A stretch of 64,000 bases of DNA, taken from the NCBI GenBank assembly GCA_965207225.1, contig CBDBLV010000004.1:448001-512000 (forward strand), given 5' to 3'. Positions within the stretch are counted from its first letter, which is position 1, and each line of letters starts with the position of its first letter. This DNA is from Dehalococcoidia bacterium (GTDB lineage: Bacteria > Chloroflexota > Dehalococcoidia > Plut-88900). The notes beneath the pieces are model-generated. The model saw only the letters and a list, made by a program, of their open reading frames with translations. It had not been told where the DNA came from and did no database searches. Below are positions 1-64,000 of this stretch, piece after piece. The position numbers were made by a program, and so were the translations under genes.

Positions 1-2
1 TC

Positions 3-275
3 GTCGAACCTGCTTCCCCCCACGCCCGGGACACCTACGTCCGACAGTGGGATGAGGGAGTCCGCGCCCGCATCGAACAGTCGGGCGAAGGAACTGAACC
101 GTACGAAATCTTCCGCGAGCACCGATGGAATTTCTACGAAGACCCGGACCCCGACCCCTACGACCAACCCTCCCCCCTCCCCGACCAGCTAAATTGGCTT
201 CGAGAGTCGGGCTTCAGCAAAGTGGACTGCTTCTGGATGTACGCAGGCCACGCAATCTTCGGCGGATACAAATGA
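3..275 (+). CDS. C-terminal part of a class I SAM-dependent methyltransferase (truncated by window edge)
   Basis: Hand translation ends ...DQPSPLPDQLNWLRESGFSKVDCFWMYAGHAIFGGYK*, a typical class I methyltransferase C-terminus. The stop TGA (273-275) overlaps the next ATG. Confidence 0.7.
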   Translation, partial: VEPASPHARDTYVRQWDEGVRARIEQSGEGTEPYEIFREHRWNFYEDPDPDPYDQPSPLPDQLNWLRESGFSKVDCFWMYAGHAIFGGYK

Positions 276-997
276 CATCAACTACATTCAACCTCAGCTG
301 GATTCATGACCTCATGGACGAATTGGCTTGCCGACGCCCTCCCATTTTCCATTCAGAAGCGGACTTTCAACACGAATTAGCATGGCTGCTACGAAAGGAA
401 ACACATATAAAGCCGCGTCTAGAATATCCATACCCGCCTAAACCCCGGAAAGACAAGAAAGATACAAAGGGCGAGAATGCAAAAATCCGCAAGCGAGAGT
501 ACATGGACATTTGGCTTCCAGGCAAAGGTGTTGCCATTGAACTGAAATACCAAACCAATGAACTGGGAAGCTCTTTGTCTGGTGAGTCTTTCCAACTCAC
601 TCAGCAGAGTCGCGGCCCCCAAGTCAGATATGATTTCCTTAAGGACGTTCAGAGACTGGAAGACCTAGACTTACCCGGCTACAAAGTTGGATTTGCGATT
701 TTATTGACCAACAGTCGCTCCCTCTGGAACGCTCCTGCAAAAAACAGGAAAGAACCAATTGTTGATCCTGAATTTAGGCTCCACGAATACGATGAGGATG
801 GCAACCGCCGAGTAATTTCAGGATGCTTAGAATGGGCAGATCACTCTAAGCAAAAATGTGAAGGCCCCCGAACACACCCTATATGCCTTAATGGTTCGTA
901 CCGTCCGTGTTGGAAGAAATACTATGATCTGAAATTTGATAAAGAGCCTGGTCTGTTCAAATACCTCGCCTTCCAAGTCCCTGGCCCCGAGTTCTAA
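272..997 (+). CDS. hypothetical protein, PD-(D/E)XK nuclease-like
   Basis: Motifs SEADFQHELAW, MDIW, AIELKY and YDFLKDVQRLE fit a PD-(D/E)XK fold. ATG 272 overlaps the upstream stop (ATGA). Visibly more AT-rich than neighbours. Confidence 0.6.
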   Translation: MTSTTFNLSWIHDLMDELACRRPPIFHSEADFQHELAWLLRKETHIKPRLEYPYPPKPRKDKKDTKGENAKIRKREYMDIWLPGKGVAIELKYQTNELGSSLSGESFQLTQQSRGPQVRYDFLKDVQRLEDLDLPGYKVGFAILLTNSRSLWNAPAKNRKEPIVDPEFRLHEYDEDGNRRVISGCLEWADHSKQKCEGPRTHPICLNGSYRPCWKKYYDLKFDKEPGLFKYLAFQVPGPEF

Positions 998-1008
998 GGA
1001 GCATTGAC

Positions 1009-2208
1009 ATGATCACTAGATTCGGCACCCTTTTCGCCGGCCATGTAGACATGGAACCCGTCGGCCTCTCAGCGCCCGCGGTCAACGACAGGCTCTACCC
1101 CAACGATCACCTCATCACCGCCTTTGACCGCTCGGCGGACATGGCAAAGCTCATGGACGACCTCGGCTACGACACCCTCTGGCTCGCCGAGCACCACTTC
1201 CAGAGAGAGGGCTACGAGTGCATCCCCAACATCCTCATGCTGGCCATGCACCTGACCAGCATCACAAAGAAGTTGAAGATAGGGTCGGGATTCAACATCA
1301 CCACCATGTGGCATCCCCTGCGCCTCGCCGAGGACTACGCCACCGCCGACGTGCTGACCGGGGGTCGGGTGGTCTTTGGGGTGGGTAGGGGTTACCACAC
1401 CCGGGAAGTTGAGGTATTCGGAAACCCGCTCCTTGACCAGGAAGCCAACCGGGACCTCTTCGAAGAGCAGGTCGACATCATCTTCAAGGCCTTCAACGAA
1501 GAGTCCTTCTCCCACCACGGCAAGTACTACGACATCCCCGTCAAGGTGCCCTATCGGGGCTACGACCTGGAGGACATCACCCTGGTCCCCCGACCGGTCA
1601 ACCTCCCCGTCGAGTGCTGGCAGCCGATAGTCAGCGGCGGCGCCAGGGGTCTGAACTTCATGGCCAAACACGGGATCAAGGGAGTCATAGGGGGTGGGGT
1701 GGCCCAGGGCGGCGCTTCCAGCAAGGTAGTAAAGACGTGGCAGGACACTCTGGCCGCCCACGGCAGGCAGACCGAGCTCGGGGGAGACCTCCTCATGGGA
1801 TTCTCCCTTCACATCGCCGAGACCCCCGAAAAAGCCATCAACGAAGCCCGTGACTACTACTACGAGGACATGAAGATGTTCGCCCCCCTCAACATGCGCC
1901 GTGGCATCACACCCGAGCAGATCGAGCTTATGGGCGATCCCGCTAAGGCCCCGCTAATCCCCGACCTCCCCAGGATCGAAGACGACGCGGCGAGGGGCGG
2001 CTGGCTCTGCGGCCCGCCCGATTTCATCATTGAGCAGCTCAAGAAGGTGCAGGAGATGTATCCAGGCCTGGAGCACGTCAACGTCGGGAGCGCAATCGGC
2101 ACGCCTCACTCCGTAGTCATGGAGCAACTGGAAATGTTCGGCAAGGAAGTCATGCCCACATTCACTAAGCAGGCCGAAGAATCCAAGGCAAAGGTAGCAG
2201 CATCATGA
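1009..2208 (+). CDS. LLM class flavin-dependent oxidoreductase
   Basis: WLAEHHF, HPLRLAEDYATADVLTGGR, GVGRGY motifs; AAGGAG RBS. Confidence 0.9.
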   Translation: MITRFGTLFAGHVDMEPVGLSAPAVNDRLYPNDHLITAFDRSADMAKLMDDLGYDTLWLAEHHFQREGYECIPNILMLAMHLTSITKKLKIGSGFNITTMWHPLRLAEDYATADVLTGGRVVFGVGRGYHTREVEVFGNPLLDQEANRDLFEEQVDIIFKAFNEESFSHHGKYYDIPVKVPYRGYDLEDITLVPRPVNLPVECWQPIVSGGARGLNFMAKHGIKGVIGGGVAQGGASSKVVKTWQDTLAAHGRQTELGGDLLMGFSLHIAETPEKAINEARDYYYEDMKMFAPLNMRRGITPEQIELMGDPAKAPLIPDLPRIEDDAARGGWLCGPPDFIIEQLKKVQEMYPGLEHVNVGSAIGTPHSVVMEQLEMFGKEVMPTFTKQAEESKAKVAAS

Positions 2209-3986
2209 TCGACCCCATCACCCTCGAAGTAATCCGTCACCGCCTGAAGTCCATCGCCGACGAGATGGAGATGACCCTCCTGAAGAGCTCCTACTCCAGC
2301 GTCATCAAAGAGGGCCTCGACGCCTCAACCGCCATCTTCGACGTAGAGGGCAACACCATTGCCCAGGGCAACTCGATCCCCATTCACCTCGGGAGCCTGA
2401 TCCCGGCCGTCAAGTCCATCACCGAGACCTATCCTCCCGACACCATGCAGGACGGCGACGCCTACATCCTCAACAACCCCTACAGGGGTGGCACCCACCT
2501 CCCCGACGTGACCATCATCACGCCGGTCTTCCACAACGGAAAGCCCATAGTCTTCGGTTGCACCATCGCTCACCACCAGGACCTCGGGGGGAAGACCCCG
2601 GGCAGCATCCCTCCCGACGCCACGGAAATATTCCAGGAAGGCATCATCATGCCCCCCCTGAAGCTCTACGAGGCCGGCGTCCCCAATCACACCCTCCACG
2701 AAATCCTCCGCAACAACATCCGCATCCCTGACATGGTAATCGGCGATATGCGTGCTCAGCTTGCCGCCTGCCACGTGGCCAAAAACCAGATCGCCTCCCT
2801 GCTCACGGAATACTCAGAGGAGACCCTGAAGGAGGCCATGTCGGCCCTGTTGGACAACTCCGAGAAGGCCACCCGGCAGGTCCTTGAGCAGATCCCCGAC
2901 GGCACCTACACCTTCGAGGACTACCTTGATAACGACGGCATAGAGATGGACGTCCGACGCCTGATCAAGGTGACCATCACCATCGAGGGCTCGGACATCA
3001 CCTTCGACTTCACGGGCTCCAGCCCCCAGGTCAAGGGGCCTTTCAACTCGCCCGTCGCCTCCACCATGTCCACTCTTTACTACATAGTCCGTGCCGTCAC
3101 CGGCGCCGACATCATGAGCAACGCCGGCTGTTTCCGCCCCGTCAAAGCGATTCTTCCTAAGGGAAGCATCGTGAATCCCATCTCCCCTGCGCCCGTGAAC
3201 TCCCGCACGGCCACCGTCAAGCGCATCAACGACGTTCTAAACGGCGCCCTGGTGCAGGCCGTCCCCGACCGCCTCCCCGCCGCCTCCTCCGGCCAGCTTC
3301 TCGTCCTGGCCCTGGGGGGAATAGACCCGCAGGGCAACGTCCCCTACGTGGCCAGCGAGCTCGGGGCGGGGGGCATGGGCGCCCGGCCCAACGCCGACGG
3401 CATCGACGCCGTGGAGACCGACGTCTCCAACTGCATGAACGTCCCCGCCGAAGCCCTGGAGATGGACCACCCCATCCGCATCATCAAGTCCAACCTCTGG
3501 AACGACTCCGGCGGCGCTGGCGAATTTCGCGGAGGCCTCGGCCTCGAGAAGGTCTTCGAGATCGCCCGCGGCGAGGCTACCATCACCTACCGCGGCGAGC
3601 GCCACACCCTACCCCCCTGGGGCCTGTTCGGCGGCCTCCCGGGCGAAAAGACTAACGCCCAGATTCACCGCAAAGATGGAAGGGTCGAGATAGTGCCGCC
3701 CAAGGCGACCCTCCGCCTCAAGCAAGGGGACCAACTACACGTCTTCACGTCCGGAGGCGCGGGTTTCGGCGATCCCCTGGACCGCCCTGCCGACAGGGTC
3801 CTCCAGGACTACCTGGACAGCCGGGTCTCCCTGGAGTCCGCCCGTGCCGACTACGGTGTCGTCATCGATCCCGTTGCCAAGACCCTTGACCTCCCCGCCA
3901 CCGACGCCCTTCGGGAAGAAATGCGCTCCGATCGCGGCCCCGTAGCCTGGACCTACGACCTCGGGCTGGAGTTGGGCAGGGTCTAG
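2205..3986 (+). CDS. hydantoinase B/oxoprolinase family protein
   Basis: DPITLEVI, NNPYRGGTHLPD, HHQDLGGKTPGS, GGAGFGDPLDR motifs. Confidence 0.9.
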   Translation: MIDPITLEVIRHRLKSIADEMEMTLLKSSYSSVIKEGLDASTAIFDVEGNTIAQGNSIPIHLGSLIPAVKSITETYPPDTMQDGDAYILNNPYRGGTHLPDVTIITPVFHNGKPIVFGCTIAHHQDLGGKTPGSIPPDATEIFQEGIIMPPLKLYEAGVPNHTLHEILRNNIRIPDMVIGDMRAQLAACHVAKNQIASLLTEYSEETLKEAMSALLDNSEKATRQVLEQIPDGTYTFEDYLDNDGIEMDVRRLIKVTITIEGSDITFDFTGSSPQVKGPFNSPVASTMSTLYYIVRAVTGADIMSNAGCFRPVKAILPKGSIVNPISPAPVNSRTATVKRINDVLNGALVQAVPDRLPAASSGQLLVLALGGIDPQGNVPYVASELGAGGMGARPNADGIDAVETDVSNCMNVPAEALEMDHPIRIIKSNLWNDSGGAGEFRGGLGLEKVFEIARGEATITYRGERHTLPPWGLFGGLPGEKTNAQIHRKDGRVEIVPPKATLRLKQGDQLHVFTSGGAGFGDPLDRPADRVLQDYLDSRVSLESARADYGVVIDPVAKTLDLPATDALREEMRSDRGPVAWTYDLGLELGRV

Positions 3987-4051
3987 CAGCTTCTTCGCCG
4001 CGGGCAGTAGAGGAGCGGGGCCTGGTTGCGGGTCTCAGACTTGGTTGCTGC

Positions 4052-7000
4052 CTATTCGTAGCGCAAGGCTTCGGAAGGGGCCACGTTGCCTGCGCTCCTG
4101 GCCGGCAGGAACGTCATCAGAAGGGACAGGATGTAGGCCACCACGGCAATGCCCAAGACCTGAGTCCACGGCACAACTAGACTGTAAGCAGCCTCTTCGT
4201 GCCGTATCGAGCTCACCACGTTCACCGAGGTCAACAGGCCCAGCCCCAGCCCCATCACAATCCCGAGTACCGCAATGAACGACGACTCCAACAGGAATGA
4301 AAGCTGCACCATCCCCCGGGAGTAGCCAATGGCCCGCAGCACGCCTATCTGGTGCCGACGCTCCACCACCGCCCTGGCGCTCACCACCCCCAGCGCCGCT
4401 ATGCCCACAACTAGCCCCAGGGACATGAACGCCAGAAGCAAGTTGGTAAAGGCTCGGTTGGAACTCTGCAGGCCGTCCATGACCTCGTTGATATCCAGCG
4501 TTTCCATGCCGTTGGCAAAGAATGCGGCCTCTATCTTGAGCGCGGCATCCTCCGTCCCCGGTTCTACGTGGAAGAAGAACTGGTTGGCATCGACATCCCG
4601 GGGCAGCTCGGCCGTCAGCAGGTTGGTGGAGGTATAAACGCCAATCGGCAGCAGACCCTGGGATGCGAAGTCGTCAAACACCCCGATAACGGTGAGGTCC
4701 AGCGTCGTGTTGCTCTTCAGGTCCCGCACCTGGATCGGCACGGGCTCCATGTAGTCGTTCTCCTGGTATAGCTCCTCCACCCCTCCCAGCGTGAAATTAT
4801 CCCCTTGCACGTCGAACTGGAAGTCATTCCTGCTCGGCACCAGGAAGGAGTTCACCACTGCCAGGCCCGGGTTTTCCCTGACATCTCTCCACAACCTCTC
4901 CGTATCTACCTCTCCATCTTCAGTGTATTCGGCCGTGGACAGCATGATTTCATAGCGATTGGAGTCCACGAAGTCATCGTCCACGCCCGTTAGGATGGTA
5001 TCGTCGAAATCTTCACCGGGGACATTCGACAACCGTGCACTTGCATCGAATATGTTTCTCAGTATTCCAACCGAAGGGTCTCCCTCCACCCGACTCACGA
5101 ACTCAAGGTCGGGGTTGACTTCGATGGCGGCGCGAAGGTCGGTTACCGGGTTGGTGTCGTTCAGCGAAAAGGCCATCACCTCGTATCCGCCGCCGATCCT
5201 GTCTTGGTCACCCAACAGCTCGTTGAACCCCTGGATTACCACGCTCATCACGGTCACCGAATAGATGACAACCGCAAACATCGCCACGGATATCCCGGTC
5301 CGGAACCCGAATCTGAGCGGATAGGCAATAGATGACTTGATTATCGGCGCGAGGCCCTTGATCCGCCCGACCGTCCTCGATACCAGCCCCAACACGAAGT
5401 CGGCGTTGTTTATGGTGAACAGCACGGCGCCCAGTACGACCATCGTTCCCGTTACGAAGAACACGGTGAAATCGCTGCTCCAGTCGTCCTTTATCGCCCG
5501 TTCCACCGACGGGGGAAGCAGCCACCAGATGACCAGCAGGAGACCTGCGCCCGACAGCGCCCACCGTCGCGCAACCCCGAGATATCGCAGCACTATCGCC
5601 GCACCTAGGACGGATAAAGACGGGCCCAGCCAGAACCAGACCAGGTTGCTGTTGCTGTAACCCGAGAACATCAGCAGCAGGCCAAGAACTATCAGCAGGA
5701 TGCCGCCGGCCAGGGCCTTCTTGGTGGCCCTGGAGCGTCGGGGCTCCGGTATGTCCCGTATCGCCCTTACAATGTTGATGCGGCTGATCCGCCAGGAGGC
5801 GAATGCCACGGTCACCAGCGTAATAACCGCGCCCAGGAAGAATGAGACCAGGACGCTGACCAGCTGAACGTGAGCGCTCAGGGCGAATTCTGAGGTGACG
5901 TCTGCGCTGATGGCACCGGCGGTGGCCTTGACCAGTATGTAGCCCAGGCCCAGCCCGATCACCACCCCCACCACCGAGGACCCCAGCCCGTATATCGCGC
6001 CTTCGGCCAGGAACATCCTTATCAGATGCCCGCGCTTCATCCCTATCGCCCGGGACATCCCCAGTTCCGCTTTCCGCTCCGCCGCCAGCATGGAGAAGAT
6101 CAGGAAAATAAGCAGCAGGCCGACGCCAATGGAAAAGAGCCCGAACACGGTAAAGAAGCTCAGGAACAGGTTCCCCCATTCATTGGCGAAATCTATGCCC
6201 GACTGCTTTATGTCGTGGAGCTCCAGCCCGTTCTCCACCAGGACAGGCAAGTCCCCGTGCCTCCCCACCACCGACTCCGTCAAGTCCACCCCGCTTTCCT
6301 GGTCCCCCAAGTTCGAGACCAGGATGTTCGATAGCCTGCCTTCCTTGCCCAACAGCTCCTGCGCCCGGTCCAGCGACATGCTGACAACGACCTCGTACTG
6401 TTCGCTCTTGAAGAACCAGCCGTCCATGATTGCGCTGACGGTCATTTCCCGGAAGCTGCCGGGCCCCAGGAACAGCTGCAAAGAGTCCCCGACTTCCGCG
6501 TCCAACTCCTCCGCCCCTTCAAGGTCTATTAACAGCTCGTTTTCGCCCAGGTTGTTCAAGTCAATGGGATTCCCATCAGTGTCGAATACCTCGTCGAAGG
6601 TCGCTGCCCGGTAGGGGTCCAGGCCCGTGATTAGGGCGTTGGCTTCGAACTGCTGAGACCCCAGGTTCACCACGGCCACGGTGTCTGCGATGACCGGCAG
6701 TACCCCGTCGATCTCGGGGTCCGGGTCAAGGGCTGCCGCCACGTCTGCAAATATCTCCTCCGGGAAGTCCTCGGGGACAGCCCTGTTCTCCCACAGGTCG
6801 GAGTCCTCGTCCACCCGTATCAGCTCGTCCATTGTCCGGAGATTGTCGGTGACGCTGGTCTTGATACTGTAGGTCATCGAGTCGCCGGTCAGGAAGGCGC
6901 TCATGATGATCGCCGTCGCAAGCATCAGGCCCACCACAACCAGTATCCCCCGGGACGGCCTCCTCAGAACCTGCCTGAGCGCCATCTTCACCAGGATCAT

Positions 7001-7102
7001 GTTGCGGACGGTGATGAATATCAACGCTGAGGCGAATAGAAGGAAAATGACGCCGAGCACTACGGCGTATTGCTCTATCGGGGCGCCAAACAGTTCGTCC
7101 AT
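4052..7102 (-). CDS. ABC transporter permease, FtsX/MacB-like, two fused repeats
   Basis: Two copies of the FtsX motif (ERKAELGMSRAIG, ERRHQIGVLRAIG), C-terminal PSEALRYE, multiple TM segments. Confidence 0.88.
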   Translation of the reverse strand: MDELFGAPIEQYAVVLGVIFLLFASALIFITVRNMILVKMALRQVLRRPSRGILVVVGLMLATAIIMSAFLTGDSMTYSIKTSVTDNLRTMDELIRVDEDSDLWENRAVPEDFPEEIFADVAAALDPDPEIDGVLPVIADTVAVVNLGSQQFEANALITGLDPYRAATFDEVFDTDGNPIDLNNLGENELLIDLEGAEELDAEVGDSLQLFLGPGSFREMTVSAIMDGWFFKSEQYEVVVSMSLDRAQELLGKEGRLSNILVSNLGDQESGVDLTESVVGRHGDLPVLVENGLELHDIKQSGIDFANEWGNLFLSFFTVFGLFSIGVGLLLIFLIFSMLAAERKAELGMSRAIGMKRGHLIRMFLAEGAIYGLGSSVVGVVIGLGLGYILVKATAGAISADVTSEFALSAHVQLVSVLVSFFLGAVITLVTVAFASWRISRINIVRAIRDIPEPRRSRATKKALAGGILLIVLGLLLMFSGYSNSNLVWFWLGPSLSVLGAAIVLRYLGVARRWALSGAGLLLVIWWLLPPSVERAIKDDWSSDFTVFFVTGTMVVLGAVLFTINNADFVLGLVSRTVGRIKGLAPIIKSSIAYPLRFGFRTGISVAMFAVVIYSVTVMSVVIQGFNELLGDQDRIGGGYEVMAFSLNDTNPVTDLRAAIEVNPDLEFVSRVEGDPSVGILRNIFDASARLSNVPGEDFDDTILTGVDDDFVDSNRYEIMLSTAEYTEDGEVDTERLWRDVRENPGLAVVNSFLVPSRNDFQFDVQGDNFTLGGVEELYQENDYMEPVPIQVRDLKSNTTLDLTVIGVFDDFASQGLLPIGVYTSTNLLTAELPRDVDANQFFFHVEPGTEDAALKIEAAFFANGMETLDINEVMDGLQSSNRAFTNLLLAFMSLGLVVGIAALGVVSARAVVERRHQIGVLRAIGYSRGMVQLSFLLESSFIAVLGIVMGLGLGLLTSVNVVSSIRHEEAAYSLVVPWTQVLGIAVVAYILSLLMTFLPARSAGNVAPSEALRYE

Positions 7103-7121
7103 CAGTCAGCCAGCGCGTGAG

Positions 7122-7859
7122 CTAGTTGGATGCTCCGTACCCGTAGTCCTCTATCTGACCGTCCCTCATCCGGATGGTGCGATGGGTCAGTGCGGCCAGG
7201 GCCTCGGAGTGCGTCACCAGTACGAAGGTCTGCCGGTTCTGCTTGTTCAGGGAGAGAAGGAGGTCCATGATCTCGTCGGAGTTCTCCGAGTCCAGGTTCC
7301 CCGTGGGCTCGTCCCCCCACACTATCTCGGGCTGGTTTACCAGTGAACGGGCTATGGCAACTCTCTGCTGCTGTCCGCCGGAAAGCTCCGTCGGGTAGTG
7401 ATCGGTCCACTCCTGCAGGTTGACCAGGCCCAACGCCTCCCTCGCCCTCTCACGGGCCTCCCTGGCTTTCGTACCGGACACCAGCAGTGGCATCTCTACG
7501 TTTTCCAACGCGTTCAGCACCGGCAGCAGGTTGAAGGCCTGGAAAACGTAGCCCATCTTGGTGGCCCGGTAGCGGGTCTTCTGGTTATCGGACATCTTCG
7601 CCAGGTCCCGACCCGCAATCTTGATTACGCCGCCGTTGATCGAGTCCAGCCCCGACAGGCAGTTGAGCAGAGTTGTCTTCCCGCATCCGCTCGGGCCCAT
7701 TATCGCCACCATCTCTCCCCGCTCCACCTTCAGGTCCACCCCGTGCAGGGCATTCACCTTAACCCTTCCGGTATCGTAAATTTTGACTACTTCGGAGGCC
7801 TCTATAATCGGTCCGGAATCGGAGCTGTTGTCAGAATGCTGCATGGGTAACTGAGCCAT
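7122..7859 (-). CDS. ABC transporter ATP-binding protein (LolD/MacB-type)
   Basis: Walker A GPSGCGKT, LSGGQQQR signature, DEPTGNLD. Confidence 0.93.
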   Translation of the reverse strand: MAQLPMQHSDNSSDSGPIIEASEVVKIYDTGRVKVNALHGVDLKVERGEMVAIMGPSGCGKTTLLNCLSGLDSINGGVIKIAGRDLAKMSDNQKTRYRATKMGYVFQAFNLLPVLNALENVEMPLLVSGTKAREARERAREALGLVNLQEWTDHYPTELSGGQQQRVAIARSLVNQPEIVWGDEPTGNLDSENSDEIMDLLLSLNKQNRQTFVLVTHSEALAALTHRTIRMRDGQIEDYGYGASN

Positions 7860-8050
7860 TTTCTCCCCGCCGATTCAGTCGGCGATTGTGCGCCTTCCTC
7901 TTGGTGAATTATATCACGTATATGAGTCATGAATTCTAATTATCGTCTCTTCACAACAGTTTCCCCCCCAAAGGTGAGACCTTTGCATAACCGTCATCCC
8001 CAACTCCACCCCGCCCCCGAGAAGTGGGGAGAATCATTCCCCTTTCTCCC

Positions 8051-8233
8051 CAGTATTGAACTAGAGGCAGAGGTTGGAGCTTCTGCTCCAACCTCTGCCT
8101 CTGTTCATCTTTCCCCCTCTCCCTTAAAGGCCCTAAGAGCCTGCCCCGAGTCCCTCGAGGGGGAGAGGGGGATCAAGGGGGTGAGGGTTCCCCTATGGGG
8201 TCGAGGGGCATCCCTCCAAAATTGTACATTTGC
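8051..8233 (+). repeat. composite palindromic repeat, copy 1 (long stem + CCCCTCTCCC hairpin + nested 24-bp insert + tail)
   Basis: TAGAGGCAGAGGTTGGAGC-TTCT-GCTCCAACCTCTGCCTCTG. Collinear with 60223-60405 through the shared GTACATTTGC end. Confidence 0.85.
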
Positions 8234-8258
8234 ACTACCTGAACCCGCGTGCTATACT
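8230..8258 (+). promoter_or_regulatory. sigma70-like promoter
   Basis: TTGCAC-17 bp-TATACT with extended -10 TG. AAGGAG (8311) and ATG (8321) follow. Confidence 0.55.
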
Positions 8259-8533
8259 ACACCCCAGGCCACCGACCCCATACCTCGGCGCCCATCACAA
8301 TGCAGGATCAAAGGAGTACCATGAGCCGCATAAGCCTTCACAGGCCCCGTCTCAGCCGAGCGGCATCCCGCCGCCCGGCCCCCGGCACGCGCCTCTTCCT
8401 TGGCTCCTTTCCCCACCCCGTCCTGCACCTCAACACCCACAACAAGCGCTGCCCAAAGGACCAACGCCTTGGCCTTCGCAGCGATCAATCACCGCCCCGC
8501 CCTCAATACTGCCTGGTCCCCGTGACCGGTAAC

Positions 8534-8962
8534 GGAAGGTTCCTAAACTCAAATCGGCTAGCTCTACTTCGTGGCCAACACCGTAGAATCAGCGCCCCCG
8601 TTCCAGGTCGAATCTACGTAGCCGGCATAGACCTCGCCGGCGAATCGGAACAACCCGGAGAAGTCCGTCTCCAGGGCTTTAAGCCCACCCAAGACTCCAC
8701 CGTCGTAACTATCGGCGAACTCCAAATGCTTGATGACGGCTTCGGCTCCAAACTGCCCTCCCTCACCGTCGTCGAGCGCCATTGGTGGACGGGGAAGCCC
8801 CACACCGAGACCTTCTCGGGCCTCGTCCACCTTCTCAAAAACGTCTGGGGCTGCCGCAGGGTGGTCGTCGACGCCATTGGCACTGGCGTAGGCGTAGCCG
8901 CCTTCCTGCCTAAGACCATAGGACCTTCCATCGTAGTTCCCTTCACCTTCACAGCCCAGACC
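8534..8962 (+). pseudogene. phage terminase large subunit C-terminal (RNase H-like nuclease) fragment
   Basis: IYVAGIDLAG...DSTVVTIG...RRVVVDAIGTGVGVAAFL...VVPFTFT resembles the terminase nuclease domain. No ATPase domain is present, and the frame runs on into repeat DNA. Confidence 0.6.
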
Positions 8963-8974
8963 ATTTGCCCCCCC

Positions 8975-9205
8975 ACCCCAATCGGGAATCCATCCCGAGG
9001 GGTGGAGCGGCCGGCCTCCGTAAGGACTACCGGCGGGTCGCCCACCCCAGGGGCGGGGCCGCTCACCCTGAAGCCCCTCGAAGAGCCTGCCCCGAGTCCC
9101 TCGAGGGGGTCGAGCGGGGGGGTGGCCCACACCCGGCTGTCACGTCTCGCCAGTCACCCCCTCCCCCGACTTGCCATGTCATCCCGAGGCCCCGCGAGGG
9201 ATCTC
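8975..9205 (+). repeat. cluster of short REP-like modules
   Basis: ATCGGGAATCCATCCC (cf. 59525), CCGCTCACCCTGA...GAGCGG with nested AGCCTGCCCCGAG insert (9084-9107), and TGTCATCCCGAGGCCCCGCGAGGGATCTC (9177-9205). Confidence 0.7.
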
Positions 9206-9414
9206 AAGGGCCCGTCTCAAGACATGGCATTCACCTCCGTTCACCCCCATCCAACTTCAGGGAGTGTAAGGGGTACAGCCTCCCGTTCCCTGAAAGAATG
9301 GGCCAGGATGAGGCTGATCCCCTCCCATCCTGCCAGTACCAAACTAGAGGGAGCAGTTGGCGCAGGCGCGCCAACTGCTCCCTCTGTTTTTATCTCCCCC
9401 TCTCCCTCAATGGC

Positions 9415-10683
9415 TGTATAGACCGGGGAGAAGGGTAACAGTTGTTCGGGGAGATAGGTAACACATTTCCTACTTACTTAGATCTATGGTAGCAATGGGT
9501 TGTACGGAGAAGAAGACTTTCCACGTGCCGTCTTTGGACCCGGGTCTAAGGGCGACACACTTTCTTCGGAAGGCTTTCCCCACCTTAAAGGTTCTGCCCT
9601 TGAACCATATGCGGCCGTTGACGTCGACCTTGCGCACCTGGTCATTGGTGTCGTACTCGATGGCAGGCAGGACCTCGGGGAAGGGCCGGGGGCTGGGGGT
9701 GTATCGGCTGGAGGGGGTATTGAGGTCCAGGGCATGGTGAGGACGCTGGAGGTTGTAGAAGTCTCTCCAGGTGTCGAAGCTGCCCTGGCAGTGGTGCAGG
9801 TCTGTGTAGATGCTTCCCTGGAGCAGTTCGCTCTTGAGGGACTTGTGGAAGCGTTCAAGCTTGCCGAGAGTCTGGGGGTGGTGGGGTCTGCTGTGGATCA
9901 CCCTGACTCCCAGTTGCAGCAACCAGACGGTCAAGGGCGTGAAGGGATGGTAGAGGTCGTGGCCCCAGGGGGCGCCGTTGTCTACCAGCATAGTGACGGG
10001 CATGCCGTAACGGCGGAATACAGAGGTGAGGTGGCCACGGACCGTGGGAGTCTTCTCATCTGGGCAAGCCCTTACAGCCAGGGAGAACCTGGAGTGATCA
10101 TCGAGGATCGTCAGAGGGTGACATCTTCCACCACTGGACATGGGTATATGTCCCTTGAAGTCCATCTGCCAAAGGTCGTTGGGCCGGGGGTGCTCAAAGC
10201 GGCGGTAGGGCTTGTGCTTGAGGCTCTGGGCCGGCTCTATAAGTCCATGTCGACTGAGGATGGCTGTGACGGTGCTCTTGGCCGGTACACCGCCGTACCC
10301 TCTGTCCTTGAGCATCTTGGCCAGCACATGACCCCCCTTGGTGGGGAACTCCCTTCGAAGGTCTATTACCAGTTGCTCCATATCGGCGCTGGTGCGGTTC
10401 GGCGAGTGATGGGGACACTTGGAAAGGTCTTCCAGACTCCCCTTACCCCCTTCCAGGTATCGTCTCAGCCACTTGTAGCCGGTCTTACGGCTGATCCCGC
10501 TGCGCAGACACAGCTCACTCATGTTCACACCCTCGGACTGGGCCAGGACCACAAACTCTTCCCGTTGAGACATGACCGTTCCAACCTTCCATGGCATAGA
10601 AACCCTCCTCTTACAGAATCGCTATGCCTAATGGTGTAACCTATGTCTCCGAACATGTGTAACCTATGTCCCCGGTCTATACA
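9415..10683 (-). mobile_element. IS481-family insertion sequence, 1269 bp, copy 1
   Basis: Terminal IRs TGTATAGACCGGGGA / TCCCCGGTCTATACA, subterminal repeated GGT(A/T)ACA motifs, 5-bp TSD ATGGC (9410-9414, 10684-10688). Confidence 0.95.
9470..10597 (-). CDS. IS481 family DDE transposase
   Basis: N-terminal HTH (GISRKTGYKWLRRY), LWQMDFKG, DDHSRF, VDNG, HPQTLGKLERFH. Confidence 0.95.
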   Translation of the reverse strand: MPWKVGTVMSQREEFVVLAQSEGVNMSELCLRSGISRKTGYKWLRRYLEGGKGSLEDLSKCPHHSPNRTSADMEQLVIDLRREFPTKGGHVLAKMLKDRGYGGVPAKSTVTAILSRHGLIEPAQSLKHKPYRRFEHPRPNDLWQMDFKGHIPMSSGGRCHPLTILDDHSRFSLAVRACPDEKTPTVRGHLTSVFRRYGMPVTMLVDNGAPWGHDLYHPFTPLTVWLLQLGVRVIHSRPHHPQTLGKLERFHKSLKSELLQGSIYTDLHHCQGSFDTWRDFYNLQRPHHALDLNTPSSRYTPSPRPFPEVLPAIEYDTNDQVRKVDVNGRIWFKGRTFKVGKAFRRKCVALRPGSKDGTWKVFFSVQPIATIDLSK

Positions 10684-10773
10684 ATGGCCCTGAGGGAGAG
10701 GGGGATAAAGGGGGAGAGGGTTCCCCTCCGTCCCCTGCGACACGCGAAATCCCCAGAAATCCCTTTAGGCGTC

Positions 10774-10826
10774 GTTCAATCAAACCAGCTACGAGTTCAA
10801 TCAACGTTTAATCAAAGTTCAATCAA
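10774..10826. repeat. four direct repeats GTT(C/T)AATCAA
   Basis: Copies start at 10774, 10795, 10806 and 10817 (spacing 21, 11, 11). Confidence 0.7.
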
Positions 10827-10984
10827 AACCCCACCCCCACAATTGAACAAAAATCCGGTGTTCCATCATCCCATCGGACCGGGACCGCACCTTGTGCAAA
10901 CTTCCGCCTCCTCCGTAAAATCTCCCAAACCTAGTGAGGTGCAGGTCTCCGTCTATTGGCCCTGCACCCGAGTCGGAGGACGGA

Positions 10985-12199
10985 ATGGCTGGCCCCCTCA
11001 CCGGAATCAAGGTCGTCGAAGTCGCCAATTTCCTCGCGGTACCCTGCTGTGCCGCCCTGATGGCAGACATGGGCGCCGACGTCATAAAGGTCGAACCCCT
11101 CGGCGGCGACCCCTACAGGTGGCTGTCCTCCGACGGCACCTACGGATTCGATTTCCCAATCAACTACGCCTTCGAAATGGACAACCGGGGTAAGCGGTCT
11201 ATCTCCGTAGACCTCAACAAACCTCAGGCCTCCGAAATCGTACAGAGTTTGGCCGGGGAGGCCGATGTCTTCTTAACCAACCTTCTTCCCAGGCGCATGC
11301 AAAAGTTCGGCCTCACCTACGAACAGCTCTCCTCCGAAAACCCCCGGCTCATCTACCTCGCGCTGAGCGGATTTGGACCCAGGGGACCCATGAAGGACAA
11401 GCTCGGATTCGATCACACCACTTTCTGGGCCAGTTCCGGCCTGATGCACCTTTACAGCCAGCTCGCCCCCGAACCCATCGACATCCTGAACGGCATGGGC
11501 GACCACACCACCGCCCCCACTCTATTGGCTGGCGTTCTGGCGGCCATCCTTGAACGCCAGCGTACCGGCAAAGGCCGACTGGTCACCACATCCCTGATGA
11601 ACATGGGGCTGTGGGTTATCGGCGCCGACGTTCAGGAGGCCCTTGCCTCCAACAAGCCCCTTCTTCGCCGCTCACGCGTTGACGCAATAGACTCCCTCAT
11701 CAACACCTACTGCGCTTCCGACGGCAAGTGGTTCCTCATGGTCATGCCCGACAACGGGACCAACTGGGACAAGCTCTGCCGGGCCATCGGACACCCGGAA
11801 TTGATCGCCGACCCCCGGTTCGCCTCCATCGAGGACCGGAAGGCCAACGCCACCCAGGCCATCGCCACTCTCGACTCCATATTTGCTGAGAAGACTATGG
11901 AGGAATGGACACCGATCCTCGAAGCCAGCGATGTCATATTCGCACCCGTGAGATCAATGCTCGATGCCCTCGACGACCCCCAGGTGGAGCTCAACGATAT
12001 GCTCCGCACCCTCGATCATCCGGAGCATGGGCCCTACCAGGTGCTGAACACGCCCATTCACCTGGAAGATACGGACATCGGGCCCAAGTCCCCCTCCCCC
12101 GAACTCGGCCAGCACACGGAAGAGGTGCTGCTGGAGATGGGCTATTCCTGGGACGACATCACCAGTCTACAGGACTCGGGGGCCATTACGGGGGGGTAA
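10985..12199 (+). CDS. CoA transferase family III (CaiB/BaiF)
   Basis: GPLTGIKVVE, ADMGADVIKVEP, NRGKRSI, PELGQHTEEVL; GGAGG RBS before ATG 10985. Confidence 0.92.
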   Translation: MAGPLTGIKVVEVANFLAVPCCAALMADMGADVIKVEPLGGDPYRWLSSDGTYGFDFPINYAFEMDNRGKRSISVDLNKPQASEIVQSLAGEADVFLTNLLPRRMQKFGLTYEQLSSENPRLIYLALSGFGPRGPMKDKLGFDHTTFWASSGLMHLYSQLAPEPIDILNGMGDHTTAPTLLAGVLAAILERQRTGKGRLVTTSLMNMGLWVIGADVQEALASNKPLLRRSRVDAIDSLINTYCASDGKWFLMVMPDNGTNWDKLCRAIGHPELIADPRFASIEDRKANATQAIATLDSIFAEKTMEEWTPILEASDVIFAPVRSMLDALDDPQVELNDMLRTLDHPEHGPYQVLNTPIHLEDTDIGPKSPSPELGQHTEEVLLEMGYSWDDITSLQDSGAITGG

Positions 12200-12227
12200 G
12201 AGGTCAATGCACAACGAGAAGCAATCT

Positions 12228-12563
12228 TCAATCGATGACTAGAGTGTCTATAGTGGTGTCAAAAGCTTTCGCAAGTCGAGCGAGGGCACTGAGCGAACCT
12301 CTCTTACGTCCCCTTTCTATCTCCGACAAATAGCTGGCGGAAATGCCCGTTTCTTCGGCCAGGTCACGTAACGATACTCCACGGTGCGCCCGAAATGCGG
12401 CAACCGGATTATCCCCCCGGATAATGGCTACGGCGATTTGGTGGGGGATTCGGCTGCCATCATCTGCATCCCTGGCGGCCAGAATATCTTCAAGGTCGGT
12501 ATTCCGGCTGACTAAAGATTCGTACTCAGACCGACTCAGGACAATGGTATCCTCACTAATCAT
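12228..12563 (-). CDS. XRE-HTH antitoxin (HigA-like)
   Basis: C-terminal HTH (LRDLAEETGISASYLSEIERG); overlaps the upstream RelE gene. Confidence 0.8.
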   Translation of the reverse strand: MISEDTIVLSRSEYESLVSRNTDLEDILAARDADDGSRIPHQIAVAIIRGDNPVAAFRAHRGVSLRDLAEETGISASYLSEIERGRKRGSLSALARLAKAFDTTIDTLVID

Positions 12564-12861
12564 ACGCTTCTCTCCTGTGTCGAACTCGCATCACCAGCAT
12601 GACAGATGACTTTTCTCGTTTAATGTCAAATATGACCCGTTTATTGCCTACTCGCAACCGTTTGAATTCGCTGCCCACCAACGTGATCACCTGATTTGCG
12701 AGTGATTCGGGATCGGTGGCATATTGCTCGACCTTCGATATTACTTGATTCCGATCCCTTGCCGTGAGGCGCCGCATATCTTTGATTGCCCGAGTGCTCC
12801 ACTCGATCTCAAGTCCCTGCTTCACACTTTTGATGTTCGCATTTCGCGAACATAGTGTCAA
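12556..12861 (-). CDS. RelE/ParE-family toxin
   Basis: IEWSTRAIKDM...RLRVGNKRVIF...VRHRREAY. The exact start is uncertain. Confidence 0.82.
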   Translation of the reverse strand: MTLCSRNANIKSVKQGLEIEWSTRAIKDMRRLTARDRNQVISKVEQYATDPESLANQVITLVGSEFKRLRVGNKRVIFDIKREKSSVMLVMRVRHRREAYD

Positions 12862-12876
12862 ACGTCATGAGCTACC

Positions 12877-14370
12877 TTATCCAGAATTCTCTCCCCTCCC
12901 CACCCGACCCTGCACCACTGATATGGTAAATGCGAATCCCGTCATTGCCAGCGAGACAAGGAAACTCATAGACAACCCCGAGACAAACGCTTCCTTGACC
13001 CCCTCGCCCGAGGTCTCCGTAACTGCGGACAGGCTCGGCTCATACCCCGCAGAGGCCATAAACACCGCCACCACCGTCGTCGAGATAGCAATGCCAGTTA
13101 CGTTGCCCGTGGTCCGGGTCAGGTTCAGCAGCGCAGCGATAATCCCGTAGTTCCTGCCCGACTGTGTGCTCAAAATATCGCTGGTGTTAGGCGCATAGAA
13201 CGTCCCCATCCCCGCCCCCGATAGCGCAAGGGCTATCACCGCGTGCAACGGCGACGAGTTTACATCCAGCGTTGAAAACGTATACATCGCCGAGGCTGCC
13301 ATGACCAGCCCTGCCAGCATCAGCCATCTTGCACCCAGCCTCTCCGAAAGCACACCGCTCACGGCCCCCCAGACCGCCATGGACAACGAGGCGGACGCCG
13401 TGATCAGCCCCGCAATATGCGGGTCGTAGCCCAGCACCTGTATCAGGTAGAAGGGCATGAGTATCACGCGGGGAGAGCTGGATAGGAATAACAGGAACCT
13501 TGCCGCTACTCCCAGGGAGAAATAGCGGCTGGCGAAATATCGGAGGTCGATCATCGGGTGGGAACTGCGCAGCTCCCACCACACGAAGAATATGAACAGG
13601 CCCCCGGCAATCGCCAGACCGCCAGCTACCGGCCCCGACCCCCAACCGAGACTGTGAGAGTTCGAAAGGGCCAGGAGCAGGACCACCAGCGTTCCGGATG
13701 ACGCTCCCGCCCCGACCCAGTCGAAGCGGCCGCGGGACTCGCCGGAGGGGACATGGCTAGGCCAGCCCCTCAGCGCCCATACCGCCGCTATGATGGCGGC
13801 AAGGCCCAGGGGCACGCTGGCGTAGAACAGCCACCTCCAGCCGAACTCGTTGACCAGCAGTCCACCCAGGAAGGGTCCTCCCGTGGCCCCCACCCCAACC
13901 ATGGTAGTGTAGAGCCCGATGGCTCTGCCGCGTTCTCTTTTGGGGAAGGCCTCGGTCATTATGGCCATGGCGTTGGCCTGCACCCCCGCCGAGAACACCC
14001 CCTGCACCACCTTCGCCCCAAGTAACACCCAGTAGGTCGGGGACAGGCCCGCCACCACGGCCATACCTATAAACCCCACGAAGCCCAGGGTATATACCCT
14101 GTGTCGTCCCACCATGTCGGCCAGCCTGCCCAGCGGCATGAAGGCCACGCTGGTGCTGAGAACATATCCCAGCGTCACCCATTGGACCACCGGGATATTC
14201 ACGTCGAAATCTTCGGCGATCTCGGGGAGGGCAATGGCTACGCCGGTCTGCTCGGCTACCGACAGGAACATCCCTATGGCAATGGCAACAAAGGCCTGCC
14301 ATTTCCTGAACCCAACATCCGCGGACGCCGCCCCCTGCCCCGGTTGCTCGCTTGCCATGCCCACCATCAT
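12877..14370 (-). CDS. MFS transporter, DHA2-like (14 TM)
   Basis: Motif A GRLADMVGRHR, GPFLGGLL...GWRWLFY. Confidence 0.9.
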   Translation of the reverse strand: MMVGMASEQPGQGAASADVGFRKWQAFVAIAIGMFLSVAEQTGVAIALPEIAEDFDVNIPVVQWVTLGYVLSTSVAFMPLGRLADMVGRHRVYTLGFVGFIGMAVVAGLSPTYWVLLGAKVVQGVFSAGVQANAMAIMTEAFPKRERGRAIGLYTTMVGVGATGGPFLGGLLVNEFGWRWLFYASVPLGLAAIIAAVWALRGWPSHVPSGESRGRFDWVGAGASSGTLVVLLLALSNSHSLGWGSGPVAGGLAIAGGLFIFFVWWELRSSHPMIDLRYFASRYFSLGVAARFLLFLSSSPRVILMPFYLIQVLGYDPHIAGLITASASLSMAVWGAVSGVLSERLGARWLMLAGLVMAASAMYTFSTLDVNSSPLHAVIALALSGAGMGTFYAPNTSDILSTQSGRNYGIIAALLNLTRTTGNVTGIAISTTVVAVFMASAGYEPSLSAVTETSGEGVKEAFVSGLSMSFLVSLAMTGFAFTISVVQGRVGRGENSG

Positions 14371-14454
14371 ACCCCACCCCCCTCAACCCTCATCGACCCG
14401 GCATGGCTTCTGTGATATCGTCCCTCCTACATCTGTCAGGATTGGGGACAAAGC

Positions 14455-15408
14455 ATGCAGTACAGGCTCCTTGGAAATACGGGGGTCAAGGTTTCAGTGG
14501 TCGGGCTCGGGGCCAACAATTTTGGGGATCCCAATGACGAGGCAAGCTCGCATCGAGTGATGGACCAAGCCTTGGACCTGGGTGTGAACTTCATCGACAC
14601 GGCCAACTTCTACAATATGGGCAAGTCCGAGGAGATTATCGGCAAGTGGCTGAAGGGCCGAAGGGACCGGGTTGTCCTGGCCACCAAGTTCGAAATGGAC
14701 ATGGACGAGGGCCCCAACAGCGGGGGCGCCTCCCGTTATCACATGTTCAACGCCGTTGAGGACAGCCTCAGACGTCTCCAGACCGACCACATTGACCTTT
14801 ACCAGGTCCACTGGCACGACCCCAACACCCCCATCGAAGAGACGTTGCGGGGCCTGGACGACCTGGTGAAGCAGGGAAAGGTCCGCTACTTCGGGACTTC
14901 AAACTTCTCGGCTATGCTGCTCTCCGAGACCCTTTGGACTTCCAGGTTTCATAACCTCAACAGGTCGGTCTCCGAGCAATGCTATTACAACCTGCTCCAC
15001 AGGAGAGTAGAGCTTGAAGTTGTGCCCTACTGCGCAGCCAATGGGTTGAGCGTAATCCCGTACTTCCCGTTGGAGTCTGGGCTACTGACGGGCAAATACA
15101 GCCGCAACGCACCGATTCCCGAGGGCACCCGCATGGCCTCGGGTGAGTTCTACCGCCGCTCTTTGACCGACGAGAATTTCGACAAAGTGGACAAGCTGTC
15201 AGCCTTTGCTGGGGAAAGAGGCCATACAGTGGGCGAATTGGCTATCGCCTGGCTTCTGGCCAACCCGGCTGTCTGCAGCGTAATATCCGGGGCCACGAGA
15301 CCCGAGCAGGTCGTCAAGAACGTCAAGGCCGCAGACTGGGTGCTTACACCTGAAGATTTGAAGGCAGTGGACGAGATCGTTCCCCCGCCCCAACCCCCCG
15401 AGCGTTAG
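14455..15408 (+). CDS. aldo/keto reductase
   Basis: FIDTANFY, LATKF, SLRRLQTDHIDLYQVH, GKVRYFGTSN. Confidence 0.93.
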   Translation: MQYRLLGNTGVKVSVVGLGANNFGDPNDEASSHRVMDQALDLGVNFIDTANFYNMGKSEEIIGKWLKGRRDRVVLATKFEMDMDEGPNSGGASRYHMFNAVEDSLRRLQTDHIDLYQVHWHDPNTPIEETLRGLDDLVKQGKVRYFGTSNFSAMLLSETLWTSRFHNLNRSVSEQCYYNLLHRRVELEVVPYCAANGLSVIPYFPLESGLLTGKYSRNAPIPEGTRMASGEFYRRSLTDENFDKVDKLSAFAGERGHTVGELAIAWLLANPAVCSVISGATRPEQVVKNVKAADWVLTPEDLKAVDEIVPPPQPPER

Positions 15409-15545
15409 GCCCCCTGCTTGGGCAGAGCCTTCTCCTTGGCCCGCCTCCCGAGCTCCTGCACCAGCCTCTTCAACCCCCTCCCTGATACCCGCATCTTCCG
15501 CCGGTTACGCCGCCTCTCTTCCCGTCTTTCCTGCTTCGTGTCCAT
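15405..15545 (-). CDS. small highly basic protein (46 aa)
   Basis: MDTKQERREERRRNRRKMRVSGRGLKRLVQELGRRAKEKALPKQGA. A GGGGTGA RBS overlaps the upstream LLM stop codon. Confidence 0.5.
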   Translation of the reverse strand: MDTKQERREERRRNRRKMRVSGRGLKRLVQELGRRAKEKALPKQGA

Positions 15546-15549
15546 ACCA

Positions 15550-16611
15550 TCACCCCGCCGGGGTAAGGGTTTCCGTTTTTGGTGCATCCTGGAATTTCGG
15601 CATAACGTACCTGGCAAACAACTCCATCGAACGGAGCACTTTGTCGTGGGGCATGTCCCCCAGCCAGAAATCGCAGTTCAGGTGATCGAGTTGCAGCTTT
15701 TCTTGAAGACGGATCAGTTTTTCAGAGACCGTGTCCGGCGTGCCGAACAGGAAATGCCGGGCCACCAGCTCCTGGATCGACGGCTCATTCTCGATGGGTA
15801 CGTCCGTGACCCGACCCTTCTCCACCTGCTCCCGCCCCAGCCGCAGGCTAAGTGAGACCCGCATGTTCCACAGACCATGCTCCGCCATCTTCTCCGCCTC
15901 GTCCTCCGACTCCGTCACGTAGATCTTCTGCTGAATCCCGAACTGCAATTGTCCCCCTCGCCCATGACGGAGAACCGCATCTTCGAATTGCTCCCGACGC
16001 TCCTCTATCCTGCCGATGGGAAAAGCCGCCCCTCCCGTCACTACGTTGAAGCCCCGGCGCACCGCTCCATCGATGGACTCGGGGCTTTGGCCGACTACCC
16101 AGATCGGGGGGTGGGGTTTTTGGTAGGGCTTGGGTAGGACGGTAGTCTCCGGGAAGCTGAAATGTTCGCCCTGGAAGCTGAAAGAGTCTTCGGTGAAGGC
16201 CCTGGTGACGATCTCTATGGCCTCTTCCCAGCGGGCCCGGCTGTCCTTCAGGTCGAGCCCCAGCCTTTGGAATTCGTACTGCTGGTACCCCCGCCCGAGA
16301 CCGAGGTCAAACCTGCCTTCGCTCAGCAGGTCTATGGTTGCCGCTTCCTCCGCCACCATCAGCGGATTGTGTAATGGCAGCACCACTACCGCAGTACCAA
16401 TGCGTATGCGGCTGGTCCTGGCCGCGAGATGGGTGGCCATGATGAGGGGGCAGGAGAGGTAGCCGTAGTTGGAGAAATGGTGCTCGGCAAGCCAGATACC
16501 GTCGTAGCCTAGGGCTTCTGCAGCCTGCGCTACCTCCAGACCGCGGGCATAAATCTCCGCGTGGGGCAATGCCCGAGGTGAGGGCATCAGGAGAAAGGCG
16601 CCGAAATTCAA
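15550..16611 (-). CDS. LLM class flavin-dependent oxidoreductase
   Basis: WLAEHHF, HNPLMVAEEAATIDLLSEGR, GLGRGY, PKPYQKPHPP. Likely TTG start at 16611. Confidence 0.9.
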   Translation of the reverse strand: MNFGAFLLMPSPRALPHAEIYARGLEVAQAAEALGYDGIWLAEHHFSNYGYLSCPLIMATHLAARTSRIRIGTAVVVLPLHNPLMVAEEAATIDLLSEGRFDLGLGRGYQQYEFQRLGLDLKDSRARWEEAIEIVTRAFTEDSFSFQGEHFSFPETTVLPKPYQKPHPPIWVVGQSPESIDGAVRRGFNVVTGGAAFPIGRIEERREQFEDAVLRHGRGGQLQFGIQQKIYVTESEDEAEKMAEHGLWNMRVSLSLRLGREQVEKGRVTDVPIENEPSIQELVARHFLFGTPDTVSEKLIRLQEKLQLDHLNCDFWLGDMPHDKVLRSMELFARYVMPKFQDAPKTETLTPAG

Positions 16612-16615
16612 GTCG

Positions 16616-17724
16616 CTATCCCCCGTTTCCGCCAAACCCGTACAAAGACGCCGCATTCCCGTACACGATCTTCCTCTTATCCTCCTCCGACAAACCTGCG
16701 AAAGTCTTCTCTATCACTTCCTGGGAGTGAGGGAAGGTACCTTCGTCGTGGGGGTAGTCGCTGCCCCACAGCAGAGCCTCGGGGCCGATGAAGTCCAGCA
16801 TCCGAAGCGCTGCCAGGTCGTCGCTGAAAGTCGTGTGGCCCTGGCGCTTGAAATACTCGCTGGGCTTCATGTCCAGCTTGGGCTCTATCCACATGTGCTT
16901 GCGTTCGTACTGGTCGTCCATCGTGTAGAGGACCCACGGCAGCCACCCTGCCCACACTCCACGATGACCGTATGCAGGCTCGGGTGACGGTCCAAAACCC
17001 CCGAGCTAACGAAGACCGTGGCCGGGACTATGCCCTCGGCCATGGCCGTCACCATGTAGGTCAGGAATCCACCCTCCTTTTCCTCCCCCATACCCTCGGG
17101 TGAATGGTCTTCGCTGCCCGTGACGAAATGCAGATTAATGGGGAGGCCGGTCTCTTCCAGGACATTCCAAAGGGGTTCGTAAATCGGGAGGCTGTATGGC
17201 TGGTATTTCAGGTGTATGGGAGCGCTAATTAGCTTGTACCCCAAGCCCGCTACACGTCTTACCTCTTCCACCGCCGTATCGACATCTATCACCGGGACTA
17301 TCGACGCCGGAGCAAACCTGTCCGGGTGTTCGCCGAACAGCTCGATCGCCCAGTCATTGTAGGCCCGGGCCACGCCTATCTGGAACTCCGGGTCAGGGGA
17401 AGCGAACAGCGTGAGCAGCGAATTCGGGTACAGCACTTCCTCGGCAATCCCGTCCCGGTCCTGGTCCTTGAGCCTATAAGGGATGTCAGTACCTCCCGAC
17501 GGGTCCGACCTGAACTCCCTGTTCAAATCGTCTTCGCCAATGTTCGCCTCCGCGAGGTCGAACCGTCTCTTGTTCCTTCCTTCGGCAATGAAGTATTGGG
17601 CGCCGTCTTCCTCTTCCACAATACGAGGCAGCCGCGCCCGGAACTCCTCCGGGACCCGGGTCTCGAACAGCTCGGGGGACTCCTGTACGTGAGAGTCAGC
17701 CGATATCGCTTTTAGTCCTGCCAT
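16616..17724 (-). pseudogene. amidohydrolase_2 family, frameshifted near 16951
   Basis: ORFs 16885-17724 and 16616-16957 join into a full paralog of 17754-18863. One G is missing from the GGGG run at E-C-G-A-G-W. Confidence 0.8.
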
Positions 17725-17753
17725 TGTCTGTTCCTCCGTTTTCCCACTGGAAT

Positions 17754-18863
17754 TTACGCGCCATTCCCTCCGATACCGTACAGCGAGGCCGCATTCCCAT
17801 ACACTATCTTTTTCTTGTCCTCTTCCGAGACGTCCACGAATGTCCTGTCGATCACTTCCTGTGAATGGGGGAACGTGCCCTCGTCGTGGGGGTAGTCGCT
17901 GCCCCAGAGCAGGGCCTCGGGCCCGATAAAGTCCAGCATCCGAAGTGCCGCAAGGTCGTCGCTGAAGGTCGTATGGCCCTGCCGTTTGAAGTATTCGCTG
18001 GGTTTCATGTCCAGCTTGGGCTCAATCCACATGTGCTTCCGATCGTACTGGTCGTCCATAGTGTAGAGCACCCAGGGCAGCCACCCCGCCCCACACTCCA
18101 CGATGACGGTGTGCAGACTAGGGTGACGGGCGAACACACCCGAGCTTACGAACACGGTGGCCGGGACTATACCCTCCGCCATTGCGGTGACCATGTACGT
18201 GAGGAAACCGCCGTACTGCTCTTCGCCGGCATCTTCCGGCAGGTGGTCCTCGCTGCCCGAGATGAAGTGGAGACTTATCGGGAGGCCCGTTTCCTCCAGA
18301 GCATCCCATAGCGGCTCGTACACGGGCAGACTATAGGGCTGGTGCTTCAGGTGGATCGGGGCGCTTATCAGCTTGTACCCGAGTCCCGCAACGCGCTTTA
18401 CCTCCCCGACCGCCGCTTCCACGTCGACCACGGGCACGAGCCCCGCGGGCGCAAACCTGTCCGGATGGCTTCCGAACAGCTCTATCGCCCAGTCGTTATA
18501 GGCTTTTGCTACCCCCATCTGGTATTTCGGATCAGGCGAAGCATACAAAGCCAACAGCGAGTTCGGGTACAACACCTCCGCCACAACACCGTCCCGGTCC
18601 TGGTCCTTCAGCCTGTACGGGATGTCCCTTCCCCCCGACGGGTCTTGCCTGAACTCCCTTTCCAGGTCGTCCTCGTTAATGTTCTCTGCCGCAATGTCGA
18701 AGCGCCTCTTTTTCCTTCCCTCCACCACCCTGTATACCGCTCCGTCTTCCCCTTCCTCCGTGTGCGGCAGTCTCGCCCTGAACTCCTCCGGGACCCGACT
18801 CTCGAACAGTTCCGGCGCTTCCTGCACGTGTGAGTCCGCAGATATCGCTTTGATTCCGGCCAT
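17754..18863 (-). CDS. amidohydrolase_2 family protein
   Basis: ISADSH, ECGAGW, WGSDYPHDEGTFP. Confidence 0.92.
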   Translation of the reverse strand: MAGIKAISADSHVQEAPELFESRVPEEFRARLPHTEEGEDGAVYRVVEGRKKRRFDIAAENINEDDLEREFRQDPSGGRDIPYRLKDQDRDGVVAEVLYPNSLLALYASPDPKYQMGVAKAYNDWAIELFGSHPDRFAPAGLVPVVDVEAAVGEVKRVAGLGYKLISAPIHLKHQPYSLPVYEPLWDALEETGLPISLHFISGSEDHLPEDAGEEQYGGFLTYMVTAMAEGIVPATVFVSSGVFARHPSLHTVIVECGAGWLPWVLYTMDDQYDRKHMWIEPKLDMKPSEYFKRQGHTTFSDDLAALRMLDFIGPEALLWGSDYPHDEGTFPHSQEVIDRTFVDVSEEDKKKIVYGNAASLYGIGGNGA

Positions 18864-19007
18864 CGTTTTTCTCCTCCGTAGCTAAGCGACCCCTCGCAAA
18901 GGGCTTCTACCCCCGACGTCTACGCCCTGATTATATGGCCTAACTTCATCGTATACACTACCCCACGTATTCGGGGGCCGAGGTTACTATCGACGAGGAG
19001 GCAATTC

Positions 19008-19757
19008 ATGGGCAGGCTGGCAGGGAAAGTCGCAATGATCACCGGCGCAGCCCACGGAATGGGCGCGGTAGACGCCCGACTCTTCTCTCAAGAGGGCGCC
19101 CGACTCGTCCTGTGCGACATCCTCGAGGAGGAAGGCGCTCGGGTGGAGGCCCGAATCAACGAATCTGGTGGCGAGGCCGTCTTTGTCCGCATGGACGTGA
19201 CCCTCGACGAAGACTGGCAGAGGGCCGTTCACGCCACCGTGGCCCGCTTCGGTCGTATCGACATCCTGGTCAACAACGCCGGCATCACCAGCACACCAAC
19301 CTCCGCCGGCAGCGAGAGTGAAAAATGGGACCGACTCCTGGACGTCAACGCCAAGGGCGCCTTTCTCGGGGCACAATACGTGGTGCCGGAGATGAAGAAG
19401 GTTGGAGGGGGATCCATAGTGAATATATCCTCCATCATGGGGATTGTGGGGTTGGGGGTGGGGCACTCCGGCTATGCAGCTTCCAAAGGGGCTGTCCGGC
19501 TCCTTACCAAGGACTTGGCCCTCCGTCACGGCCCCGACAACATTCGGGTTAACTCCGTACACCCGGGCTTTGCTCCGCCAATGTTGGGGTCGACTCGGGG
19601 CAAGGAGGAAGACGCCAAGCGTATCGCCGAGACCCCTCTAGGCAGGCTCACCAGCTACGAGGATGTCGCTAACGCCGTCCTTTTTCTTGCCTCCGACGAC
19701 GCCTCGTTCGTTACGGGCGCCGAACTGGTGGTAGACGGTGGCTTCACTGCCCGATGA
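19008..19757 (+). CDS. SDR family oxidoreductase
   Basis: TGAAHGMG, NNAG, YAASK, VVDGG. Confidence 0.93.
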   Translation: MGRLAGKVAMITGAAHGMGAVDARLFSQEGARLVLCDILEEEGARVEARINESGGEAVFVRMDVTLDEDWQRAVHATVARFGRIDILVNNAGITSTPTSAGSESEKWDRLLDVNAKGAFLGAQYVVPEMKKVGGGSIVNISSIMGIVGLGVGHSGYAASKGAVRLLTKDLALRHGPDNIRVNSVHPGFAPPMLGSTRGKEEDAKRIAETPLGRLTSYEDVANAVLFLASDDASFVTGAELVVDGGFTAR

Positions 19758-19841
19758 ACTCTTCTCCTCCGATTAGCGAGGGCTAAAGCTAGTGCCAAGG
19801 GGTTTGAGGCGTAAAGGGTGAGCCCATTTCCCTAAAGCGCC

Positions 19842-20591
19842 TCACTGCTCCAACTCCAACATCCGCCGTTCCGCCGCCTTCAATCTCCGCCTGTTCGCCA
19901 GCTTCGAAAGCCAGATCCCGATCTCGTACAAAACTATTATCGGGCTGGCAAGCAAAGTCTGGTTTACGGGATCAAAGGTCGGGGTGAAAATCGCTGCGGC
20001 TATGAAGGCCCCCAGCACCGCCAGCTTTCTCCGTTTCGCAAAACTGGCCGGTTTCACCACGCCCAACCTGGCCAATAATGTCATTACAAGCGGAGTCTGG
20101 AATGAAAGCCCGACCCACAAGGACAAGGCAAGGATCAAGTTGATGTATCGCCCGATTCTTATCTGAGGCTCCGCTACGTCTCCCCCGAAGTTGAACAGGA
20201 AGTTTATTGCCGGTGGCAAGAGTATGAACCAGGCGAACACTACCCCCGCAGCGAACGACAGGACAATGCCGGGAAGGGATACCAGCAGGTATCGCTTCTC
20301 CCGGGGCGTGAGGCCCGGGGCGGCAAACATGATCATCTGGTAGAGAATCACGGGCATTGCCAGAATGAGACCGCCGAGGAGCGCAACCTTAAAGTAAGTG
20401 GTGATGAACTCCGTGGGATCTATATAGACCAGGGGGGTGTCACCCGCAGGCCGTTTGAGAAATTCCAGGACGCGGAAGGTGAATACCGCCGCTATCCCAG
20501 TCCCGACCACCAGCGCCAAAAGTGACTTTATGAATCGATTCCTGAGCTCCCGCAGGTGCTCCAGCACCGATATCTTTTGGGGCGCGCTCAT
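19842..20591 (-). CDS. tatC: twin-arginine translocase subunit TatC
   Basis: EHLRELRNR, PGLTPREKR, AAIFTP.DP, LYEIGI. Confidence 0.95.
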   Translation of the reverse strand: MSAPQKISVLEHLRELRNRFIKSLLALVVGTGIAAVFTFRVLEFLKRPAGDTPLVYIDPTEFITTYFKVALLGGLILAMPVILYQMIMFAAPGLTPREKRYLLVSLPGIVLSFAAGVVFAWFILLPPAINFLFNFGGDVAEPQIRIGRYINLILALSLWVGLSFQTPLVMTLLARLGVVKPASFAKRRKLAVLGAFIAAAIFTPTFDPVNQTLLASPIIVLYEIGIWLSKLANRRRLKAAERRMLELEQ

Positions 20592-20881
20592 TACTCCACG
20601 GGCCCCGAGCGGTTGTGGGGTTCGGCGGACGCAACGTTGGAACTTGAGGCCCCTTGCTCCTCCTCCGCCCGGAAGTCCACCGGTTGTTCGACAGGCGATT
20701 CCGTCTCCGCCTTGGCTTCCTCGACTGCCGAAGATGCCATCCCCTGCGCAGTTCGCTGAAACTCCTGTAAAGCACCCCGGAGCGAGCTCACCACGGAAAT
20801 CAGCTTAGAGGGCCCAAACAGCACCAAGGCAAGGGCCAGGATGACCAGGATTTCCAGGATTCCTACGTTGAGCGGGTTCAA
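20591..20881 (-). CDS. TatA/TatB family subunit
   Basis: EILVILALALVLFGPSKL followed by an amphipathic helix; directly upstream of tatC; TTG start. Confidence 0.85.
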   Translation of the reverse strand: MNPLNVGILEILVILALALVLFGPSKLISVVSSLRGALQEFQRTAQGMASSAVEEAKAETESPVEQPVDFRAEEEQGASSSNVASAEPHNRSGPVE

Positions 20882-20985
20882 ACTTCACTCTTGAAAGTCG
20901 GGTATGTAAGCGTCTCAGCCCGGTAGTGAAGTATAGCACCCTGACGGCTCCCCACCCCTTCCCCCTCCCCCGAGACCCTGCTAAC

Positions 20986-21291
20986 ATGCCCCCGACCATG
21001 GAGCGGGAACAGTTGCAGCAGTTGATCCTGGATTCCGTCGAGGACTCCGACATAGCTCCCTTCAGAGGCAGGGTTCCCTTTGGTCTCGGCAGGTCTACAG
21101 CCCGGGCCTTGATGTTCAAGATAACCTGTCATTGCGGCGTCACCGCCATGCTTTCCGTCGATACCCCTGAGGACGCCACTGAAGAACGCATCCTCGAAAT
21201 GGTCCCCCATCTTGCCAAGGCCCTCGATAATCAGGCCGATCAGTTCAGGCGCTTCCCTTGCGAGGCCCATTCACGCATGTCGATGGGTTAG
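20986..21291 (+). CDS. hypothetical protein (CHC...C..H)
   Basis: Protein-like ORF co-oriented with, and ending 23 bp before, the downstream oxidase. Start is 20986 or 20998. Confidence 0.6.
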   Translation: MPPTMEREQLQQLILDSVEDSDIAPFRGRVPFGLGRSTARALMFKITCHCGVTAMLSVDTPEDATEERILEMVPHLAKALDNQADQFRRFPCEAHSRMSMG

Positions 21292-21314
21292 GCATCCCAT
21301 ACTTGGAGAAAATC

Positions 21315-22430
21315 ATGCAATCATCAGACGTAGTCATAGTCGGTGGAGGCATTGCCGGCTGTCTCACAGCATATTACCTTGGCAAAAAGGGGGTGAAGGC
21401 CACTGTTGTAGAGCGAGAGGCCATTGGGAGTCACGCCTCGGGGTACGCCTTCGGCGGACTGAGCTACCATAGCGGCTCGGGCATCCCCGGCCCGGTTTTT
21501 CCATTGGCCAAGGCTGGTTACTTTCTCCATCGGGACCTCTACGACGAATTACTTGAAGCTACGGGCGTCGATACCCATTACCGCAAGGGCGCCAACGTCA
21601 AGATGGCCTTCACCAACGATGAGGCCCGAGAACTCGATGAAGAGGTCGCCTGGCAGACCGAGCTTGGCATCGACTCCCGTATCCTTGACCTTGCTCAGGT
21701 GCAGGAAATTGAGCCCCGCGTTAACCCGGAAGGCATACGATTTCGATATATCGAAGAGTCAGCCGCCGTAGAGGCCTACCGACTCTCCGTAGCCGTCATG
21801 CAGGCCGCCGAGAAACTGGGCGCAGTCCTCAGGCACGGCAACGTTGTAGGCATAAAACGAGATGGCACCCGACCCAAATCCGTCGTCACCGAGAGCGGCG
21901 ACGAAATCCCCTGCGACACCGTAGTTGTGGCCATGGGCCCCTGGAGCACCGAAGCCGCGTCTTGGCTCGACTTTCCAGTACCGATCTGGCCTCTTAAGGG
22001 TCAGATAGTTCGGCTAGAGATGTCCGGGGATCCCTTGCGGTGCTGGTTCGGGTACCACGACAGCTACTGCGGCACCAAGGCCGATGGCCTCACCTGGTGC
22101 GGCACCACCGAGGAGGAAGCCGGTTTCGACGTGTCCACAAATGTCGCGGCCATGAACAGCGTCATGTCCGATGCGGTCAAGATGATCCCCTCTCTCGCCG
22201 ATGCCCGCGTCGCCCTTCAAACCGCCTGCCTGCGTCCCATGGCCTCGGACCTGATTCCGATAATCGGACAGGTCCCGGGTTGGGAGGGCGCCTACCTCTG
22301 CATTGGGGGAGGCCGCAAGGGCATCTTGCTCGGGCCTGGGATGGGCAAGGTCATCGCCGACCTGATAACCGACGGCTACTCAGGTATCAACCATTCCGGC
22401 CTCCTACCCTCCCGCTTCTCCAAAGACTAG
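21315..22430 (+). CDS. FAD-dependent oxidoreductase, glycine oxidase/DAO family
   Basis: DVVIVGGGIAG, PLKGQI, CLRP..D..PIIG, GILLGP. Confidence 0.88.
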   Translation: MQSSDVVIVGGGIAGCLTAYYLGKKGVKATVVEREAIGSHASGYAFGGLSYHSGSGIPGPVFPLAKAGYFLHRDLYDELLEATGVDTHYRKGANVKMAFTNDEARELDEEVAWQTELGIDSRILDLAQVQEIEPRVNPEGIRFRYIEESAAVEAYRLSVAVMQAAEKLGAVLRHGNVVGIKRDGTRPKSVVTESGDEIPCDTVVVAMGPWSTEAASWLDFPVPIWPLKGQIVRLEMSGDPLRCWFGYHDSYCGTKADGLTWCGTTEEEAGFDVSTNVAAMNSVMSDAVKMIPSLADARVALQTACLRPMASDLIPIIGQVPGWEGAYLCIGGGRKGILLGPGMGKVIADLITDGYSGINHSGLLPSRFSKD

Positions 22431-22557
22431 CCCCACCCTTTTTCGGTTGGTTTTTCCTGTAGAGGCAATCCCCTCTGGTTTCCCAAGCCCGATGAGTCGG
22501 CTGATCCTGAGGTCTCCGAAGTGTTCGCAGGAGGGGATTCACCCATTGATCCTCCTC

Positions 22558-22595
22558 AAAAGAAAAACCGGGCTGTCAGCTAAGCCAACAACCCG
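22558..22595 (-). terminator. intrinsic terminator after rpsT
   Basis: Minus strand CGGGTTGTTGGC-TTA-GCTGACAGCCCG followed by GTTTTTCTTTT. Confidence 0.75.
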
Positions 22596-22635
22596 ACCAA
22601 TCCACTGGCTCTTGGGGTTATAAGTCGAGGTAGTC

Positions 22636-22965
22636 CTACTTCTTCTTCGAACTGCTCCGTCTCTGGGACCCGGCTCTCGGCTTGGCTGCCGGCGTCGGGT
22701 CGCTCATCATCTTGTTGAGCCCGCGCGTAAGCCTGGATGCCAGCCTGGACGCCTTGTTCCGGTGGATATACCCCCGGGATCCGGCCCTGTCCAGTAACGA
22801 CACTGCCGTCCGCGTCGACTTCTGTGCCGCTGCGATGTCTCCGCTCTCCGTAGATTTCCTGGCCGTCTTGATATGCGTCCTGAGCGGACTTACCACCCGA
22901 CGGTTGATTGCTGCCTTACGAGCCGAAACTCTCGCCGATTTTTCTGCTGATTTTGAATTGGCCAA
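22636..22965 (-). CDS. rpsT: 30S ribosomal protein S20
   Basis: MANSKSAEK...N......LRT.IK...LDRA...G.IHRNKASR..SRL; basic C-terminal tail; TTG start. Confidence 0.93.
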   Translation of the reverse strand: MANSKSAEKSARVSARKAAINRRVVSPLRTHIKTARKSTESGDIAAAQKSTRTAVSLLDRAGSRGYIHRNKASRLASRLTRGLNKMMSDPTPAAKPRAGSQRRSSSKKK

Positions 22966-22992
22966 CTTTCTGTCTTCCTTCCGGGACCCGTA

Positions 22993-25176
22993 CTAACTTC
23001 CCGTCACGACGGCCTGTGCATTTTGATCGCTTCTCCTGACCCTTAGCACTCCCGGCACTTTCTCCAGCCTGTTGAAAATCCTGCTCAACTGGCTGATGCC
23101 GTTAGTTCCAAGGCTCAGGTACTCCGTCACCGTGCCGTCTTGATGTGTCTCCGTTATTACTCCCGATATGTTTACTTTCTCTGCCGAAACTACAGTGGTT
23201 ATGTCTCTCAACAACCCCACCCTGTCGTTGCCTTCTATTTCGATTCTAACAGGATACAGTCTTGCAGTCGAACCCCAGCCCACTTCGATAAGCCTCTCAG
23301 GTTCCGTCACGTTCGTTATATTATGGCACGACTTCCGATGTACGCTGACACCCTGCGCCCGAGTGATGAACCCCATGATTTCGTTGCCGGGTAGGGGTTG
23401 GCAGCACTTTGCCAATCGGGTGAGGACGTCATCCACGCCCAGAACAGTCACCCCCGTATCGAACCCCGATTGCATCTGTATCCCGGAACCGGTGTCGGGG
23501 GTCTGCTTCTCTGTCCCGGACAAGCGCGTCGTGATCTGGTGGATGCTGATGGCGCCCGAGCCAACCGCCGCATACAGGTCTTCTCTGGTGGTAAAGCTGA
23601 GCTTATCCGCAATCTCATCCACCGTGTGGTCCAGGGCTAGTCGCCTCCGTTCTTTTTCGATCAGCTCCTGTCCTCGCTGGATGTTCTCAGCCCGCTCCTG
23701 CTTCCTGAACCACAAGCGGATGGCCTGTCGGGCCCCGGCGGTTTGCACGTACCCCAGGTCGGGGTTCAGCCAGTCGAGCCTCGGGCCCGGAACCTTATTG
23801 CTGGTCAGTATCTGGACGGTGTCCCCATTCTCCAGTTGGTGGTCCAGCGCCGTGAGCTTTCCATTTACCTTGGCCCCGCTGCACTTGTGTCCGATATCCG
23901 TGTGAATCCGATATGCGAAGTCGATAGGCGTTGCCCCTGCGGGCAGTTCTTTAACCTCACCTTTAGGGGTGTATACAAACACCTGGTTTGGCAGTAGATC
24001 GGTCTTGACAGATTCCAGGAATTCCTCCGCACCCGACACCTCTCTCTGCCATTCCAGCAACTGCCGCACCCAAGTCATTCTGTCCTCGAAGTGGCTGGTG
24101 CCCTTGGCGCCTTCTTTGTACCGCCAGTGTGCCGCAATCCCGAACTCCGAGACCTGGTGCATCTCGTGAGTGCGGATCTGGATCTCCATCGGGACTCCGC
24201 CCTCGGCGATTACGCTGGTGTGCAGGGACTGGTAACTGTTCTCCCGAGGGTTGGCAATGTAGTCGTCAAACTGGCCCGGTATCGGATGCCAGAGCCCGTG
24301 GGTAATCCCCAGTGTGGCATAGCAGTCCACCACCTTGTCCACCAGCACCCGCAATGCGAAAAGGTCGTGGATCTGGTCGAATTCCTTGCCCTGCGCTGCA
24401 TACTTCGCCATCTTCCGGTGAATGCTGTAAATGTGCTTCGGCCTCCCAGTAACGTCGGCCTCTATGCCCGCATCGTCCAAGGCTGCCTTCAGTAAATGGG
24501 TCACCTGCGATACGTATCGTTCTCGCTTTTCCCTCTTCTGCGTCAGCAACCGGGAGATCTCGCGGTACCTGTCGGGTTGAAGGACGCGGAAAGCCAGGTC
24601 CTCCAGCTTCCACTTCAGGTCCGCCATCCCGAGCCTGTGGGCCAGGGGGGCATAGATGTCCAGGGTCTCCCGGGCAATGTTCAGCTGTCTCTGCCGCGGT
24701 AGTGCCCTTAGTGTGCTCATGTTGTGTAGCCGGTCGGCCAGCTTTATGAGCACCACCCGGATGTCCTGGGCCATGGCGACCAGCATCTTCCGGAGGTTCT
24801 CGGCCTGGGTCGCCGAGTCGTCCATACCGTGTCCGTTGTCCCGACGAATCGCCAGCAGTTCCAGCCTAGTCAGCTTGGAAACCCCGTCTACAAGCCGCGT
24901 CACCTCGGGTCCGAACTTCTCGTCCAGCTCATCGGGAGAGACATCACAGTCCTCCAGCACGTCGTGGAGCAGGGCAGCCGCTATGCAATTCGCGTCCAGC
25001 TTCAGGTCAGCCAGGTGGAGCGCTGTTGAGAGCGGATGATGGATGTACGGCTCGCCGGACCTGCGTACCTGCCCCTCGTGACTGAGCTCGGCAAAGTCGT
25101 ATGCTTCTCCCACAAACCCGACCCGGTCCTCCGGCAGGTATCTTTCCAGACTGGTCAGCAGCTTCTCTTTAGTCAT
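22993..25176 (-). CDS. rel: bifunctional (p)ppGpp synthetase/hydrolase
   Basis: HD motif (LLHDVLED), KLADRLHNM, GRPKHIYSI, YQSLHT, TGS and ACT domains. Confidence 0.95.
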   Translation of the reverse strand: MTKEKLLTSLERYLPEDRVGFVGEAYDFAELSHEGQVRRSGEPYIHHPLSTALHLADLKLDANCIAAALLHDVLEDCDVSPDELDEKFGPEVTRLVDGVSKLTRLELLAIRRDNGHGMDDSATQAENLRKMLVAMAQDIRVVLIKLADRLHNMSTLRALPRQRQLNIARETLDIYAPLAHRLGMADLKWKLEDLAFRVLQPDRYREISRLLTQKREKRERYVSQVTHLLKAALDDAGIEADVTGRPKHIYSIHRKMAKYAAQGKEFDQIHDLFALRVLVDKVVDCYATLGITHGLWHPIPGQFDDYIANPRENSYQSLHTSVIAEGGVPMEIQIRTHEMHQVSEFGIAAHWRYKEGAKGTSHFEDRMTWVRQLLEWQREVSGAEEFLESVKTDLLPNQVFVYTPKGEVKELPAGATPIDFAYRIHTDIGHKCSGAKVNGKLTALDHQLENGDTVQILTSNKVPGPRLDWLNPDLGYVQTAGARQAIRLWFRKQERAENIQRGQELIEKERRRLALDHTVDEIADKLSFTTREDLYAAVGSGAISIHQITTRLSGTEKQTPDTGSGIQMQSGFDTGVTVLGVDDVLTRLAKCCQPLPGNEIMGFITRAQGVSVHRKSCHNITNVTEPERLIEVGWGSTARLYPVRIEIEGNDRVGLLRDITTVVSAEKVNISGVITETHQDGTVTEYLSLGTNGISQLSRIFNRLEKVPGVLRVRRSDQNAQAVVTGS

Positions 25177-25372
25177 CTCTTACACTCAGGCAAATCGGCA
25201 TGAATCAGTATAGTACGGCCAGGCTAAACCCTTCAATTCAATCTCCTAGTATCATACCGGAATTACGTTCGGCGACCTTTCCCGGTATAAGGGTCAATCC
25301 CCCGTCGAACAATTCTCCTGCCCAATGAAAACGCGGTGTTATCCGAAGATGTAGTTTCGAATATTTAGATAG

Positions 25373-26236
25373 CTATTGCAGTCCATTAGATAAAGGAATC
25401 CTTACCATCATTCGCTCAACATTCCTACGGGCGGCAATCGCGTCTATCTGTGCCTTAACTAGCTTGTCTAGTTCACTATCGGCCTGATAATCGGCTGGAG
25501 CGATAGAGTGGACTCGCCCGTCGGCAAGGAATCTCTCGGCTTTCTCACGAGCAAACTTCGTCTTGGGCTTGTAAACTGCAATGGAGAAACCTCCTAGTTC
25601 CTTGACTAACCTGAAGCAAGGAATATCAGTTACTCCATCCCCTATGTAGATCATATTCTCAAACGGAACCGGACGGCCTTTCATCGCTACGAAATTGTTG
25701 ATCTTGTTATCATCAGTCAGTTCATGCGCACACTTATTGATTCTAAACAGAAACTGCGTTTTGGTTGTGTAATTCACTGCTTGAGCCGGCCAAATCGCAA
25801 CTTTGTTGTGATTAAACATGAACCGAGATGCGTAAATGGCTTTCAATTTCTTGGCGATTGGTGTTCCTTCGATAATTTCAGCATTGCCCGATGAGACAAT
25901 ATAGTGCTCCCCGATAACGTCCCTGGACTCACTGTAGGCATTGATACGGTCAAACCAATCCTTGACGCCGTCAAACAAAACAACACTACGACCACGTTCA
26001 CGAAAGTCCTGAAGATGAACACGGACTTCTTTTTCGTCCGCCTTTCTTAGCATAAGGTGCATATACATTAGGATCTTGTCAGCCTTATGCATCTCGCAAA
26101 GGTGGTTGACTTCGGCCCAAAAGTCTTTCGGGCTCATCCCGATGGCAGGAATGAACTGTGGTTCTTGCATGTTGCCAGGGGCAAGTGTCCCATCAAAGTC
26201 GTAGATTATTGCTAATCGAGTATTCTGCTTAGGCAT
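25373..26236 (-). CDS. HAD-like hydrolase
   Basis: YDFDGTL, IVSSG, TKTQFLFRINK, YIGDGVTDIPC; AT-rich relative to neighbours. Confidence 0.85.
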   Translation of the reverse strand: MPKQNTRLAIIYDFDGTLAPGNMQEPQFIPAIGMSPKDFWAEVNHLCEMHKADKILMYMHLMLRKADEKEVRVHLQDFRERGRSVVLFDGVKDWFDRINAYSESRDVIGEHYIVSSGNAEIIEGTPIAKKLKAIYASRFMFNHNKVAIWPAQAVNYTTKTQFLFRINKCAHELTDDNKINNFVAMKGRPVPFENMIYIGDGVTDIPCFRLVKELGGFSIAVYKPKTKFAREKAERFLADGRVHSIAPADYQADSELDKLVKAQIDAIAARRNVERMMVRIPLSNGLQ

Positions 26237-26505
26237 TACGTTTCCTAACTGCCTGTAACTACCATCAGTGCCTTCGGTTTGCCCTGACGCCTTATATGAT
26301 CGGCGCTAAGTCGCAGATGATCAGGTAGACCAATCATCGGGCCTCCCCATACACACTATTTTAGAGTGTTCCCGCAACGTTTGCAGTCAATATGCCTGAT
26401 TATTTGACTTGTGAGTTTTGAGCCACTTTGCTTCCTTGATGAGAGAGTTCAGCTTTAGGCCCTGATACAAGAATCCCCATCCTGCCAATCCGCTAAAATC
26501 CACCC

Positions 26506-27594
26506 ATGGCTCCCGACTCCTGGCGCTACATCCTTCACGCAGACCTCGACGCCTTTTACGCTTCCGTCGAGCAAATGGACAACCCCGAATACAAGGGAAA
26601 GCCCTTGGTGGTCGGCGGCTCACCCACTGTTCGCGGTGTTGTGGCTGCAGCCTCCTACGAGGCCCGTGAATTCGGCATCCGATCCGCCATGCCCATGCGT
26701 ACCGCCGTGCGTCTTCACCCTCCCGTCATACGCGTCTCACCCCGTTTCGACCGCTACCGGGAGCTCTCCGAACAAGTCATGGCCGTCTACCGGGCTCTGA
26801 CTCCCCTCGTAGAGCCCCTCTCCCTTGACGAGGCCTACCTGGACATCAGCCAGAAGGCGCCCCGAGGTTTTGTCCAGCGTACGGCGGCCAAGCTGAAGAC
26901 GGACGTCCGAAATACTACTGGCCTCCCCGTCACCGTTGGGGGCGGAATCTCCAAGACCGTGGCAAAGATAGCTTCCCAGCTCGGCAAGCCCGATGGCCTC
27001 CTCTTGGTCAGGCCCGGCGAAGAGCAGGACTTCCTCAGACCCCTTGATGTGGGTCTGCTCTGGGGTGTCGGAGAAAAGTCCGCTGAGCTGCTGCGCCGCT
27101 ACGGAATCGACACCATTGGTGACCTTGCCGACCGCAAGGCAGCCTGGCTGAGCCATACTTTTGGCAAGCGCGGCCCCGAGCTCAAGGCCCGGGCGCTGGG
27201 CATCGACCACGAACCCGTCGTTCCTTCCAGAGAGACCAAGTCGGTCAGTTCGGAGACTACTTTTCCCAACGATGTGGGCGACCTTGATCATTTGGAAGGC
27301 ATCCTGCTGGACCTATCGCAGGAAGTAAGTGACAGGCTTAGAAAGGATGGACTGCGGGGACGGACCGTATCAATCAAGCTCCGTCTAGCCGACTTCACCA
27401 CTTTCACCCGACAGCAGACCCTACAGGCAACCGTAGACGATACTGACGATATTTTTCGCGCCGCCCGGGTCCTCCTCCGCCGAGAAATGAAACCGGGCCT
27501 CGAGTTCAGGCTCCTAGGGGTAGGGGTCTCGGGATTCCAGGATTTTGGCCAGCTTCCATTATTTCCGATCGGCGAAGGCGAAGTCGATCCCTGA
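26506..27594 (+). CDS. dinB: DNA polymerase IV
   Basis: LHADLDAFYASVEQ, SYEAR, SLDEAYLD, AKIAS...KPDG. Confidence 0.95.
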   Translation: MAPDSWRYILHADLDAFYASVEQMDNPEYKGKPLVVGGSPTVRGVVAAASYEAREFGIRSAMPMRTAVRLHPPVIRVSPRFDRYRELSEQVMAVYRALTPLVEPLSLDEAYLDISQKAPRGFVQRTAAKLKTDVRNTTGLPVTVGGGISKTVAKIASQLGKPDGLLLVRPGEEQDFLRPLDVGLLWGVGEKSAELLRRYGIDTIGDLADRKAAWLSHTFGKRGPELKARALGIDHEPVVPSRETKSVSSETTFPNDVGDLDHLEGILLDLSQEVSDRLRKDGLRGRTVSIKLRLADFTTFTRQQTLQATVDDTDDIFRAARVLLRREMKPGLEFRLLGVGVSGFQDFGQLPLFPIGEGEVDP

Positions 27595-27661
27595 TCTCTG
27601 TTACCCTTCCTTCTACGATATAATCATTTCGTTCCTGGACCTCGTCACGGAGGATACTTTT

Positions 27662-28606
27662 ATGCAGTTCGGATGCACCCTTCCCAATCGTGGTGAACTT
27701 ACGTCTGCCGAGAATCTGAAGCTCATGGCCCAGACCGCCGAAAAAAACGGCTACGATTCCGTGTGGGTCAGCGACCATATTGTCATCCCCACCAACATCG
27801 CTCCCCTCTACCCTTATAGTGATTCCGGTGAAATGCCCTTTGAGGGCGACACCCCTTACTGTGAACCCCTTACGACGCTCGCATATCTTGGTGGCGTAAC
27901 CAACTCTGTCCGGCTGGGAACCCATGTCCTTGTCCTTCCTTACCGCAACCCCGTTCTGGCGGCCAAAATGGTCTCGACATTGGACTTCCTGACCGGCGGA
28001 CGGATGATCCTCGGCATCGGCGCAGGTTGGATGGAGGAGGAGTTTGAAGCCCTTGACTCCCCTCCCTTCGAAGAACGAGGTCGCGTGACGGATGAATATA
28101 TTGCCCTCTTCCGCGAGCTCTGGACTAACCCCTTCCCCGAGTTCAAGGGCCGGTTCGCTCACGCTTCCGGATACAACTTCTCTCCCAGACCCGTTCAACA
28201 TGACGGCATCCCTATATGGGTCGGGGGGCACAGCGGCCCGGCCATAAGACGTACCGCCAAACTGGGCGACGCCTGGCTGCCCATAGGCCTTCGCGGCACC
28301 GCGGGCCTTGAACCCGATGAACTGAAGGGGAAAATCCATCTTCTCGGCTCCCTAGCGGAGAAGGCAGGTCGGAACCCAGCTTCCATATCCGTCTGCTTCA
28401 GCACCGACCTCGGTTTTGACTATGGCGGAGGCGATGCCGGACGCCGCACCCTTTCCGGGTCCGACGAGCAAATCGCCGAGGACATTCGCCGCTACGCCGA
28501 TGTGGGCGTTGACTATTTCCTCTTCTCCTACAGGTCGGGTTCCATAAGCGAAGCCCTGGAATCCATGGAACGGTTCGCCTCCGATATCAAACCCCTGGTC
28601 GCATGA
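27662..28606 (+). CDS. LLM class F420-dependent oxidoreductase
   Basis: VWVSDH, PYRNPVLAAKMVSTLD, GIGAGW, PIWVGG; GGAGG RBS. Confidence 0.9.
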   Translation: MQFGCTLPNRGELTSAENLKLMAQTAEKNGYDSVWVSDHIVIPTNIAPLYPYSDSGEMPFEGDTPYCEPLTTLAYLGGVTNSVRLGTHVLVLPYRNPVLAAKMVSTLDFLTGGRMILGIGAGWMEEEFEALDSPPFEERGRVTDEYIALFRELWTNPFPEFKGRFAHASGYNFSPRPVQHDGIPIWVGGHSGPAIRRTAKLGDAWLPIGLRGTAGLEPDELKGKIHLLGSLAEKAGRNPASISVCFSTDLGFDYGGGDAGRRTLSGSDEQIAEDIRRYADVGVDYFLFSYRSGSISEALESMERFASDIKPLVA

Positions 28607-28634
28607 TCTTTCCCCTTCCCATTCAGGGTCTCCC

Positions 28635-29273
28635 GTGAGCGTGGACCCGACCCGATTCGACCTCCAGCGCATCCACACCGCCCGAGACGTCAATGAGCTC
28701 TCCGAGCGCTACGATCAAATGGCGGAGAAGTATGACGAGTCCCTCGGAGGTGAATGGGGCTGGACATCCCCCGAATACACTGCCGAAGTCCTCTCTCGGT
28801 ACGCCACACCCGACGCCCGAGTCCTCGACGCGGGCGCAGGCACCGGCCTCGTCGGGGAATGTCTCTTCAGACGCGGCTACCGGGACCTTTTCGGTATTGA
28901 CATGGCCCACCAGATGATGAAGCAAGCCATCCCCAAGAATGTATACCGGGGCCTCTACCGCGTCGAGCTGGGAAACCCTCTGCCATTCCACTCCAACCAG
29001 TTCGACGCCGTAATCTCCGTCGGCACCATGGCCATGGGTCACGCTCCCGCCAGCTGTCTCGAAGAGCTGGTCCGCGTCACCCGGCCTGGTGGTCACATCG
29101 CCTACACCCTAAGGCCAGTCGTCTACGCTCACATGGGATTCAAGGACGTTCAGGACATCCTGGTGGCCCGAGGCGAGTGGAAGTTCCTTGATAAGACTCT
29201 ACCCTTTGCCCCCATGCCCAAGAAAGCCCCAGACTTCTATTACGAAGTCTGGGTCTTCCAGGTCACCGGATAG
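28635..29273 (+). CDS. class I SAM-dependent methyltransferase
   Basis: VLDAGAGTG, FDAVIS, RVTRPGG. Confidence 0.88.
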   Translation: MSVDPTRFDLQRIHTARDVNELSERYDQMAEKYDESLGGEWGWTSPEYTAEVLSRYATPDARVLDAGAGTGLVGECLFRRGYRDLFGIDMAHQMMKQAIPKNVYRGLYRVELGNPLPFHSNQFDAVISVGTMAMGHAPASCLEELVRVTRPGGHIAYTLRPVVYAHMGFKDVQDILVARGEWKFLDKTLPFAPMPKKAPDFYYEVWVFQVTG

Positions 29274-29279
29274 TTTCCG

Positions 29280-30959
29280 CTACCCGGTAATGCGAAGAGT
29301 CCTTAGCCTGTTAATCGCCGCCGCCAACTCCTGGGGACGAAAGTATGCCAGGTTCCCCGGATGGGGCCTCGACGCCAGTGCGTCCAGCCCCGACTCCCCG
29401 ATCACCCTCTCCACCTCATCGATAATCACCTTGATATCCCCACCCCCCACCCTCACCCGCGCCGCCATCGCCTGTCCGATCGCCTCCACTTGCCCGTGCT
29501 CCACCAGCTGCTCAACCGCCGTCAGATCGATGTCATTCTCTCCGTAGGTCAGGGTCTTCAACCCCCGAGGCCGCGTGTAAGAAGGCCGACGACCCTTTGC
29601 CGGGTCCAGGGACCCGGACACCGGCCTCCTCCTCAACGACGGCGAAAAACCCCCTACCCGCGCCCCTTGTCTACCCGTCGGATAAGACCGGGCCACCTCC
29701 CTGGCCTCCTCCGTTGAGTCCACCGGGACGTATTCCACCATCGATATCACCGTGTCCGCCACGTCGAAATAGTCCCCGGCCCCTCCCATCACCAGCACCG
29801 TCGATACTCCATGCTCCTCGTACATCTGCCGAACCCTGTCCAGGAAAGGCGTAATCGGCTCATGCTGCCTGGCAATCAGGGCCTCCATTCGCCGGTCCCG
29901 GATCATGAAGTTCGTCGCCGAGGAGTCCTCGTCCAGCAACAGGGTTCTACACCCCGACTCCAGCGCTTCGATGATGTTTGCCGCCTGGGATGTGGCGCCA
30001 CTCGCGTTTGGTGTACTGAACGCCCTAGTGTCCAGGCCTCCCGGCAGCCCCGAGATGAAGGGTGAAATATCCACACCAGCCACGCCCCTCCCATCTTCTG
30101 CCCTTATCTTCACCGCCGTCGGGTCCGTTACAACCAGTTCCCGACCGTCTCCAGGCACGTGGTTGTATACACCTCTTTCCAGCGCCCTCAAGAGCGTCGA
30201 CTTGCCGTGAAACCCACCCCCGACTATCAGGGTCACACCTTTCGGGACCCCCATTCCCGTCACCCGGCCTCTGTTCGGAATCGTGAACTCCGTCCGTAAA
30301 CTCTCCGGAGACTCGAACGGTATCCCCCCAACCAGGGGCCCGGGCTCCACACCGCTCTTTCTAGGTAAGATGCTCTCGTCTGCCACGAACGCTACTAACC
30401 CAGCCTCATCCAGCATCCCTCTCAACTCATCTGCGTCCTCTGCAGCCAGCACGTGGCTTGCCACTGCATTACCATCGACTCTCTCAAATAGGAGCGACGC
30501 GTGCACTGCCGCCGTTAGACGTCTGACCAGGATATCCTCCGCCTCCCGACCCAAGACCCGCCTCCCGGCCGCCGGCAATTGCACAAGGAACCGTATTTCA
30601 ACCGACTCCTCGTCCACCAGCACGGCGCTGCGCTCCAGCATCTCCTGCCCTGGCAGTGTTGCAGGTCTCATCCCCCCGTCCCGAGTCGCCACCTTCCTCA
30701 AGACCTCTATCCAGGACCTCAGCATCCAATCCCTCAATGCTATTTCTCGAGAACGGTTCTGGAAAAGTTGTTTAGGAAACCGAGCTGTTCTCTGGGGGAT
30801 CCTGACGTGCACCCGACTCGGGGATGCGTAGGGGTCCCCTTGTACGTGGTCGATGTTCAATGTGAACACGTCGAACGCGAACCGTTGGCCGCTTAACTCC
30901 TTGTAAGCGCCATAGCCCCGCCCGTCGATCTGCCTCAGTATTGCCCTGAGTCTCTCCAT
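29280..30959 (-). CDS. ABC-ATPase domain-containing protein (predicted ATPase of ABC class)
   Basis: IDHVQGDPYASPS, GGGFHGKSTLL, HVPGDGRE, LLLDEDSSATNFMIRD. Confidence 0.88.
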   Translation of the reverse strand: MERLRAILRQIDGRGYGAYKELSGQRFAFDVFTLNIDHVQGDPYASPSRVHVRIPQRTARFPKQLFQNRSREIALRDWMLRSWIEVLRKVATRDGGMRPATLPGQEMLERSAVLVDEESVEIRFLVQLPAAGRRVLGREAEDILVRRLTAAVHASLLFERVDGNAVASHVLAAEDADELRGMLDEAGLVAFVADESILPRKSGVEPGPLVGGIPFESPESLRTEFTIPNRGRVTGMGVPKGVTLIVGGGFHGKSTLLRALERGVYNHVPGDGRELVVTDPTAVKIRAEDGRGVAGVDISPFISGLPGGLDTRAFSTPNASGATSQAANIIEALESGCRTLLLDEDSSATNFMIRDRRMEALIARQHEPITPFLDRVRQMYEEHGVSTVLVMGGAGDYFDVADTVISMVEYVPVDSTEEAREVARSYPTGRQGARVGGFSPSLRRRPVSGSLDPAKGRRPSYTRPRGLKTLTYGENDIDLTAVEQLVEHGQVEAIGQAMAARVRVGGGDIKVIIDEVERVIGESGLDALASRPHPGNLAYFRPQELAAAINRLRTLRITG

Positions 30960-31077
30960 CTCTACACAATCACCCGTCTTTCATTTCCACCTAAAATGTG
31001 AGAAAACTATATCAGCCACTGAGGCGACTCCGAAAGACTGCCCCCTCCCACCAATCATCCCCCATCAAGGAGCCAAC

Positions 31078-33663
31078 ATGGAAACCGGCCCCGCCCGACA
31101 ACTCCCCAACACCGTCATCCCAGAAAAATACCGCCTTTTCCTCACCCCCGACCTTCAAGACTTCACCTTCGAGGGACATGTCGAAATTGATGTAAATGTC
31201 AATTCTGCCACCACTGAAATAGTCCTCAACGCCGCCGAACTCACCCTCCATGAGGCCTCTATCACCCAGGGCGACACCCGAATACCCGCCTCATCTATTG
31301 CCACCGACGAGGATGCCGAGACCGCTACCATCAACCTCTCATCGGAGGCCGTACCGGGCCCCGCCAACCTCACCATCTCATACCAAGGCATCCTCAACGA
31401 CCAGCTCAAGGGCTTCTATCGCAGCCGCTACCAGGATACTGAAGGCAACGAGCAGTACCTGGCCACCACTCAGTTCGAATCCACCGACGCCCGTCGGGCC
31501 CTCCCTTGCTGGGACGAGCCTGCCCTTAAGGCAACATTCCAGGTCTCTATGACCGTTCCTTCCCACCTCACCGCCGTCTCCAACACCCCGGTTATCGACG
31601 AGTCCGACGCCGGCAATGACCTCAAGACCATCCATTTCGCCGAGACGCCTCGCATGTCCACCTATCTCCTCGCCTTCGTCGTCGGGGACCTGGCCTGCGT
31701 CGAAGAGACGGCGCCCAACGGCACCCTGATGCGTGTCTTCGCCACCCGGGGCAACGAGCACCTCGGCCGGTTCGCCCTAGACACCGCTCTCCGGCTCCTT
31801 GAGTACTACAACGACTACTTCGGCATCCCCTATCCCCTCGAAAAGCTCGACCACTTCGCCATCCCCGACTTCGCAGCCGGCGCTATGGAGAACTGGGGTG
31901 CCATCACCTACCGGGAGGTGGCCCTGCTATTCGATCCCGAAAACTCCGCCGCCCCGACCCGGCAGCGCATCGTCGAGATTATCGCCCACGAAATGGCCCA
32001 CATGTGGTTCGGTGACCTGGTAACCATGGAATGGTGGGACGACCTCTGGCTTAACGAAAGCTTCGCCTCCTGGATGGGCAACAAGGCCACCGACGCCCTC
32101 TTCCCCGAGTGGTCCATGTGGACCCAGTTTCTTTACCAGGATGTCGGCGAGGGGCTCCGCATCGACGCTCTCCGCAACTCCCACCCCATCGAGGCCAACG
32201 TCAAGGACCCCGGAGAAATCCGCGAAATCTTCGACGCCATTTCCTACAACAAGGGCGCCTCCATCCTTTGGATGCTGGAGCAGTACCTTGGCGAGGACAC
32301 CTTCCGAGACGGGCTCCGTGTTTACCTATCCCGACACAAGTACGGCAACGCCCAGGGCGCAGATCTTTGGCGGGCTATGGAAGAGGAGTCAGGGCGGCCC
32401 GTCATATCCCTCATGGACTCCTGGATAAAGCAGACCGGCTTCCCCGCCCTCACCGTCGATCCCTCCCCCGACGGCTCATCTCTAATCTTGACCCAGAAGC
32501 GCTTTCTCTATGACCAGCTGCTGGGTGAAGACTCCGGAGATACCACCTGGAAGGTCCCCGTCAGTATCGCCCGCTCCGACGGCTCCTCTACTCCCCCCAC
32601 CCTGATGGAGAGCCCTAACCTGACCATTCCCGTCGGCACTGATCAAGCCTGGACGAAGGTTAACCCCGGCCAAAATGGATTCTACCGAGTCCGCTATGCC
32701 CCCGACATGCTGCCTCCCCTCCTCTCCGCCGCTTCCTCCTTCGAACTTCCCCCCACCGACCGCCTCGGACTCCAGTCCGACCTCTTCGCCTTGGTCCGCG
32801 CTGGGATGGAACCCGCTACCCGCTATCTTGACTTAGTCGGTGCATACAGAGGTGAGACGGACGCCACGGTCTGGACCGACCTCTCCACCAACCTCCGCGA
32901 ACTGGAAGTCCTCCTCGCCGATAACCCCAGCTTGGACCAGTTACGCTCCTTCAACAAGACTGTCTACGAAAACATAGTTGACAGGCTGGGATGGGAAGAG
33001 TCCTCCGGAGAAGGCCACCTCGACGCCCTGCTCCGCACGACTGTGTTGGCGAGAGCGGGAGGGCTCGGCAACGACGCCGTTCTTGAAGAAGCCCGTGACC
33101 GATTCCAGCGCTATCTCCAGGACCCTGCATCCCTCCGCCCCGACATCCGAGGAGTCGCCTACTCCCTCGTAGCCCTTGATGCCGACCGGGACCTCTACGA
33201 GACCCTCTGGGACCTCGAAGACAAGGCCACCCTCCAGGAAGAAAAACGTCGCCTGTTGGGTGCCGTCTCCCGCCTCCGGGACCCGGGCCTCCTGCAGGAG
33301 ACCCTCGAACGCTCCCTGTCGGATAGGGTTCGCGCACAGGACGCGCCCCTGGTCATAATCAGCGTCGCCGCTAACCGCTTCGGCCGAGACCTGGCCTGGG
33401 ACTTCGTCAAGGACAACTGGGCTGAATTCGACCGCCGCTACGGCAAGGGCGGTTTCATGATAATGCGCTTGGTGTCAATCACCGAGACCTTCACAACCAT
33501 CGAAAGGGCCGATGAAGTGGAGGGCTTTTTCCAGGCCAATCCCGTTGCCGGAGCCCAACGCACCGTCCAGCAAGCTCTGGAGAGCATCCGTCTCAACGCC
33601 CGCTGGCTGGAGCTCAACTCCGACCCCGTATCCGCTTGGCTGAACGCTCACCCTTCAGCCTGA
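31078..33663 (+). CDS. M1 family aminopeptidase with ERAP1-like C-terminal domain
   Basis: GAMENWG, HEMAH...WLNE zinc motif, FDAISYNKG. Confidence 0.95.
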   Translation: METGPARQLPNTVIPEKYRLFLTPDLQDFTFEGHVEIDVNVNSATTEIVLNAAELTLHEASITQGDTRIPASSIATDEDAETATINLSSEAVPGPANLTISYQGILNDQLKGFYRSRYQDTEGNEQYLATTQFESTDARRALPCWDEPALKATFQVSMTVPSHLTAVSNTPVIDESDAGNDLKTIHFAETPRMSTYLLAFVVGDLACVEETAPNGTLMRVFATRGNEHLGRFALDTALRLLEYYNDYFGIPYPLEKLDHFAIPDFAAGAMENWGAITYREVALLFDPENSAAPTRQRIVEIIAHEMAHMWFGDLVTMEWWDDLWLNESFASWMGNKATDALFPEWSMWTQFLYQDVGEGLRIDALRNSHPIEANVKDPGEIREIFDAISYNKGASILWMLEQYLGEDTFRDGLRVYLSRHKYGNAQGADLWRAMEEESGRPVISLMDSWIKQTGFPALTVDPSPDGSSLILTQKRFLYDQLLGEDSGDTTWKVPVSIARSDGSSTPPTLMESPNLTIPVGTDQAWTKVNPGQNGFYRVRYAPDMLPPLLSAASSFELPPTDRLGLQSDLFALVRAGMEPATRYLDLVGAYRGETDATVWTDLSTNLRELEVLLADNPSLDQLRSFNKTVYENIVDRLGWEESSGEGHLDALLRTTVLARAGGLGNDAVLEEARDRFQRYLQDPASLRPDIRGVAYSLVALDADRDLYETLWDLEDKATLQEEKRRLLGAVSRLRDPGLLQETLERSLSDRVRAQDAPLVIISVAANRFGRDLAWDFVKDNWAEFDRRYGKGGFMIMRLVSITETFTTIERADEVEGFFQANPVAGAQRTVQQALESIRLNARWLELNSDPVSAWLNAHPSA

Positions 33664-33690
33664 ACGCCCTCTCCCCTCGATCGAAAGATG

Positions 33691-33722
33691 AGGGGACTGC
33701 CTCAAGCGGCAGTCCCCTTTTC
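33691..33722 (+). terminator. intrinsic terminator between convergent genes
   Basis: AGGGGACTGCC-TCAAGC-GGCAGTCCCCT followed by a T run. Confidence 0.7.
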
Positions 33723-33761
33723 TCATTTAGTGGAGAAGGCTATAGAGAGGCGGCTTTTCTC

Positions 33762-34739
33762 CTACAGCACTTCCTTCAGCCCCGACTCCAGCTCATCCAA
33801 CGACGCGTACCCCTCGTATTTGGCGGTTATCAGTCCGTCTGAATCGATAATGAAGACCCAACTCTCATTCAGGTAGTCTTCGGATTTCGTCAGGCCCCAC
33901 TCCACCACCACCGGTGAGTAGATGCCCATGTCCAAGCTCGACTGGATTTCAATCGGGTTGTCGTAGATTTCTACGTGGATGAAGTTGGCCTGGTCCGCAT
34001 ACAGGTTCTTGAGCTCCGTAACAGTGTCGACCTGTGGTCCGCAGGTCGGGGAGGTGCAGAACCCGGGGCTCGACATCACCACCACCAACGGCATCCCCGA
34101 CTCCAAAGCCTCCGGTATGGTCGTCTGGTAAAGGTCCAGGTCCGCCCTCGGCCAGGTCGTTATTTCCGTCAACCCTGTTTCATCAGTAGCCGTCTTGTTC
34201 ACCGTCAAAGGCGGCGCTGAGCCAATGGCCGGAGTGTAACTATCCTCCTTGACTTCAACATCCATTACCGCGGAGGCGAGGGTCTCCTCGCCCCGTGCTA
34301 TCACTGCTTCTATCTGCCATGCTCCGGGCCTGTCGAACGTCAACTCGGAAACGTAGTTGCCCCTCGTCCCGAAGGGCCAGAGGTGGAACCTGCCACTTGC
34401 CCTTTCGACTTCTTCTCCCCCAAACAGGGTTCGCACTTGGATCTGGGGCAGCGACACCAACCCCTCCGAGGTCTGCAGCACGAAGGAGACCCTGTTGGCG
34501 CCCACCCCTAGGTCCTTAGTCCCCAGCAAGCCCTCAAGGTCTGGGAACGAGGCTACGCCCATTGCGACGGGCGTTTCTCCCGGCTCCGCGGCAGGTTCGT
34601 CTCTGGCCTCTTCGGCCGGTGCCTGGGTCGCTTCGGCGGTCGGGGCCGCCGTGGGGGGTGTCTCTCCTCCGCCGCACGCCATGAGTATTAGCAAGCCCGC
34701 GATCAGAACAAGGACAACGACGGCACTTCGCAGGCGCAT
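33762..34739 (-). CDS. putative lipoprotein with thioredoxin-like C-terminal domain
   Basis: Signal/lipobox LMAC, low-complexity linker, SPGFCTSPTCGP, NFIHVEIY. Confidence 0.7.
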   Translation of the reverse strand: MRLRSAVVVLVLIAGLLILMACGGGETPPTAAPTAEATQAPAEEARDEPAAEPGETPVAMGVASFPDLEGLLGTKDLGVGANRVSFVLQTSEGLVSLPQIQVRTLFGGEEVERASGRFHLWPFGTRGNYVSELTFDRPGAWQIEAVIARGEETLASAVMDVEVKEDSYTPAIGSAPPLTVNKTATDETGLTEITTWPRADLDLYQTTIPEALESGMPLVVVMSSPGFCTSPTCGPQVDTVTELKNLYADQANFIHVEIYDNPIEIQSSLDMGIYSPVVVEWGLTKSEDYLNESWVFIIDSDGLITAKYEGYASLDELESGLKEVL

Positions 34740-34758
34740 TCGACTCCTCCTCCCCTGC

Positions 34759-36030
34759 CTAGAACCCCGTCGAGTACGACCCGAAGGTGAAGGCGTAAAC
34801 ATTGAAGTCCTCCGAATTGGAGCTGAGCTTGAGTTCGTGGCTGCCGTAGGCGGGCAGACGGATTAGCCGGTACATGCGGGGTTCGTCCACCGTTATTACC
34901 GTCATGTCCTGTCCGTTCAGCTGCAGGTCGTCACCCCAGGCGTCCATGGGCACCGGCTGGTCGTCCAGTGTAATCACCACGTCGTACGGGTCCACGTCCT
35001 CAGAATTGATAACTACGTTCACTGAAGTCCCGAAGAACTTCAGTGCAATGTAGTCTTCCAGGTTCTCCGTCTGCCTGTCGTGCTCGATGCTCTCCGGTCC
35101 GTTCACCCACACCCCTTCCAGGTACAGGAAGTGGTTTGTGTGGTTGCCAGGGTCCGAATACACCGCCGACGTATTCAATGGCGTGAAATAGTATTCATTG
35201 TTGCCGTGATACGGAATCTGTGCTCCCAGGTTCCTGTGCGTGCCCGCATACAACTCCCGGGTCTGAAGCACCCGGCCCTCTTCATCGTAAGCCCCCTCAT
35301 CCAGCCTGGGGCCCGTGTCCACATTCACCTGGATGTCTGAAACATCCGACCCGATCTCCTCGAGCAGCATTCGGATCCATTCCTCGGTCTCATCGTAGCG
35401 CCCCTCTCCAAAGTGCCTGTATCGGATTACGCCGTCCTGGTCGATCAGGTATTTGGCCGGCCAGTACCGGTTGTTGTAAGACCGCCACGTCCTGAAGTCG
35501 TTGTCCTGCGCCATCCTCCAGCCGAGCCCATGCTGCTCCACCGCCGCGACCACGTTGTCGTAGTCCTTTTCAAACTCAAACTCCGGCGTGTGTATCCCAA
35601 CAATGTTCAGCCCAAGGTCGTCATACTTTTCATGCCAGTCCTTCAGGTAGGGCAGCGTTCGCAGACAGTTGACGCATGTATATGTCCAGAAGTCCACCAG
35701 AACCACCTCTCCCCGCAGACTCCCAAGGGTGAACTCGTCCGTGTTTATCCATCCGGATATTCCCGAAAGATCCGGCGCTATGCTCCCGACTTCCCCCGCT
35801 ACTTCTGAATACACCTTCGACGTGGCCGTAGGCACGGGCCCCGAGGGCGTTGCCGTAGGATCGGCGGCTGCCGTGGAATCCGATGTCTGCTGTTCGCCTG
35901 TCGAGACAGTCTCCCCTTCGCCGGATGTTTCACTGGCATCTCCTCCGCATGCTGCAATCGTCAGCACGGTAAAGAGCAGCACCGTAACCAGCGCAAGGCC
36001 CATTTTCCTCAACCGGAATTGTCTCTTCAT
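34759..36030 (-). CDS. redoxin lipoprotein with DipZ-like thioredoxin and C-terminal domain
   Basis: Lipobox IAAC, VDFWTYTCVNC, GIHTPEFEFEK, YWPAKYLID, YAFTFG. Confidence 0.85.
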   Translation of the reverse strand: MKRQFRLRKMGLALVTVLLFTVLTIAACGGDASETSGEGETVSTGEQQTSDSTAAADPTATPSGPVPTATSKVYSEVAGEVGSIAPDLSGISGWINTDEFTLGSLRGEVVLVDFWTYTCVNCLRTLPYLKDWHEKYDDLGLNIVGIHTPEFEFEKDYDNVVAAVEQHGLGWRMAQDNDFRTWRSYNNRYWPAKYLIDQDGVIRYRHFGEGRYDETEEWIRMLLEEIGSDVSDIQVNVDTGPRLDEGAYDEEGRVLQTRELYAGTHRNLGAQIPYHGNNEYYFTPLNTSAVYSDPGNHTNHFLYLEGVWVNGPESIEHDRQTENLEDYIALKFFGTSVNVVINSEDVDPYDVVITLDDQPVPMDAWGDDLQLNGQDMTVITVDEPRMYRLIRLPAYGSHELKLSSNSEDFNVYAFTFGSYSTGF

Positions 36031-36144
36031 CTCGATCCTTTCATTTACTCACCGTGTCCTAAATACACAAATGAGCAGCCAATTGTCTTCCCTAGTGGTT
36101 AACGTATAAATCTTCCAAAGGTAATGCACACGTCAGTCGTTACA

Positions 36145-37449
36145 TCAATTTTGCCATATTACTCCCGCTATTGAGACCAATGACCCTCCCATCGGGTCAG
36201 CCGGGCACTGATCATACGCCGTGACCGAACCCGATACCTCGTTTCCAAGTGTCCTGAGTGCCAGGTAGATCGGCGTTAATCCGCAGACCCGCCTCTGGTC
36301 CCTCTCCAACCTCATCCCGTCCAGGAATCTCTCCGCGTCACCTTTGCAGATTGCCTCTAACGACAATTCGTCTGCCCTTTTCAGCGCAGCCCTTTCGTTT
36401 CCACCCCACGGCCTCGGGTCCCCGAAGGCCGGGCCTACGTGTGCTAGGTCCCCCGCCGCCACCACCAGCGTCCTCCGACTCTCCGTCACCCTCCTCAACT
36501 CAGCCGCGACGAAGTCGAGCCTTCTACCTCCCTCTCCATCCCCACCTCCGTGCACGTAGCTCCCTATGTGCCCGCAAAGTATCGGTAGGACCCGGGGCCT
36601 GTCCCCGTTACGACCCACCTTCCTCACGAGGTAGTGCAGCCACACCAGCGCTAGCTCCACGGAATGCTCCCTGATATGGTGCTCCTCCTCTCCAAACGCT
36701 GATTCCCCACCCAACCCTGCCACCAGGGAATCTACCAGTTCCCTGTCCGTCGGGAGTGGGCCCCAAGGGGTCGCATAGCTCTGCAGTGTAGGCGTGATCT
36801 TGCAGTCTCCCCCGGCGTGGTCTGTGCCCAGGATTATCGCCAGTTCGCACTCCCGGGCGGCTTCTTCAAGATACCGCCACGTCCTCGCATAGCTACGATG
36901 TCCCCGCTGGTAGTCGATATGCGGACTCAACACCCCCACTACACTTCCGGTCTCCTCTACCTTGATCAAAGAAGGTTGGGGTGAGGGCAAAGGTGAGATT
37001 GCATCTTCCCCCACTTCCTTCATGTACCCGTCCAGCAGACTCTCTAATGCTTCCGGGTCTGCGGGGTAGCTCGGCCCTGCCAATGCAGGCTTCCTGTAAG
37101 GCAATCCGCGGTACTCCTCCAACGCCTTCCCCCGAGCCTCTTCAAACCGAGGCCCCTCCAGCAGCAAAGCCTCGTCCAGCCGCAGAAAAAACGAATCGAC
37201 CTGCTCTTGGGTAACCGAGAGGCCGTGCATCAGCGTGGCCGCCGCCCGGATGCTCCCCAGGTCCCTTTGCCCGTCGCTCAATGCCAATAGGGGAATCAAT
37301 TGCACGGACGCGAGCAGTTCCTCGCCAGAAAGTGACATCGGGTCCCGCAAATGCAAGTAGTCCCGACCCCCCTGCCTCACCCTTTTGATATCCAGTGCCC
37401 TGAGCTTGGGGCGCATCTTTTGATCACTCATAGCTTCCCAAAATACCAC
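36145..37449 (-). CDS. AmmeMemoRadiSam system protein B (MEMO1 family)
   Basis: PHIDYQRG, LGTDH, EHSVE, GDLAHVGPAFGD, VCG. Confidence 0.88.
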   Translation of the reverse strand: MVFWEAMSDQKMRPKLRALDIKRVRQGGRDYLHLRDPMSLSGEELLASVQLIPLLALSDGQRDLGSIRAAATLMHGLSVTQEQVDSFFLRLDEALLLEGPRFEEARGKALEEYRGLPYRKPALAGPSYPADPEALESLLDGYMKEVGEDAISPLPSPQPSLIKVEETGSVVGVLSPHIDYQRGHRSYARTWRYLEEAARECELAIILGTDHAGGDCKITPTLQSYATPWGPLPTDRELVDSLVAGLGGESAFGEEEHHIREHSVELALVWLHYLVRKVGRNGDRPRVLPILCGHIGSYVHGGGDGEGGRRLDFVAAELRRVTESRRTLVVAAGDLAHVGPAFGDPRPWGGNERAALKRADELSLEAICKGDAERFLDGMRLERDQRRVCGLTPIYLALRTLGNEVSGSVTAYDQCPADPMGGSLVSIAGVIWQN

Positions 37450-37463
37450 ACCGCTATCGATTC

Positions 37464-37871
37464 TTAATTCTGGTCACGTTCCTCTTGATTTTTCATTTTG
37501 TCTAAGGAACCCTCCCATACCCCCTCCCCGATTGTCTCAAGCCACGAGACTATCCCCGACAATTTCTTGTAGGCCTCCAGCCTCGCCCCGTCCTCCCCAG
37601 AGCCCTCCGCCTCCTTCACAATCGCCGCCATCTGCTTCACCACCCGAGGACCCAACTCCATCGCGCCCTCACTTCCAGAGGTCGCCCACTTCACCAGCAC
37701 GTAACGGGCGATTACTCCCACGGGTAGACCCAGGTTCCGGCTCATGCCTTCCAGCGTCGGCATAGGGTCGATTCGACTGTACAAAGCTACATCCTGCTTG
37801 AAGTTAGCGTCGGGATCGTCTTCCTCTATTGGGTCTTCGAAGATTTCCAGGCTAACGATAGGACATTTCAT
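37464..37871 (-). CDS. conserved hypothetical protein (DUF6027-like)
   Basis: DDPDANFK.DVALYS..DPMPTL...VG.IARYVL.KWA.SGSEG..ELGP. The family name is recalled from memory. Confidence 0.6.
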   Translation of the reverse strand: MKCPIVSLEIFEDPIEEDDPDANFKQDVALYSRIDPMPTLEGMSRNLGLPVGVIARYVLVKWATSGSEGAMELGPRVVKQMAAIVKEAEGSGEDGARLEAYKKLSGIVSWLETIGEGVWEGSLDKMKNQEERDQN

Positions 37872-37952
37872 GTCCGGATTTCCTTTCTCCTTGATCTGCG
37901 ACTCAATGATATAATGCGCCATCCTTCCCCACCCCCAGCCCTTTCTCCGTCC

Positions 37953-38945
37953 ATGACCTCCCCCGACTACAACCAGGATTCCCTGATCTTCGGCGTCGAC
38001 ATTGGCGGCACCTCTGTGCGAGCCGCCCTCGCCCATTCCCCAACTCTAATCCTCGCCAAGACCCGCCGCCCCTCCCCCGCCAACCAGCCTCCCGAGGCCA
38101 TGGTCCATGCTGTCAAAGATATATACCACCACCTCCTTTCAGAGGTTGGAGCCAAGACTGCCAGCGCCGTCGGAGTCTCTTCTCCAGGGCCCGTGGACAC
38201 CGTAGCAGGTACTCTGGTAGACCCCCCAAATTTACCGTTATACGAAACAGTCCCCCTGAGAGACATGCTGCAGGAATCGCTTGGCCCGCCCGTGGCCCTT
38301 GAAAACGACGCCAACGCCGCCGCCATCGCCGAACACCGGGTTGGTCAAGGCAAGGACACGCTGCATTTGGCCTATGTCACCTTGAGCACGGGAATCGGCG
38401 CAGGAATCATATCCGACGGTCGACCCGTTCGCGGCGCTCGTGGTGCGGCAGGAGAGGTCGGGCACATCAAGCTCATGGTCGATGGACCCCAGTGCGGCTG
38501 CGGTCAAAGGGGGTGCTGGGAAGCTCTTGCATCCGGTTCTGCGATGCAAAAGGAGGCCCTCCGTTTTGTCGGAGAAGGTCATCAGACTTCCCTGTCCAGC
38601 CTTGAACCCTCCGAAATCGACGCCCAGGCCATCTTCCACGCCGCCCGGTCCGGCGACTCCCTCGCCAACCGCATCTTGGACAAAGCTGCCTACTTCACCG
38701 GCATCGGCCTCGCTGCCATCGTCGACGTCCTAAACCCCGAGATAGTGGTAGTCGGGGGCGGCCTCACTCAAATGGGCCCCCGACTCCTGGACCCCGCCTT
38801 CAAAACTTGCCGTGAACACATCTTTCCGCTCCACGAAAGATTTCTTCGATTGGAGGTCAGCAACCTCGGTGACGATGTATCATTGGTCGGGGCCCTCGTC
38901 CTTGCAGAAGAACTTGCTCGCCATTCACGCGGCGTTGAGGAGTAA
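37953..38945 (+). CDS. ROK family sugar kinase
   Basis: GVDIGGT, ENDANAAA, STGIGAG, GEVGH, CGCGQRGCWE. Confidence 0.92.
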   Translation: MTSPDYNQDSLIFGVDIGGTSVRAALAHSPTLILAKTRRPSPANQPPEAMVHAVKDIYHHLLSEVGAKTASAVGVSSPGPVDTVAGTLVDPPNLPLYETVPLRDMLQESLGPPVALENDANAAAIAEHRVGQGKDTLHLAYVTLSTGIGAGIISDGRPVRGARGAAGEVGHIKLMVDGPQCGCGQRGCWEALASGSAMQKEALRFVGEGHQTSLSSLEPSEIDAQAIFHAARSGDSLANRILDKAAYFTGIGLAAIVDVLNPEIVVVGGGLTQMGPRLLDPAFKTCREHIFPLHERFLRLEVSNLGDDVSLVGALVLAEELARHSRGVEE

Positions 38946-38951
38946 TCAATC

Positions 38952-40253
38952 ATGAAGTTCGATAAGTCCATAGAGCTCCATAAAAGGTCCAGCCGGTCCC
39001 TCGCTGGCGGTGTCAGCAGCCACCACCGCCGCGGCGAACTCCCGGTGCCCCTGTTCTTCGATCACGGCAAAGGCTCCCGAACGTACGACGTGGACGGCAA
39101 CGAGTTCATCGATTACTTCATGGGCAATGGGGCGGCAATATTCGGGCACTCCCCCGACTTCCTCCTGAACTCCGTCCGTGATGTGCTGGACCGCGGGCAG
39201 ATGTTTGCCGGCCAGCACGACCTCGAAATCAAAGTCGCCGAGCTAATCGCCGAAACAGTGCCCTCGGCGGAGATGGTACGCTATGGCAGCTCTGGCACCG
39301 AGGCAGTCCTGGCCGCAGTCAGGATCGCCCGCGCCTACACCGGCCGGTCCCTGATCATCAAGTTCGAGGGCCACTACCACGGCTGGGCCGACCCAGTCCT
39401 CTACAGCGTCGCACCCAACGTCCAGGACGCGGGCCCCTACGACTCCCCCCTCCCTGTCCCCGAATCGTTGGGCCAGTCCCCCGGCTCCGCAGAAGAGGTG
39501 ATCATTCTTCCCTGGAACAACCTGGAAGTCGTCGCGAACGCAATCCGCAAGCACCCCGACGAAATAGCAGCCGTCATCATGGAGGCCGTCCCGGTAAACA
39601 CCAACAGCGCCTTTCCGGGACCCGGCTACCTGGAGGGCGTCCGCAATCTTTGCGACGAGAACGGCATTATGCTGATCTTCGACGAAGTCATTACCGGATA
39701 TCGGCTCGCAGTCGGTGGGGCGCAGGAACTTCTCGGCGTCACCCCCGACCTGACAACGCTGGCCAAGGCAGCTGCCGGTGGATTCCCATTCTCAGCCGTC
39801 GCCGGCAAGCGGGAAGTCATGCAACCCGTCGCCGATGGTCGGGTCATGCACGCAGGGACCGCCAGCGGCAACGTCGTCTCCCTGGCCGCCTCCGAGACCA
39901 CCATCAACAGCCTCAGGGCCAACGAAGCCGAGCTTATTCGGCACATGCACCACGTCGGGGGCCTGCTGATGGACGGCCTCCGGGACCTGGCCGGCAAGCA
40001 CGAGGAAGATGTCCTTGTCCAGGGCCCCTCCCCCATCTTCACCATGGCATTCACCCCGGAGTCCTCTCTCCCCGACTACCGCTCCTTCTACGAGAAGGTT
40101 GACCACGAGCGCTACAACGTCTTCCGTCAAAACCTGCTTGAAAACGGAGTCAGGACAACCATGCACGGTAAATGGTTCCTCTCAACCGCCCACACCGAGC
40201 AGGATATAGAGCAGACGCTAGACGCTGCGGACAAAGCCCTTCGTGCGCTTTAG
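38952..40253 (+). CDS. class III aminotransferase (GSA-aminomutase-like)
   Basis: SSGTEA, KFEGHYHG, LIFDEVITG, DLTTLAKAAAGG. Confidence 0.88.
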   Translation: MKFDKSIELHKRSSRSLAGGVSSHHRRGELPVPLFFDHGKGSRTYDVDGNEFIDYFMGNGAAIFGHSPDFLLNSVRDVLDRGQMFAGQHDLEIKVAELIAETVPSAEMVRYGSSGTEAVLAAVRIARAYTGRSLIIKFEGHYHGWADPVLYSVAPNVQDAGPYDSPLPVPESLGQSPGSAEEVIILPWNNLEVVANAIRKHPDEIAAVIMEAVPVNTNSAFPGPGYLEGVRNLCDENGIMLIFDEVITGYRLAVGGAQELLGVTPDLTTLAKAAAGGFPFSAVAGKREVMQPVADGRVMHAGTASGNVVSLAASETTINSLRANEAELIRHMHHVGGLLMDGLRDLAGKHEEDVLVQGPSPIFTMAFTPESSLPDYRSFYEKVDHERYNVFRQNLLENGVRTTMHGKWFLSTAHTEQDIEQTLDAADKALRAL

Positions 40254-40300
40254 CATTTCAAAGCGTCGATCAGTTTTCAGGAACGGAGTGAGTTCTTCCC

Positions 40301-41878
40301 CTACACCCGGGTCCCGAATCTCCCCTTCGGCCCCAGTCCGCTCTGGATAGCCCCCTGCGACGCCTTCACGAACCGGTACACGTAATACCTCGTCTCCACC
40401 GGGTCGATCATCTCCTCCAGCCCGAATGCCTCCGCAGTCTTCCACGGCGAAGAGTCTTCGAGTAGCTTCGCCTCGATCTGGCTGCGTTTGGCGTCGGGGT
40501 CATCCGCCGCTTCAATCTCCCTGCGGAACGCCGCAAATACGCCGCCTTCCACCGGCATATCCCCGAACTCTCCCGTGGCCCATCCTATGCGCAGGTGCAG
40601 GCGGTCAGGGTTCGCCGTCGAGTTGCACGCCATCCCGAACGCTTTCCGCATGTGCACCGTCACCATCGGCACCGTGGACTCCATCATTGCCTGAAGCGCC
40701 CTCATCCCCTTCCGTAGAGTCCCTTCTCTCTCAGCCGCCTCCCCGATCATAAATCCGGGCACATCCACCAGGTAGACAATCGGCAGATTGAAAGTATCGC
40801 AAAGCTCGATGAACCGGGCCTGTTTCGTGGACGCCTGGGCATCCAGCGCTCCGCCAATGTACATGGGGTTGCTTGCCAGGACGCCCACCGAGTAACCACC
40901 GATTCTCGCCGGCCCGACTATCAGCGATCTCCCCCAGTCGGGCCCGATTTCGAAGAACGACCCCCGGTCGAAAATCACATCGATAAGGTCGTGAGAATCA
41001 TAGGCCTGGCGCCGGTCCTCGGGTATCAGCTTTAACAGGATGTCATCCTGCCTGTCCGGTGGGTCTCCGGTCTCGACAAAGGGAGGCATCTCCCACACGT
41101 TCTGTGGGAAGTAACTCAGGAATCTTTTCATCTGCCTGACCGCATCCGCCTCGTCATCCGCCACGTTATCCACCGTCCCCGAAATCTGCGTATGTATCTG
41201 TGCTCCCCCGAGCTCGAACTTGTTGACCCTGTGCCCGAGCGCCCTTTCGACCACCGGCGGCCCGCCCGCAAACACGCATGCCGTCTCCCGGGTCATAATC
41301 GAAAAGTGGGAGACCACCAACCTCCCCGCCGACCCTCCCGCACAGGCCCCCATGCCCGCCGCGATGACCGGCACCTCCCCCAGCAGCTGGTAACACCTGC
41401 CAAAACTCGCCGAGCTCACTATGGGCGCGTGCCCCGTGGTCTGCTGCATCCCCACCCCTCCACCAACACCCTCAACGAATATCATCAGTGGGATCCGGTA
41501 CTCATGGGCCAGGTCCTCCAGGAAGCCGCCTATGCCGCCCTTCTTCCGGTCCAGCCCTATGGTGTGACCCGCGCTGACGGTAAAGTCCTCACCCCCGAGC
41601 GCCACCGGCCGACCGTCCACTTCAGCCAGACCCATGATGTAGCTGGCCGGAGTCGGCTCCAGTTCCTTGCCCTGGGAGTCGTACCGGTGGTCGATGGCCA
41701 TGGTCCCCACTTCCAGGAAGCTGTCGGGGTCGGCCAGCATGCCGATCCGTTCTCTCACAAGGCCTCGGCCCTGCGACCTCTGCTTCTCTACGGCACGGTC
41801 CCCGCCGTGGGTCAACGACCGCTCTCTGCGGTACCTGAGCTCTTCTCTTGCCTTTTCCCATGTGAACGACTGGGTCAT
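40301..41878 (-). CDS. acyl-CoA carboxylase carboxyltransferase subunit
   Basis: GACAGG, FAGGPPVV, LVDVPGFMIG, IDPVETR. Confidence 0.88.
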   Translation of the reverse strand: MTQSFTWEKAREELRYRRERSLTHGGDRAVEKQRSQGRGLVRERIGMLADPDSFLEVGTMAIDHRYDSQGKELEPTPASYIMGLAEVDGRPVALGGEDFTVSAGHTIGLDRKKGGIGGFLEDLAHEYRIPLMIFVEGVGGGVGMQQTTGHAPIVSSASFGRCYQLLGEVPVIAAGMGACAGGSAGRLVVSHFSIMTRETACVFAGGPPVVERALGHRVNKFELGGAQIHTQISGTVDNVADDEADAVRQMKRFLSYFPQNVWEMPPFVETGDPPDRQDDILLKLIPEDRRQAYDSHDLIDVIFDRGSFFEIGPDWGRSLIVGPARIGGYSVGVLASNPMYIGGALDAQASTKQARFIELCDTFNLPIVYLVDVPGFMIGEAAEREGTLRKGMRALQAMMESTVPMVTVHMRKAFGMACNSTANPDRLHLRIGWATGEFGDMPVEGGVFAAFRREIEAADDPDAKRSQIEAKLLEDSSPWKTAEAFGLEEMIDPVETRYYVYRFVKASQGAIQSGLGPKGRFGTRV

Positions 41879-41924
41879 CGATAAGCCTCCTGAGAACTTT
41901 ACTGAGTATTTGTGCTTCGAGATT

Positions 41925-43082
41925 TTACTTAACAACCAGGTCCAACGGCATCCTTGACAGCCGCTCCGCTCCCGACTCCGTTACCAGCACCGTCTCCCCC
42001 GGCGACATCGTAATCCCCCTGGTGCTGTCCAGCAGGATCATGTGCATGAATATCACCATGTTCGGCTGGATCACTACCGGGTTGCCGGTAAACAGCATCG
42101 GGTAGTCCATCCACGTCGGCGGATAAAGCGCCCCGAGGCTGTAGCCACATGCGTTCAGCCTGTGCTCCCTGAACCCTGCATCATCGAAGGCTTTGGCGTG
42201 CGCATCGAACACGTCCCCGAAAGTGTTGCCCGGCTTGGCCGCCGCCTGAGCTGCCTGCAGAGCATTCACACCGGCCTCGTGCATTCTTTCATACTGCGGG
42301 TCATATTTTCCTGTTAGAGCTGTGCGCATCAGGCACGAATGGTAGTGCCGGTAAGCCGCCCCGAATTCCAGCTGCACCTGGTCATTCTCCCCAATGTCCC
42401 CGTGGCCCGTGATGTGCCTCACCATCAACGCCCGATCGCCCGACCCGATAATCCACCTCCCCGCCGGGTAGTCTCCCCCGCCCCTGAATATCGCCGCGTG
42501 CATACCTGCAAAGAGTTCCAGTTCCGGCACCCCCGGAGCGATCAACTCGTAGGCCACTTCCAGGGCGTCATCCGCCAGCGAGGCGGCTTTCCTAACGTAT
42601 TCGATCTCCTGCGGGCTCTTCGTGAGCCTTATCTCGCTCACCAGGTGGGAGGCATCCTCCCACTCGCAAAAGCCTTCGATTGCGCTCTTCATCATCTCCC
42701 ACCGACGCCCGGTCAGCGTCCAGGCCTCAAGCTCCGCCCCCAGCTTCTTGCCCCTGCACCCCTTCTCTTCCAGCACCTTCTTCACGTCGAGCCCCGGGTT
42801 TGCATCCCCGCTGTCCACCCAGATCCGCACGTCCTCAATCACCGACGTGAACGCCGACTGCCGCAGGTCCGCTGACCTCGTGATCAAGGTCATATCCCCG
42901 TCCGCGCCCAAGTACAGGCACTGGAATTGGGAGTACCCCATCGTGTCGTACCCCGTCAGGTAGTACATCGTCTCCTGCCGGAATATAAGCAGCCCGTCCA
43001 GCCCCTTCTCCTCCATAGACTCGCAGGTCTTCCGCCTCCGCTCCGCCAACTCTTCTTCACTGAAATGCAGGTGCTTGGCCAT
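41925..43082 (-). CDS. M24/Xaa-Pro peptidase family (creatinase/ectoine hydrolase-like)
   Basis: YYLTGYD, RLTKSPQEIEY, YRHYH..LMRT, CGYSLG; start MAKHLHF. Confidence 0.85.
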   Translation of the reverse strand: MAKHLHFSEEELAERRRKTCESMEEKGLDGLLIFRQETMYYLTGYDTMGYSQFQCLYLGADGDMTLITRSADLRQSAFTSVIEDVRIWVDSGDANPGLDVKKVLEEKGCRGKKLGAELEAWTLTGRRWEMMKSAIEGFCEWEDASHLVSEIRLTKSPQEIEYVRKAASLADDALEVAYELIAPGVPELELFAGMHAAIFRGGGDYPAGRWIIGSGDRALMVRHITGHGDIGENDQVQLEFGAAYRHYHSCLMRTALTGKYDPQYERMHEAGVNALQAAQAAAKPGNTFGDVFDAHAKAFDDAGFREHRLNACGYSLGALYPPTWMDYPMLFTGNPVVIQPNMVIFMHMILLDSTRGITMSPGETVLVTESGAERLSRMPLDLVVK

Positions 43083-43105
43083 CGAAAGTTCTCTCCTTGG
43101 TTTGC

Positions 43106-44854
43106 TTAGTTGGGAATCACCGGCAACGTCACGCGAGACGGATACGTCCCATTGTGCAGCACCGTCTGCGACGCGGGCTTGGACTCCGTCCCCCCACCCA
43201 GCACACCCCCCGTATTGGGGTTCCTGTCGAATCTTGGGAAGTTGCTGCTGGAAATCTCCACCCGGATCCTGTGCCCCGGCTTGAAAAGGTTGCTCGTTGC
43301 CCAGAGGTCTATCTTGTATTCGTGGACCTCTCCCGGCGTAATCAGCTTCGCCTCTTCCGTCGACTCTCGGTACCGCGCCCGGATAATCCCGTCCGTCAGG
43401 TTCACCGCCCCGCCGCACGGGCACGCGTCCACCAGCTTCGCCGTGAAGTCCGTGTCCACCGCCGATGATGCTGCATACAGCGTCACCGTCACCGGCCCTG
43501 TCACCTCAACCGGGATCTCCAACGGCTCGGTCGAGTAGACGAGCACGTCCTCCCGAGCCTCTATCGCACTTTGATTAAACGACCCCGGCGGAGATGCAGC
43601 CTGATTGCAGCACAAGCCCCCACCCCGAGTCGGCACAGGGTTGTTCGGGTTGTATAAGTAAGCATCGTAGGGCTCATCAGCCGGGGCCTCAGTGCTCAGC
43701 GATCCGTCACCCTTCAGACCGTTCGCCCGACCCTCGCTGTGCAGATAGTAGTCCGTGTATTGTGTTCGGGCCAGGGGCCATTCCTTCTCGCTTCGCCACT
43801 CATTGGCCCCCATCACGAATATCCGTACCGGGTCCTCCTCCCCGACCCCGTTGTCCTCCCCCTTCAGCCAGTAGTCGTACCAACGCAGCTTAGTCCCCTG
43901 GAAGTCAAACGAGACCGCGCTGGCCCTCGGGCCAAAGTTCACCTCCCCTCCCACACTCCCCGGTGTGTCGTCATGAAACCAGGGTCCCACCAGCAGCCGC
44001 TGTCCGTTCCTCGCCGCCTCTGTCGCACCATTCTTCTGCATCCCGACAAAGTTCCTGATTGTCCCGCCCAGGAAGATGTCGAACCATCCGCCCATGCTGT
44101 ATGCGGGCACTTCAACCGTGGAGTGCCTCTCCTGGATGTTCACCGACTTCCAGTAGGAGTCGTCCTCTGAGTGACGGACCCAATCGTTGAAATAGGGGGC
44201 CATGGCCGGGTTCTTGAACAGCGGGTGCTCGGCGAAGTTCAGAGTCTCGAAAGCGCCGTCCATATCCTCCAGGGCCTCCATCATCCGGGCCGAGTCCGCC
44301 GAAACGTCCCCGTGGTCCCGCTCGATGTGCTCCAGGTTAGCCATAGCCAGCGACACCGCCCAGCTCAGTGTGAAAAACAGCTGGTAAGCCCCGCCCTGAT
44401 AAGTCCAACCTTCGTAGTAATCGTCGCTGGTTATCGACGGGATGATGCACTTCAGGTGCGGAGGCCTCGATATCGCAGCCAGCCACTGCGTAGCCCCGAC
44501 ATACGAACCCCCATGCATCCCCACCGCCCCCGTTGACCAGGCCTGCGAAGCCGCCCATTCCACCGTGTCGTACCCGTCGTTTATCTCGTTCTTGAAGGTG
44601 TAGAACGTCCCCTCGGAGTTGTACCGACCCCGCACGTTCTGCATCACGAACGCGTAACCCTCCCTTGCTGCCCGGATCGGGTCCAGGCTGTCCACCCGGG
44701 TCCCGAATGCATCCTTGTCATAGGGAGTCCGGCACAGAATCACCGGGTACCGACCCGGCGTGTCAGGCCTGTAGACATCGGCATATAGAATCGTCCCGTC
44801 CCGCATCCGGGCCGGAACGTCCTGCTCCACCCTGACCGTAACCGGCTTGCTCAT
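43106..44854 (-). CDS. CocE/NonD family hydrolase
   Basis: RTPYDK, GGSYVG nucleophile, GGWFD, GPWFH, SSNFPRFDRN. Confidence 0.93.
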   Translation of the reverse strand: MSKPVTVRVEQDVPARMRDGTILYADVYRPDTPGRYPVILCRTPYDKDAFGTRVDSLDPIRAAREGYAFVMQNVRGRYNSEGTFYTFKNEINDGYDTVEWAASQAWSTGAVGMHGGSYVGATQWLAAISRPPHLKCIIPSITSDDYYEGWTYQGGAYQLFFTLSWAVSLAMANLEHIERDHGDVSADSARMMEALEDMDGAFETLNFAEHPLFKNPAMAPYFNDWVRHSEDDSYWKSVNIQERHSTVEVPAYSMGGWFDIFLGGTIRNFVGMQKNGATEAARNGQRLLVGPWFHDDTPGSVGGEVNFGPRASAVSFDFQGTKLRWYDYWLKGEDNGVGEEDPVRIFVMGANEWRSEKEWPLARTQYTDYYLHSEGRANGLKGDGSLSTEAPADEPYDAYLYNPNNPVPTRGGGLCCNQAASPPGSFNQSAIEAREDVLVYSTEPLEIPVEVTGPVTVTLYAASSAVDTDFTAKLVDACPCGGAVNLTDGIIRARYRESTEEAKLITPGEVHEYKIDLWATSNLFKPGHRIRVEISSSNFPRFDRNPNTGGVLGGGTESKPASQTVLHNGTYPSRVTLPVIPN

Positions 44855-44903
44855 CCTTCACCTCCCAGGTAAATCTCTGTCCTTCCGGGGCCCTTTTCCA
44901 TAC

Positions 44904-44928
44904 CATTCCGAGGCCCCGCGAGGAATCT
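44904..44928 (+). repeat. CATTCCGA(G/T)GCCCCGCGAGGAATCT repeat
   Basis: Near-identical copies at 57961, 59749 and 60022; variant at 9180. Confidence 0.8.
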
Positions 44929-45000
44929 CAAGCATTAGCCATAACGAGCATCCCGCATATCCCGGCAGCGTCTTTCTCCGGGGGAGGGAGGCGAACTCCG

Positions 45001-45801
45001 TCAACCCCGCAGAAACTCCCTCACCAGCCCCGACACCCTCTCCCTCTGCTCCAGCTGCGGTATGTGACCCGCACCGTCCAGGATCTCAGTCCTCACCATC
45101 GAGTTCACCATCCTGTCCGAAAACTCCCGGGCGTACTCCGGCGGCACCAGGGCGTCCTGCTTGCCCCACAATATCAACGAAGGCGCCGACACCCGGTAAA
45201 TCCTGTTCTTCAGCCCCTTGTCCGGAATCGGCCACGTGAACTTGGAAGTGCAGGCGATGGCCCACGTCCTGGCAATGGTGAAGTCCTGGAACTCCTCCTC
45301 GTCCTCCGGGACCTGCAGGAACCCCTTGGCGAACTCACCTTCGGGGTCGGCGAACAGGGCCCCGACCAGCGCCTCGGGGCTCATGGCCGTCCAGTCGAGC
45401 ACCGGGTGCTCGTCCAGCCAAAACCCGACGGGGTTCATCAACACCAGCTTGCTCACGCTCCCCGGGTTCGTCGCCGCTATCTCCGCCGCCAGCATCCCCC
45501 CATAGGAATGCCCGATGATCGCCGGCGACTCCAGACCCAGCTCTTCGAACAGGTCGTAGTGGTAAAGCACCAGGTCCCACAGGGTGTCGATTTTTCGGAT
45601 GTCGTCAGGATCGTGCAGGCCCGGGTGAAGGGGCGCGTATACCCTGAATTCAGAGGCCAGGTCGTCGAGGAAGCCGTCCCAGCGCAACCCCCCCGCCCCG
45701 TGCAGGAACACCACCGGCGGTCCCTCCCCTGCCGTCATCACCTTCGGGTTCAGCAGCCCGTCTCGGATTTTGGGAAACTTCTCAGCCACTGTGACCATCA
45801 A
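45001..45801 (-). CDS. alpha/beta fold hydrolase
   Basis: FLHGAGG, GHSYGG, WGKQD, GAGHIP. Confidence 0.9.
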   Translation of the reverse strand: MMVTVAEKFPKIRDGLLNPKVMTAGEGPPVVFLHGAGGLRWDGFLDDLASEFRVYAPLHPGLHDPDDIRKIDTLWDLVLYHYDLFEELGLESPAIIGHSYGGMLAAEIAATNPGSVSKLVLMNPVGFWLDEHPVLDWTAMSPEALVGALFADPEGEFAKGFLQVPEDEEEFQDFTIARTWAIACTSKFTWPIPDKGLKNRIYRVSAPSLILWGKQDALVPPEYAREFSDRMVNSMVRTEILDGAGHIPQLEQRERVSGLVREFLRG

Positions 45802-45830
45802 ATTCTCCTGCTCGAAATCTCTCCCGACGA

Positions 45831-47066
45831 CTACCCCACCACCGGCGCCGGGGCTTTAGTCTTCAGTTTTTCCGGCCACCAGTGGTTCTCCCATTCGTCG
45901 TCCCACATGTCATGAACGTGCGGCAGCACTTCCTTCGAAAATAGCTCGATGTTCTTCAGTGTAAGCTCGTGGGGCATGGACCCTATGTGCAGAAGCACCA
46001 TCAGGTTCCCGACCCGCAGCCGCTTCACCGCGTCCTTCAACTGGTCTACCACCGAGGCCGGCCCCCCGCTTATCACATATTGTCTGTCCACGAAGTCCTT
46101 GAACTTCCACTCTTTCCACTGGCCCGTCTGCTCGGCCCGACCCCCGCTCAGCTGCTTGACCCGCGTCACCAGGCTCTTGTAGTCCTGGTAGCCGGGCGCC
46201 GCCTGGAACTCGGGGGCCACGGCCATGCACTTGTTGAAGAAATACTGGATGTGCTTTTCGTAGTCCTTCTCCGCCTGCGCATCCGTCTCCGACACCGCCA
46301 CGAGCTGTAGGAATCCTGCCCTGTATGGGTTCACGTCCAGCCCGTTTTGCTCCACCCTCTCCCAGAACCTCTCCATGATCTTCGTTGCGAAGATGTTTCC
46401 GTAGTAGCTCAGATAGCAGTAGCAGTAGTTCATTTCACACACGAAGTCCCACGTGCTGCTGCTCCCCCCGCCCGGGACCCAGATCGGCGGATGAGGCTTC
46501 TGTATCGGCTTCGGCCACACGTTGACATACCGAAGCTGCGTGTACTTGCCGTTGAACGCAAACACCTCGTCCCGAGTCCACGCATCCACGATCAAATCGT
46601 GCGCTTCTCGGTATCTCTCCCTTTGGACGATAGGCGGGATGCCGTAGCTGAAATTGGCGTCCGCCGATGTCCCCAGCGGCATCCCTGCAATCAGCCGACC
46701 CCCGCTTATGCAGTCCAGCATCGCGTATTCTTCCGCGATTCTGACCGGAGGGTGCGTGGTCGGCAGAGTTGCCCCCATCTGCACCAGCGCCGCATTCTCC
46801 GTCGAGCGCGCCAGCACCGACCCCATTACGTTCGGATTGGGCATGAAACCATACGCGTTCTGGTGGTGTTCGTTAACGCATATCCCGTCCATCCCCATCT
46901 TGTCGGCATAGATGAGTTCGTCCAGCGTCCAGTTGTAGTACTGGCCCACTCTCTCCGGGTCCGCCAGCTCCGACCACGGAGGGTCCACCCACACCGAGTG
47001 ATACCTGTCTTCGAAATCGTCGGGAAGTTCCCGGTGCGGCATAAGGTGGAACATGGATACCTTCAC
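45831..47066 (-). CDS. LLM class flavin-dependent oxidoreductase
   Basis: VNEHHQNAYG, RIAEEYAMLDCISGGR, PKPIQKPHPPIW. Confidence 0.92.
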   Translation of the reverse strand: MKVSMFHLMPHRELPDDFEDRYHSVWVDPPWSELADPERVGQYYNWTLDELIYADKMGMDGICVNEHHQNAYGFMPNPNVMGSVLARSTENAALVQMGATLPTTHPPVRIAEEYAMLDCISGGRLIAGMPLGTSADANFSYGIPPIVQRERYREAHDLIVDAWTRDEVFAFNGKYTQLRYVNVWPKPIQKPHPPIWVPGGGSSSTWDFVCEMNYCYCYLSYYGNIFATKIMERFWERVEQNGLDVNPYRAGFLQLVAVSETDAQAEKDYEKHIQYFFNKCMAVAPEFQAAPGYQDYKSLVTRVKQLSGGRAEQTGQWKEWKFKDFVDRQYVISGGPASVVDQLKDAVKRLRVGNLMVLLHIGSMPHELTLKNIELFSKEVLPHVHDMWDDEWENHWWPEKLKTKAPAPVVG

Positions 47067-47181
47067 GATTGCACCTCCGTAGCGCTATGGTTCTCCCTCG
47101 CCACCCGAGGGTCTAAACGTTCGTGCATATTAGCACAATGACTTTCGCCTTTCTGCCCTCTCCATTCGGATTTCTATTACG

Positions 47182-47211
47182 AAAAAAGCCGGCTGGCTAA
47201 GCCAGCCGGCT
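47182..47211 (-). terminator. intrinsic terminator
   Basis: Minus strand GCCGGCTGGC-TTA-GCCAGCCGGC-TTTTTT. Confidence 0.8.
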
Positions 47212-47235
47212 GATGATTAAAGTCTTGCTTATTCG

Positions 47236-48021
47236 TTAGCCCAGCCCGTCCAGGAACTTCAACATCAGGCTATTGAGAATGTCCGGGTGTTCGATCATTA
47301 TCGGGTGCCCGCAGCCCGAGATCAGGTCGTACTGCGCCCCCGACACCTTCTCAGCCACCATCTGCGATCCCGGGATCGACATCTCGTCCTCGTCCCCCAC
47401 CACGACCATCATGGGCACCGTTACTTTGCTGAAGTCCGGGTTCGGGTCGAACGTGCCACAGGCCGCCAGGTCCGAATAGCACACCTCTCCGGGGGTCCCC
47501 GCCAGTTCCCTCGCGGCCCACTCCCTGATTTCCTTCGAGGTCCCCTCTGCGAAACCTTCCCCCAATTCAACTCTTGCCTTATCCGGGTCTTCTTTCCAGG
47601 GCCTCAACTCTTCTTCGCTAATCTCCCAGCTGGGACTCGACCCCACCATTACCGCACCCTTGAGCATGTCTCCGTGGTGTACCGCGAAGTCCAGGGCCAT
47701 GGAGCCCCCCATAGAGTGTCCTGCAAACACGAATGGCGCCAGGTCCAGGGTCTCGGCCAGCGCCTTTACAAACGCCCTGTAATCTTCCGCGTTGTCTATC
47801 CCTTTACCACCGGAGTCCAGGTGGCCGGGAAGGTCTACGGCAATCGGACTGTGCTCCCGAGAAAGGGCCTCTACCTGGTGATGCCAGGCCCTGTGATTGT
47901 TCGTCGCGCCGTGGACCATCAGGACTGTATGCCCTTTACGATTGCCTTCCGCAAAACCCTCGGGCGCCTGGAAATTCACATTGCTGCCATTGACTACTAT
48001 GCTGCCCATGACTACCCCCAA
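47236..48021 (-). CDS. alpha/beta fold hydrolase
   Basis: VHGA, DLPGH, GHSMGG, CGH. Confidence 0.9.
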   Translation of the reverse strand: MGVVMGSIVVNGSNVNFQAPEGFAEGNRKGHTVLMVHGATNNHRAWHHQVEALSREHSPIAVDLPGHLDSGGKGIDNAEDYRAFVKALAETLDLAPFVFAGHSMGGSMALDFAVHHGDMLKGAVMVGSSPSWEISEEELRPWKEDPDKARVELGEGFAEGTSKEIREWAARELAGTPGEVCYSDLAACGTFDPNPDFSKVTVPMMVVVGDEDEMSIPGSQMVAEKVSGAQYDLISGCGHPIMIEHPDILNSLMLKFLDGLG

Positions 48022-48041
48022 AGCATCAGTTTTTTTAGTCG

Positions 48042-48479
48042 CTACTCCGAAGGAGCGACAACCAGGGCTTGCCCCGTGACCGCCCTTCGCCCCTCCGTGT
48101 TTTCGATATACACGTCCACGTCTATGCAGTTCTCGCCTTCCCGCACTTCCTTATCCGTCACCACCCCGACGCACTGGATCTCCTCCTCGTGCTTCACCGG
48201 CGCCCGAAAGATTATGTCCAGCTTCTTAAGCCTGATGTTCGGCGCCCAGTCAGTTATCAGTTGGGACAGGTACGCCATGCTCATTATTCCCGGGATGATT
48301 AGCTGGTCCACACCCTCGCTCTTCGCCGTCTCAAGGTCCGTGAATCGCGACTTCTCCTCCAACCCGTACGCCCGACAAAACGCTTCCACCTGCTCTAGAG
48401 TCGGCTTCTTGGTCAACGGGCCTAACTCGTCGCCAACGTCTACCTGGTCGAAATAGACCGCTCCGCTCTGTTCACTCAT
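48042..48479 (-). CDS. MaoC-like hotdog dehydratase
   Basis: YFDQVDVGDEL, IIPGIM, FRAPV, CVGVVTDK. Confidence 0.8.
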   Translation of the reverse strand: MSEQSGAVYFDQVDVGDELGPLTKKPTLEQVEAFCRAYGLEEKSRFTDLETAKSEGVDQLIIPGIMSMAYLSQLITDWAPNIRLKKLDIIFRAPVKHEEEIQCVGVVTDKEVREGENCIDVDVYIENTEGRRAVTGQALVVAPSE

Positions 48480-48485
48480 TACCTT

Positions 48486-48896
48486 TTACTTTCTCCTTAC
48501 CGTGGACATTCCCACCCGGGCCACGGTCTCGCCGTGCTGGTTGGTGAATGTATGCTCCCTCACCACGAAGGCCATCGGCCCCGACCTCCCAGTCTTCTTG
48601 TACACCGACTTCACCCTCGCAACGCACGTCAGCACGTCCCCCGCCCTCACGGAGGTGCAGGGTTCGAGGTACTGTCCTGCCATGTAGTCGAATCCCTCGA
48701 AGTCCAGGTTCAGGTCATCTGGCCCTTCAAAGTTTGCAAACAGGGTCGCTATCAGCGCCGGAGCTTCTGTCCCGTCCCCCGACCCAGTACCTTCGTGAAA
48801 GTCCCGGATCATCTCTCCGGTCACCTCGAAATTGCCCAGGTTGTACTCCTCGTCAAGTACGCTTTTGTTGAATAGCAATTCGTCCTGCTGTGTCAT
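48486..48896 (-). CDS. MaoC dehydratase N-terminal-type hotdog protein
   Basis: VRAGDVL...KTGRSGPMAFVV...FTNQHGETVA; paired with the downstream MaoC gene. Confidence 0.8.
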   Translation of the reverse strand: MTQQDELLFNKSVLDEEYNLGNFEVTGEMIRDFHEGTGSGDGTEAPALIATLFANFEGPDDLNLDFEGFDYMAGQYLEPCTSVRAGDVLTCVARVKSVYKKTGRSGPMAFVVREHTFTNQHGETVARVGMSTVRRK

Positions 48897-49084
48897 TTGT
48901 GTCCCTGTCTCACGCCTCTCCCAAATTTAAGCGCATTAGGCCAAAAGGTGCCCTTGAACGCGACGCCTGATGATAAGCCACTGGCCATACTCTGTCCACT
49001 GAGCCGGCCTCACACCAGTCCACTTGCTGTGGTAGGGTGGGTTTCCGGATCCGGTCCTTATCGTACCCGGCAAAGGAATGTGAC

Positions 49085-51007
49085 ATGTCCGAAAACAGCA
49101 TACAGATCGACAGGAATCAACTGGTTCGCCTAAGCGACGGGGTCCACGTCGCAGCTGACGTGTATAGGCCCCGGGGCACGGGTCCCTTTCCGGCTCTATT
49201 CGCCTACACGCCATATCGCAAAGATGACTTGGGTAGCTCCTTCTCGACCCACGAGTGTCGTTTCTTCGCTCGCCACGGATACGCCTGCGTCCTGGCCGAC
49301 TTCCGGGGCCTCGGCAACTCGGAGGGCGTCGCTTGGGATGCCATGGACTCACCGCATGAGGCTCAGGACGCCGCGGAGATTGTAGAATGGATTGCCGCTC
49401 AGCCCTGGTGCGATGGAGGGGTGGGTATGTGGGGCACCTCCTACGAGGCCATTACCTCCATAGAGGCCGCAGCTCTGAATCCACCCTCTCTAAAGGCCAT
49501 AGCTCCTAATCAGGGAGCCTTCGATATCTACGACGATTGGTTCTACCCGGGTGGCTGCGCCAACATGTTGGGAGCGCCGGGGATGTGGGGCTCCTTCATG
49601 CTTGGCCTCAGCCTCATGCCCCCCACCCTCCAGGACCCCGATGGCCGGTGGTACAGAGTCTGGAAAGACAGGTTGGAGACCAACCGACCGTTCATGCTCC
49701 CCTGGCCCTCCCACCCCGACAAGGACGAATACTGGCGCTCCCGCATCATCGACGTCGCCGGCATCTCCGTCCCCACTTACGTTATGGGAGGCTGGTGGGA
49801 CATCTTCCCTCAAGCCATGATTTCCCTGTACGAAAAAATCTCCGGACCTAAGAAACTGTTGATGGGGCCCTGGATGCACGGTTCTCCCAATGGAGCAGAT
49901 ATCGAACCCGTGGACCACTACCGGGACCTGCTCCGCTGGTGGGACTACTGGCTGAAGGGTATCGACACCGGCATCATGGACGAACCGCCGATAGCCTTCT
50001 ACACCCAGGGCAGGGGCTGGAATCACGAAGACGAATGGCCTGGCTCTGCCGTCCAGCCGACGGAACTGTACCTTTCTGGCAACGGCAGGCTGTTGACGGA
50101 AGAGTCATCAGCCCAGGCGATTGACTCCTATCAGGCCGACCCAACCGTCGGCACGGCGTCTTCCTTATGGGACCCCAAGTCCCTGGGCATAGGCAGACCT
50201 CTCGACCAGGGCGCCGATGACCTCCTCTCCCTAACTTACACCTCAGAGCCTTTGGCAGAATCGCTGGAAATTCGCGGTTCCCCCGAGGTTTTGGTAAGCG
50301 CCACCGTCGAGGGCGGCGAAGACGTGAACATCGTAGCCAAGCTCTGTGAAGTGGACGACCGCGGCAGGTCTTCCCTCATCACCACAGGCTGGCTTAGGGG
50401 AAGCCATCACGCCTCTAATGAGAAGGCTGATCGCCTCCAACCCGACCATGAATACCAATTCCGCGTGCCTCTATGGGTTACCGCCTACGTCATACCTGAA
50501 GGGCACAGGCTGCGCCTCAGCCTCTCTTGCTCCGACTTTCCTCGCATCTGGCCCACTCCATCCAACCCCACCATCCATGTGAACACTGCCCGCTCTCAGG
50601 TCCTTTTGCCCATCGTCCGCGGGAGCTCCGACTTCCCACGGCCCACAATCGTCCGCCCCGAGACACCTCTCGAGCACAGCATTGTGGAGACTGCCTCAAC
50701 CCCCTATCGCATTATCGAAAAAGACTTGGCCAGAGACTCCGTGAGCGTCCGCTCTGGGAAATACTCCGAATTGGCTTTGGAAGATCGTGGCCGGTTCATT
50801 TACGACCACGTTGCCACCGCTGCCACCAGCCGGAGCCGTCCTGACGGTGCCGGCGTGACATCGGAAACGCATTTCAGTTTCATATCACCGCTTTCGGGGA
50901 CCATAGAACTTCATGCAGACACTTGGTCCTCTCACCAGGCGATGTCGCTCAACGTCCATATCACCGTGGACGGCCACGAATTCTTTCGCAAAAGCTGGCG
51001 GCGCTAA
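49085..51007 (+). CDS. CocE/NonD family hydrolase
   Basis: YTPYRKD, WGTSY, GGWWD, GPWMH. Confidence 0.9.
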   Translation: MSENSIQIDRNQLVRLSDGVHVAADVYRPRGTGPFPALFAYTPYRKDDLGSSFSTHECRFFARHGYACVLADFRGLGNSEGVAWDAMDSPHEAQDAAEIVEWIAAQPWCDGGVGMWGTSYEAITSIEAAALNPPSLKAIAPNQGAFDIYDDWFYPGGCANMLGAPGMWGSFMLGLSLMPPTLQDPDGRWYRVWKDRLETNRPFMLPWPSHPDKDEYWRSRIIDVAGISVPTYVMGGWWDIFPQAMISLYEKISGPKKLLMGPWMHGSPNGADIEPVDHYRDLLRWWDYWLKGIDTGIMDEPPIAFYTQGRGWNHEDEWPGSAVQPTELYLSGNGRLLTEESSAQAIDSYQADPTVGTASSLWDPKSLGIGRPLDQGADDLLSLTYTSEPLAESLEIRGSPEVLVSATVEGGEDVNIVAKLCEVDDRGRSSLITTGWLRGSHHASNEKADRLQPDHEYQFRVPLWVTAYVIPEGHRLRLSLSCSDFPRIWPTPSNPTIHVNTARSQVLLPIVRGSSDFPRPTIVRPETPLEHSIVETASTPYRIIEKDLARDSVSVRSGKYSELALEDRGRFIYDHVATAATSRSRPDGAGVTSETHFSFISPLSGTIELHADTWSSHQAMSLNVHITVDGHEFFRKSWRR

Positions 51008-51046
51008 AAGGCCCTGGGGCCCTCCCCGGCAGGATTCCTGGGAAAT

Positions 51047-52921
51047 TCAGCCTCTGGTCTCCTCCCCCGACTCCTCGTCCTCTATCTCAGGCAGGAACGT
51101 CCTTATCAACCCCCGCGCAATAACCCTGTAAATCTTCCGGGAGACATACAGTACGGCAACGGAAATAAGCACGATGACTCCAATCGTCACCGGCGTCGTT
51201 ATGCTCCCCAGGAAAAGCAATTGGGATACCAGTGGAATGCTCCAGATGAACACCACCAACATCAATAGTAGCAGGAGCCCATCACGCATTATTAGGGCAA
51301 ACCCTCTTCGGTAAGTGCTGCTGGGCGGCAGAATCCCCCCGGGAATACGCTGCGCAATGCTGTCGTTTACGTAAGCGCCAACACCATCTGCTACCTTTCG
51401 CAATGACCACCAGATCCCGATGGATGCGGGAAATCCAAGCGCGATGACCGTTCCGCCTATAACCAGGCCTACCGTCTGCTCGCTGACGTTGATAACTTCC
51501 GATATCCCTTCGTTGAAGCGCATTACTACGCTCCCGACTATCAGCAATAGTATTATCACGCCCGCGTTCAGCAGCGTCAGCCGCCAGTGGTATTGCACCC
51601 TTATCGCGTTCTCACTTCTGAGACGTAACAAATTCCTCGTCGACCTGATCCACTCGGTCGTGTAGTTCAAATACTGGCGCGCCACTCTCGGAGAGAACTT
51701 CTCCAGAACATTCGCCAGCGGATCGGCGCTCCGGAATATGAACGGATAAAAGACTGACGTGATGCCCGTGGCGACCGCGACAATCGGATACAGGAATGGG
51801 GATACAGCCCCGTGAAGCGCACCGGTGCTCACTATTGCCAGCGAGAACTCCCCTATCTGGGTCATCCCCGTCCCTACCTTCAGCGAGGTCCGCCCGTCTT
51901 CTCCCGTAGCGAATGTCGCGACCGTATCAGCAACCAGTTTTCCGCCTATGAAAACTGCGGAAATGATTAGTGCAGGCCCAATGTGGTCCGCCATATCCGA
52001 CAGGTTGACCAGCATCCCTATCGAAATGAAGAACAATGCCGCGAAGAAGTCCTTGACCGGGGATACAATCTTTACAATCCTCTCGGATTGGACGGTGTCT
52101 CCTAGCACCGCCCCGACCAGGAACGCCCCCGCCGCCGGCGAAACGTCTAGCTCCTGTGCAATCAGGGCAAGGCCAAAGCACATGGCAAGTGACGCCAGAA
52201 GCATGATCTCTTCCGACTTGTATCTCGCTATGAAGCGTACGGCCCAGGGCGCCACCAGGGCCCCGATTGCCAGCGCGGCAAATCCAAATATCAACAGCTT
52301 CAAGGCCAGCGAGCCTACAGCCACCGGTTCCACCGCGCCCGTGGTCGCCACCCCCGACAGCACCGTGAGCAGAATGACCGCCGCAATATCCTCTATAACC
52401 AGGATGCCTACGATAATCCGTCCCTGGATCTGGTGCAGTTGCCCCGTGTCCCTCAGCATCTTGTAGAGAATCGCCGTGCTGGATATCGAAAGCGCCGCAC
52501 CCAGGAATACGGAATCCGTCCCGGTCCAGCCCAGGAGAGTCCCTATCTCGTAACCCAGAGACATCATCAGCGATATCTCTAGGACTCCGATAACTACCAC
52601 CCGGAACCCGACGCTCCTGAGCCTCTTCCACCCCAGGTCCAGCCCCAGCGAAAACAGCAGGATGATCAGCCCCAGGTCCGCCAGCGCGATGATGTGTTCC
52701 AGGTTTTCCACCGGCGGATTGGAAAATGTGTACGGGCCAACAAGGAGCCCGCCGAGCAGATACCCCAGGATCGGGGGCTGCTTCAGGAAGCGGAACAGGA
52801 CCACCGCCCCACCCGCCACCGCCATCACGACTGCAAAGTCGCGCAGCAGGGCGAAGTGCTCCGTTTCCGACTGATCTGCCACCGCTCCAAGCGGCAGCAT
52901 TATTTCCAGCAGCTGTTCCAT
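51047..52921 (-). CDS. cation:proton antiporter (CPA2/Kef-type)
   Basis: QPPILGYLLGG, ISSTAI, LVIEDI, QIGEFS. Confidence 0.88.
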   Translation of the reverse strand: MEQLLEIMLPLGAVADQSETEHFALLRDFAVVMAVAGGAVVLFRFLKQPPILGYLLGGLLVGPYTFSNPPVENLEHIIALADLGLIILLFSLGLDLGWKRLRSVGFRVVVIGVLEISLMMSLGYEIGTLLGWTGTDSVFLGAALSISSTAILYKMLRDTGQLHQIQGRIIVGILVIEDIAAVILLTVLSGVATTGAVEPVAVGSLALKLLIFGFAALAIGALVAPWAVRFIARYKSEEIMLLASLAMCFGLALIAQELDVSPAAGAFLVGAVLGDTVQSERIVKIVSPVKDFFAALFFISIGMLVNLSDMADHIGPALIISAVFIGGKLVADTVATFATGEDGRTSLKVGTGMTQIGEFSLAIVSTGALHGAVSPFLYPIVAVATGITSVFYPFIFRSADPLANVLEKFSPRVARQYLNYTTEWIRSTRNLLRLRSENAIRVQYHWRLTLLNAGVIILLLIVGSVVMRFNEGISEVINVSEQTVGLVIGGTVIALGFPASIGIWWSLRKVADGVGAYVNDSIAQRIPGGILPPSSTYRRGFALIMRDGLLLLLMLVVFIWSIPLVSQLLFLGSITTPVTIGVIVLISVAVLYVSRKIYRVIARGLIRTFLPEIEDEESGEETRG

Positions 52922-53047
52922 GTCCAGATCCAGGGCTATCTTACGCCATCATTATAGGACTAGGGATACGAGCCCACCCCCCTCCCCCGAATCCTATATA
53001 ATCCCTCCCATCGCCCCAGCCACCCATCCCTCAACAGGAGGTCTACC

Positions 53048-54181
53048 GTGGCCGAATACAAGATAGTCTCCGCCGACTCCCACGCCGAGGAACCGGGAAC
53101 CATCTACGAAAAGCTCCCCGAAGACCTCCGGCACCGCAAACCCCACATCAAGGTCGTCGACGGGCACAGGTACCAGGTCCTCGACGGCCAGCACCCCATC
53201 CTCCTCGACACCCCAAACCCCCTCAACGAGACCGACCTCCGCAAGGAGTTCCGGGGCGGCGAGGACGTGGGCGTGGGAGTCAACCGTGAATGGGGCACCG
53301 ACGTAGACCTCCGGCTCAAAGACCAGGCCGAGGACGGTGTATCCGCCGAGGTCATCTACCCCAACGGCATCTTCGAGGCCTTCTCCTCCCCCGAGCCCCG
53401 CTACCAGATGGCAGTTTGCTCCCTCTATAACGATTTCTACTGGGACGTTTTCTCCTCCCACTCCGACGTCTGCATCCCCTCCGCCACCATCCCCGTGATC
53501 GACGTAGACGCCGCCGTCACCGAGGTAAAGCGCATCGCCGCCATGGGATACCGCTCCCTCTCCGTACCGGTCAACTACGCCACCACCCCCTACAACCTCC
53601 CCGTTTATGAGCCCCTCTGGGCCACCGTTGCAGAACTGGGCCTGCCCCTGAGCTTCCATGTCTTCACCACCTCCGACTCCGTGCCCGACGAAAAATCTCG
53701 CAGGTATCTCACCAAGGAGGAGACCCACGGCAGAGATCTCGTTGGCATGGTGCTAGGTATGGCCGAGGCCATGGCCCCCCTCACCGCCCTCACCGCCGCC
53801 GGAGTCTTCGACCGCTACCCCGATCTCCGCATCGTCCTCGTCGAATGCGGCATCGGGTGGCTCGCCTGGGCCCTCTATGCCATGGACGACGTCTACAAGG
53901 CCCGACACATGTGGCAATACCCCAACCTCGACAGGATGCCCAGCGAGTACTTCAAGACTAACGGCTTCATAACCTTCGGAGACGACCCCATTGGTCTTAA
54001 CAATCTCGACTACACCGGCGTTGACGGCCTGATGTGGGGCAGCGACTACCCCCACGACGAAGGCACCTTCCCCCACTCCCGAGAAGTCATAGAGCGCACC
54101 TTCTCCGGGATCTCCCAGGAGGACAAGGAGAAGATCGTGGGCCGCAACGCCGCCCGACTCTACGGTATAAACCTCAACTAG
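53048..54181 (+). CDS. amidohydrolase_2 family protein
   Basis: VSADSH, ECGIGW, WGSDYPHDEGTFP; paralog of 17754-18863. Confidence 0.92.
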   Translation: MAEYKIVSADSHAEEPGTIYEKLPEDLRHRKPHIKVVDGHRYQVLDGQHPILLDTPNPLNETDLRKEFRGGEDVGVGVNREWGTDVDLRLKDQAEDGVSAEVIYPNGIFEAFSSPEPRYQMAVCSLYNDFYWDVFSSHSDVCIPSATIPVIDVDAAVTEVKRIAAMGYRSLSVPVNYATTPYNLPVYEPLWATVAELGLPLSFHVFTTSDSVPDEKSRRYLTKEETHGRDLVGMVLGMAEAMAPLTALTAAGVFDRYPDLRIVLVECGIGWLAWALYAMDDVYKARHMWQYPNLDRMPSEYFKTNGFITFGDDPIGLNNLDYTGVDGLMWGSDYPHDEGTFPHSREVIERTFSGISQEDKEKIVGRNAARLYGINLN

Positions 54182-54210
54182 CCCCTACCCCACCTCCGGA
54201 GCTTCAACAA

Positions 54211-55332
54211 ATGTCAGACATATACGCCGAGCTCGGCATCCGCCGCATTGTCAACGCCGTCGGCACCGCCACCGTGGTCGGCGGCGCAGTCCTGAGCCCC
54301 CGGGTCCAGGAGGCCATGGATCAGGCCAGCCGGTCCTTCGCCGGCATGGACGAAGTCGTGACCCGTGCCGGCGAGGCCATCGCCTCGGACCTCGGCGCCG
54401 AGTCCGCCTTCGTCACAGCCGGCTGCTTTGCCGCCCTCGCCCTCAGTGCCGCCGCCGCAATGACCGGCCCCGACCCCGACCTCATCGCCCAGCTCCCCGA
54501 CACCACCGGCCTCCGCGACCAGTTCCTCATCCAGAATCGCCATCGCTACCATTACGACCGCTCCATACAGGTCCCGGGCGGCAAACTCGTTGAGGTCGGC
54601 GATGAAAACGGGGTCACCCGCTCCCAGTTTGAGGAAGCCATTGGGCCCAGGACCGTCGGAGTCCTCTATCCCGCCCACATGGACGGCGAGGAGGGGACTG
54701 TCTCCCTCGCCGACGTCATCTCCATAGCCCACTCCCGAGACATAGCCGTCATCGTAGACGCCGCCTTCCAGGTCTATCCCGTCCAGCGCATGAAGGACAT
54801 CGCCAACTGCGGCGCCGACTCCATCTGCTTTAGCCTCAAGTACATGGGCGGCCCCAACTCCGTCGGCTTCATGGTCGGCAAGAAGGACCTTGTGGACGCC
54901 GCCCGACTCCACGGCTTTACCGCCTTCGAGCTGGAAGACAACCGCGCCTTCGGCCGGGGCTACAAGGTAGATCGCGGAGAGACCGTAGCCGCCGTCGCCG
55001 CCATGCGTGAGTGGTTCACCCTTGACCATGACGAGCGCATCCGGGACCAGGAACGCCGCTTCCAGATCCTCGTCGAGCTCCTCGGAGAAATCCCCAATGT
55101 GACCCTCCAGCAAGGCTGGTTCGGCCAGATCCCCTGGATGCAACTCAGAGTCGTACTCGACGAAGAAGCCCTCGGCATGTCCGTCGATCAGGCCTCCGAC
55201 GCCCTTAAGGCGCTCGAACCCTCCATCTGGACCAGGCCCGACGGTGACGCCCTTTCCGTCGCCGTAATCACCCTCAACCCCGGCGAAGAACAACTCGTAG
55301 CCCAGGGCCTTCGCCAAGTCCTCATCCGCTAA
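54211..55332 (+). CDS. SelA-like PLP-dependent enzyme (DgaE-like)
   Basis: IVNAVGTATVVGG, VIVDAA, FSLKYMGGPNSVG, GRGYKV. Confidence 0.8.
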   Translation: MSDIYAELGIRRIVNAVGTATVVGGAVLSPRVQEAMDQASRSFAGMDEVVTRAGEAIASDLGAESAFVTAGCFAALALSAAAAMTGPDPDLIAQLPDTTGLRDQFLIQNRHRYHYDRSIQVPGGKLVEVGDENGVTRSQFEEAIGPRTVGVLYPAHMDGEEGTVSLADVISIAHSRDIAVIVDAAFQVYPVQRMKDIANCGADSICFSLKYMGGPNSVGFMVGKKDLVDAARLHGFTAFELEDNRAFGRGYKVDRGETVAAVAAMREWFTLDHDERIRDQERRFQILVELLGEIPNVTLQQGWFGQIPWMQLRVVLDEEALGMSVDQASDALKALEPSIWTRPDGDALSVAVITLNPGEEQLVAQGLRQVLIR

Positions 55333-55352
55333 AGTGAGGCCTCGTTTTGATC

Positions 55353-55377
55353 GTCATTCCTGCGGAGGCAGGAATCC
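55353..55377 (+). repeat. GTCATTCCTGCGGAGGCAGGAATCC REP-like palindrome
   Basis: ATTCCTGC-GGAG-GCAGGAAT hairpin; shares GTCATTCC/GGAATC ends with the 44904-type repeat. Confidence 0.65.
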
Positions 55378-55511
55378 ATCCCTCCTGAATAATCTCGCCA
55401 TCCATTGCCGCGCACACTTCCCACCCCCCCAGTATTGAACTAGAGGCAGGCGCATGGGCAAAGCTCATGTGCCTGCCTCTGTTCTTCGCTCCCCCTCTCC
55501 CTTACAGGCCC

Positions 55512-56780
55512 TGTATAGACCGGGGAGAAGGGTAACAGTTGTTCGGGGAGATAGGTAACACATTTCCTACTTACTTAGATCTATGGTAGCAATGGGTTGT
55601 ACGGAGAAGAAGACTTTCCACGTGCCGTCTTTGGACCCGGGTCTAAGGGCGACACACTTTCTTCGGAAGGCTTTCCCCACCTTAAAGGTTCTGCCCTTGA
55701 ACCATATGCGGCCGTTGACGTCGACCTTGCGCACCTGGTCATTGGTGTCGTACTCGATGGCAGGCAGGACCTCGGGGAAGGGCCGGGGGCTGGGGGTGTA
55801 TCGGCTGGAGGGGGTATTGAGGTCCAGGGCATGGTGAGGACGCTGGAGGTTGTAGAAGTCTCTCCAGGTGTCGAAGCTGCCCTGGCAGTGGTGCAGGTCT
55901 GTGTAGATGCTTCCCTGGAGCAGTTCGCTCTTGAGGGACTTGTGGAAGCGTTCAAGCTTGCCGAGAGTCTGGGGGTGGTGGGGTCTGCTGTGGATCACCC
56001 TGACTCCCAGTTGCAGCAACCAGACGGTCAAGGGCGTGAAGGGATGGTAGAGGTCGTGGCCCCAGGGGGCGCCGTTGTCTACCAGCATAGTGACGGGCAT
56101 GCCGTAACGGCGGAATACAGAGGTGAGGTGGCCACGGACCGTGGGAGTCTTCTCATCTGGGCAAGCCCTTACAGCCAGGGAGAACCTGGAGTGATCATCG
56201 AGGATCGTCAGAGGGTGACATCTTCCACCACTGGACATGGGTATATGTCCCTTGAAGTCCATCTGCCAAAGGTCGTTGGGCCGGGGGTGCTCAAAGCGGC
56301 GGTAGGGCTTGTGCTTGAGGCTCTGGGCCGGCTCTATAAGTCCATGTCGACTGAGGATGGCTGTGACGGTGCTCTTGGCCGGTACACCGCCGTACCCTCT
56401 GTCCTTGAGCATCTTGGCCAGCACATGACCCCCCTTGGTGGGGAACTCCCTTCGAAGGTCTATTACCAGTTGCTCCATATCGGCGCTGGTGCGGTTCGGC
56501 GAGTGATGGGGACACTTGGAAAGGTCTTCCAGACTCCCCTTACCCCCTTCCAGGTATCGTCTCAGCCACTTGTAGCCGGTCTTACGGCTGATCCCGCTGC
56601 GCAGACACAGCTCACTCATGTTCACACCCTCGGACTGGGCCAGGACCACAAACTCTTCCCGTTGAGACATGACCGTTCCAACCTTCCATGGCATAGAAAC
56701 CCTCCTCTTACAGAATCGCTATGCCTAATGGTGTAACCTATGTCTCCGAACATGTGTAACCTATGTCCCCGGTCTATACA
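55512..56780 (-). mobile_element. IS481-family insertion sequence, 1269 bp, copy 2
   Basis: Same length, IRs and transposase as 9415-10683; 5-bp TSD GGCCC (55507-55511, 56781-56785). Confidence 0.95.
55567..56694 (-). CDS. IS481 family DDE transposase
   Basis: Protein identical to 9470-10597. Confidence 0.95.
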   Translation of the reverse strand: MPWKVGTVMSQREEFVVLAQSEGVNMSELCLRSGISRKTGYKWLRRYLEGGKGSLEDLSKCPHHSPNRTSADMEQLVIDLRREFPTKGGHVLAKMLKDRGYGGVPAKSTVTAILSRHGLIEPAQSLKHKPYRRFEHPRPNDLWQMDFKGHIPMSSGGRCHPLTILDDHSRFSLAVRACPDEKTPTVRGHLTSVFRRYGMPVTMLVDNGAPWGHDLYHPFTPLTVWLLQLGVRVIHSRPHHPQTLGKLERFHKSLKSELLQGSIYTDLHHCQGSFDTWRDFYNLQRPHHALDLNTPSSRYTPSPRPFPEVLPAIEYDTNDQVRKVDVNGRIWFKGRTFKVGKAFRRKCVALRPGSKDGTWKVFFSVQPIATIDLSK

Positions 56781-56973
56781 GGCCCTAAGGGAGAGGGGGA
56801 TAAAGGGGGAGAGGGTTCCCCTCCGCCGCTGGAAATGCAACCCCTCTTCCCTGTAATCATGTCAGCGAATTACCTGGCATCCACAATTCCAACGCCCCGC
56901 AATGAACTTGGCGTAATGTACAATCAGAGGAAGCTCCATGAGGGAGGTTGGGAATACATCCCAGCACAACACC

Positions 56974-57933
56974 ATGCCAACCATCAACTCCGTCCTCGGC
57001 CCAATGAACACCGCCGACATGGGCTTCACCCTCTCCCATGAGCACGTCCTCGTCTCCTCCGCCGGTATCCAGCAGATCTACCCCGAGTTCATCCCCCGAG
57101 ACCCGATCATTGAGCGGGGCATCCGGGACCTCTCAGCCGCTAAAGTTGAAGGCGTCCAGACCATCATCGACGTCACCACCATCGACCTCGGCCGCGACAT
57201 TCGCATGTTGGAAGACGTGTCCCGGGGCTCGGGTGTGAACATCATCGCCGCCACCGGCACCTGGCGCGACATACCCAGGGTCTTCTGGGAAGCCTCCCCC
57301 GACTCCATAGCCGCCCTTTACATACGTGAAATCGAGCAGGGCATCGAGGGCACCAACATCAAGGCGGGCGTTATCAAGGTTGCCAACGACAAGGGAGGCG
57401 TCACTCCGCAGGGCGAGATCATCCTGCGCGCCGCCGCCCGGGCCCACAAGGCCACCGGCGTCCCCATCTCCACCCACACCTGGGCCCCTGAGAGAGTCGG
57501 CCTCCAGCAGGCCATCATTTTCGAAGAAGAAGGTGTCGACCTGAACCGCGTCTACGTCGGCCATAGCAACGACACCACGAACGTCGCCTATCTCATCGAA
57601 CTCCTCGAAAAAGGCGCCTGGATAGGCCTCGACCGATACCCCGGCTGGGCTTCCGAAGGCACCGACACCCCGGACTGGCGCGACCGCACCCGCACCGCCG
57701 TCCGCCTAATCGAGGCCGGTTACGGCCACAAGATCATGCTCAGCCACGACTGGTCCATCCCCATCTCCCGACCCAGCGAGGAAGAGGTCGCCAAACGTGA
57801 AGCCCGCAACGCAGACGGCTACCTCTTTATCCACCGCCACGTCATCCCCCTCCTCCGTGAAATGGGAATCTCCCAGGACGCCATCGACCAAATGATGGTC
57901 CACAACCCCCGCAACTTCTTCTCCAACTCCTGA
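56974..57933 (+). CDS. phosphotriesterase-related protein
   Basis: TLSHEH, DLGRD, GVIKVA, ISTHT, GHS, LSHD. Confidence 0.92.
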   Translation: MPTINSVLGPMNTADMGFTLSHEHVLVSSAGIQQIYPEFIPRDPIIERGIRDLSAAKVEGVQTIIDVTTIDLGRDIRMLEDVSRGSGVNIIAATGTWRDIPRVFWEASPDSIAALYIREIEQGIEGTNIKAGVIKVANDKGGVTPQGEIILRAAARAHKATGVPISTHTWAPERVGLQQAIIFEEEGVDLNRVYVGHSNDTTNVAYLIELLEKGAWIGLDRYPGWASEGTDTPDWRDRTRTAVRLIEAGYGHKIMLSHDWSIPISRPSEEEVAKREARNADGYLFIHRHVIPLLREMGISQDAIDQMMVHNPRNFFSNS

Positions 57934-57960
57934 CCCCACCCAGGGCCTTTGCATTACTGT

Positions 57961-57985
57961 CATTCCGATGCCCCGCGAGGAATCT
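57961..57985 (+). repeat. CATTCCGATGCCCCGCGAGGAATCT repeat
   Basis: Identical to the copies at 59749 and 60022. Confidence 0.8.
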
Positions 57986-58112
57986 GGGGTGGGGTTTTAG
58001 GTGTGGATTACACGGCCAGTTCTTGCAGTGTGTTCCAGATTAGAGGATTGCGCATAGGTCTCTCGATAGGTGAAGGTGATCCCGTCACCAAAAGCCCAGT
58101 TTCGCAAAACTC

Positions 58113-59036
58113 TCAGTTCGCCTCAGTTCCGCGCGATCGCAATACGCGATGCCCGGCAACCCGCCGGGCCAGTTCGGGAAACGCCGGGTCTATCTCGTAC
58201 CGATACCCGTCCCAGTATCCGTCCCGACCGGGATCAAAGCGTCGCGGCTGCGTACCACTGGCCAGCGCTGCCTGCTTCATCCGCCTTTCAATCTCTCCAC
58301 TCCGGGATACCGCATCGTCGGGAGGCACTGGCGGAAGCACCCTGACGCTCATAGCCTGACCCGTCCGTAGAGTCGAAGAAAACGGGTGCTCCCAGACCCG
58401 GTGCCCGCCCGAGACCACTACCGGAAGCACCGGCCTCCCAAGCCTCCTCGCCAGGCAAAAGGCCCCCGGCTGAAAAGCCAGTTCAATGCCCAGGATCGAG
58501 CCCTGCGGAAAAATGAGGACGCTGTCCCCCGCATCGATGGCGGCGCCGGCCTCTCGCAGCAGAATACGCATCGCCTCCCTTGGGCGCTCTGGCCGGACAA
58601 AGATATGTCTCGCCCGCCTCAGATGGCCCCCGAGAAGCGGAAAGTCCGCCAGTTCGTCTCGGGCCACGGAGGTGAGTTTGAGGGGCAGACTGTAAAGGGC
58701 AAGGCCATCCGCAAACCCTTCGTGCAGCGACACCACCACGTACCGCTCCTTCGGGTCGATGTTTTCGAGTCCCTCGACTCGAATCCTCAATCCCAGGAGC
58801 CGGGCTGCCGACCAAGCCCACAATCGTTCCGTCCCCCGACACCACGCCCGCCCGTCAATGAGCTTCACACCTATCAGCATCGCAGCCATGCGAAGGACAG
58901 CCCTTCCCGGGCCTAAGAGAAGGATGGCAGCCACCCACGCCCTGGACCATTCAGGGATGGAACCTACCGAAAATCGACCGCCCAGGAGTCGGAATGAGGC
59001 TCTTTCGGAGACTTTGGAAACCGACTGATCAAGCAT
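58113..59036 (-). CDS. lysophospholipid acyltransferase family protein
   Basis: HX4D (HEGFAD), FVRP, IFPQGS, LPVVV; overlaps the upstream stop codon. Confidence 0.8.
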   Translation of the reverse strand: MLDQSVSKVSERASFRLLGGRFSVGSIPEWSRAWVAAILLLGPGRAVLRMAAMLIGVKLIDGRAWCRGTERLWAWSAARLLGLRIRVEGLENIDPKERYVVVSLHEGFADGLALYSLPLKLTSVARDELADFPLLGGHLRRARHIFVRPERPREAMRILLREAGAAIDAGDSVLIFPQGSILGIELAFQPGAFCLARRLGRPVLPVVVSGGHRVWEHPFSSTLRTGQAMSVRVLPPVPPDDAVSRSGEIERRMKQAALASGTQPRRFDPGRDGYWDGYRYEIDPAFPELARRVAGHRVLRSRGTEAN

Positions 59037-59373
59037 CCTCTCCACCAGAGACGCCCTTGCCCCCATTCAGCATCAGCACACTCCTGAGCCCGTCCTCGTC
59101 TGGTACAACTCCCTGCGACGTGACCTTCCCATCGATAGTTACAACGGGTGGGTGCCAGCCCCCTCGCCGCAGCGCATCGAACAGGTTATTGAACCACGGC
59201 TTGACTCGTACTTCTACGTGGGGCAGGTCCGCCGCAACGCGCTTGACCAGCCGCACCGTCAGATCGCACTCCTCGCAGAAAGAATGTGGAACGTTGAAGA
59301 AGAGTTGCCGACCGGTCATCGGATAAACGGTCACTACTGTTGGAGATTGGACTTCCTTCGCTGAATCAATCAC
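59029..59373 (-). CDS. small thioredoxin/glutaredoxin-like protein
   Basis: FCEECD, WHPPVVTIDGK...QGVVP. Confidence 0.7.
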   Translation of the reverse strand: MIDSAKEVQSPTVVTVYPMTGRQLFFNVPHSFCEECDLTVRLVKRVAADLPHVEVRVKPWFNNLFDALRRGGWHPPVVTIDGKVTSQGVVPDEDGLRSVLMLNGGKGVSGGEDA

Positions 59374-59514
59374 AAGTTCACAGGTGAAACCTCGGGCCCC
59401 GACCCGACTTAAATCTCTAAAATAAGGCGATCAACTCCTAACCAAAGTTTAACTCAGTTACCGCATTAACCGGCTCCCCTCACCCGCACCTACAGGCAAC
59501 ACCAATACCTCTTT

Positions 59515-60587
59515 CCCGACTCCCATCGGGAACCCATCCCCAGGGGCAGGGGTTCCGTTCGTCCTGAGCGGAATCGAAGAGCCTGCCCCGAGTCCCTAGA
59601 GGGGGAGAGGGGGACCAAGGGGGTGAGGGCTCCCTCCCCAGACGGAGGGGCCGCTCATGCTGAGGTCACTCGAAATATGAGCGGGGGGCGGCCCGCGCAT
59701 TGCTCAACTATCGCCTTGCCCTACCACCAACCCGCGCCCCTCCTTTTCCATTCCGATGCCCCGCGAGGAATCTCAAACGCCTTTCACTAAACCCACCCTG
59801 TTCCTTACCTCTCCCATCCTTCCATCGCACCCCCCTTGGTAACGAATTAACAGAAATGCTGCCTAGCAGCATTTCTGATAATTCAATAAAACAGGGCGGG
59901 CGGGTGGGACTCCTATTATTCCCGATGGGTCGGGGAAAGGGTCCTCTCTTTCCTTTCCACCCCCCCGACCCGGGCCTCATCCCTTCCTTCTCCCTCAAAG
60001 TACTGAACTGGAGGCAGCTGTCATTCCGATGCCCCGCGAGGAATCTGGGGCGGGGCGCCTCCATCCCCGGTACTGAGATAGAGGCGGAGGTTGGCGCATC
60101 AAAGCCAGCCTCCGCCTTTGTTCTTCTCTCCCTCCACCGTAGGGGTGCCCCTCGCGGGTACCCTGCCCGCCACCCACGCCAAGACTTGCATCGCCCCAAA
60201 ACCGAGCCATCCCCCTCCTCACCAGTACTGAACTAGAGGCAGGCGTGGGTGCGTTGCACCCACGCCTGCCTCTGCTCTTCTTTCCCCCTCTCCCTTATAG
60301 GCCCTAAGAGCCTGCCCCGTACCCCAATACGGGGGAGAGGGGGACCAAGGGGGAGAGGGTTCCCTTGGGGGGCTGGGGGGTATTCCCCCAAAGCCGTACA
60401 TTTGCTCTTGACACAGCTGTCCGACCGTACTATCATACCCTGCGTCCGATCGAACGCTAACTCACATAAGCAAAGGAGGAACCAAAAACCTAAGGGAAGC
60501 CCCCGAGACCCGACACCGAGGACTCAACACCCTAGCCCATCCCAATACCTCTCCCCTCTCTTGTAGGGGCGACCGGCCAATCGCCCT
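59515..60587 (+). repeat. dense cluster of REP-like and composite palindromic repeats
   Basis: Nested insert 59580, CCGCTCATGCTGA..GAGCGG 59651, CATTCCG repeats 59749/60022, long stems 60068 and 60223, GTAG-hairpins 60139 and 60563. Confidence 0.85.
60408..60436 (+). promoter_or_regulatory. near-consensus sigma70 promoter with no cognate ORF
   Basis: TTGACA-17 bp-TATCAT. Confidence 0.65.
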
Positions 60588-60674
60588 CCCTTCTGAGGCG
60601 GGCAGGTTGCGGCACAAGCGAACAGCGCCATCTCCTCATCTTCACGGGTCCCGTGTCCCTTCCCTACCCATCCA

Positions 60675-60984
60675 GGCGATGGAAGGTCCACAACATTAAC
60701 CGGCACGCTCCTCACAAGGGAGCCCTGCCGAAAAACCTCGGGCTATTACGCCCTTGGAAAAATCTCCCCCGTCGTTCCCCTCGGAGATTCCCTTTAACCC
60801 AGCGACGGCAGCGAGAAAACGTGTTCCCCACCCCTCCGAGTGGGTCGAGCCAAACTGAAAAACTGGTGGTAGAGATGCCCTCTGGCGAGAAGTCCTCGCT
60901 TGTCTGCCATGTGACACAGGAACACGGGGCTGAACCAGGCTGGCCTCCCGCCCCCTGAAACTGAGTCCCGGACCTTCCATCGCC
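60675..60984 (+). ncRNA. candidate structured RNA, family not recognised
   Basis: Perfect 15-bp closing IR, at least 6 internal helices, possible pseudoknot, A-rich linkers, G-U pairs favouring the + strand. Confidence 0.5.
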
Positions 60985-61077
60985 GACCCCCTCCAAAACA
61001 GACAAAACGAAAAAGAAAACCCTACAACTGAATGCGGTCGTGATGTCTCTCATAGCCATCCGAACGAGTACACCGCC

Positions 61078-61106
61078 TTGAACCCGAGCCCCCCATCCCC
61101 GATAAT
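61078..61106 (+). promoter_or_regulatory. putative promoter for the MmgE/PrpD gene
   Basis: TTGAAC-17 bp-GATAAT; GGAGGAGG RBS near 61139. Confidence 0.45.
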
Positions 61107-61152
61107 GCCCCTATCTCGACCCCCTGACGCAACCCTTGGGAGGAGGAACGCT

Positions 61153-62544
61153 ATGAGGGCCACCGACGCCGCGATCGCATTTATCCACAACACCACGCTC
61201 GACGACATGCCGCCCGAGGTGCAACACCTCGGCAAGCGCGCCATTCTCGACACCGTAGGCGTGTCCCTGGCCGCCGCCAGGGACGAGGCCGTAGCCATCC
61301 TATCCGAGACCCTCGCCGGCCGCGGCGGCAACCCCACGGCCACCGTCATCGGCCGCGACCAGCGCGCCGACGCCCTCTCAGCCGCCCTCGTCAACGGCGT
61401 CATGGCCCACGCCCTCGACTATGATGACGTCAACGATTCCTGCATGGGCCACCCCAGCGCCCCCCTCGTCCCCGCCGTTCTCGCCCTCGGCGAAGAGCTC
61501 GGGTCGTCAGGGGCCCAGGTCCTGGAGGCCTTCCTCATAGGCTTTGAGCTCGAATGCAAGCTTGGCCTGGCCATCGGCAACGCACACTACGCCAGGGGCT
61601 GGCACGCCACCGCCACCACCGGCACCATGGCCGCCGCGGCCGCCTGCTCCAAGCTGCTGGCCCTCAACCCCGACCGCATAGGCATGGCCCTCGGCATCGC
61701 CGCCTCTTCATCCGCCGGCATGAGGATCAACTTCGGCACCATGACCAAGCCCTTCCACGTCGGGCAGGCCGCCCGGGCCGGCCTGATGGCGGCCCTTCTC
61801 GCCTCCAACGGCTTCACAGCCTCCGCCGACATCCTTGACCACCCCATCGACTACACTCGCGTCTTCGCCGACAAGGACGAAGCCGACTCCTCCCGCATAG
61901 TTGGCACGTTGGGCAACCCCTGGGACATCGTCTCCCCCGGCCTCGTCGTAAAGAAGTTCCCCTGTTGCAACAGCACCCACCGCACCATCGACGCCACCCT
62001 CGCCCTCGCCCACGAGCACACCCCCTCCCCCGACTCCATCGACAACGTCGTCATCTCCATGCCCCCCGGCGAGGACATCCCCCTCATCTACAGCCGCGCC
62101 ACCACCGGCCTCGAGGGCAAGTTTTGCATGCAGTACTGCGTGGCATCCGCCATCCTGGACCGCAAGGTCACCCTCGACACTTTCCAGCAGGACCACGTCG
62201 ACAGGGAGGAAGTGCAACGCCTCTCAGGCCTGGTCAAGCTCGAATACGATGACACCCAGGAGCCCGTCGTGGTCAACGCTGGCGGCTACATCGACGTCAC
62301 CATCAATATGAAGGACGGCAATTCTTTCACCCGGCGCATCGACAAGGCCCGCGGCACCCCCGAGTACCCCCTCACCGACGAAGAGCTCACCGACAAGTTC
62401 AACTCCTGCGCCGTCAGAACCCTCGACCCCCCCCAGGTCAAACAGGCCGCCTCCCAAATCTTCGCTCTCGATGACCTCTCCGATGTCAGGGATCTGATGG
62501 CCACCATCGCGGCCCCCGCCCTGGCTCCCGCCCGCGGCAGCTGA
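61153..62544 (+). CDS. MmgE/PrpD family protein
   Basis: NGVMAHALDYDD, GHPS, GWHAT, TKPFH.G, KKFPCC. Confidence 0.92.
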   Translation: MRATDAAIAFIHNTTLDDMPPEVQHLGKRAILDTVGVSLAAARDEAVAILSETLAGRGGNPTATVIGRDQRADALSAALVNGVMAHALDYDDVNDSCMGHPSAPLVPAVLALGEELGSSGAQVLEAFLIGFELECKLGLAIGNAHYARGWHATATTGTMAAAAACSKLLALNPDRIGMALGIAASSSAGMRINFGTMTKPFHVGQAARAGLMAALLASNGFTASADILDHPIDYTRVFADKDEADSSRIVGTLGNPWDIVSPGLVVKKFPCCNSTHRTIDATLALAHEHTPSPDSIDNVVISMPPGEDIPLIYSRATTGLEGKFCMQYCVASAILDRKVTLDTFQQDHVDREEVQRLSGLVKLEYDDTQEPVVVNAGGYIDVTINMKDGNSFTRRIDKARGTPEYPLTDEELTDKFNSCAVRTLDPPQVKQAASQIFALDDLSDVRDLMATIAAPALAPARGS

Positions 62545-62639
62545 GGCAGTGCCTCCAACATTAGAATTCCATGCATTCCCGGGCCACAAGGCCCGGTAGC
62601 CACGGGCTAGAATCGGGCCGATTGCCCAGCAGTTGCGTA

Positions 62640-62697
62640 TTGACTACGTACCGCCCGCGTGGTAAATTCTCCTTCACCTGTCCGCACCTTAACAACT
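62640..62697 (+). promoter_or_regulatory. rRNA promoter and boxA-like leader
   Basis: TTGACT-17 bp-TAAATT with extended TG; GCACCTTAACAACT at about 62684. Confidence 0.65.
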
Positions 62698-62740
62698 GAA
62701 TAGTGGAAGGAAGCCAGCAGCTAGGTAAGCAAAAGAAAAC

Positions 62741-64000
<1,260 letters not shown>

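Follow-up and report, generated by a model that had tools for sequence, protein, structure and literature searches.

The IS110-family elements IS621, ISPpu9 and ISPpu10 belong to an RNA-guided type. They are DEDD recombinases unrelated to the element described here and work without TSD-type DDE chemistry, but they likewise show repeat-specific safe-harbour insertion, in their case into REP sequences (accessible text of PMC1525189). IS1397 and ISKpn1 (IS3 family) insert in the loop region of enterobacterial REP/PU palindromes, a specificity attributed to the transposase, and like the element here they are DDE elements with a short target site duplication (TSD) in the middle of a palindrome that is abundant between genes (again according to the accessible text of PMC1525189). 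The same text confirms the original prediction, made from the sequence of this locus alone, in naming IS1397 and IS621 as known REP-targeting elements. That prediction had also held REP targeting by the IS481 family to be little characterised; a case has, however, already been published, as an IS481-family element sits in REPs of Pseudomonas fluorescens SBW25 (2024; PMC11708052, as far as accessible). By its description, this element resembles ours in family and length (approx. 1.3 kb), but differs in its target, which is Pseudomonas REP/REPIN rather than BoxC, and in its TSD of 4 bp. Compared with IS1397 and ISKpn1, the element reported here belongs to another IS family, consists of one ORF with no frameshift, targets a three-block repeat of BoxC type instead of REP/PU, and its specificity appears to be common to a clade over several phyla.

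BoxC, PIT or triplex-motif repeats have been catalogued since the 1990s in hundreds of genomes, have been linked to local genome instability and are reported from over 260 genomes besides E. coli. According to the accessible part of Holder et al. (2015; PMC4666352), triplex formation by the repeat occurs in vitro, the search rule demands loops of 1–6 nt between blocks, and no link of the repeat to transposases is reported, none having been found near the copies.

The window (the whole 64,000-nt stretch of DNA analysed here) contains two copies of an insertion sequence:

9415–10683, minus strand: IS481-family insertion sequence, copy 1, 1,269 bp, with perfect 15-bp terminal inverted repeats (IRs) at 9415–9429 and 10669–10683
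9470–10597, minus strand: transposase of copy 1, 375 aa, with N-terminal HTH domains, a predicted DDE/RNase-H core and a C-terminal beta-barrel
9410–9414, no strand: left TSD of copy 1, ATGGC, present once in the empty homologue L009
10684–10688, no strand: right TSD of copy 1, ATGGC, read from the sequence, followed by CC and the right arm
55512–56780, minus strand: copy 2, 100% identical to copy 1, transposase at 55567–56694 on the minus strand
55507–55511, no strand: left TSD of copy 2, GGCCC, read from the sequence, with CA between left arm and TSD
56781–56785, no strand: right TSD of copy 2, GGCCC, read from the sequence, with the right arm directly after

Hallmarks of IS481 elements are, following ISfinder, terminal IRs starting with TGT, a length of approx. 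1–1.3 kb and a short TSD. The window element shows all of these (1,269 bp, TSD of 5 bp), and its single 375-aa ORF without a programmed frameshift separates it from IS3. In agreement with the family predicted originally, the transposase scored 272.1 bits (E 5.7e-81) against the NCBIfam equivalog NF033577 (IS481; cutoff 224); the IS3 model reached 105, below its cutoff of 160. Pfam matches were rve, rve_3, HTH_32 and LZ_Tnp_IS481, and a homologous-protein search with the transposase returned no IS names. The protein cluster to which it belongs comprises 13 member sequences on one 2.08-Mb contig. Residues D146, D206 and E248 are invariant among 30 relatives and are placed by the structural model on beta-1, after beta-4 and on a helix, respectively; they probably form the DDE catalytic triad of an RNase-H fold. 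IstA, TnsB, MuA and retroviral integrases have the same layout of HTH domains, RNase-H core and beta-barrel, and they all use duplex DNA as their integration target. The transposases of the relatives align from residue 1 to 373–375. That targeting is due to an additional domain was considered and is unsupported, since a non-targeted Cupriavidus copy aligns over residues 1–372.

The termini of copy 1 read TGTATAGACCGGGGA ... TCCCCGGTCTATACA, the IR TGTATAGACCGGGGA matching between both ends at 15/15 positions, and each IS end carries two subterminal repeats of the type GGGGAsAwAGGTwACAC. The IR 15-mer occurs exactly four times in the window, a number reached in none of 100 shuffles. While the two copies are identical over all 1,269 bp, their flanks diverge past a shared repeat, whose modules are the following:

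9345–9386, plus strand: variable GC-rich hairpin with a 19-bp stem and a T-rich tail, terminator-like (terminator scan), first module of the composite intergenic repeat
9396–9409, plus strand: left arm CCCCCTCTCCCTCA of the first target, consisting of the C-block CCCCCTCTCCC (9396–9406) and TCA, read from the sequence
10691–10704, plus strand: right arm TGAGGGAGAGGGGG of the first target, consisting of TGA and G-block 1 GGGAGAGGGGG (10694–10704), read from the sequence
10710–10720, plus strand: G-block 2 GGGGGAGAGGG, the third block, an exact mirror of G-block 1, read directly
55441–55481, plus strand: variable terminator-like hairpin of the second composite repeat, with G-T pairs only on the plus strand
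55491–55504, plus strand: left arm CCCCCTCTCCCTTA of the second target, C-block and TTA, read from the sequence
56786–56815, plus strand: right arm TAAGGGAGAGGGGG (56786–56799; TAA and G-block 1), spacer ATAAA and G-block 2 (56805–56815), read from the sequence
8113–8187, plus strand: unoccupied repeat copy with a 22-nt nested mini-hairpin (8138–8159) between CCCTAAG and G-block 1
60284–60359, plus strand: unoccupied repeat copy with a nested mini-hairpin (60309–60331)
59580–59629, plus strand: partial repeat with mini-hairpin, G-block 1 and G-block 2, lacking the C-block

The stem interior of the variable hairpin differs among the four repeat copies, with complementarity kept, and the arms and downstream blocks are near-identical between the two occupied copies. 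Both insertions lie, as predicted, in the 7-nt centre of a palindrome with 14-bp arms, at points offset by 2 nt. By simple arithmetic, the four repeat copies of the window provide approx. 28 loop positions in 64,000, i.e., a chance of approx. 4e-4 per insertion. Uninterrupted homologues of the first site exist in a related genome (L006 and L009, 8625–8870, minus strand); they are contiguous across the window junction 9414|10684, and L009 has the identical CCCTCA-ATGGCCC-TGAGGG with a single ATGGC, which directly supports an insertion at this site. Different TSDs, different outer flanks and the empty homologous site show two separate transposition events, in line with the earlier view of the locus. 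Both copies are intact, and the element is probably active. The foreseen pair of complete, uninterrupted repeats, each with a nested mini-element, was found, and a simple empty copy was not present within the window. Folded as DNA with Watson-Crick pairs, the empty hairpin reaches −17.8 kcal/mol (z −5.2). An Rfam gathering scan of the whole window detected only a partial 16S rRNA and no match for the repeat.

On the basis of its sequence, the target is a three-block repeat (C, G, mirror G) of the BoxC / PIT / triplex-motif kind, and not a generic REP-like hairpin as first proposed. At both IS copies, a pyrimidine block, a complementary purine block and a mirror third block are present. The block order is the same as in the BoxC/PIT/TMECO triplex motif, with CCCTCTCCC, GGGAGAGGG and GGG(T/A)GAGGG as common core words (Holder et al., 2015; PMC4666352, accessible part). 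The window type differs from TMECO as given there in its longer blocks (11 nt) and in its first spacer of 13 nt (TTA + 7 + TAA, of which 3+3 pair; the second spacer has 5 nt), and consequently lies outside the loop rule of 1–6 nt. The likeness to the E. coli TMECO copies was established on the short-type targets of the relatives, which have spacers of 0–5 nt within that rule and match Table 1 of the same paper, again as far as accessible. A 51-nt target of this type (L033:9412–9462) matches 5,402 of 5,426 E. coli genomes with 85–91% identity.

Insertions of related elements were collected from 80 relatives, the best among at least 540, and IS ends were located by an anchored search for TGT...ACA termini. 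Both ends were found for 77 insertions, which come from the window and 25 further genomes; all counts refer to surviving genomic copies. Copies with one unrecognisable end were left out (L003, L044, L076 and a second copy in L042; the visible flank of the first three is a C-block context), as were L067, which has no ends at the locus edge, and a partial match at the edge of L030. Two rows of L062 represent the same DNA as L056 and were dropped; L066 was counted. Exact CCCTCTCC and GGAGAGGG arms enclose 42 of the 77 insertions, compared to 17 of 20,000 random sites (Fisher 8e-94). An inverted repeat (stem ≥8, loop ≤9) surrounds 47/77 insertions versus 492/20,000 random sites (Fisher 2e-54). Within a core clade (≥62% identity, 27 distinct proteins, tree support 100/99), full three-block motifs hold 42 of 52 insertions, and at least one exact arm is present at 47 of the 52. 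Most copies occupy a fixed position in one palindromic repeat family, the pattern of REP-type targeting, including both window copies (2/2), and the target specificity appears to belong to a whole clade within the IS481 family, across several phyla.

The duplications measure 5 bp, sometimes 6 bp, and one G-run half-site usually starts 3–5 bp outside the duplication. Among 46 three-block sites with a single orientation, the TSD centre lies 2.3 ± 2.1 nt from the midpoint between the blocks (n = 34). In OZ241876, all 11 TSD-bearing insertions duplicate the same loop AGGCC with differing outer flanks. Where the loop of the repeat is short, the TSD extends into the G arm, with a shift to the G-G side of approx. 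3 bp (offset 3.2 ± 1.5, n = 20), so the predicted insertion into the loop describes the window copies but not this repeat type. The same orientation of the IS had also been claimed; since the two transposase genes share the minus strand, this is correct for copies 1 and 2 relative to the repeat, but it is no rule, as relatives are split 21 versus 25. Unoccupied repeats are also present in these genomes: CCCTCTCC-N0-12-GGAGAGGG was matched 59 times and, with an N0-16 spacer, in 68 distinct contexts, the third block being present in 55 of these 68 hairpins. The suggestion that the mini-element blocks targeting gained weak support, since it is found in 0/14 occupied versus 5/11 unoccupied repeats (window and OZ241876 flanks; Fisher p 0.009), but three of these five cluster in one locus and are not independent. 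Its origin as an excision footprint was rejected by eye, there being no likeness to the IS ends.

A TSD of at least 4 bp is missing in 18 of the 77 copies, and for some copies no palindromic context of this kind is present (L025, L081 on a Cupriavidus plasmid and several from CAXXWW01). Other relatives are hosted by palindromes with unrelated arms, e.g., CCCCGTA/TACGGGG in L021 and TCCCCCTTT/AAAGGGGGA in L077. Further afield, the IS481-like elements ISEc19 (E. coli K-12 yagA) and ISRm20 (S. meliloti) are approx. 49% identical over the full length. The left end of ISEc19 adjoins half a BoxC, CCCCTCTCCCCTTTGGGG; in E. coli, this element is fixed at one locus, truncated on its right side, which occurs in 358 of 5,426 genomes (n = 1). 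ISRm20 is located at the centre of a palindrome with 9-bp arms, ATCCCTGTG/CACAGGGAT, which are unrelated to BoxC-type arms, and its 5-nt loop equals the TSD.

These observations are probably best explained by an active IS481-family element from a clade in which the transposase guides insertion to the dyad of BoxC/PIT/triplex-motif repeats via duplex half-sites. Insertion would follow the usual DDE route, with strand transfer into duplex DNA at positions staggered by 5 bp, and a two-fold symmetric transposase complex may read the inverted G-run/C-run half-sites flanking the cut sites, by sequence or by groove shape. The hairpin loop would then simply be the centre of a duplex palindrome. The abundance of these repeats and their location between genes would give the element a harmless landing pad. 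That only surviving copies are visible, and that the repeats are intergenic, would also fit random insertion with survival restricted to neutral intergenic repeats. This we find hardly credible, as in one genome all 11 TSD-bearing copies share the same 5 nt of a 7-nt loop, an outcome that selection cannot produce, nor can it yield 42/77 versus 17/20,000, and most intergenic DNA is something other than this repeat. The near-identical arms and downstream blocks, together with eight core-clade copies which lack a TSD and have mismatched half-sites (e.g., L030, L019, L022, L040 and L049), could alternatively mean that the IS spread by homologous recombination or gene conversion via the arms, or that the arms travel with the IS in a larger element. 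Such TSD-less copies do show that IS-IS recombination occurs. As a general explanation, however, it is very improbable, because the TSDs of the window copies differ and lie 2 nt apart, the IS is found in both orientations relative to an asymmetric repeat, and uninterrupted repeats as well as an empty homologous site exist. The same TSD-less, mismatched appearance was observed in the outer-lineage copy L072.

Targeting by structure, the mode proposed in the original prediction, would mean that the complex recognises a non-B structure of the repeat and inserts at or next to it; candidates are an extruded cruciform or hairpin, or an intrastrand triplex (H-DNA) with a kinked junction. For DDE strand transfer, both strands must be available at positions separated by 5 bp, and this is impossible in a single-stranded loop. 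On the other hand, the empty site is a strong hairpin, the mini-element copies fold differently (loop AGGC paired) and none of five is used, and the 3-bp shift toward the third-block side in short-loop repeats suggests a role of the third block; a perfectly symmetric reader does not predict this shift. In 2000, Rao and Craig reportedly connected Tn7 with triplex-prone DNA. A preference of Tn7 for such DNA (PMC2886061) and the in vitro triplex formation by the repeat (PMC4666352), each as given in the accessible text, are in accordance with a structural signal. Targets with unrelated arms (L021, L077, ISRm20) are still palindromes, so a structural or symmetry rule fits as well as a lineage-specific reading of sequence; yet the arm CCCTCTCC does not vary freely but is kept across phyla and repeat subtypes. 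The diverged CAXXWW01 lineage has good hairpins at only 2 of 14 sites, while a G-run motif, read outward, is present in 23/28 flanks versus 1,675/10,000 controls, and on both sides at 9/14 sites versus 117/5,000 controls. Use of inverted G-runs without hairpin potential favours symmetric reading of duplex half-sites, and we consider guidance by structure unlikely. A narrower version, in which the landing signal of the clade is a non-B structure, namely an intrastrand triplex/H-DNA junction, would make it the first natural triplex-specialised insertion sequence, but appears quite improbable. If it were true, IS activity, including IS-IS rearrangements, would explain part of the instability around the motifs, and the joint spread of repeat and IS across phyla might be explained as well.

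REP-targeting insertion sequences are already known; for BoxC as the target of an insertion sequence, a search of the openly accessible literature returned no report. BoxC-type repeats have so far been without a known function or partner, and a homing transposase clade would be their first specific interacting protein and a concrete source for some of the instability at these repeats. Repeat-targeted "safe harbour" insertion is thereby extended to IS481 across Chloroflexota, Acidobacteriota and Proteobacteria. Moreover, a compact target with natural variants makes target reading by a simple one-protein DDE transposase, a long-standing question, testable, be it by sequence, symmetry or non-B structure. 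Mimicry of the IS end-binding repeats by the target was considered and rejected, as the subterminal repeats differ (GGGTTGATGGGTAAC in L026 and others versus GGGGACATAGGTTAC) with the same arms.

Two IS481-family elements, identical base for base, each lie in the centre of a palindrome:

9415-10683: IS copy 1, 1,269 bp, with perfect 15-bp terminal inverted repeats TGTATAGACCGGGGA
9470-10597, minus strand: transposase gene, 375 aa, sole ORF of IS copy 1
55512-56780: IS copy 2

Across the window there are exactly four occurrences of the terminal 15-mer, one at either end of each element (0/100 shuffles reached four). At each IS end, two subterminal GGGGAsAwAGGTwACAC-type repeats can be read. The transposase scored 272 bits with the NCBIfam IS481 equivalog model (cutoff 224) and remained under the cutoff with the NCBIfam models of IS3, IS21, IS630 and ISNCY. 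Pfam matches comprise HTH domains, the IS481 leucine zipper and the rve core. An AlphaFold model (30 relatives as input, mean pLDDT 78.7) predicts N-terminal helical domains, an RNase-H-like core and a C-terminal beta domain of six strands (320-372), the latter confidently modelled. Its top PDB matches are IS21 IstA (E 5.7e-17), TnsB, MuA and retroviral integrases.

Target site duplications (TSDs) of ATGGC and GGCCC flank copies 1 and 2, respectively, and removal of the IS and one TSD restores the palindromes CCCCCTCTCCCTCA-ATGGCCC-TGAGGGAGAGGGGG and CCCCCTCTCCCTTA-CAGGCCC-TAAGGGAGAGGGGG. The TSDs occupy loop positions 1-5 in copy 1 and 3-7 in copy 2, and each site has a different hairpin upstream of it; hence the copies stem from two separate transposition events, as originally predicted, and not from segmental duplication or conversion. 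Their flanks diverge beyond the shared repeat. The copy-1 site has two homologues without an insertion (L006, L009) in the related Dehalococcoidia genome OZ241876; both align continuously over the window junction. In L009 the stem top is likewise the unusual TCA/TGA and the loop is ATGGCCC, and ATGGC occurs a single time. Given the restored palindromes, the TSDs and these empty homologues, the claim that an IS481 element entered a palindrome loop twice was borne out, and the observation is genuine and far beyond chance. The computed fold of the empty site, taken as single-stranded DNA, has an energy of -17.8 kcal/mol (z -5.2).

The target hairpin is one module of an approximately 150-nt composite intergenic repeat, of which the window holds four copies and one partial copy:

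module 1: conserved CCAGTAyyrAACTAGAGG
module 2: 19-bp-stem hairpin, then a T-rich tail, terminator-like by terminator scan (hairpins before repeat copies at 8062-8103, 9345-9386, 55441-55481 and about 60236-60274)
module 3: the palindrome
module 4: 5-nt spacer
module 5: G-block 2, exact mirror of G-block 1 (GGGAGAGGGGG ATAAA GGGGGAGAGGG)

The stem base of the 19-bp-stem hairpins is kept (TAGAGG...CCTCTG), while the interior varies among copies with compensating changes. In copy C, G-T pairs are found on the + strand only, which suggests that the hairpin works at the level of RNA transcribed from that strand. In OZ241876, too, repeats have the same module beside them.

The succession of a C-block, a complementary G-block and a mirror G-block is the layout of the BoxC, PIT or triplex motif (TM) repeats. 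A scan of the window with Rfam gave no family covering the repeat. The 51-nt uninterrupted target of locus L033 matches 5,402 of 5,426 complete E. coli genomes, at a median of five places each and with 85-91% identity; one example, between mrcB and hrpB, reads CCCCTCTCCCttgaGGGAGAGGGttaGGGTGAGGG. Table 1 of Holder et al. 2015 (PMC4666352) lists 23 such sequences in MG1655. Relative to the triplex motif of that paper, the blocks of the window repeat are longer, and its first spacer, at 13 nt (3+3 nt paired), is beyond the 1-6-nt loop rule. The G blocks at 10694-10720 and 56789-56815 contain at least four G3+ runs with short spacers, so that a G-quadruplex pattern also fits; for the E. coli version, Holder et al. 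(PMC4666352) report NMR aimed at excluding quadruplex folding.

To extend the analysis beyond the window, the best 80 of at least 540 transposase relatives from a genome scan were taken, yielding 77 loci (top match 82% identical). IS termini were located by anchored search and the empty sites rebuilt. Both ends could be placed for 77 insertions, two in the window and 75 spread over 25 other genomes; 59 have a TSD of at least 4 bp (5 bp in 50, 6 bp in 9). Random 5-nt sites in the same DNA served as controls for arm and inverted-repeat counts. Exact arms CCCTCTCC (left, within 22 nt) and GGAGAGGG (right) enclose 42/77 insertions vs 17/20,000 random sites (Fisher 8e-94), and the share of copies in hairpins, which the original prediction had proposed to determine from extracted flanks, is likewise high, with 47/77 inside an inverted repeat of stem ≥8 and loop ≤9 vs 492/20,000 (Fisher 2e-54). 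In a maximum-likelihood tree the window protein falls in a clade of 27 sequences (support 100/99) comprising all relatives with at least 62% identity. Within this core clade, full three-block motifs hold 42 of 52 insertions and at least one exact arm is present at 47; the other five lie in a nested mini-hairpin (L021, L023), in a degenerate repeat (L042, L045) or in no such context (L025). In OZ241876 the same loop AGGCC is duplicated in 11/11 TSD-bearing copies, with differing outer flanks. The blocks also border the copies of more distant relatives from Acidobacteriota (L068, L070) and Candidatus Thiodiazotropha (L072), and a Desulfurivibrio copy (L076), left out of the counts as one end was unrecognisable, has a C-block on the visible flank. 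The pairing is unusually broad across phyla.

Both window copies have the same orientation, as noted originally, but this is no rule: relative to the asymmetric repeat, 21 insertions face one way and 25 the other (binomial p 0.66), and the agreement in the window is therefore chance. Seven copies (L030, L072, L019, L022, L040, L049, L008) are without TSD and have different or oppositely oriented half-repeats as flanks, with 22-25-bp perfect inverted repeats of two blocks at L030 and L072. The first six look like products of IS-IS recombination, L008 like that of an adjacent deletion.

Insertion geometry was measured at those 34 of 46 single-orientation three-block sites which have a TSD and both blocks locatable. 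The gap from C-block to TSD is least variable (3.3 ± 2.4 nt), compared with -1.4 ± 4.4 nt from TSD to G-block 1 and 14.7 ± 6.1 nt to G-block 2. In long-stem, window-type repeats the middle of the TSD coincides with the dyad (offset 0 in OZ241876) or nearly so (±1 in the window). In short-loop repeats it begins in the loop and extends 3-5 nt into G-block 1 (offset +3.2 ± 1.5, n=20), always shifted toward the side bearing the third block. The farther G-run half-site begins 3-5 bp outside the TSD at 25 of 44 TSD-bearing core-clade sites. At L027 (about 9891-9920) the insertion, with TSD AGGGCT, lies in the second spacer, between G-blocks 1 and 2, and not in the first.

The clade prefers the dyad of these repeats strongly, clade-wide and irrespective of orientation, with a 5-bp stagger. 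Survivor bias and conversion between repeats both fit poorly, since positions are precise, the junctions vary, the IS is found in either orientation and there are empty sites. Repeats without an IS abound in the DNA examined, with 59 matches of CCCTCTCC-N0-12-GGAGAGGG in 1.6 Mb; a wider N0-16 pattern gives 68 distinct unoccupied contexts, and the OZ241876 flanks contain six simple window-type unoccupied copies. As for the mechanism, the IS would transfer its strands into duplex DNA by ordinary DDE chemistry, in the manner of IstA, MuA and integrases, with a two-fold symmetric complex reading the two inverted G-run/C-run half-sites; we consider such duplex reading rather probable. The most useful discriminator is the diverged lineage CAXXWW01 (57% identity, 14 copies). 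Good hairpins are found at only 2/14 of its sites; however, a G-run motif lies within 25 nt in 23/28 outward-read flanks vs 1,675/10,000 controls, and on both sides at 9/14 sites vs 117/5,000. G-run symmetry without hairpin potential favours duplex reading over a hairpin requirement.

The original interpretation was partly right; its structure-guided transposon would correspond to a landing signal in the non-B structure of the repeat. Against a pure sequence reader stand palindromes with unrelated arms used by some relatives, the consistent 3-bp shift to the third block in short repeats, and the known triplex formation of the motif. We regard guidance by a non-B structure as rather unlikely. 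The third block is present in 55/68 unoccupied hairpins too and hence offers no contrast with occupied ones.

A 22-23-nt hairpin (AGCCTGCCCCG...CGGGG) separates CCCTAAG from G-block 1 in the two unoccupied copies of the window. This mini-hairpin was located at:

8138-8159, 59580-59601 and 60309-60331: mini-hairpin, window
about 7424-7450: mini-hairpin, L026
about 9888-9915: mini-hairpin, L021

The mini-hairpin displaces the right arm by 22-23 bp and pairs with loop AGGC in a single-strand fold. The suggestion that it blocks targeting agrees with its presence in 0/14 occupied vs 5/11 unoccupied repeats (window and OZ241876 flanks; Fisher 0.009), which is suggestive only, as a single locus accounts for three of the five carriers and the sampled DNA surrounds IS copies. 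In other genomes the same hairpin sits in the second spacer, and in L021 (TSD ATACG) and L023 the IS has inserted into the hairpin itself. Nested at differing places in repeats of several Chloroflexota genomes, it looks like a separate tiny dispersed element.

REP-targeting insertion sequences are established; a 2006 survey (PMC1525189), in its available text, lists IS3, IS110, IS4, IS256 and IS5 members, with IS481 absent. The pairing of IS481 with a REP is nonetheless not unprecedented, as an IS481-family element in REPs was reported for P. fluorescens SBW25 (PMC11708052). The accessible part of a 2026 survey of IS niches (PMC13548323) mentions IS481 only for closeness to flanking genes. In open-access full texts, searches gave no report that connects an IS with BoxC/PIT/triplex motifs, and the 2015 triplex-motif paper (PMC4666352) states that no transposase was found near them. 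What is new is the pairing of an IS481 clade with BoxC-type repeats, previously thought to be without mobile partner; the behaviour is of a known kind.

Among named relatives, E. coli K-12 yagA, annotated ISEc19, is 49% identical over the full length. Its left end immediately adjoins CCCCTCTCCCCTTTGGGG, half a BoxC (L079, K-12 F128 copy, 380-600), and an intact BoxC approximately 35 nt outward is TMECO no. 3 in Holder's table (PMC4666352). This locus is single, fixed and right-truncated, the right end missing beside yagB, and represents one event. ISRm20 on S. meliloti pSymB (L080) lies at the centre of ATCCCTGTG-CTCGT-CACAGGGAT, the loop CTCGT being the TSD; insertion at palindrome centres with other arm sequences may be more widespread in this branch of the family. 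The site of a Cupriavidus plasmid copy is apparent coding sequence.

In both OZ241876 loci (L006 and L009, 8720-9915), an empty repeat lies approximately 1.2 kb from the occupied one at equal spacing, and the segment between them resembles window 8160-8500 and 9155-9414; these sites may be embedded in a larger repeated unit. Of a long ORF at 8249-9421, only the middle (8560-9000, +) looks genuine, and the ORF may be a gene fragment ending just 5′ of the copy-1 repeat. The end of the window truncates a bacterial 16S rRNA gene at 62741-64000, leaving model positions 1-1199.

Follow-up and report, generated by a model that had tools for sequence, protein, structure and literature searches.

What is the 310-nt sequence (60675-60984) that lies upstream of a prpD-like gene in this Dehalococcoidia genome, and where does it come from? 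We analysed it within the window, i.e. the whole stretch of 64,000 nt of DNA, and within its genome (hereafter G000) and those of relatives. An initial annotation had read it as a standalone structured non-coding RNA of the plus strand or a ribozyme-like element, with an orphan retron-like RNA or a degenerate riboswitch as alternatives. The standalone RNA is the best reading of our data and no known family matched it, yet the element belongs to a large, dispersed, promoter-carrying family that seems to derive from a coding gene, and its pseudoknot is probably drawn otherwise.

The 310-nt element and its unit

Inspection of the sequence shows the perfect 15-bp closing helix (P1, 60675-89/60970-84), and the hairpins and complementarities quoted in the initial annotation all lie where it placed them. 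The fold has z = -6.5 on the plus strand and -3.65 on the minus strand, and none of 100 shuffles was as stable as the native fold on either strand. The 310-nt fold is real, yet not unique. The claim that G-U pairs work only on the plus strand holds when counted by cells (G-U vs A-C 138 vs 25 in A1; 56 vs 27 in A2) and is mixed when counted by columns (19 vs 10 in A1; 11 vs 12 in A2). Across 34 copies, the stems GTGGTAGA/TCTGCCAT and GGCGAG/CTCGCT are paired in 100% and 97%, and the stem proposed to close this second domain (CGTGTTCC/GGAACACG, 60820-27/60919-26) in only 66.9%.

No Rfam covariance model overlapped 60675-60984 at E ≤ 5, among families including 6S, ribozymes, riboswitches, GOLLD, ROOL, OLE, HEARO and raiA, and ARAGORN found no tRNA or tmRNA in the window, in agreement with the reported absence of tmRNA, RNase P and SRP hallmarks. 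When the cores in 20 other loci were compared with Rfam at the gathering threshold, only 5S rRNA and one tRNA were matched. This copy lacks an ORF of its own, and the prpD-like gene does have the promoter candidate ascribed to it (Table 1).

The repeated unit extends in this copy from about 60375 to 61032 (~650 nt) and comprises, in order, a promoter, a Shine-Dalgarno (SD)-like motif, a variable leader, the helix-closed core and an A/C tail of ~48 nt. Its promoter is similar to the promoters of the genome's terminase (terL) operons. Open-frame subfamilies have an ATG after the SD, unlike the copy at 60675-60984. The tail mostly occupies 42-53 nt 3' of the core, and no intrinsic terminator was found in the tail of this copy. 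REP-like mosaics lie upstream of the left-edge hairpin; they are dense in the window (59500-60375) and genome-wide (130-275 matches per motif in the genome, plus 150 TTCAATCAA repeats); even so, searches of the genus revealed no Y1/RAYT transposase.

Table 1. Features of the unit at 60675-60984, its host context and its sibling in the window.
Feature	Position	Strand	Remark
G/C hairpin	60375-60389	+	Marks the unit's left edge approximately; many copies have a similar hairpin upstream
Sigma-70-type promoter TTGACA-17-TATCAT	60408-60436	+	11/12 consensus match
Degenerate palindrome	60419-60430	+	One mismatch to G[AT]AC-N4-GT[AT]C
AAGGAGG SD-like motif	60473-60479	+	No start codon after it; located in 45/47 copies
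Variable leader domain	60493-60665	+	Closed by AGGGAAG/CTTCCCT
REP-like hairpin	60563-60586	+	Inside the leader domain
Structured core, type T0	60675-60984	+	Closed by P1; homologue of terL codons ~228-367
Two 5' hairpins	60701-60753	+	60701-30 and GGGC/GCCC 60740-53; 91.7% and 100% paired, 34 copies
Module A	60763-60816	+	Stems TCTC/GAGA (outer) and 60769-76/60801-08 (inner), plus a large loop
TCGGAG of module A	60781-60786	+	Lies in the large loop
Module B hairpin	60827-60844	+	Loop CTCCGA (60834-39) complementary to module A loop; 85.9% paired
Domain C	60863-60919	+	CTG/CAG, GTGGTAGA/TCTGCCAT and GGCGAG/CTCGCT; 98%, 100% and 97% paired, 34 copies
Terminal hairpin	60936-60957	+	CAGG/CCTG plus GGC/GCC, C-rich loop; 98.7% paired
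A/C-rich, G-poor tail	60985-61032	+	Ends CCC(C/T)ACAAC(T/C)GAA; right edge of unit
Promoter candidate of MmgE/PrpD-family gene (61153-62544)	61078-61106	+	Host context, outside the unit
Sibling unit	8321-8960	+	SD plus ATG, open frame of 366 aa to 9418; related closing helix

A family with shared sites and changing cores

The initial annotation saw no other copy in the window, where a distant sibling occurs at 8499-8960. The genome holds 14 near-full-length copies at 86-100% identity, plus many end-only matches. Arm-pattern searches retrieved 48 elements with these arms (18 + 14 + 16; control matches 0), and a terL-derived profile added seven open-frame copies besides two intact terL genes, bringing the related units in this genome to at least 55. 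We delimited 47 copies at the arm-search stage. Their cores span 198-553 nt and fall into 12 interior types; 39 of the 47 carry a strict sigma-70 consensus, against 1.7% of random windows, and seven type-1 copies have, by eye, an extended -10 in its place. The element before uvrA (G000:C1:69717) is the one copy with a truncated leader. This truncation may stem from an insertion similar to the window ORF at 55567-56694, which by its sequence motifs resembles an IS481-type transposase. Four reverse transcriptase (RT) genes occur in G000 (C2:158087, C5:1548409, C5:1671488, C5:1553980), two of them with identical scores and frames of 586 aa. Three further loci (G000:C4:589251, C4:63482 and C5:1625969) carry the same SD-ATG leader, but the body behind it does not resemble terL and lacks the usual arms as closure; at G000:C3:216515-216588 an isolated fragment of a T11/T17 core is fused to a coding remnant at the latter's end.

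By its distribution, the family appears to occur in only one Dehalococcoidia genus. The arm motif was found 16-78 times in each of nine genus genomes and 0-4 times in 52 others, and the 53 matches of a genome-collection scan all fell within eight Dehalococcoidia assemblies. From the fetched loci, a subset of all matches listed, we extracted 143 cores and dropped four spurious ones; the remaining 139 fall into 25 types, 14 with arms of the GGTCC class and 11 with arms of the AAGACG class. As far as we searched the literature, in part through abstract-level listings, this RNA family is undescribed; the available part of one preprint (bioRxiv 10.64898/2026.10.21.760802) deals with an unrelated Chloroflexota array and mentions neither Dehalococcoidia nor the terminase.

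We compared the sites of the elements between relatives. In G008, the closest one, 35 of the 37 anchored elements have a counterpart at the corresponding site of G000; of the two sites scored 'empty', one in fact has an open-frame copy that was not on our list. The core is less than 80% identical at 20 of the 35 sites common to both genomes. Sites anchored from G007 were filled in 14 cases (11 with another core) and empty in six; 13 of the 70 elements in the G008/G007 comparison had no anchor. Over all relatives, 49 of 90 anchored sites are filled in G000 and 41 scored empty, some of the latter through paralogue mis-anchoring or unlisted copies. At the site orthologous to that upstream of prpD, three of five relatives carry another core type, and G001 and G006 have an open-frame version with a small terS-motif ORF behind it. 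We saw free mixing of promoter classes with core types. The presence of differing cores at fixed sites points to gene conversion rather than transposition, and we infer slow gain and loss of units with frequent ectopic conversion between their arms.

Homology to terL and support for base pairing

A DNA profile built from four intact terL segments of the genus matches the element collinearly, at 60671-60735 (E = 0.0049) and 60740-60898 (E = 1.4e-5). It matches all 34 T0 interiors at E < 1e-3 and at least one member of each of the 14 GGTCC-class types. None of the 11 AAGACG-class core types was matched, hence a terL origin would cover only part of the family; searches for the origin of these cores in the portal, capsid and other G000 genes gave no match. 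A terL profile from other genera did not match the element. The closing helix is present in register in 16 of 17 intact genus terL genes, and none was seen, judging by eye, in 24 further segments from other genera. With eight synonymous shuffles each, hence as rough estimates, z ranged from -1.3 to -10.8 for codons 228-367 of the genus terL, from -1.2 to +2.5 for N-terminal control codons (30-169) and from -2.4 to +1.4 for the core region of eight terL genes from other genera. These comparisons show the core as a homologue of codons ~228-367 of the genus terL, and an excess of fold inside intact terL of this genus only.

Some copies retain the coding frame. The sibling unit at 8321 in the window still codes for a stretch that matches residues ~195-374 of the 462-aa protein P0139 at ~63% identity. 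In G000, 11 of the 12 ATG-bearing copies that could be tested keep an uninterrupted frame across the core (P(open) 0-0.11 each), as do 12 of 13 in a mixed set. In such copies the frame often continues through the downstream REP mosaics, for 190-790 codons. The identity of P0139 as a terminase follows its group: Terminase_6C scored above cut-off in two of eight scanned homologues (P0139 itself had no hit), PHROG terL matches have E from 5e-6 to 1e-4, and portal, terS and major head genes lie nearby. A PDB search with a single TerL sequence returned nothing, a profile search gave only weak terminase matches (E ~0.5), and an AlphaFold model from a single sequence with no alignment was too low to use (pLDDT 34.5).

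Of 151 Dehalococcoidia, 98 have a terL-like gene, which outside the genus is nearly always single. Across the class we also observed a module of terS-like, terL, portal and major-capsid genes, mostly single-copy and often split over the chromosome (G000:C5:227569-243400, locus L332; also L333, L334 and L335). We take it to be a probable domesticated, gene transfer agent (GTA)-like module, of which we found no description in Dehalococcoidia at the level of literature abstracts. Judging from the outgroups, the change probably went from gene to RNA and not the reverse, and terL may at times have been back-converted by RNA copies. A tree of 41 cores, illustrative only given recombination and no clade test, sets the RNA types mostly apart from terL.

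The initial annotation would have been undermined by a lack of covariation among homologues. Within the 34 T0 copies covariation indeed does not exceed shuffles; most stems there do not vary at all, and invariance is commoner among paired inner columns (82 of 124) than among unpaired ones (53 of 156). Across core types the inner half of P1 covaries between arm classes, and modules are duplicated or deleted; the terminal hairpin segment is common to several other types. We cut 51 segments spanning modules A and B across types and aligned 32 of them, leaving out 14 redundant T0 rows and five short T8 rows. The model that we scored pairs the two loops, in addition to having hairpin B and, in module A, the inner stem and an outer CTC/GAG stem. 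Its pairing on the 32 rows is 87.2%, 43 changes are double-sided, and its covariation score was matched by none of 500 shuffles and exceeded all slid controls; the structures were derived from the same sequences as tested, and related rows are not independent. In module A the outer and inner stems are paired in 97.9% and 88.9% across types, with compensatory changes, and were picked independently by RNAalifold. These observations support base pairing across core types.

The two candidate pseudoknots share the inner stem and have similar overall scores. The stem that distinguishes the initially proposed H-type pseudoknot (AATCTCC/GGAGATT) has six breaks at one pair and no compensatory change over the 32 modules, whereas the competing model, with its TCTC/GAGA outer stem and TCGGAG (60781-86) facing CTCCGA (60834-39), has some. 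One pair of the loop-loop helix changes from AU to CG in five related rows, i.e. in a single group and depending on the alignment, and type T8 lacks both loops together. We prefer the loop-loop model for these reasons, which give modest support to the predicted pseudoknot 60781-86/60834-39. The pairing of the two loops may form within or between molecules.

Transcription, neighbourhood and possible roles

RNA evidence comes from one sponge metatranscriptome, the only RNA run among the seven with matches. Seven contigs lie on the unit and the adjacent repeat, three of them at ≥90% identity, and the flanking genes have none, which we did not count as silence. On a 19.9-kb rpoBC stretch, the seven listed coding pieces of the same metatranscriptome are ~80-85% identical, against ~96% for its element piece (six differences in 156). 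These contigs may represent DNA carry-over of a multicopy repeat; coming from one study, as unstranded contigs with a share of 0.11, they lend weak support to transcription of the unit. Within the unit's own promoter, the palindrome at 60419-60430 is a possible LexA-like operator. A LexA-like box with at most one mismatch occurs in 86 of 123 element promoters, against 22 of 246 other promoter-like sites. A strict box, the palindrome GTAC-N4-GTTC, lies just after the -10 upstream of lexA (L252, G000:C5) and is a candidate LexA operator for the lineage; none was found upstream of recA and uvrA, and a literature search returned no reference motif.

We tentatively favour the reading that these units form an independent family of structured non-coding RNAs, derived from terL, that act in trans as scaffolds and whose cores are exchanged among fixed sites. 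The promoter of the unit would produce an independent structured RNA of ~590 nt. Its fold would have arisen by overprinting inside the terL mRNA, and an internally shortened operon (promoter, leader and middle of terL) would have been freed from coding and then multiplied, some subfamilies keeping the reading frame and that of 60675-60984 losing its start codon. Gene conversion between the conserved arms would exchange the cores. Working in trans, the RNA would serve as a stably folded scaffold in which P1 provides a constant handle and the hairpin modules are interchangeable, and the contact between the loops of modules A and B would close within one molecule or join molecules; the likeliest partners would be further copies of this RNA or proteins of the domesticated packaging module. 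In several empty/filled pairs the unit stops just upstream of a retained -35 box, and the conservation of these downstream promoters, together with the terminator-like hairpins that follow the tail in 12 of 47 copies, fits independent units. A bolder version, which we hold to be doubtful, is that of an RNA class born by overprinting in the terL of a domesticated GTA-like module and released from its coding frame, with 50-plus modular members assembled by loop-loop contacts and acting on the packaging machine as a pRNA-like partner, a decoy or capsid cargo; the intact gene, the copies with an open frame and the pure RNA would then represent all of its stages within one genome.

The neighbourhood of the units also speaks for a possible, though rather unlikely, alternative: a strong, possibly damage-inducible mobile promoter of a generic kind that would sit, with its structured 5' leader, upstream of host operons; the fold would stabilise or antiterminate the read-through mRNA whatever the core. 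Among the Pfam-identified downstream genes 32 of 35 are co-directional and three opposite (hand count; 13 of 48 unidentified), a cruder ORF count gives 30 same vs 16 opposite (n = 46), and a terminator-like hairpin is missing behind the tail in 35 of 47 copies; co-direction and the missing hairpins fit a cis leader. The 84 neighbouring ORFs scanned (two from the window and 82 from among the 120 that were called near the 48 elements) are functionally unrelated by Pfam and include families of rpoB, nusA, recA, uvrA, leuS and secD, the sites are stable across species, and the open frames of the ATG copies look as if translation shielded read-through. However, downstream promoters are kept at filled and empty sites alike, the other copies do have the terminator-like hairpin, selection against antisense transcription would also produce co-direction, and the fold sits mid-gene in intact terL. 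The C-rich, G-poor tail also resembles a Rho loading site. Another view takes the unit as a selfish or neutral repeat tied to GTA-like packaging, i.e. DNA with a terminase recognition or start site that is transferred by capsids and spread by recombination, the RNA fold being a by-product or self-serving. The promoter type and terL of a packaging operon as source would suit it, as would the 1-4 copies of full-length terL per genus genome, the 38 terS-like cassettes in G011 and the capsid gene found once in 16 of 21 genomes (two weak partial matches in one more). We think this unlikely: selection on pairing, seen both across types and in the coding terL, indicates a single-stranded product, the same arms flank cores not related to terL, and viral contigs gave no match to one 21-nt pattern.

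For two remaining explanations the evidence is far more adverse. Many copies with perfect inverted arms, and the 41 of 90 sites scored empty (some of them wrongly, as noted), recall a MITE-like non-autonomous transposon with the 15-bp arms as terminal inverted repeats. The initial annotation had named many copies flanked by target duplications as the mark of a MITE, and had seen no duplication. The copies are indeed many, but none of 12 distant and five closer empty/filled alignments shows a clear duplication (most pairs are too diverged; one has a CCCCAAAA microhomology). The inverted repeat is internal to the unit: beyond the arms, conserved sequence continues asymmetrically for ~300 nt on one side and ~48 nt on the other. 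The arms correspond to terL codons, sites are largely common with G008, and Y1_Tnp is absent in all nine genus genomes (controls positive), which together make a MITE very improbable. The closing helix, pseudoknot potential and position upstream of genes would suit a ribozyme, an orphan retron RNA or a degenerate ligand-specific riboswitch, to which we give hardly any credence. Nothing supports a ribozyme: neither the element nor the cores of 20 other loci matched an Rfam ribozyme or other such family. A retron is disfavoured by the lack of RT in all 84 neighbouring ORFs and of RVT_1 in six of eight congeners (it is present in two). Co-direction with the downstream gene is as expected of a riboswitch, but the same aptamer at orthologous, coherent genes is not what we found, since close relatives carry different cores before the same gene and the neighbours are unrelated. 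No interior sequence beyond P1 is invariant across classes.

Several known systems resemble the family in part. Correia, ERIC, BOX and RUP elements, REPINs and MITEs are lineage-restricted, intergenic, modular and foldable, and some carry promoters; the units here differ in their internal inverted repeat, stable sites with changing cores and terL homology, as well as in lacking a clear target duplication and a Y1 transposase. HEARO, or omega RNA of IscB/IsrB, comprises multicopy structured RNAs of ~300 nt with pseudoknots, also as stand-alone copies, and has a variable 5' guide. Here the 5' flank is conserved, no such nuclease is encoded in the 84 neighbouring ORFs and the genus lacks the Y1 transposase. 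The prohead RNA of phi29 has two complementary loops able to pair between molecules and is tied to DNA-packaging genes. Sequence and Rfam show no relation, and in our case the partner would be a nuclease-bearing TerL of the conventional type; we use it as an analogy only.

GOLLD, ROOL and OLE are large, ornate bacterial non-coding RNAs of several hundred nt (available part of PMC12286853). As described there, they are similar to our units in size, number of hairpins, predicted loop-loop pairing and link to phage-type genes. Extensive, covariation-supported secondary structure, as in these classes, is found here across types, and within T0 alone not above shuffles. Assembly of RNA alone into multimers by kissing loops is another mark of these classes; here the complementary loops 60781-86/60834-39 might allow it if they pair between molecules. 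The family differs in its 55 or more chromosomal copies, many interchangeable types, restriction to one genus, probable derivation from a coding gene and lack of an Rfam match; GOLLD and ROOL are encoded by phages or prophages, whereas the pattern searched in viral contigs was absent. Putative mobile promoters, a descriptive bin of mostly pairs of 50-100 bp in the part of the source available (Nijveen, Matus-Garcia and van Passel 2012, PMC3575422), are likewise highly similar non-coding stretches that precede unrelated genes of a single genome. Similar non-coding sequence before non-paralogous genes is what our own counts show, outside the -150 to -50 pipeline of that study; in contrast, the unit is ~650 nt long, its fold covaries, its cores can be swapped and its origin has been traced. 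The same source, as far as available, names Correia, ERIC and REPIN among interspersed repeats.

The origin of large structured bacterial non-coding RNAs is mostly obscure, and here apparent stages coexist. Because terL without the fold (in other genera), overprinted terL, open-frame copies and start-less RNA copies are all found, such an origin becomes directly testable, and the family provides many natural recombinants of RNA modules. Even if it were only a promoter-bearing repeat, it would still be an unusual case of site-stable, core-swapping concerted evolution.

We also considered a small ORF (GGRRPGAGAPKGN..KHG) as an obligate partner of the RNA and rejected it, as the loci in which we read it behind a core number only six (G001-G004, G006) and its single homologue in G000 has no core beside it. 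Its PHROG match is weak (E = 0.081) and its AlphaFold model poor (pLDDT 61); viral homologues of its motif are often terS adjoining terL. Small terS-motif ORFs (MPRGGRRPGAGAPKGN..KHG) with their own promoter occur in 38 copies in G011 (L099, L115) and in other genera too, and within the genus they sometimes follow an RNA core. The G011 cassettes had no such RNA in the two loci read, hence amplification may not need the fold. From position 62741 onward the window contains a 16S rRNA gene with an expansion of ~98 nt in its first variable helix relative to the Rfam model.
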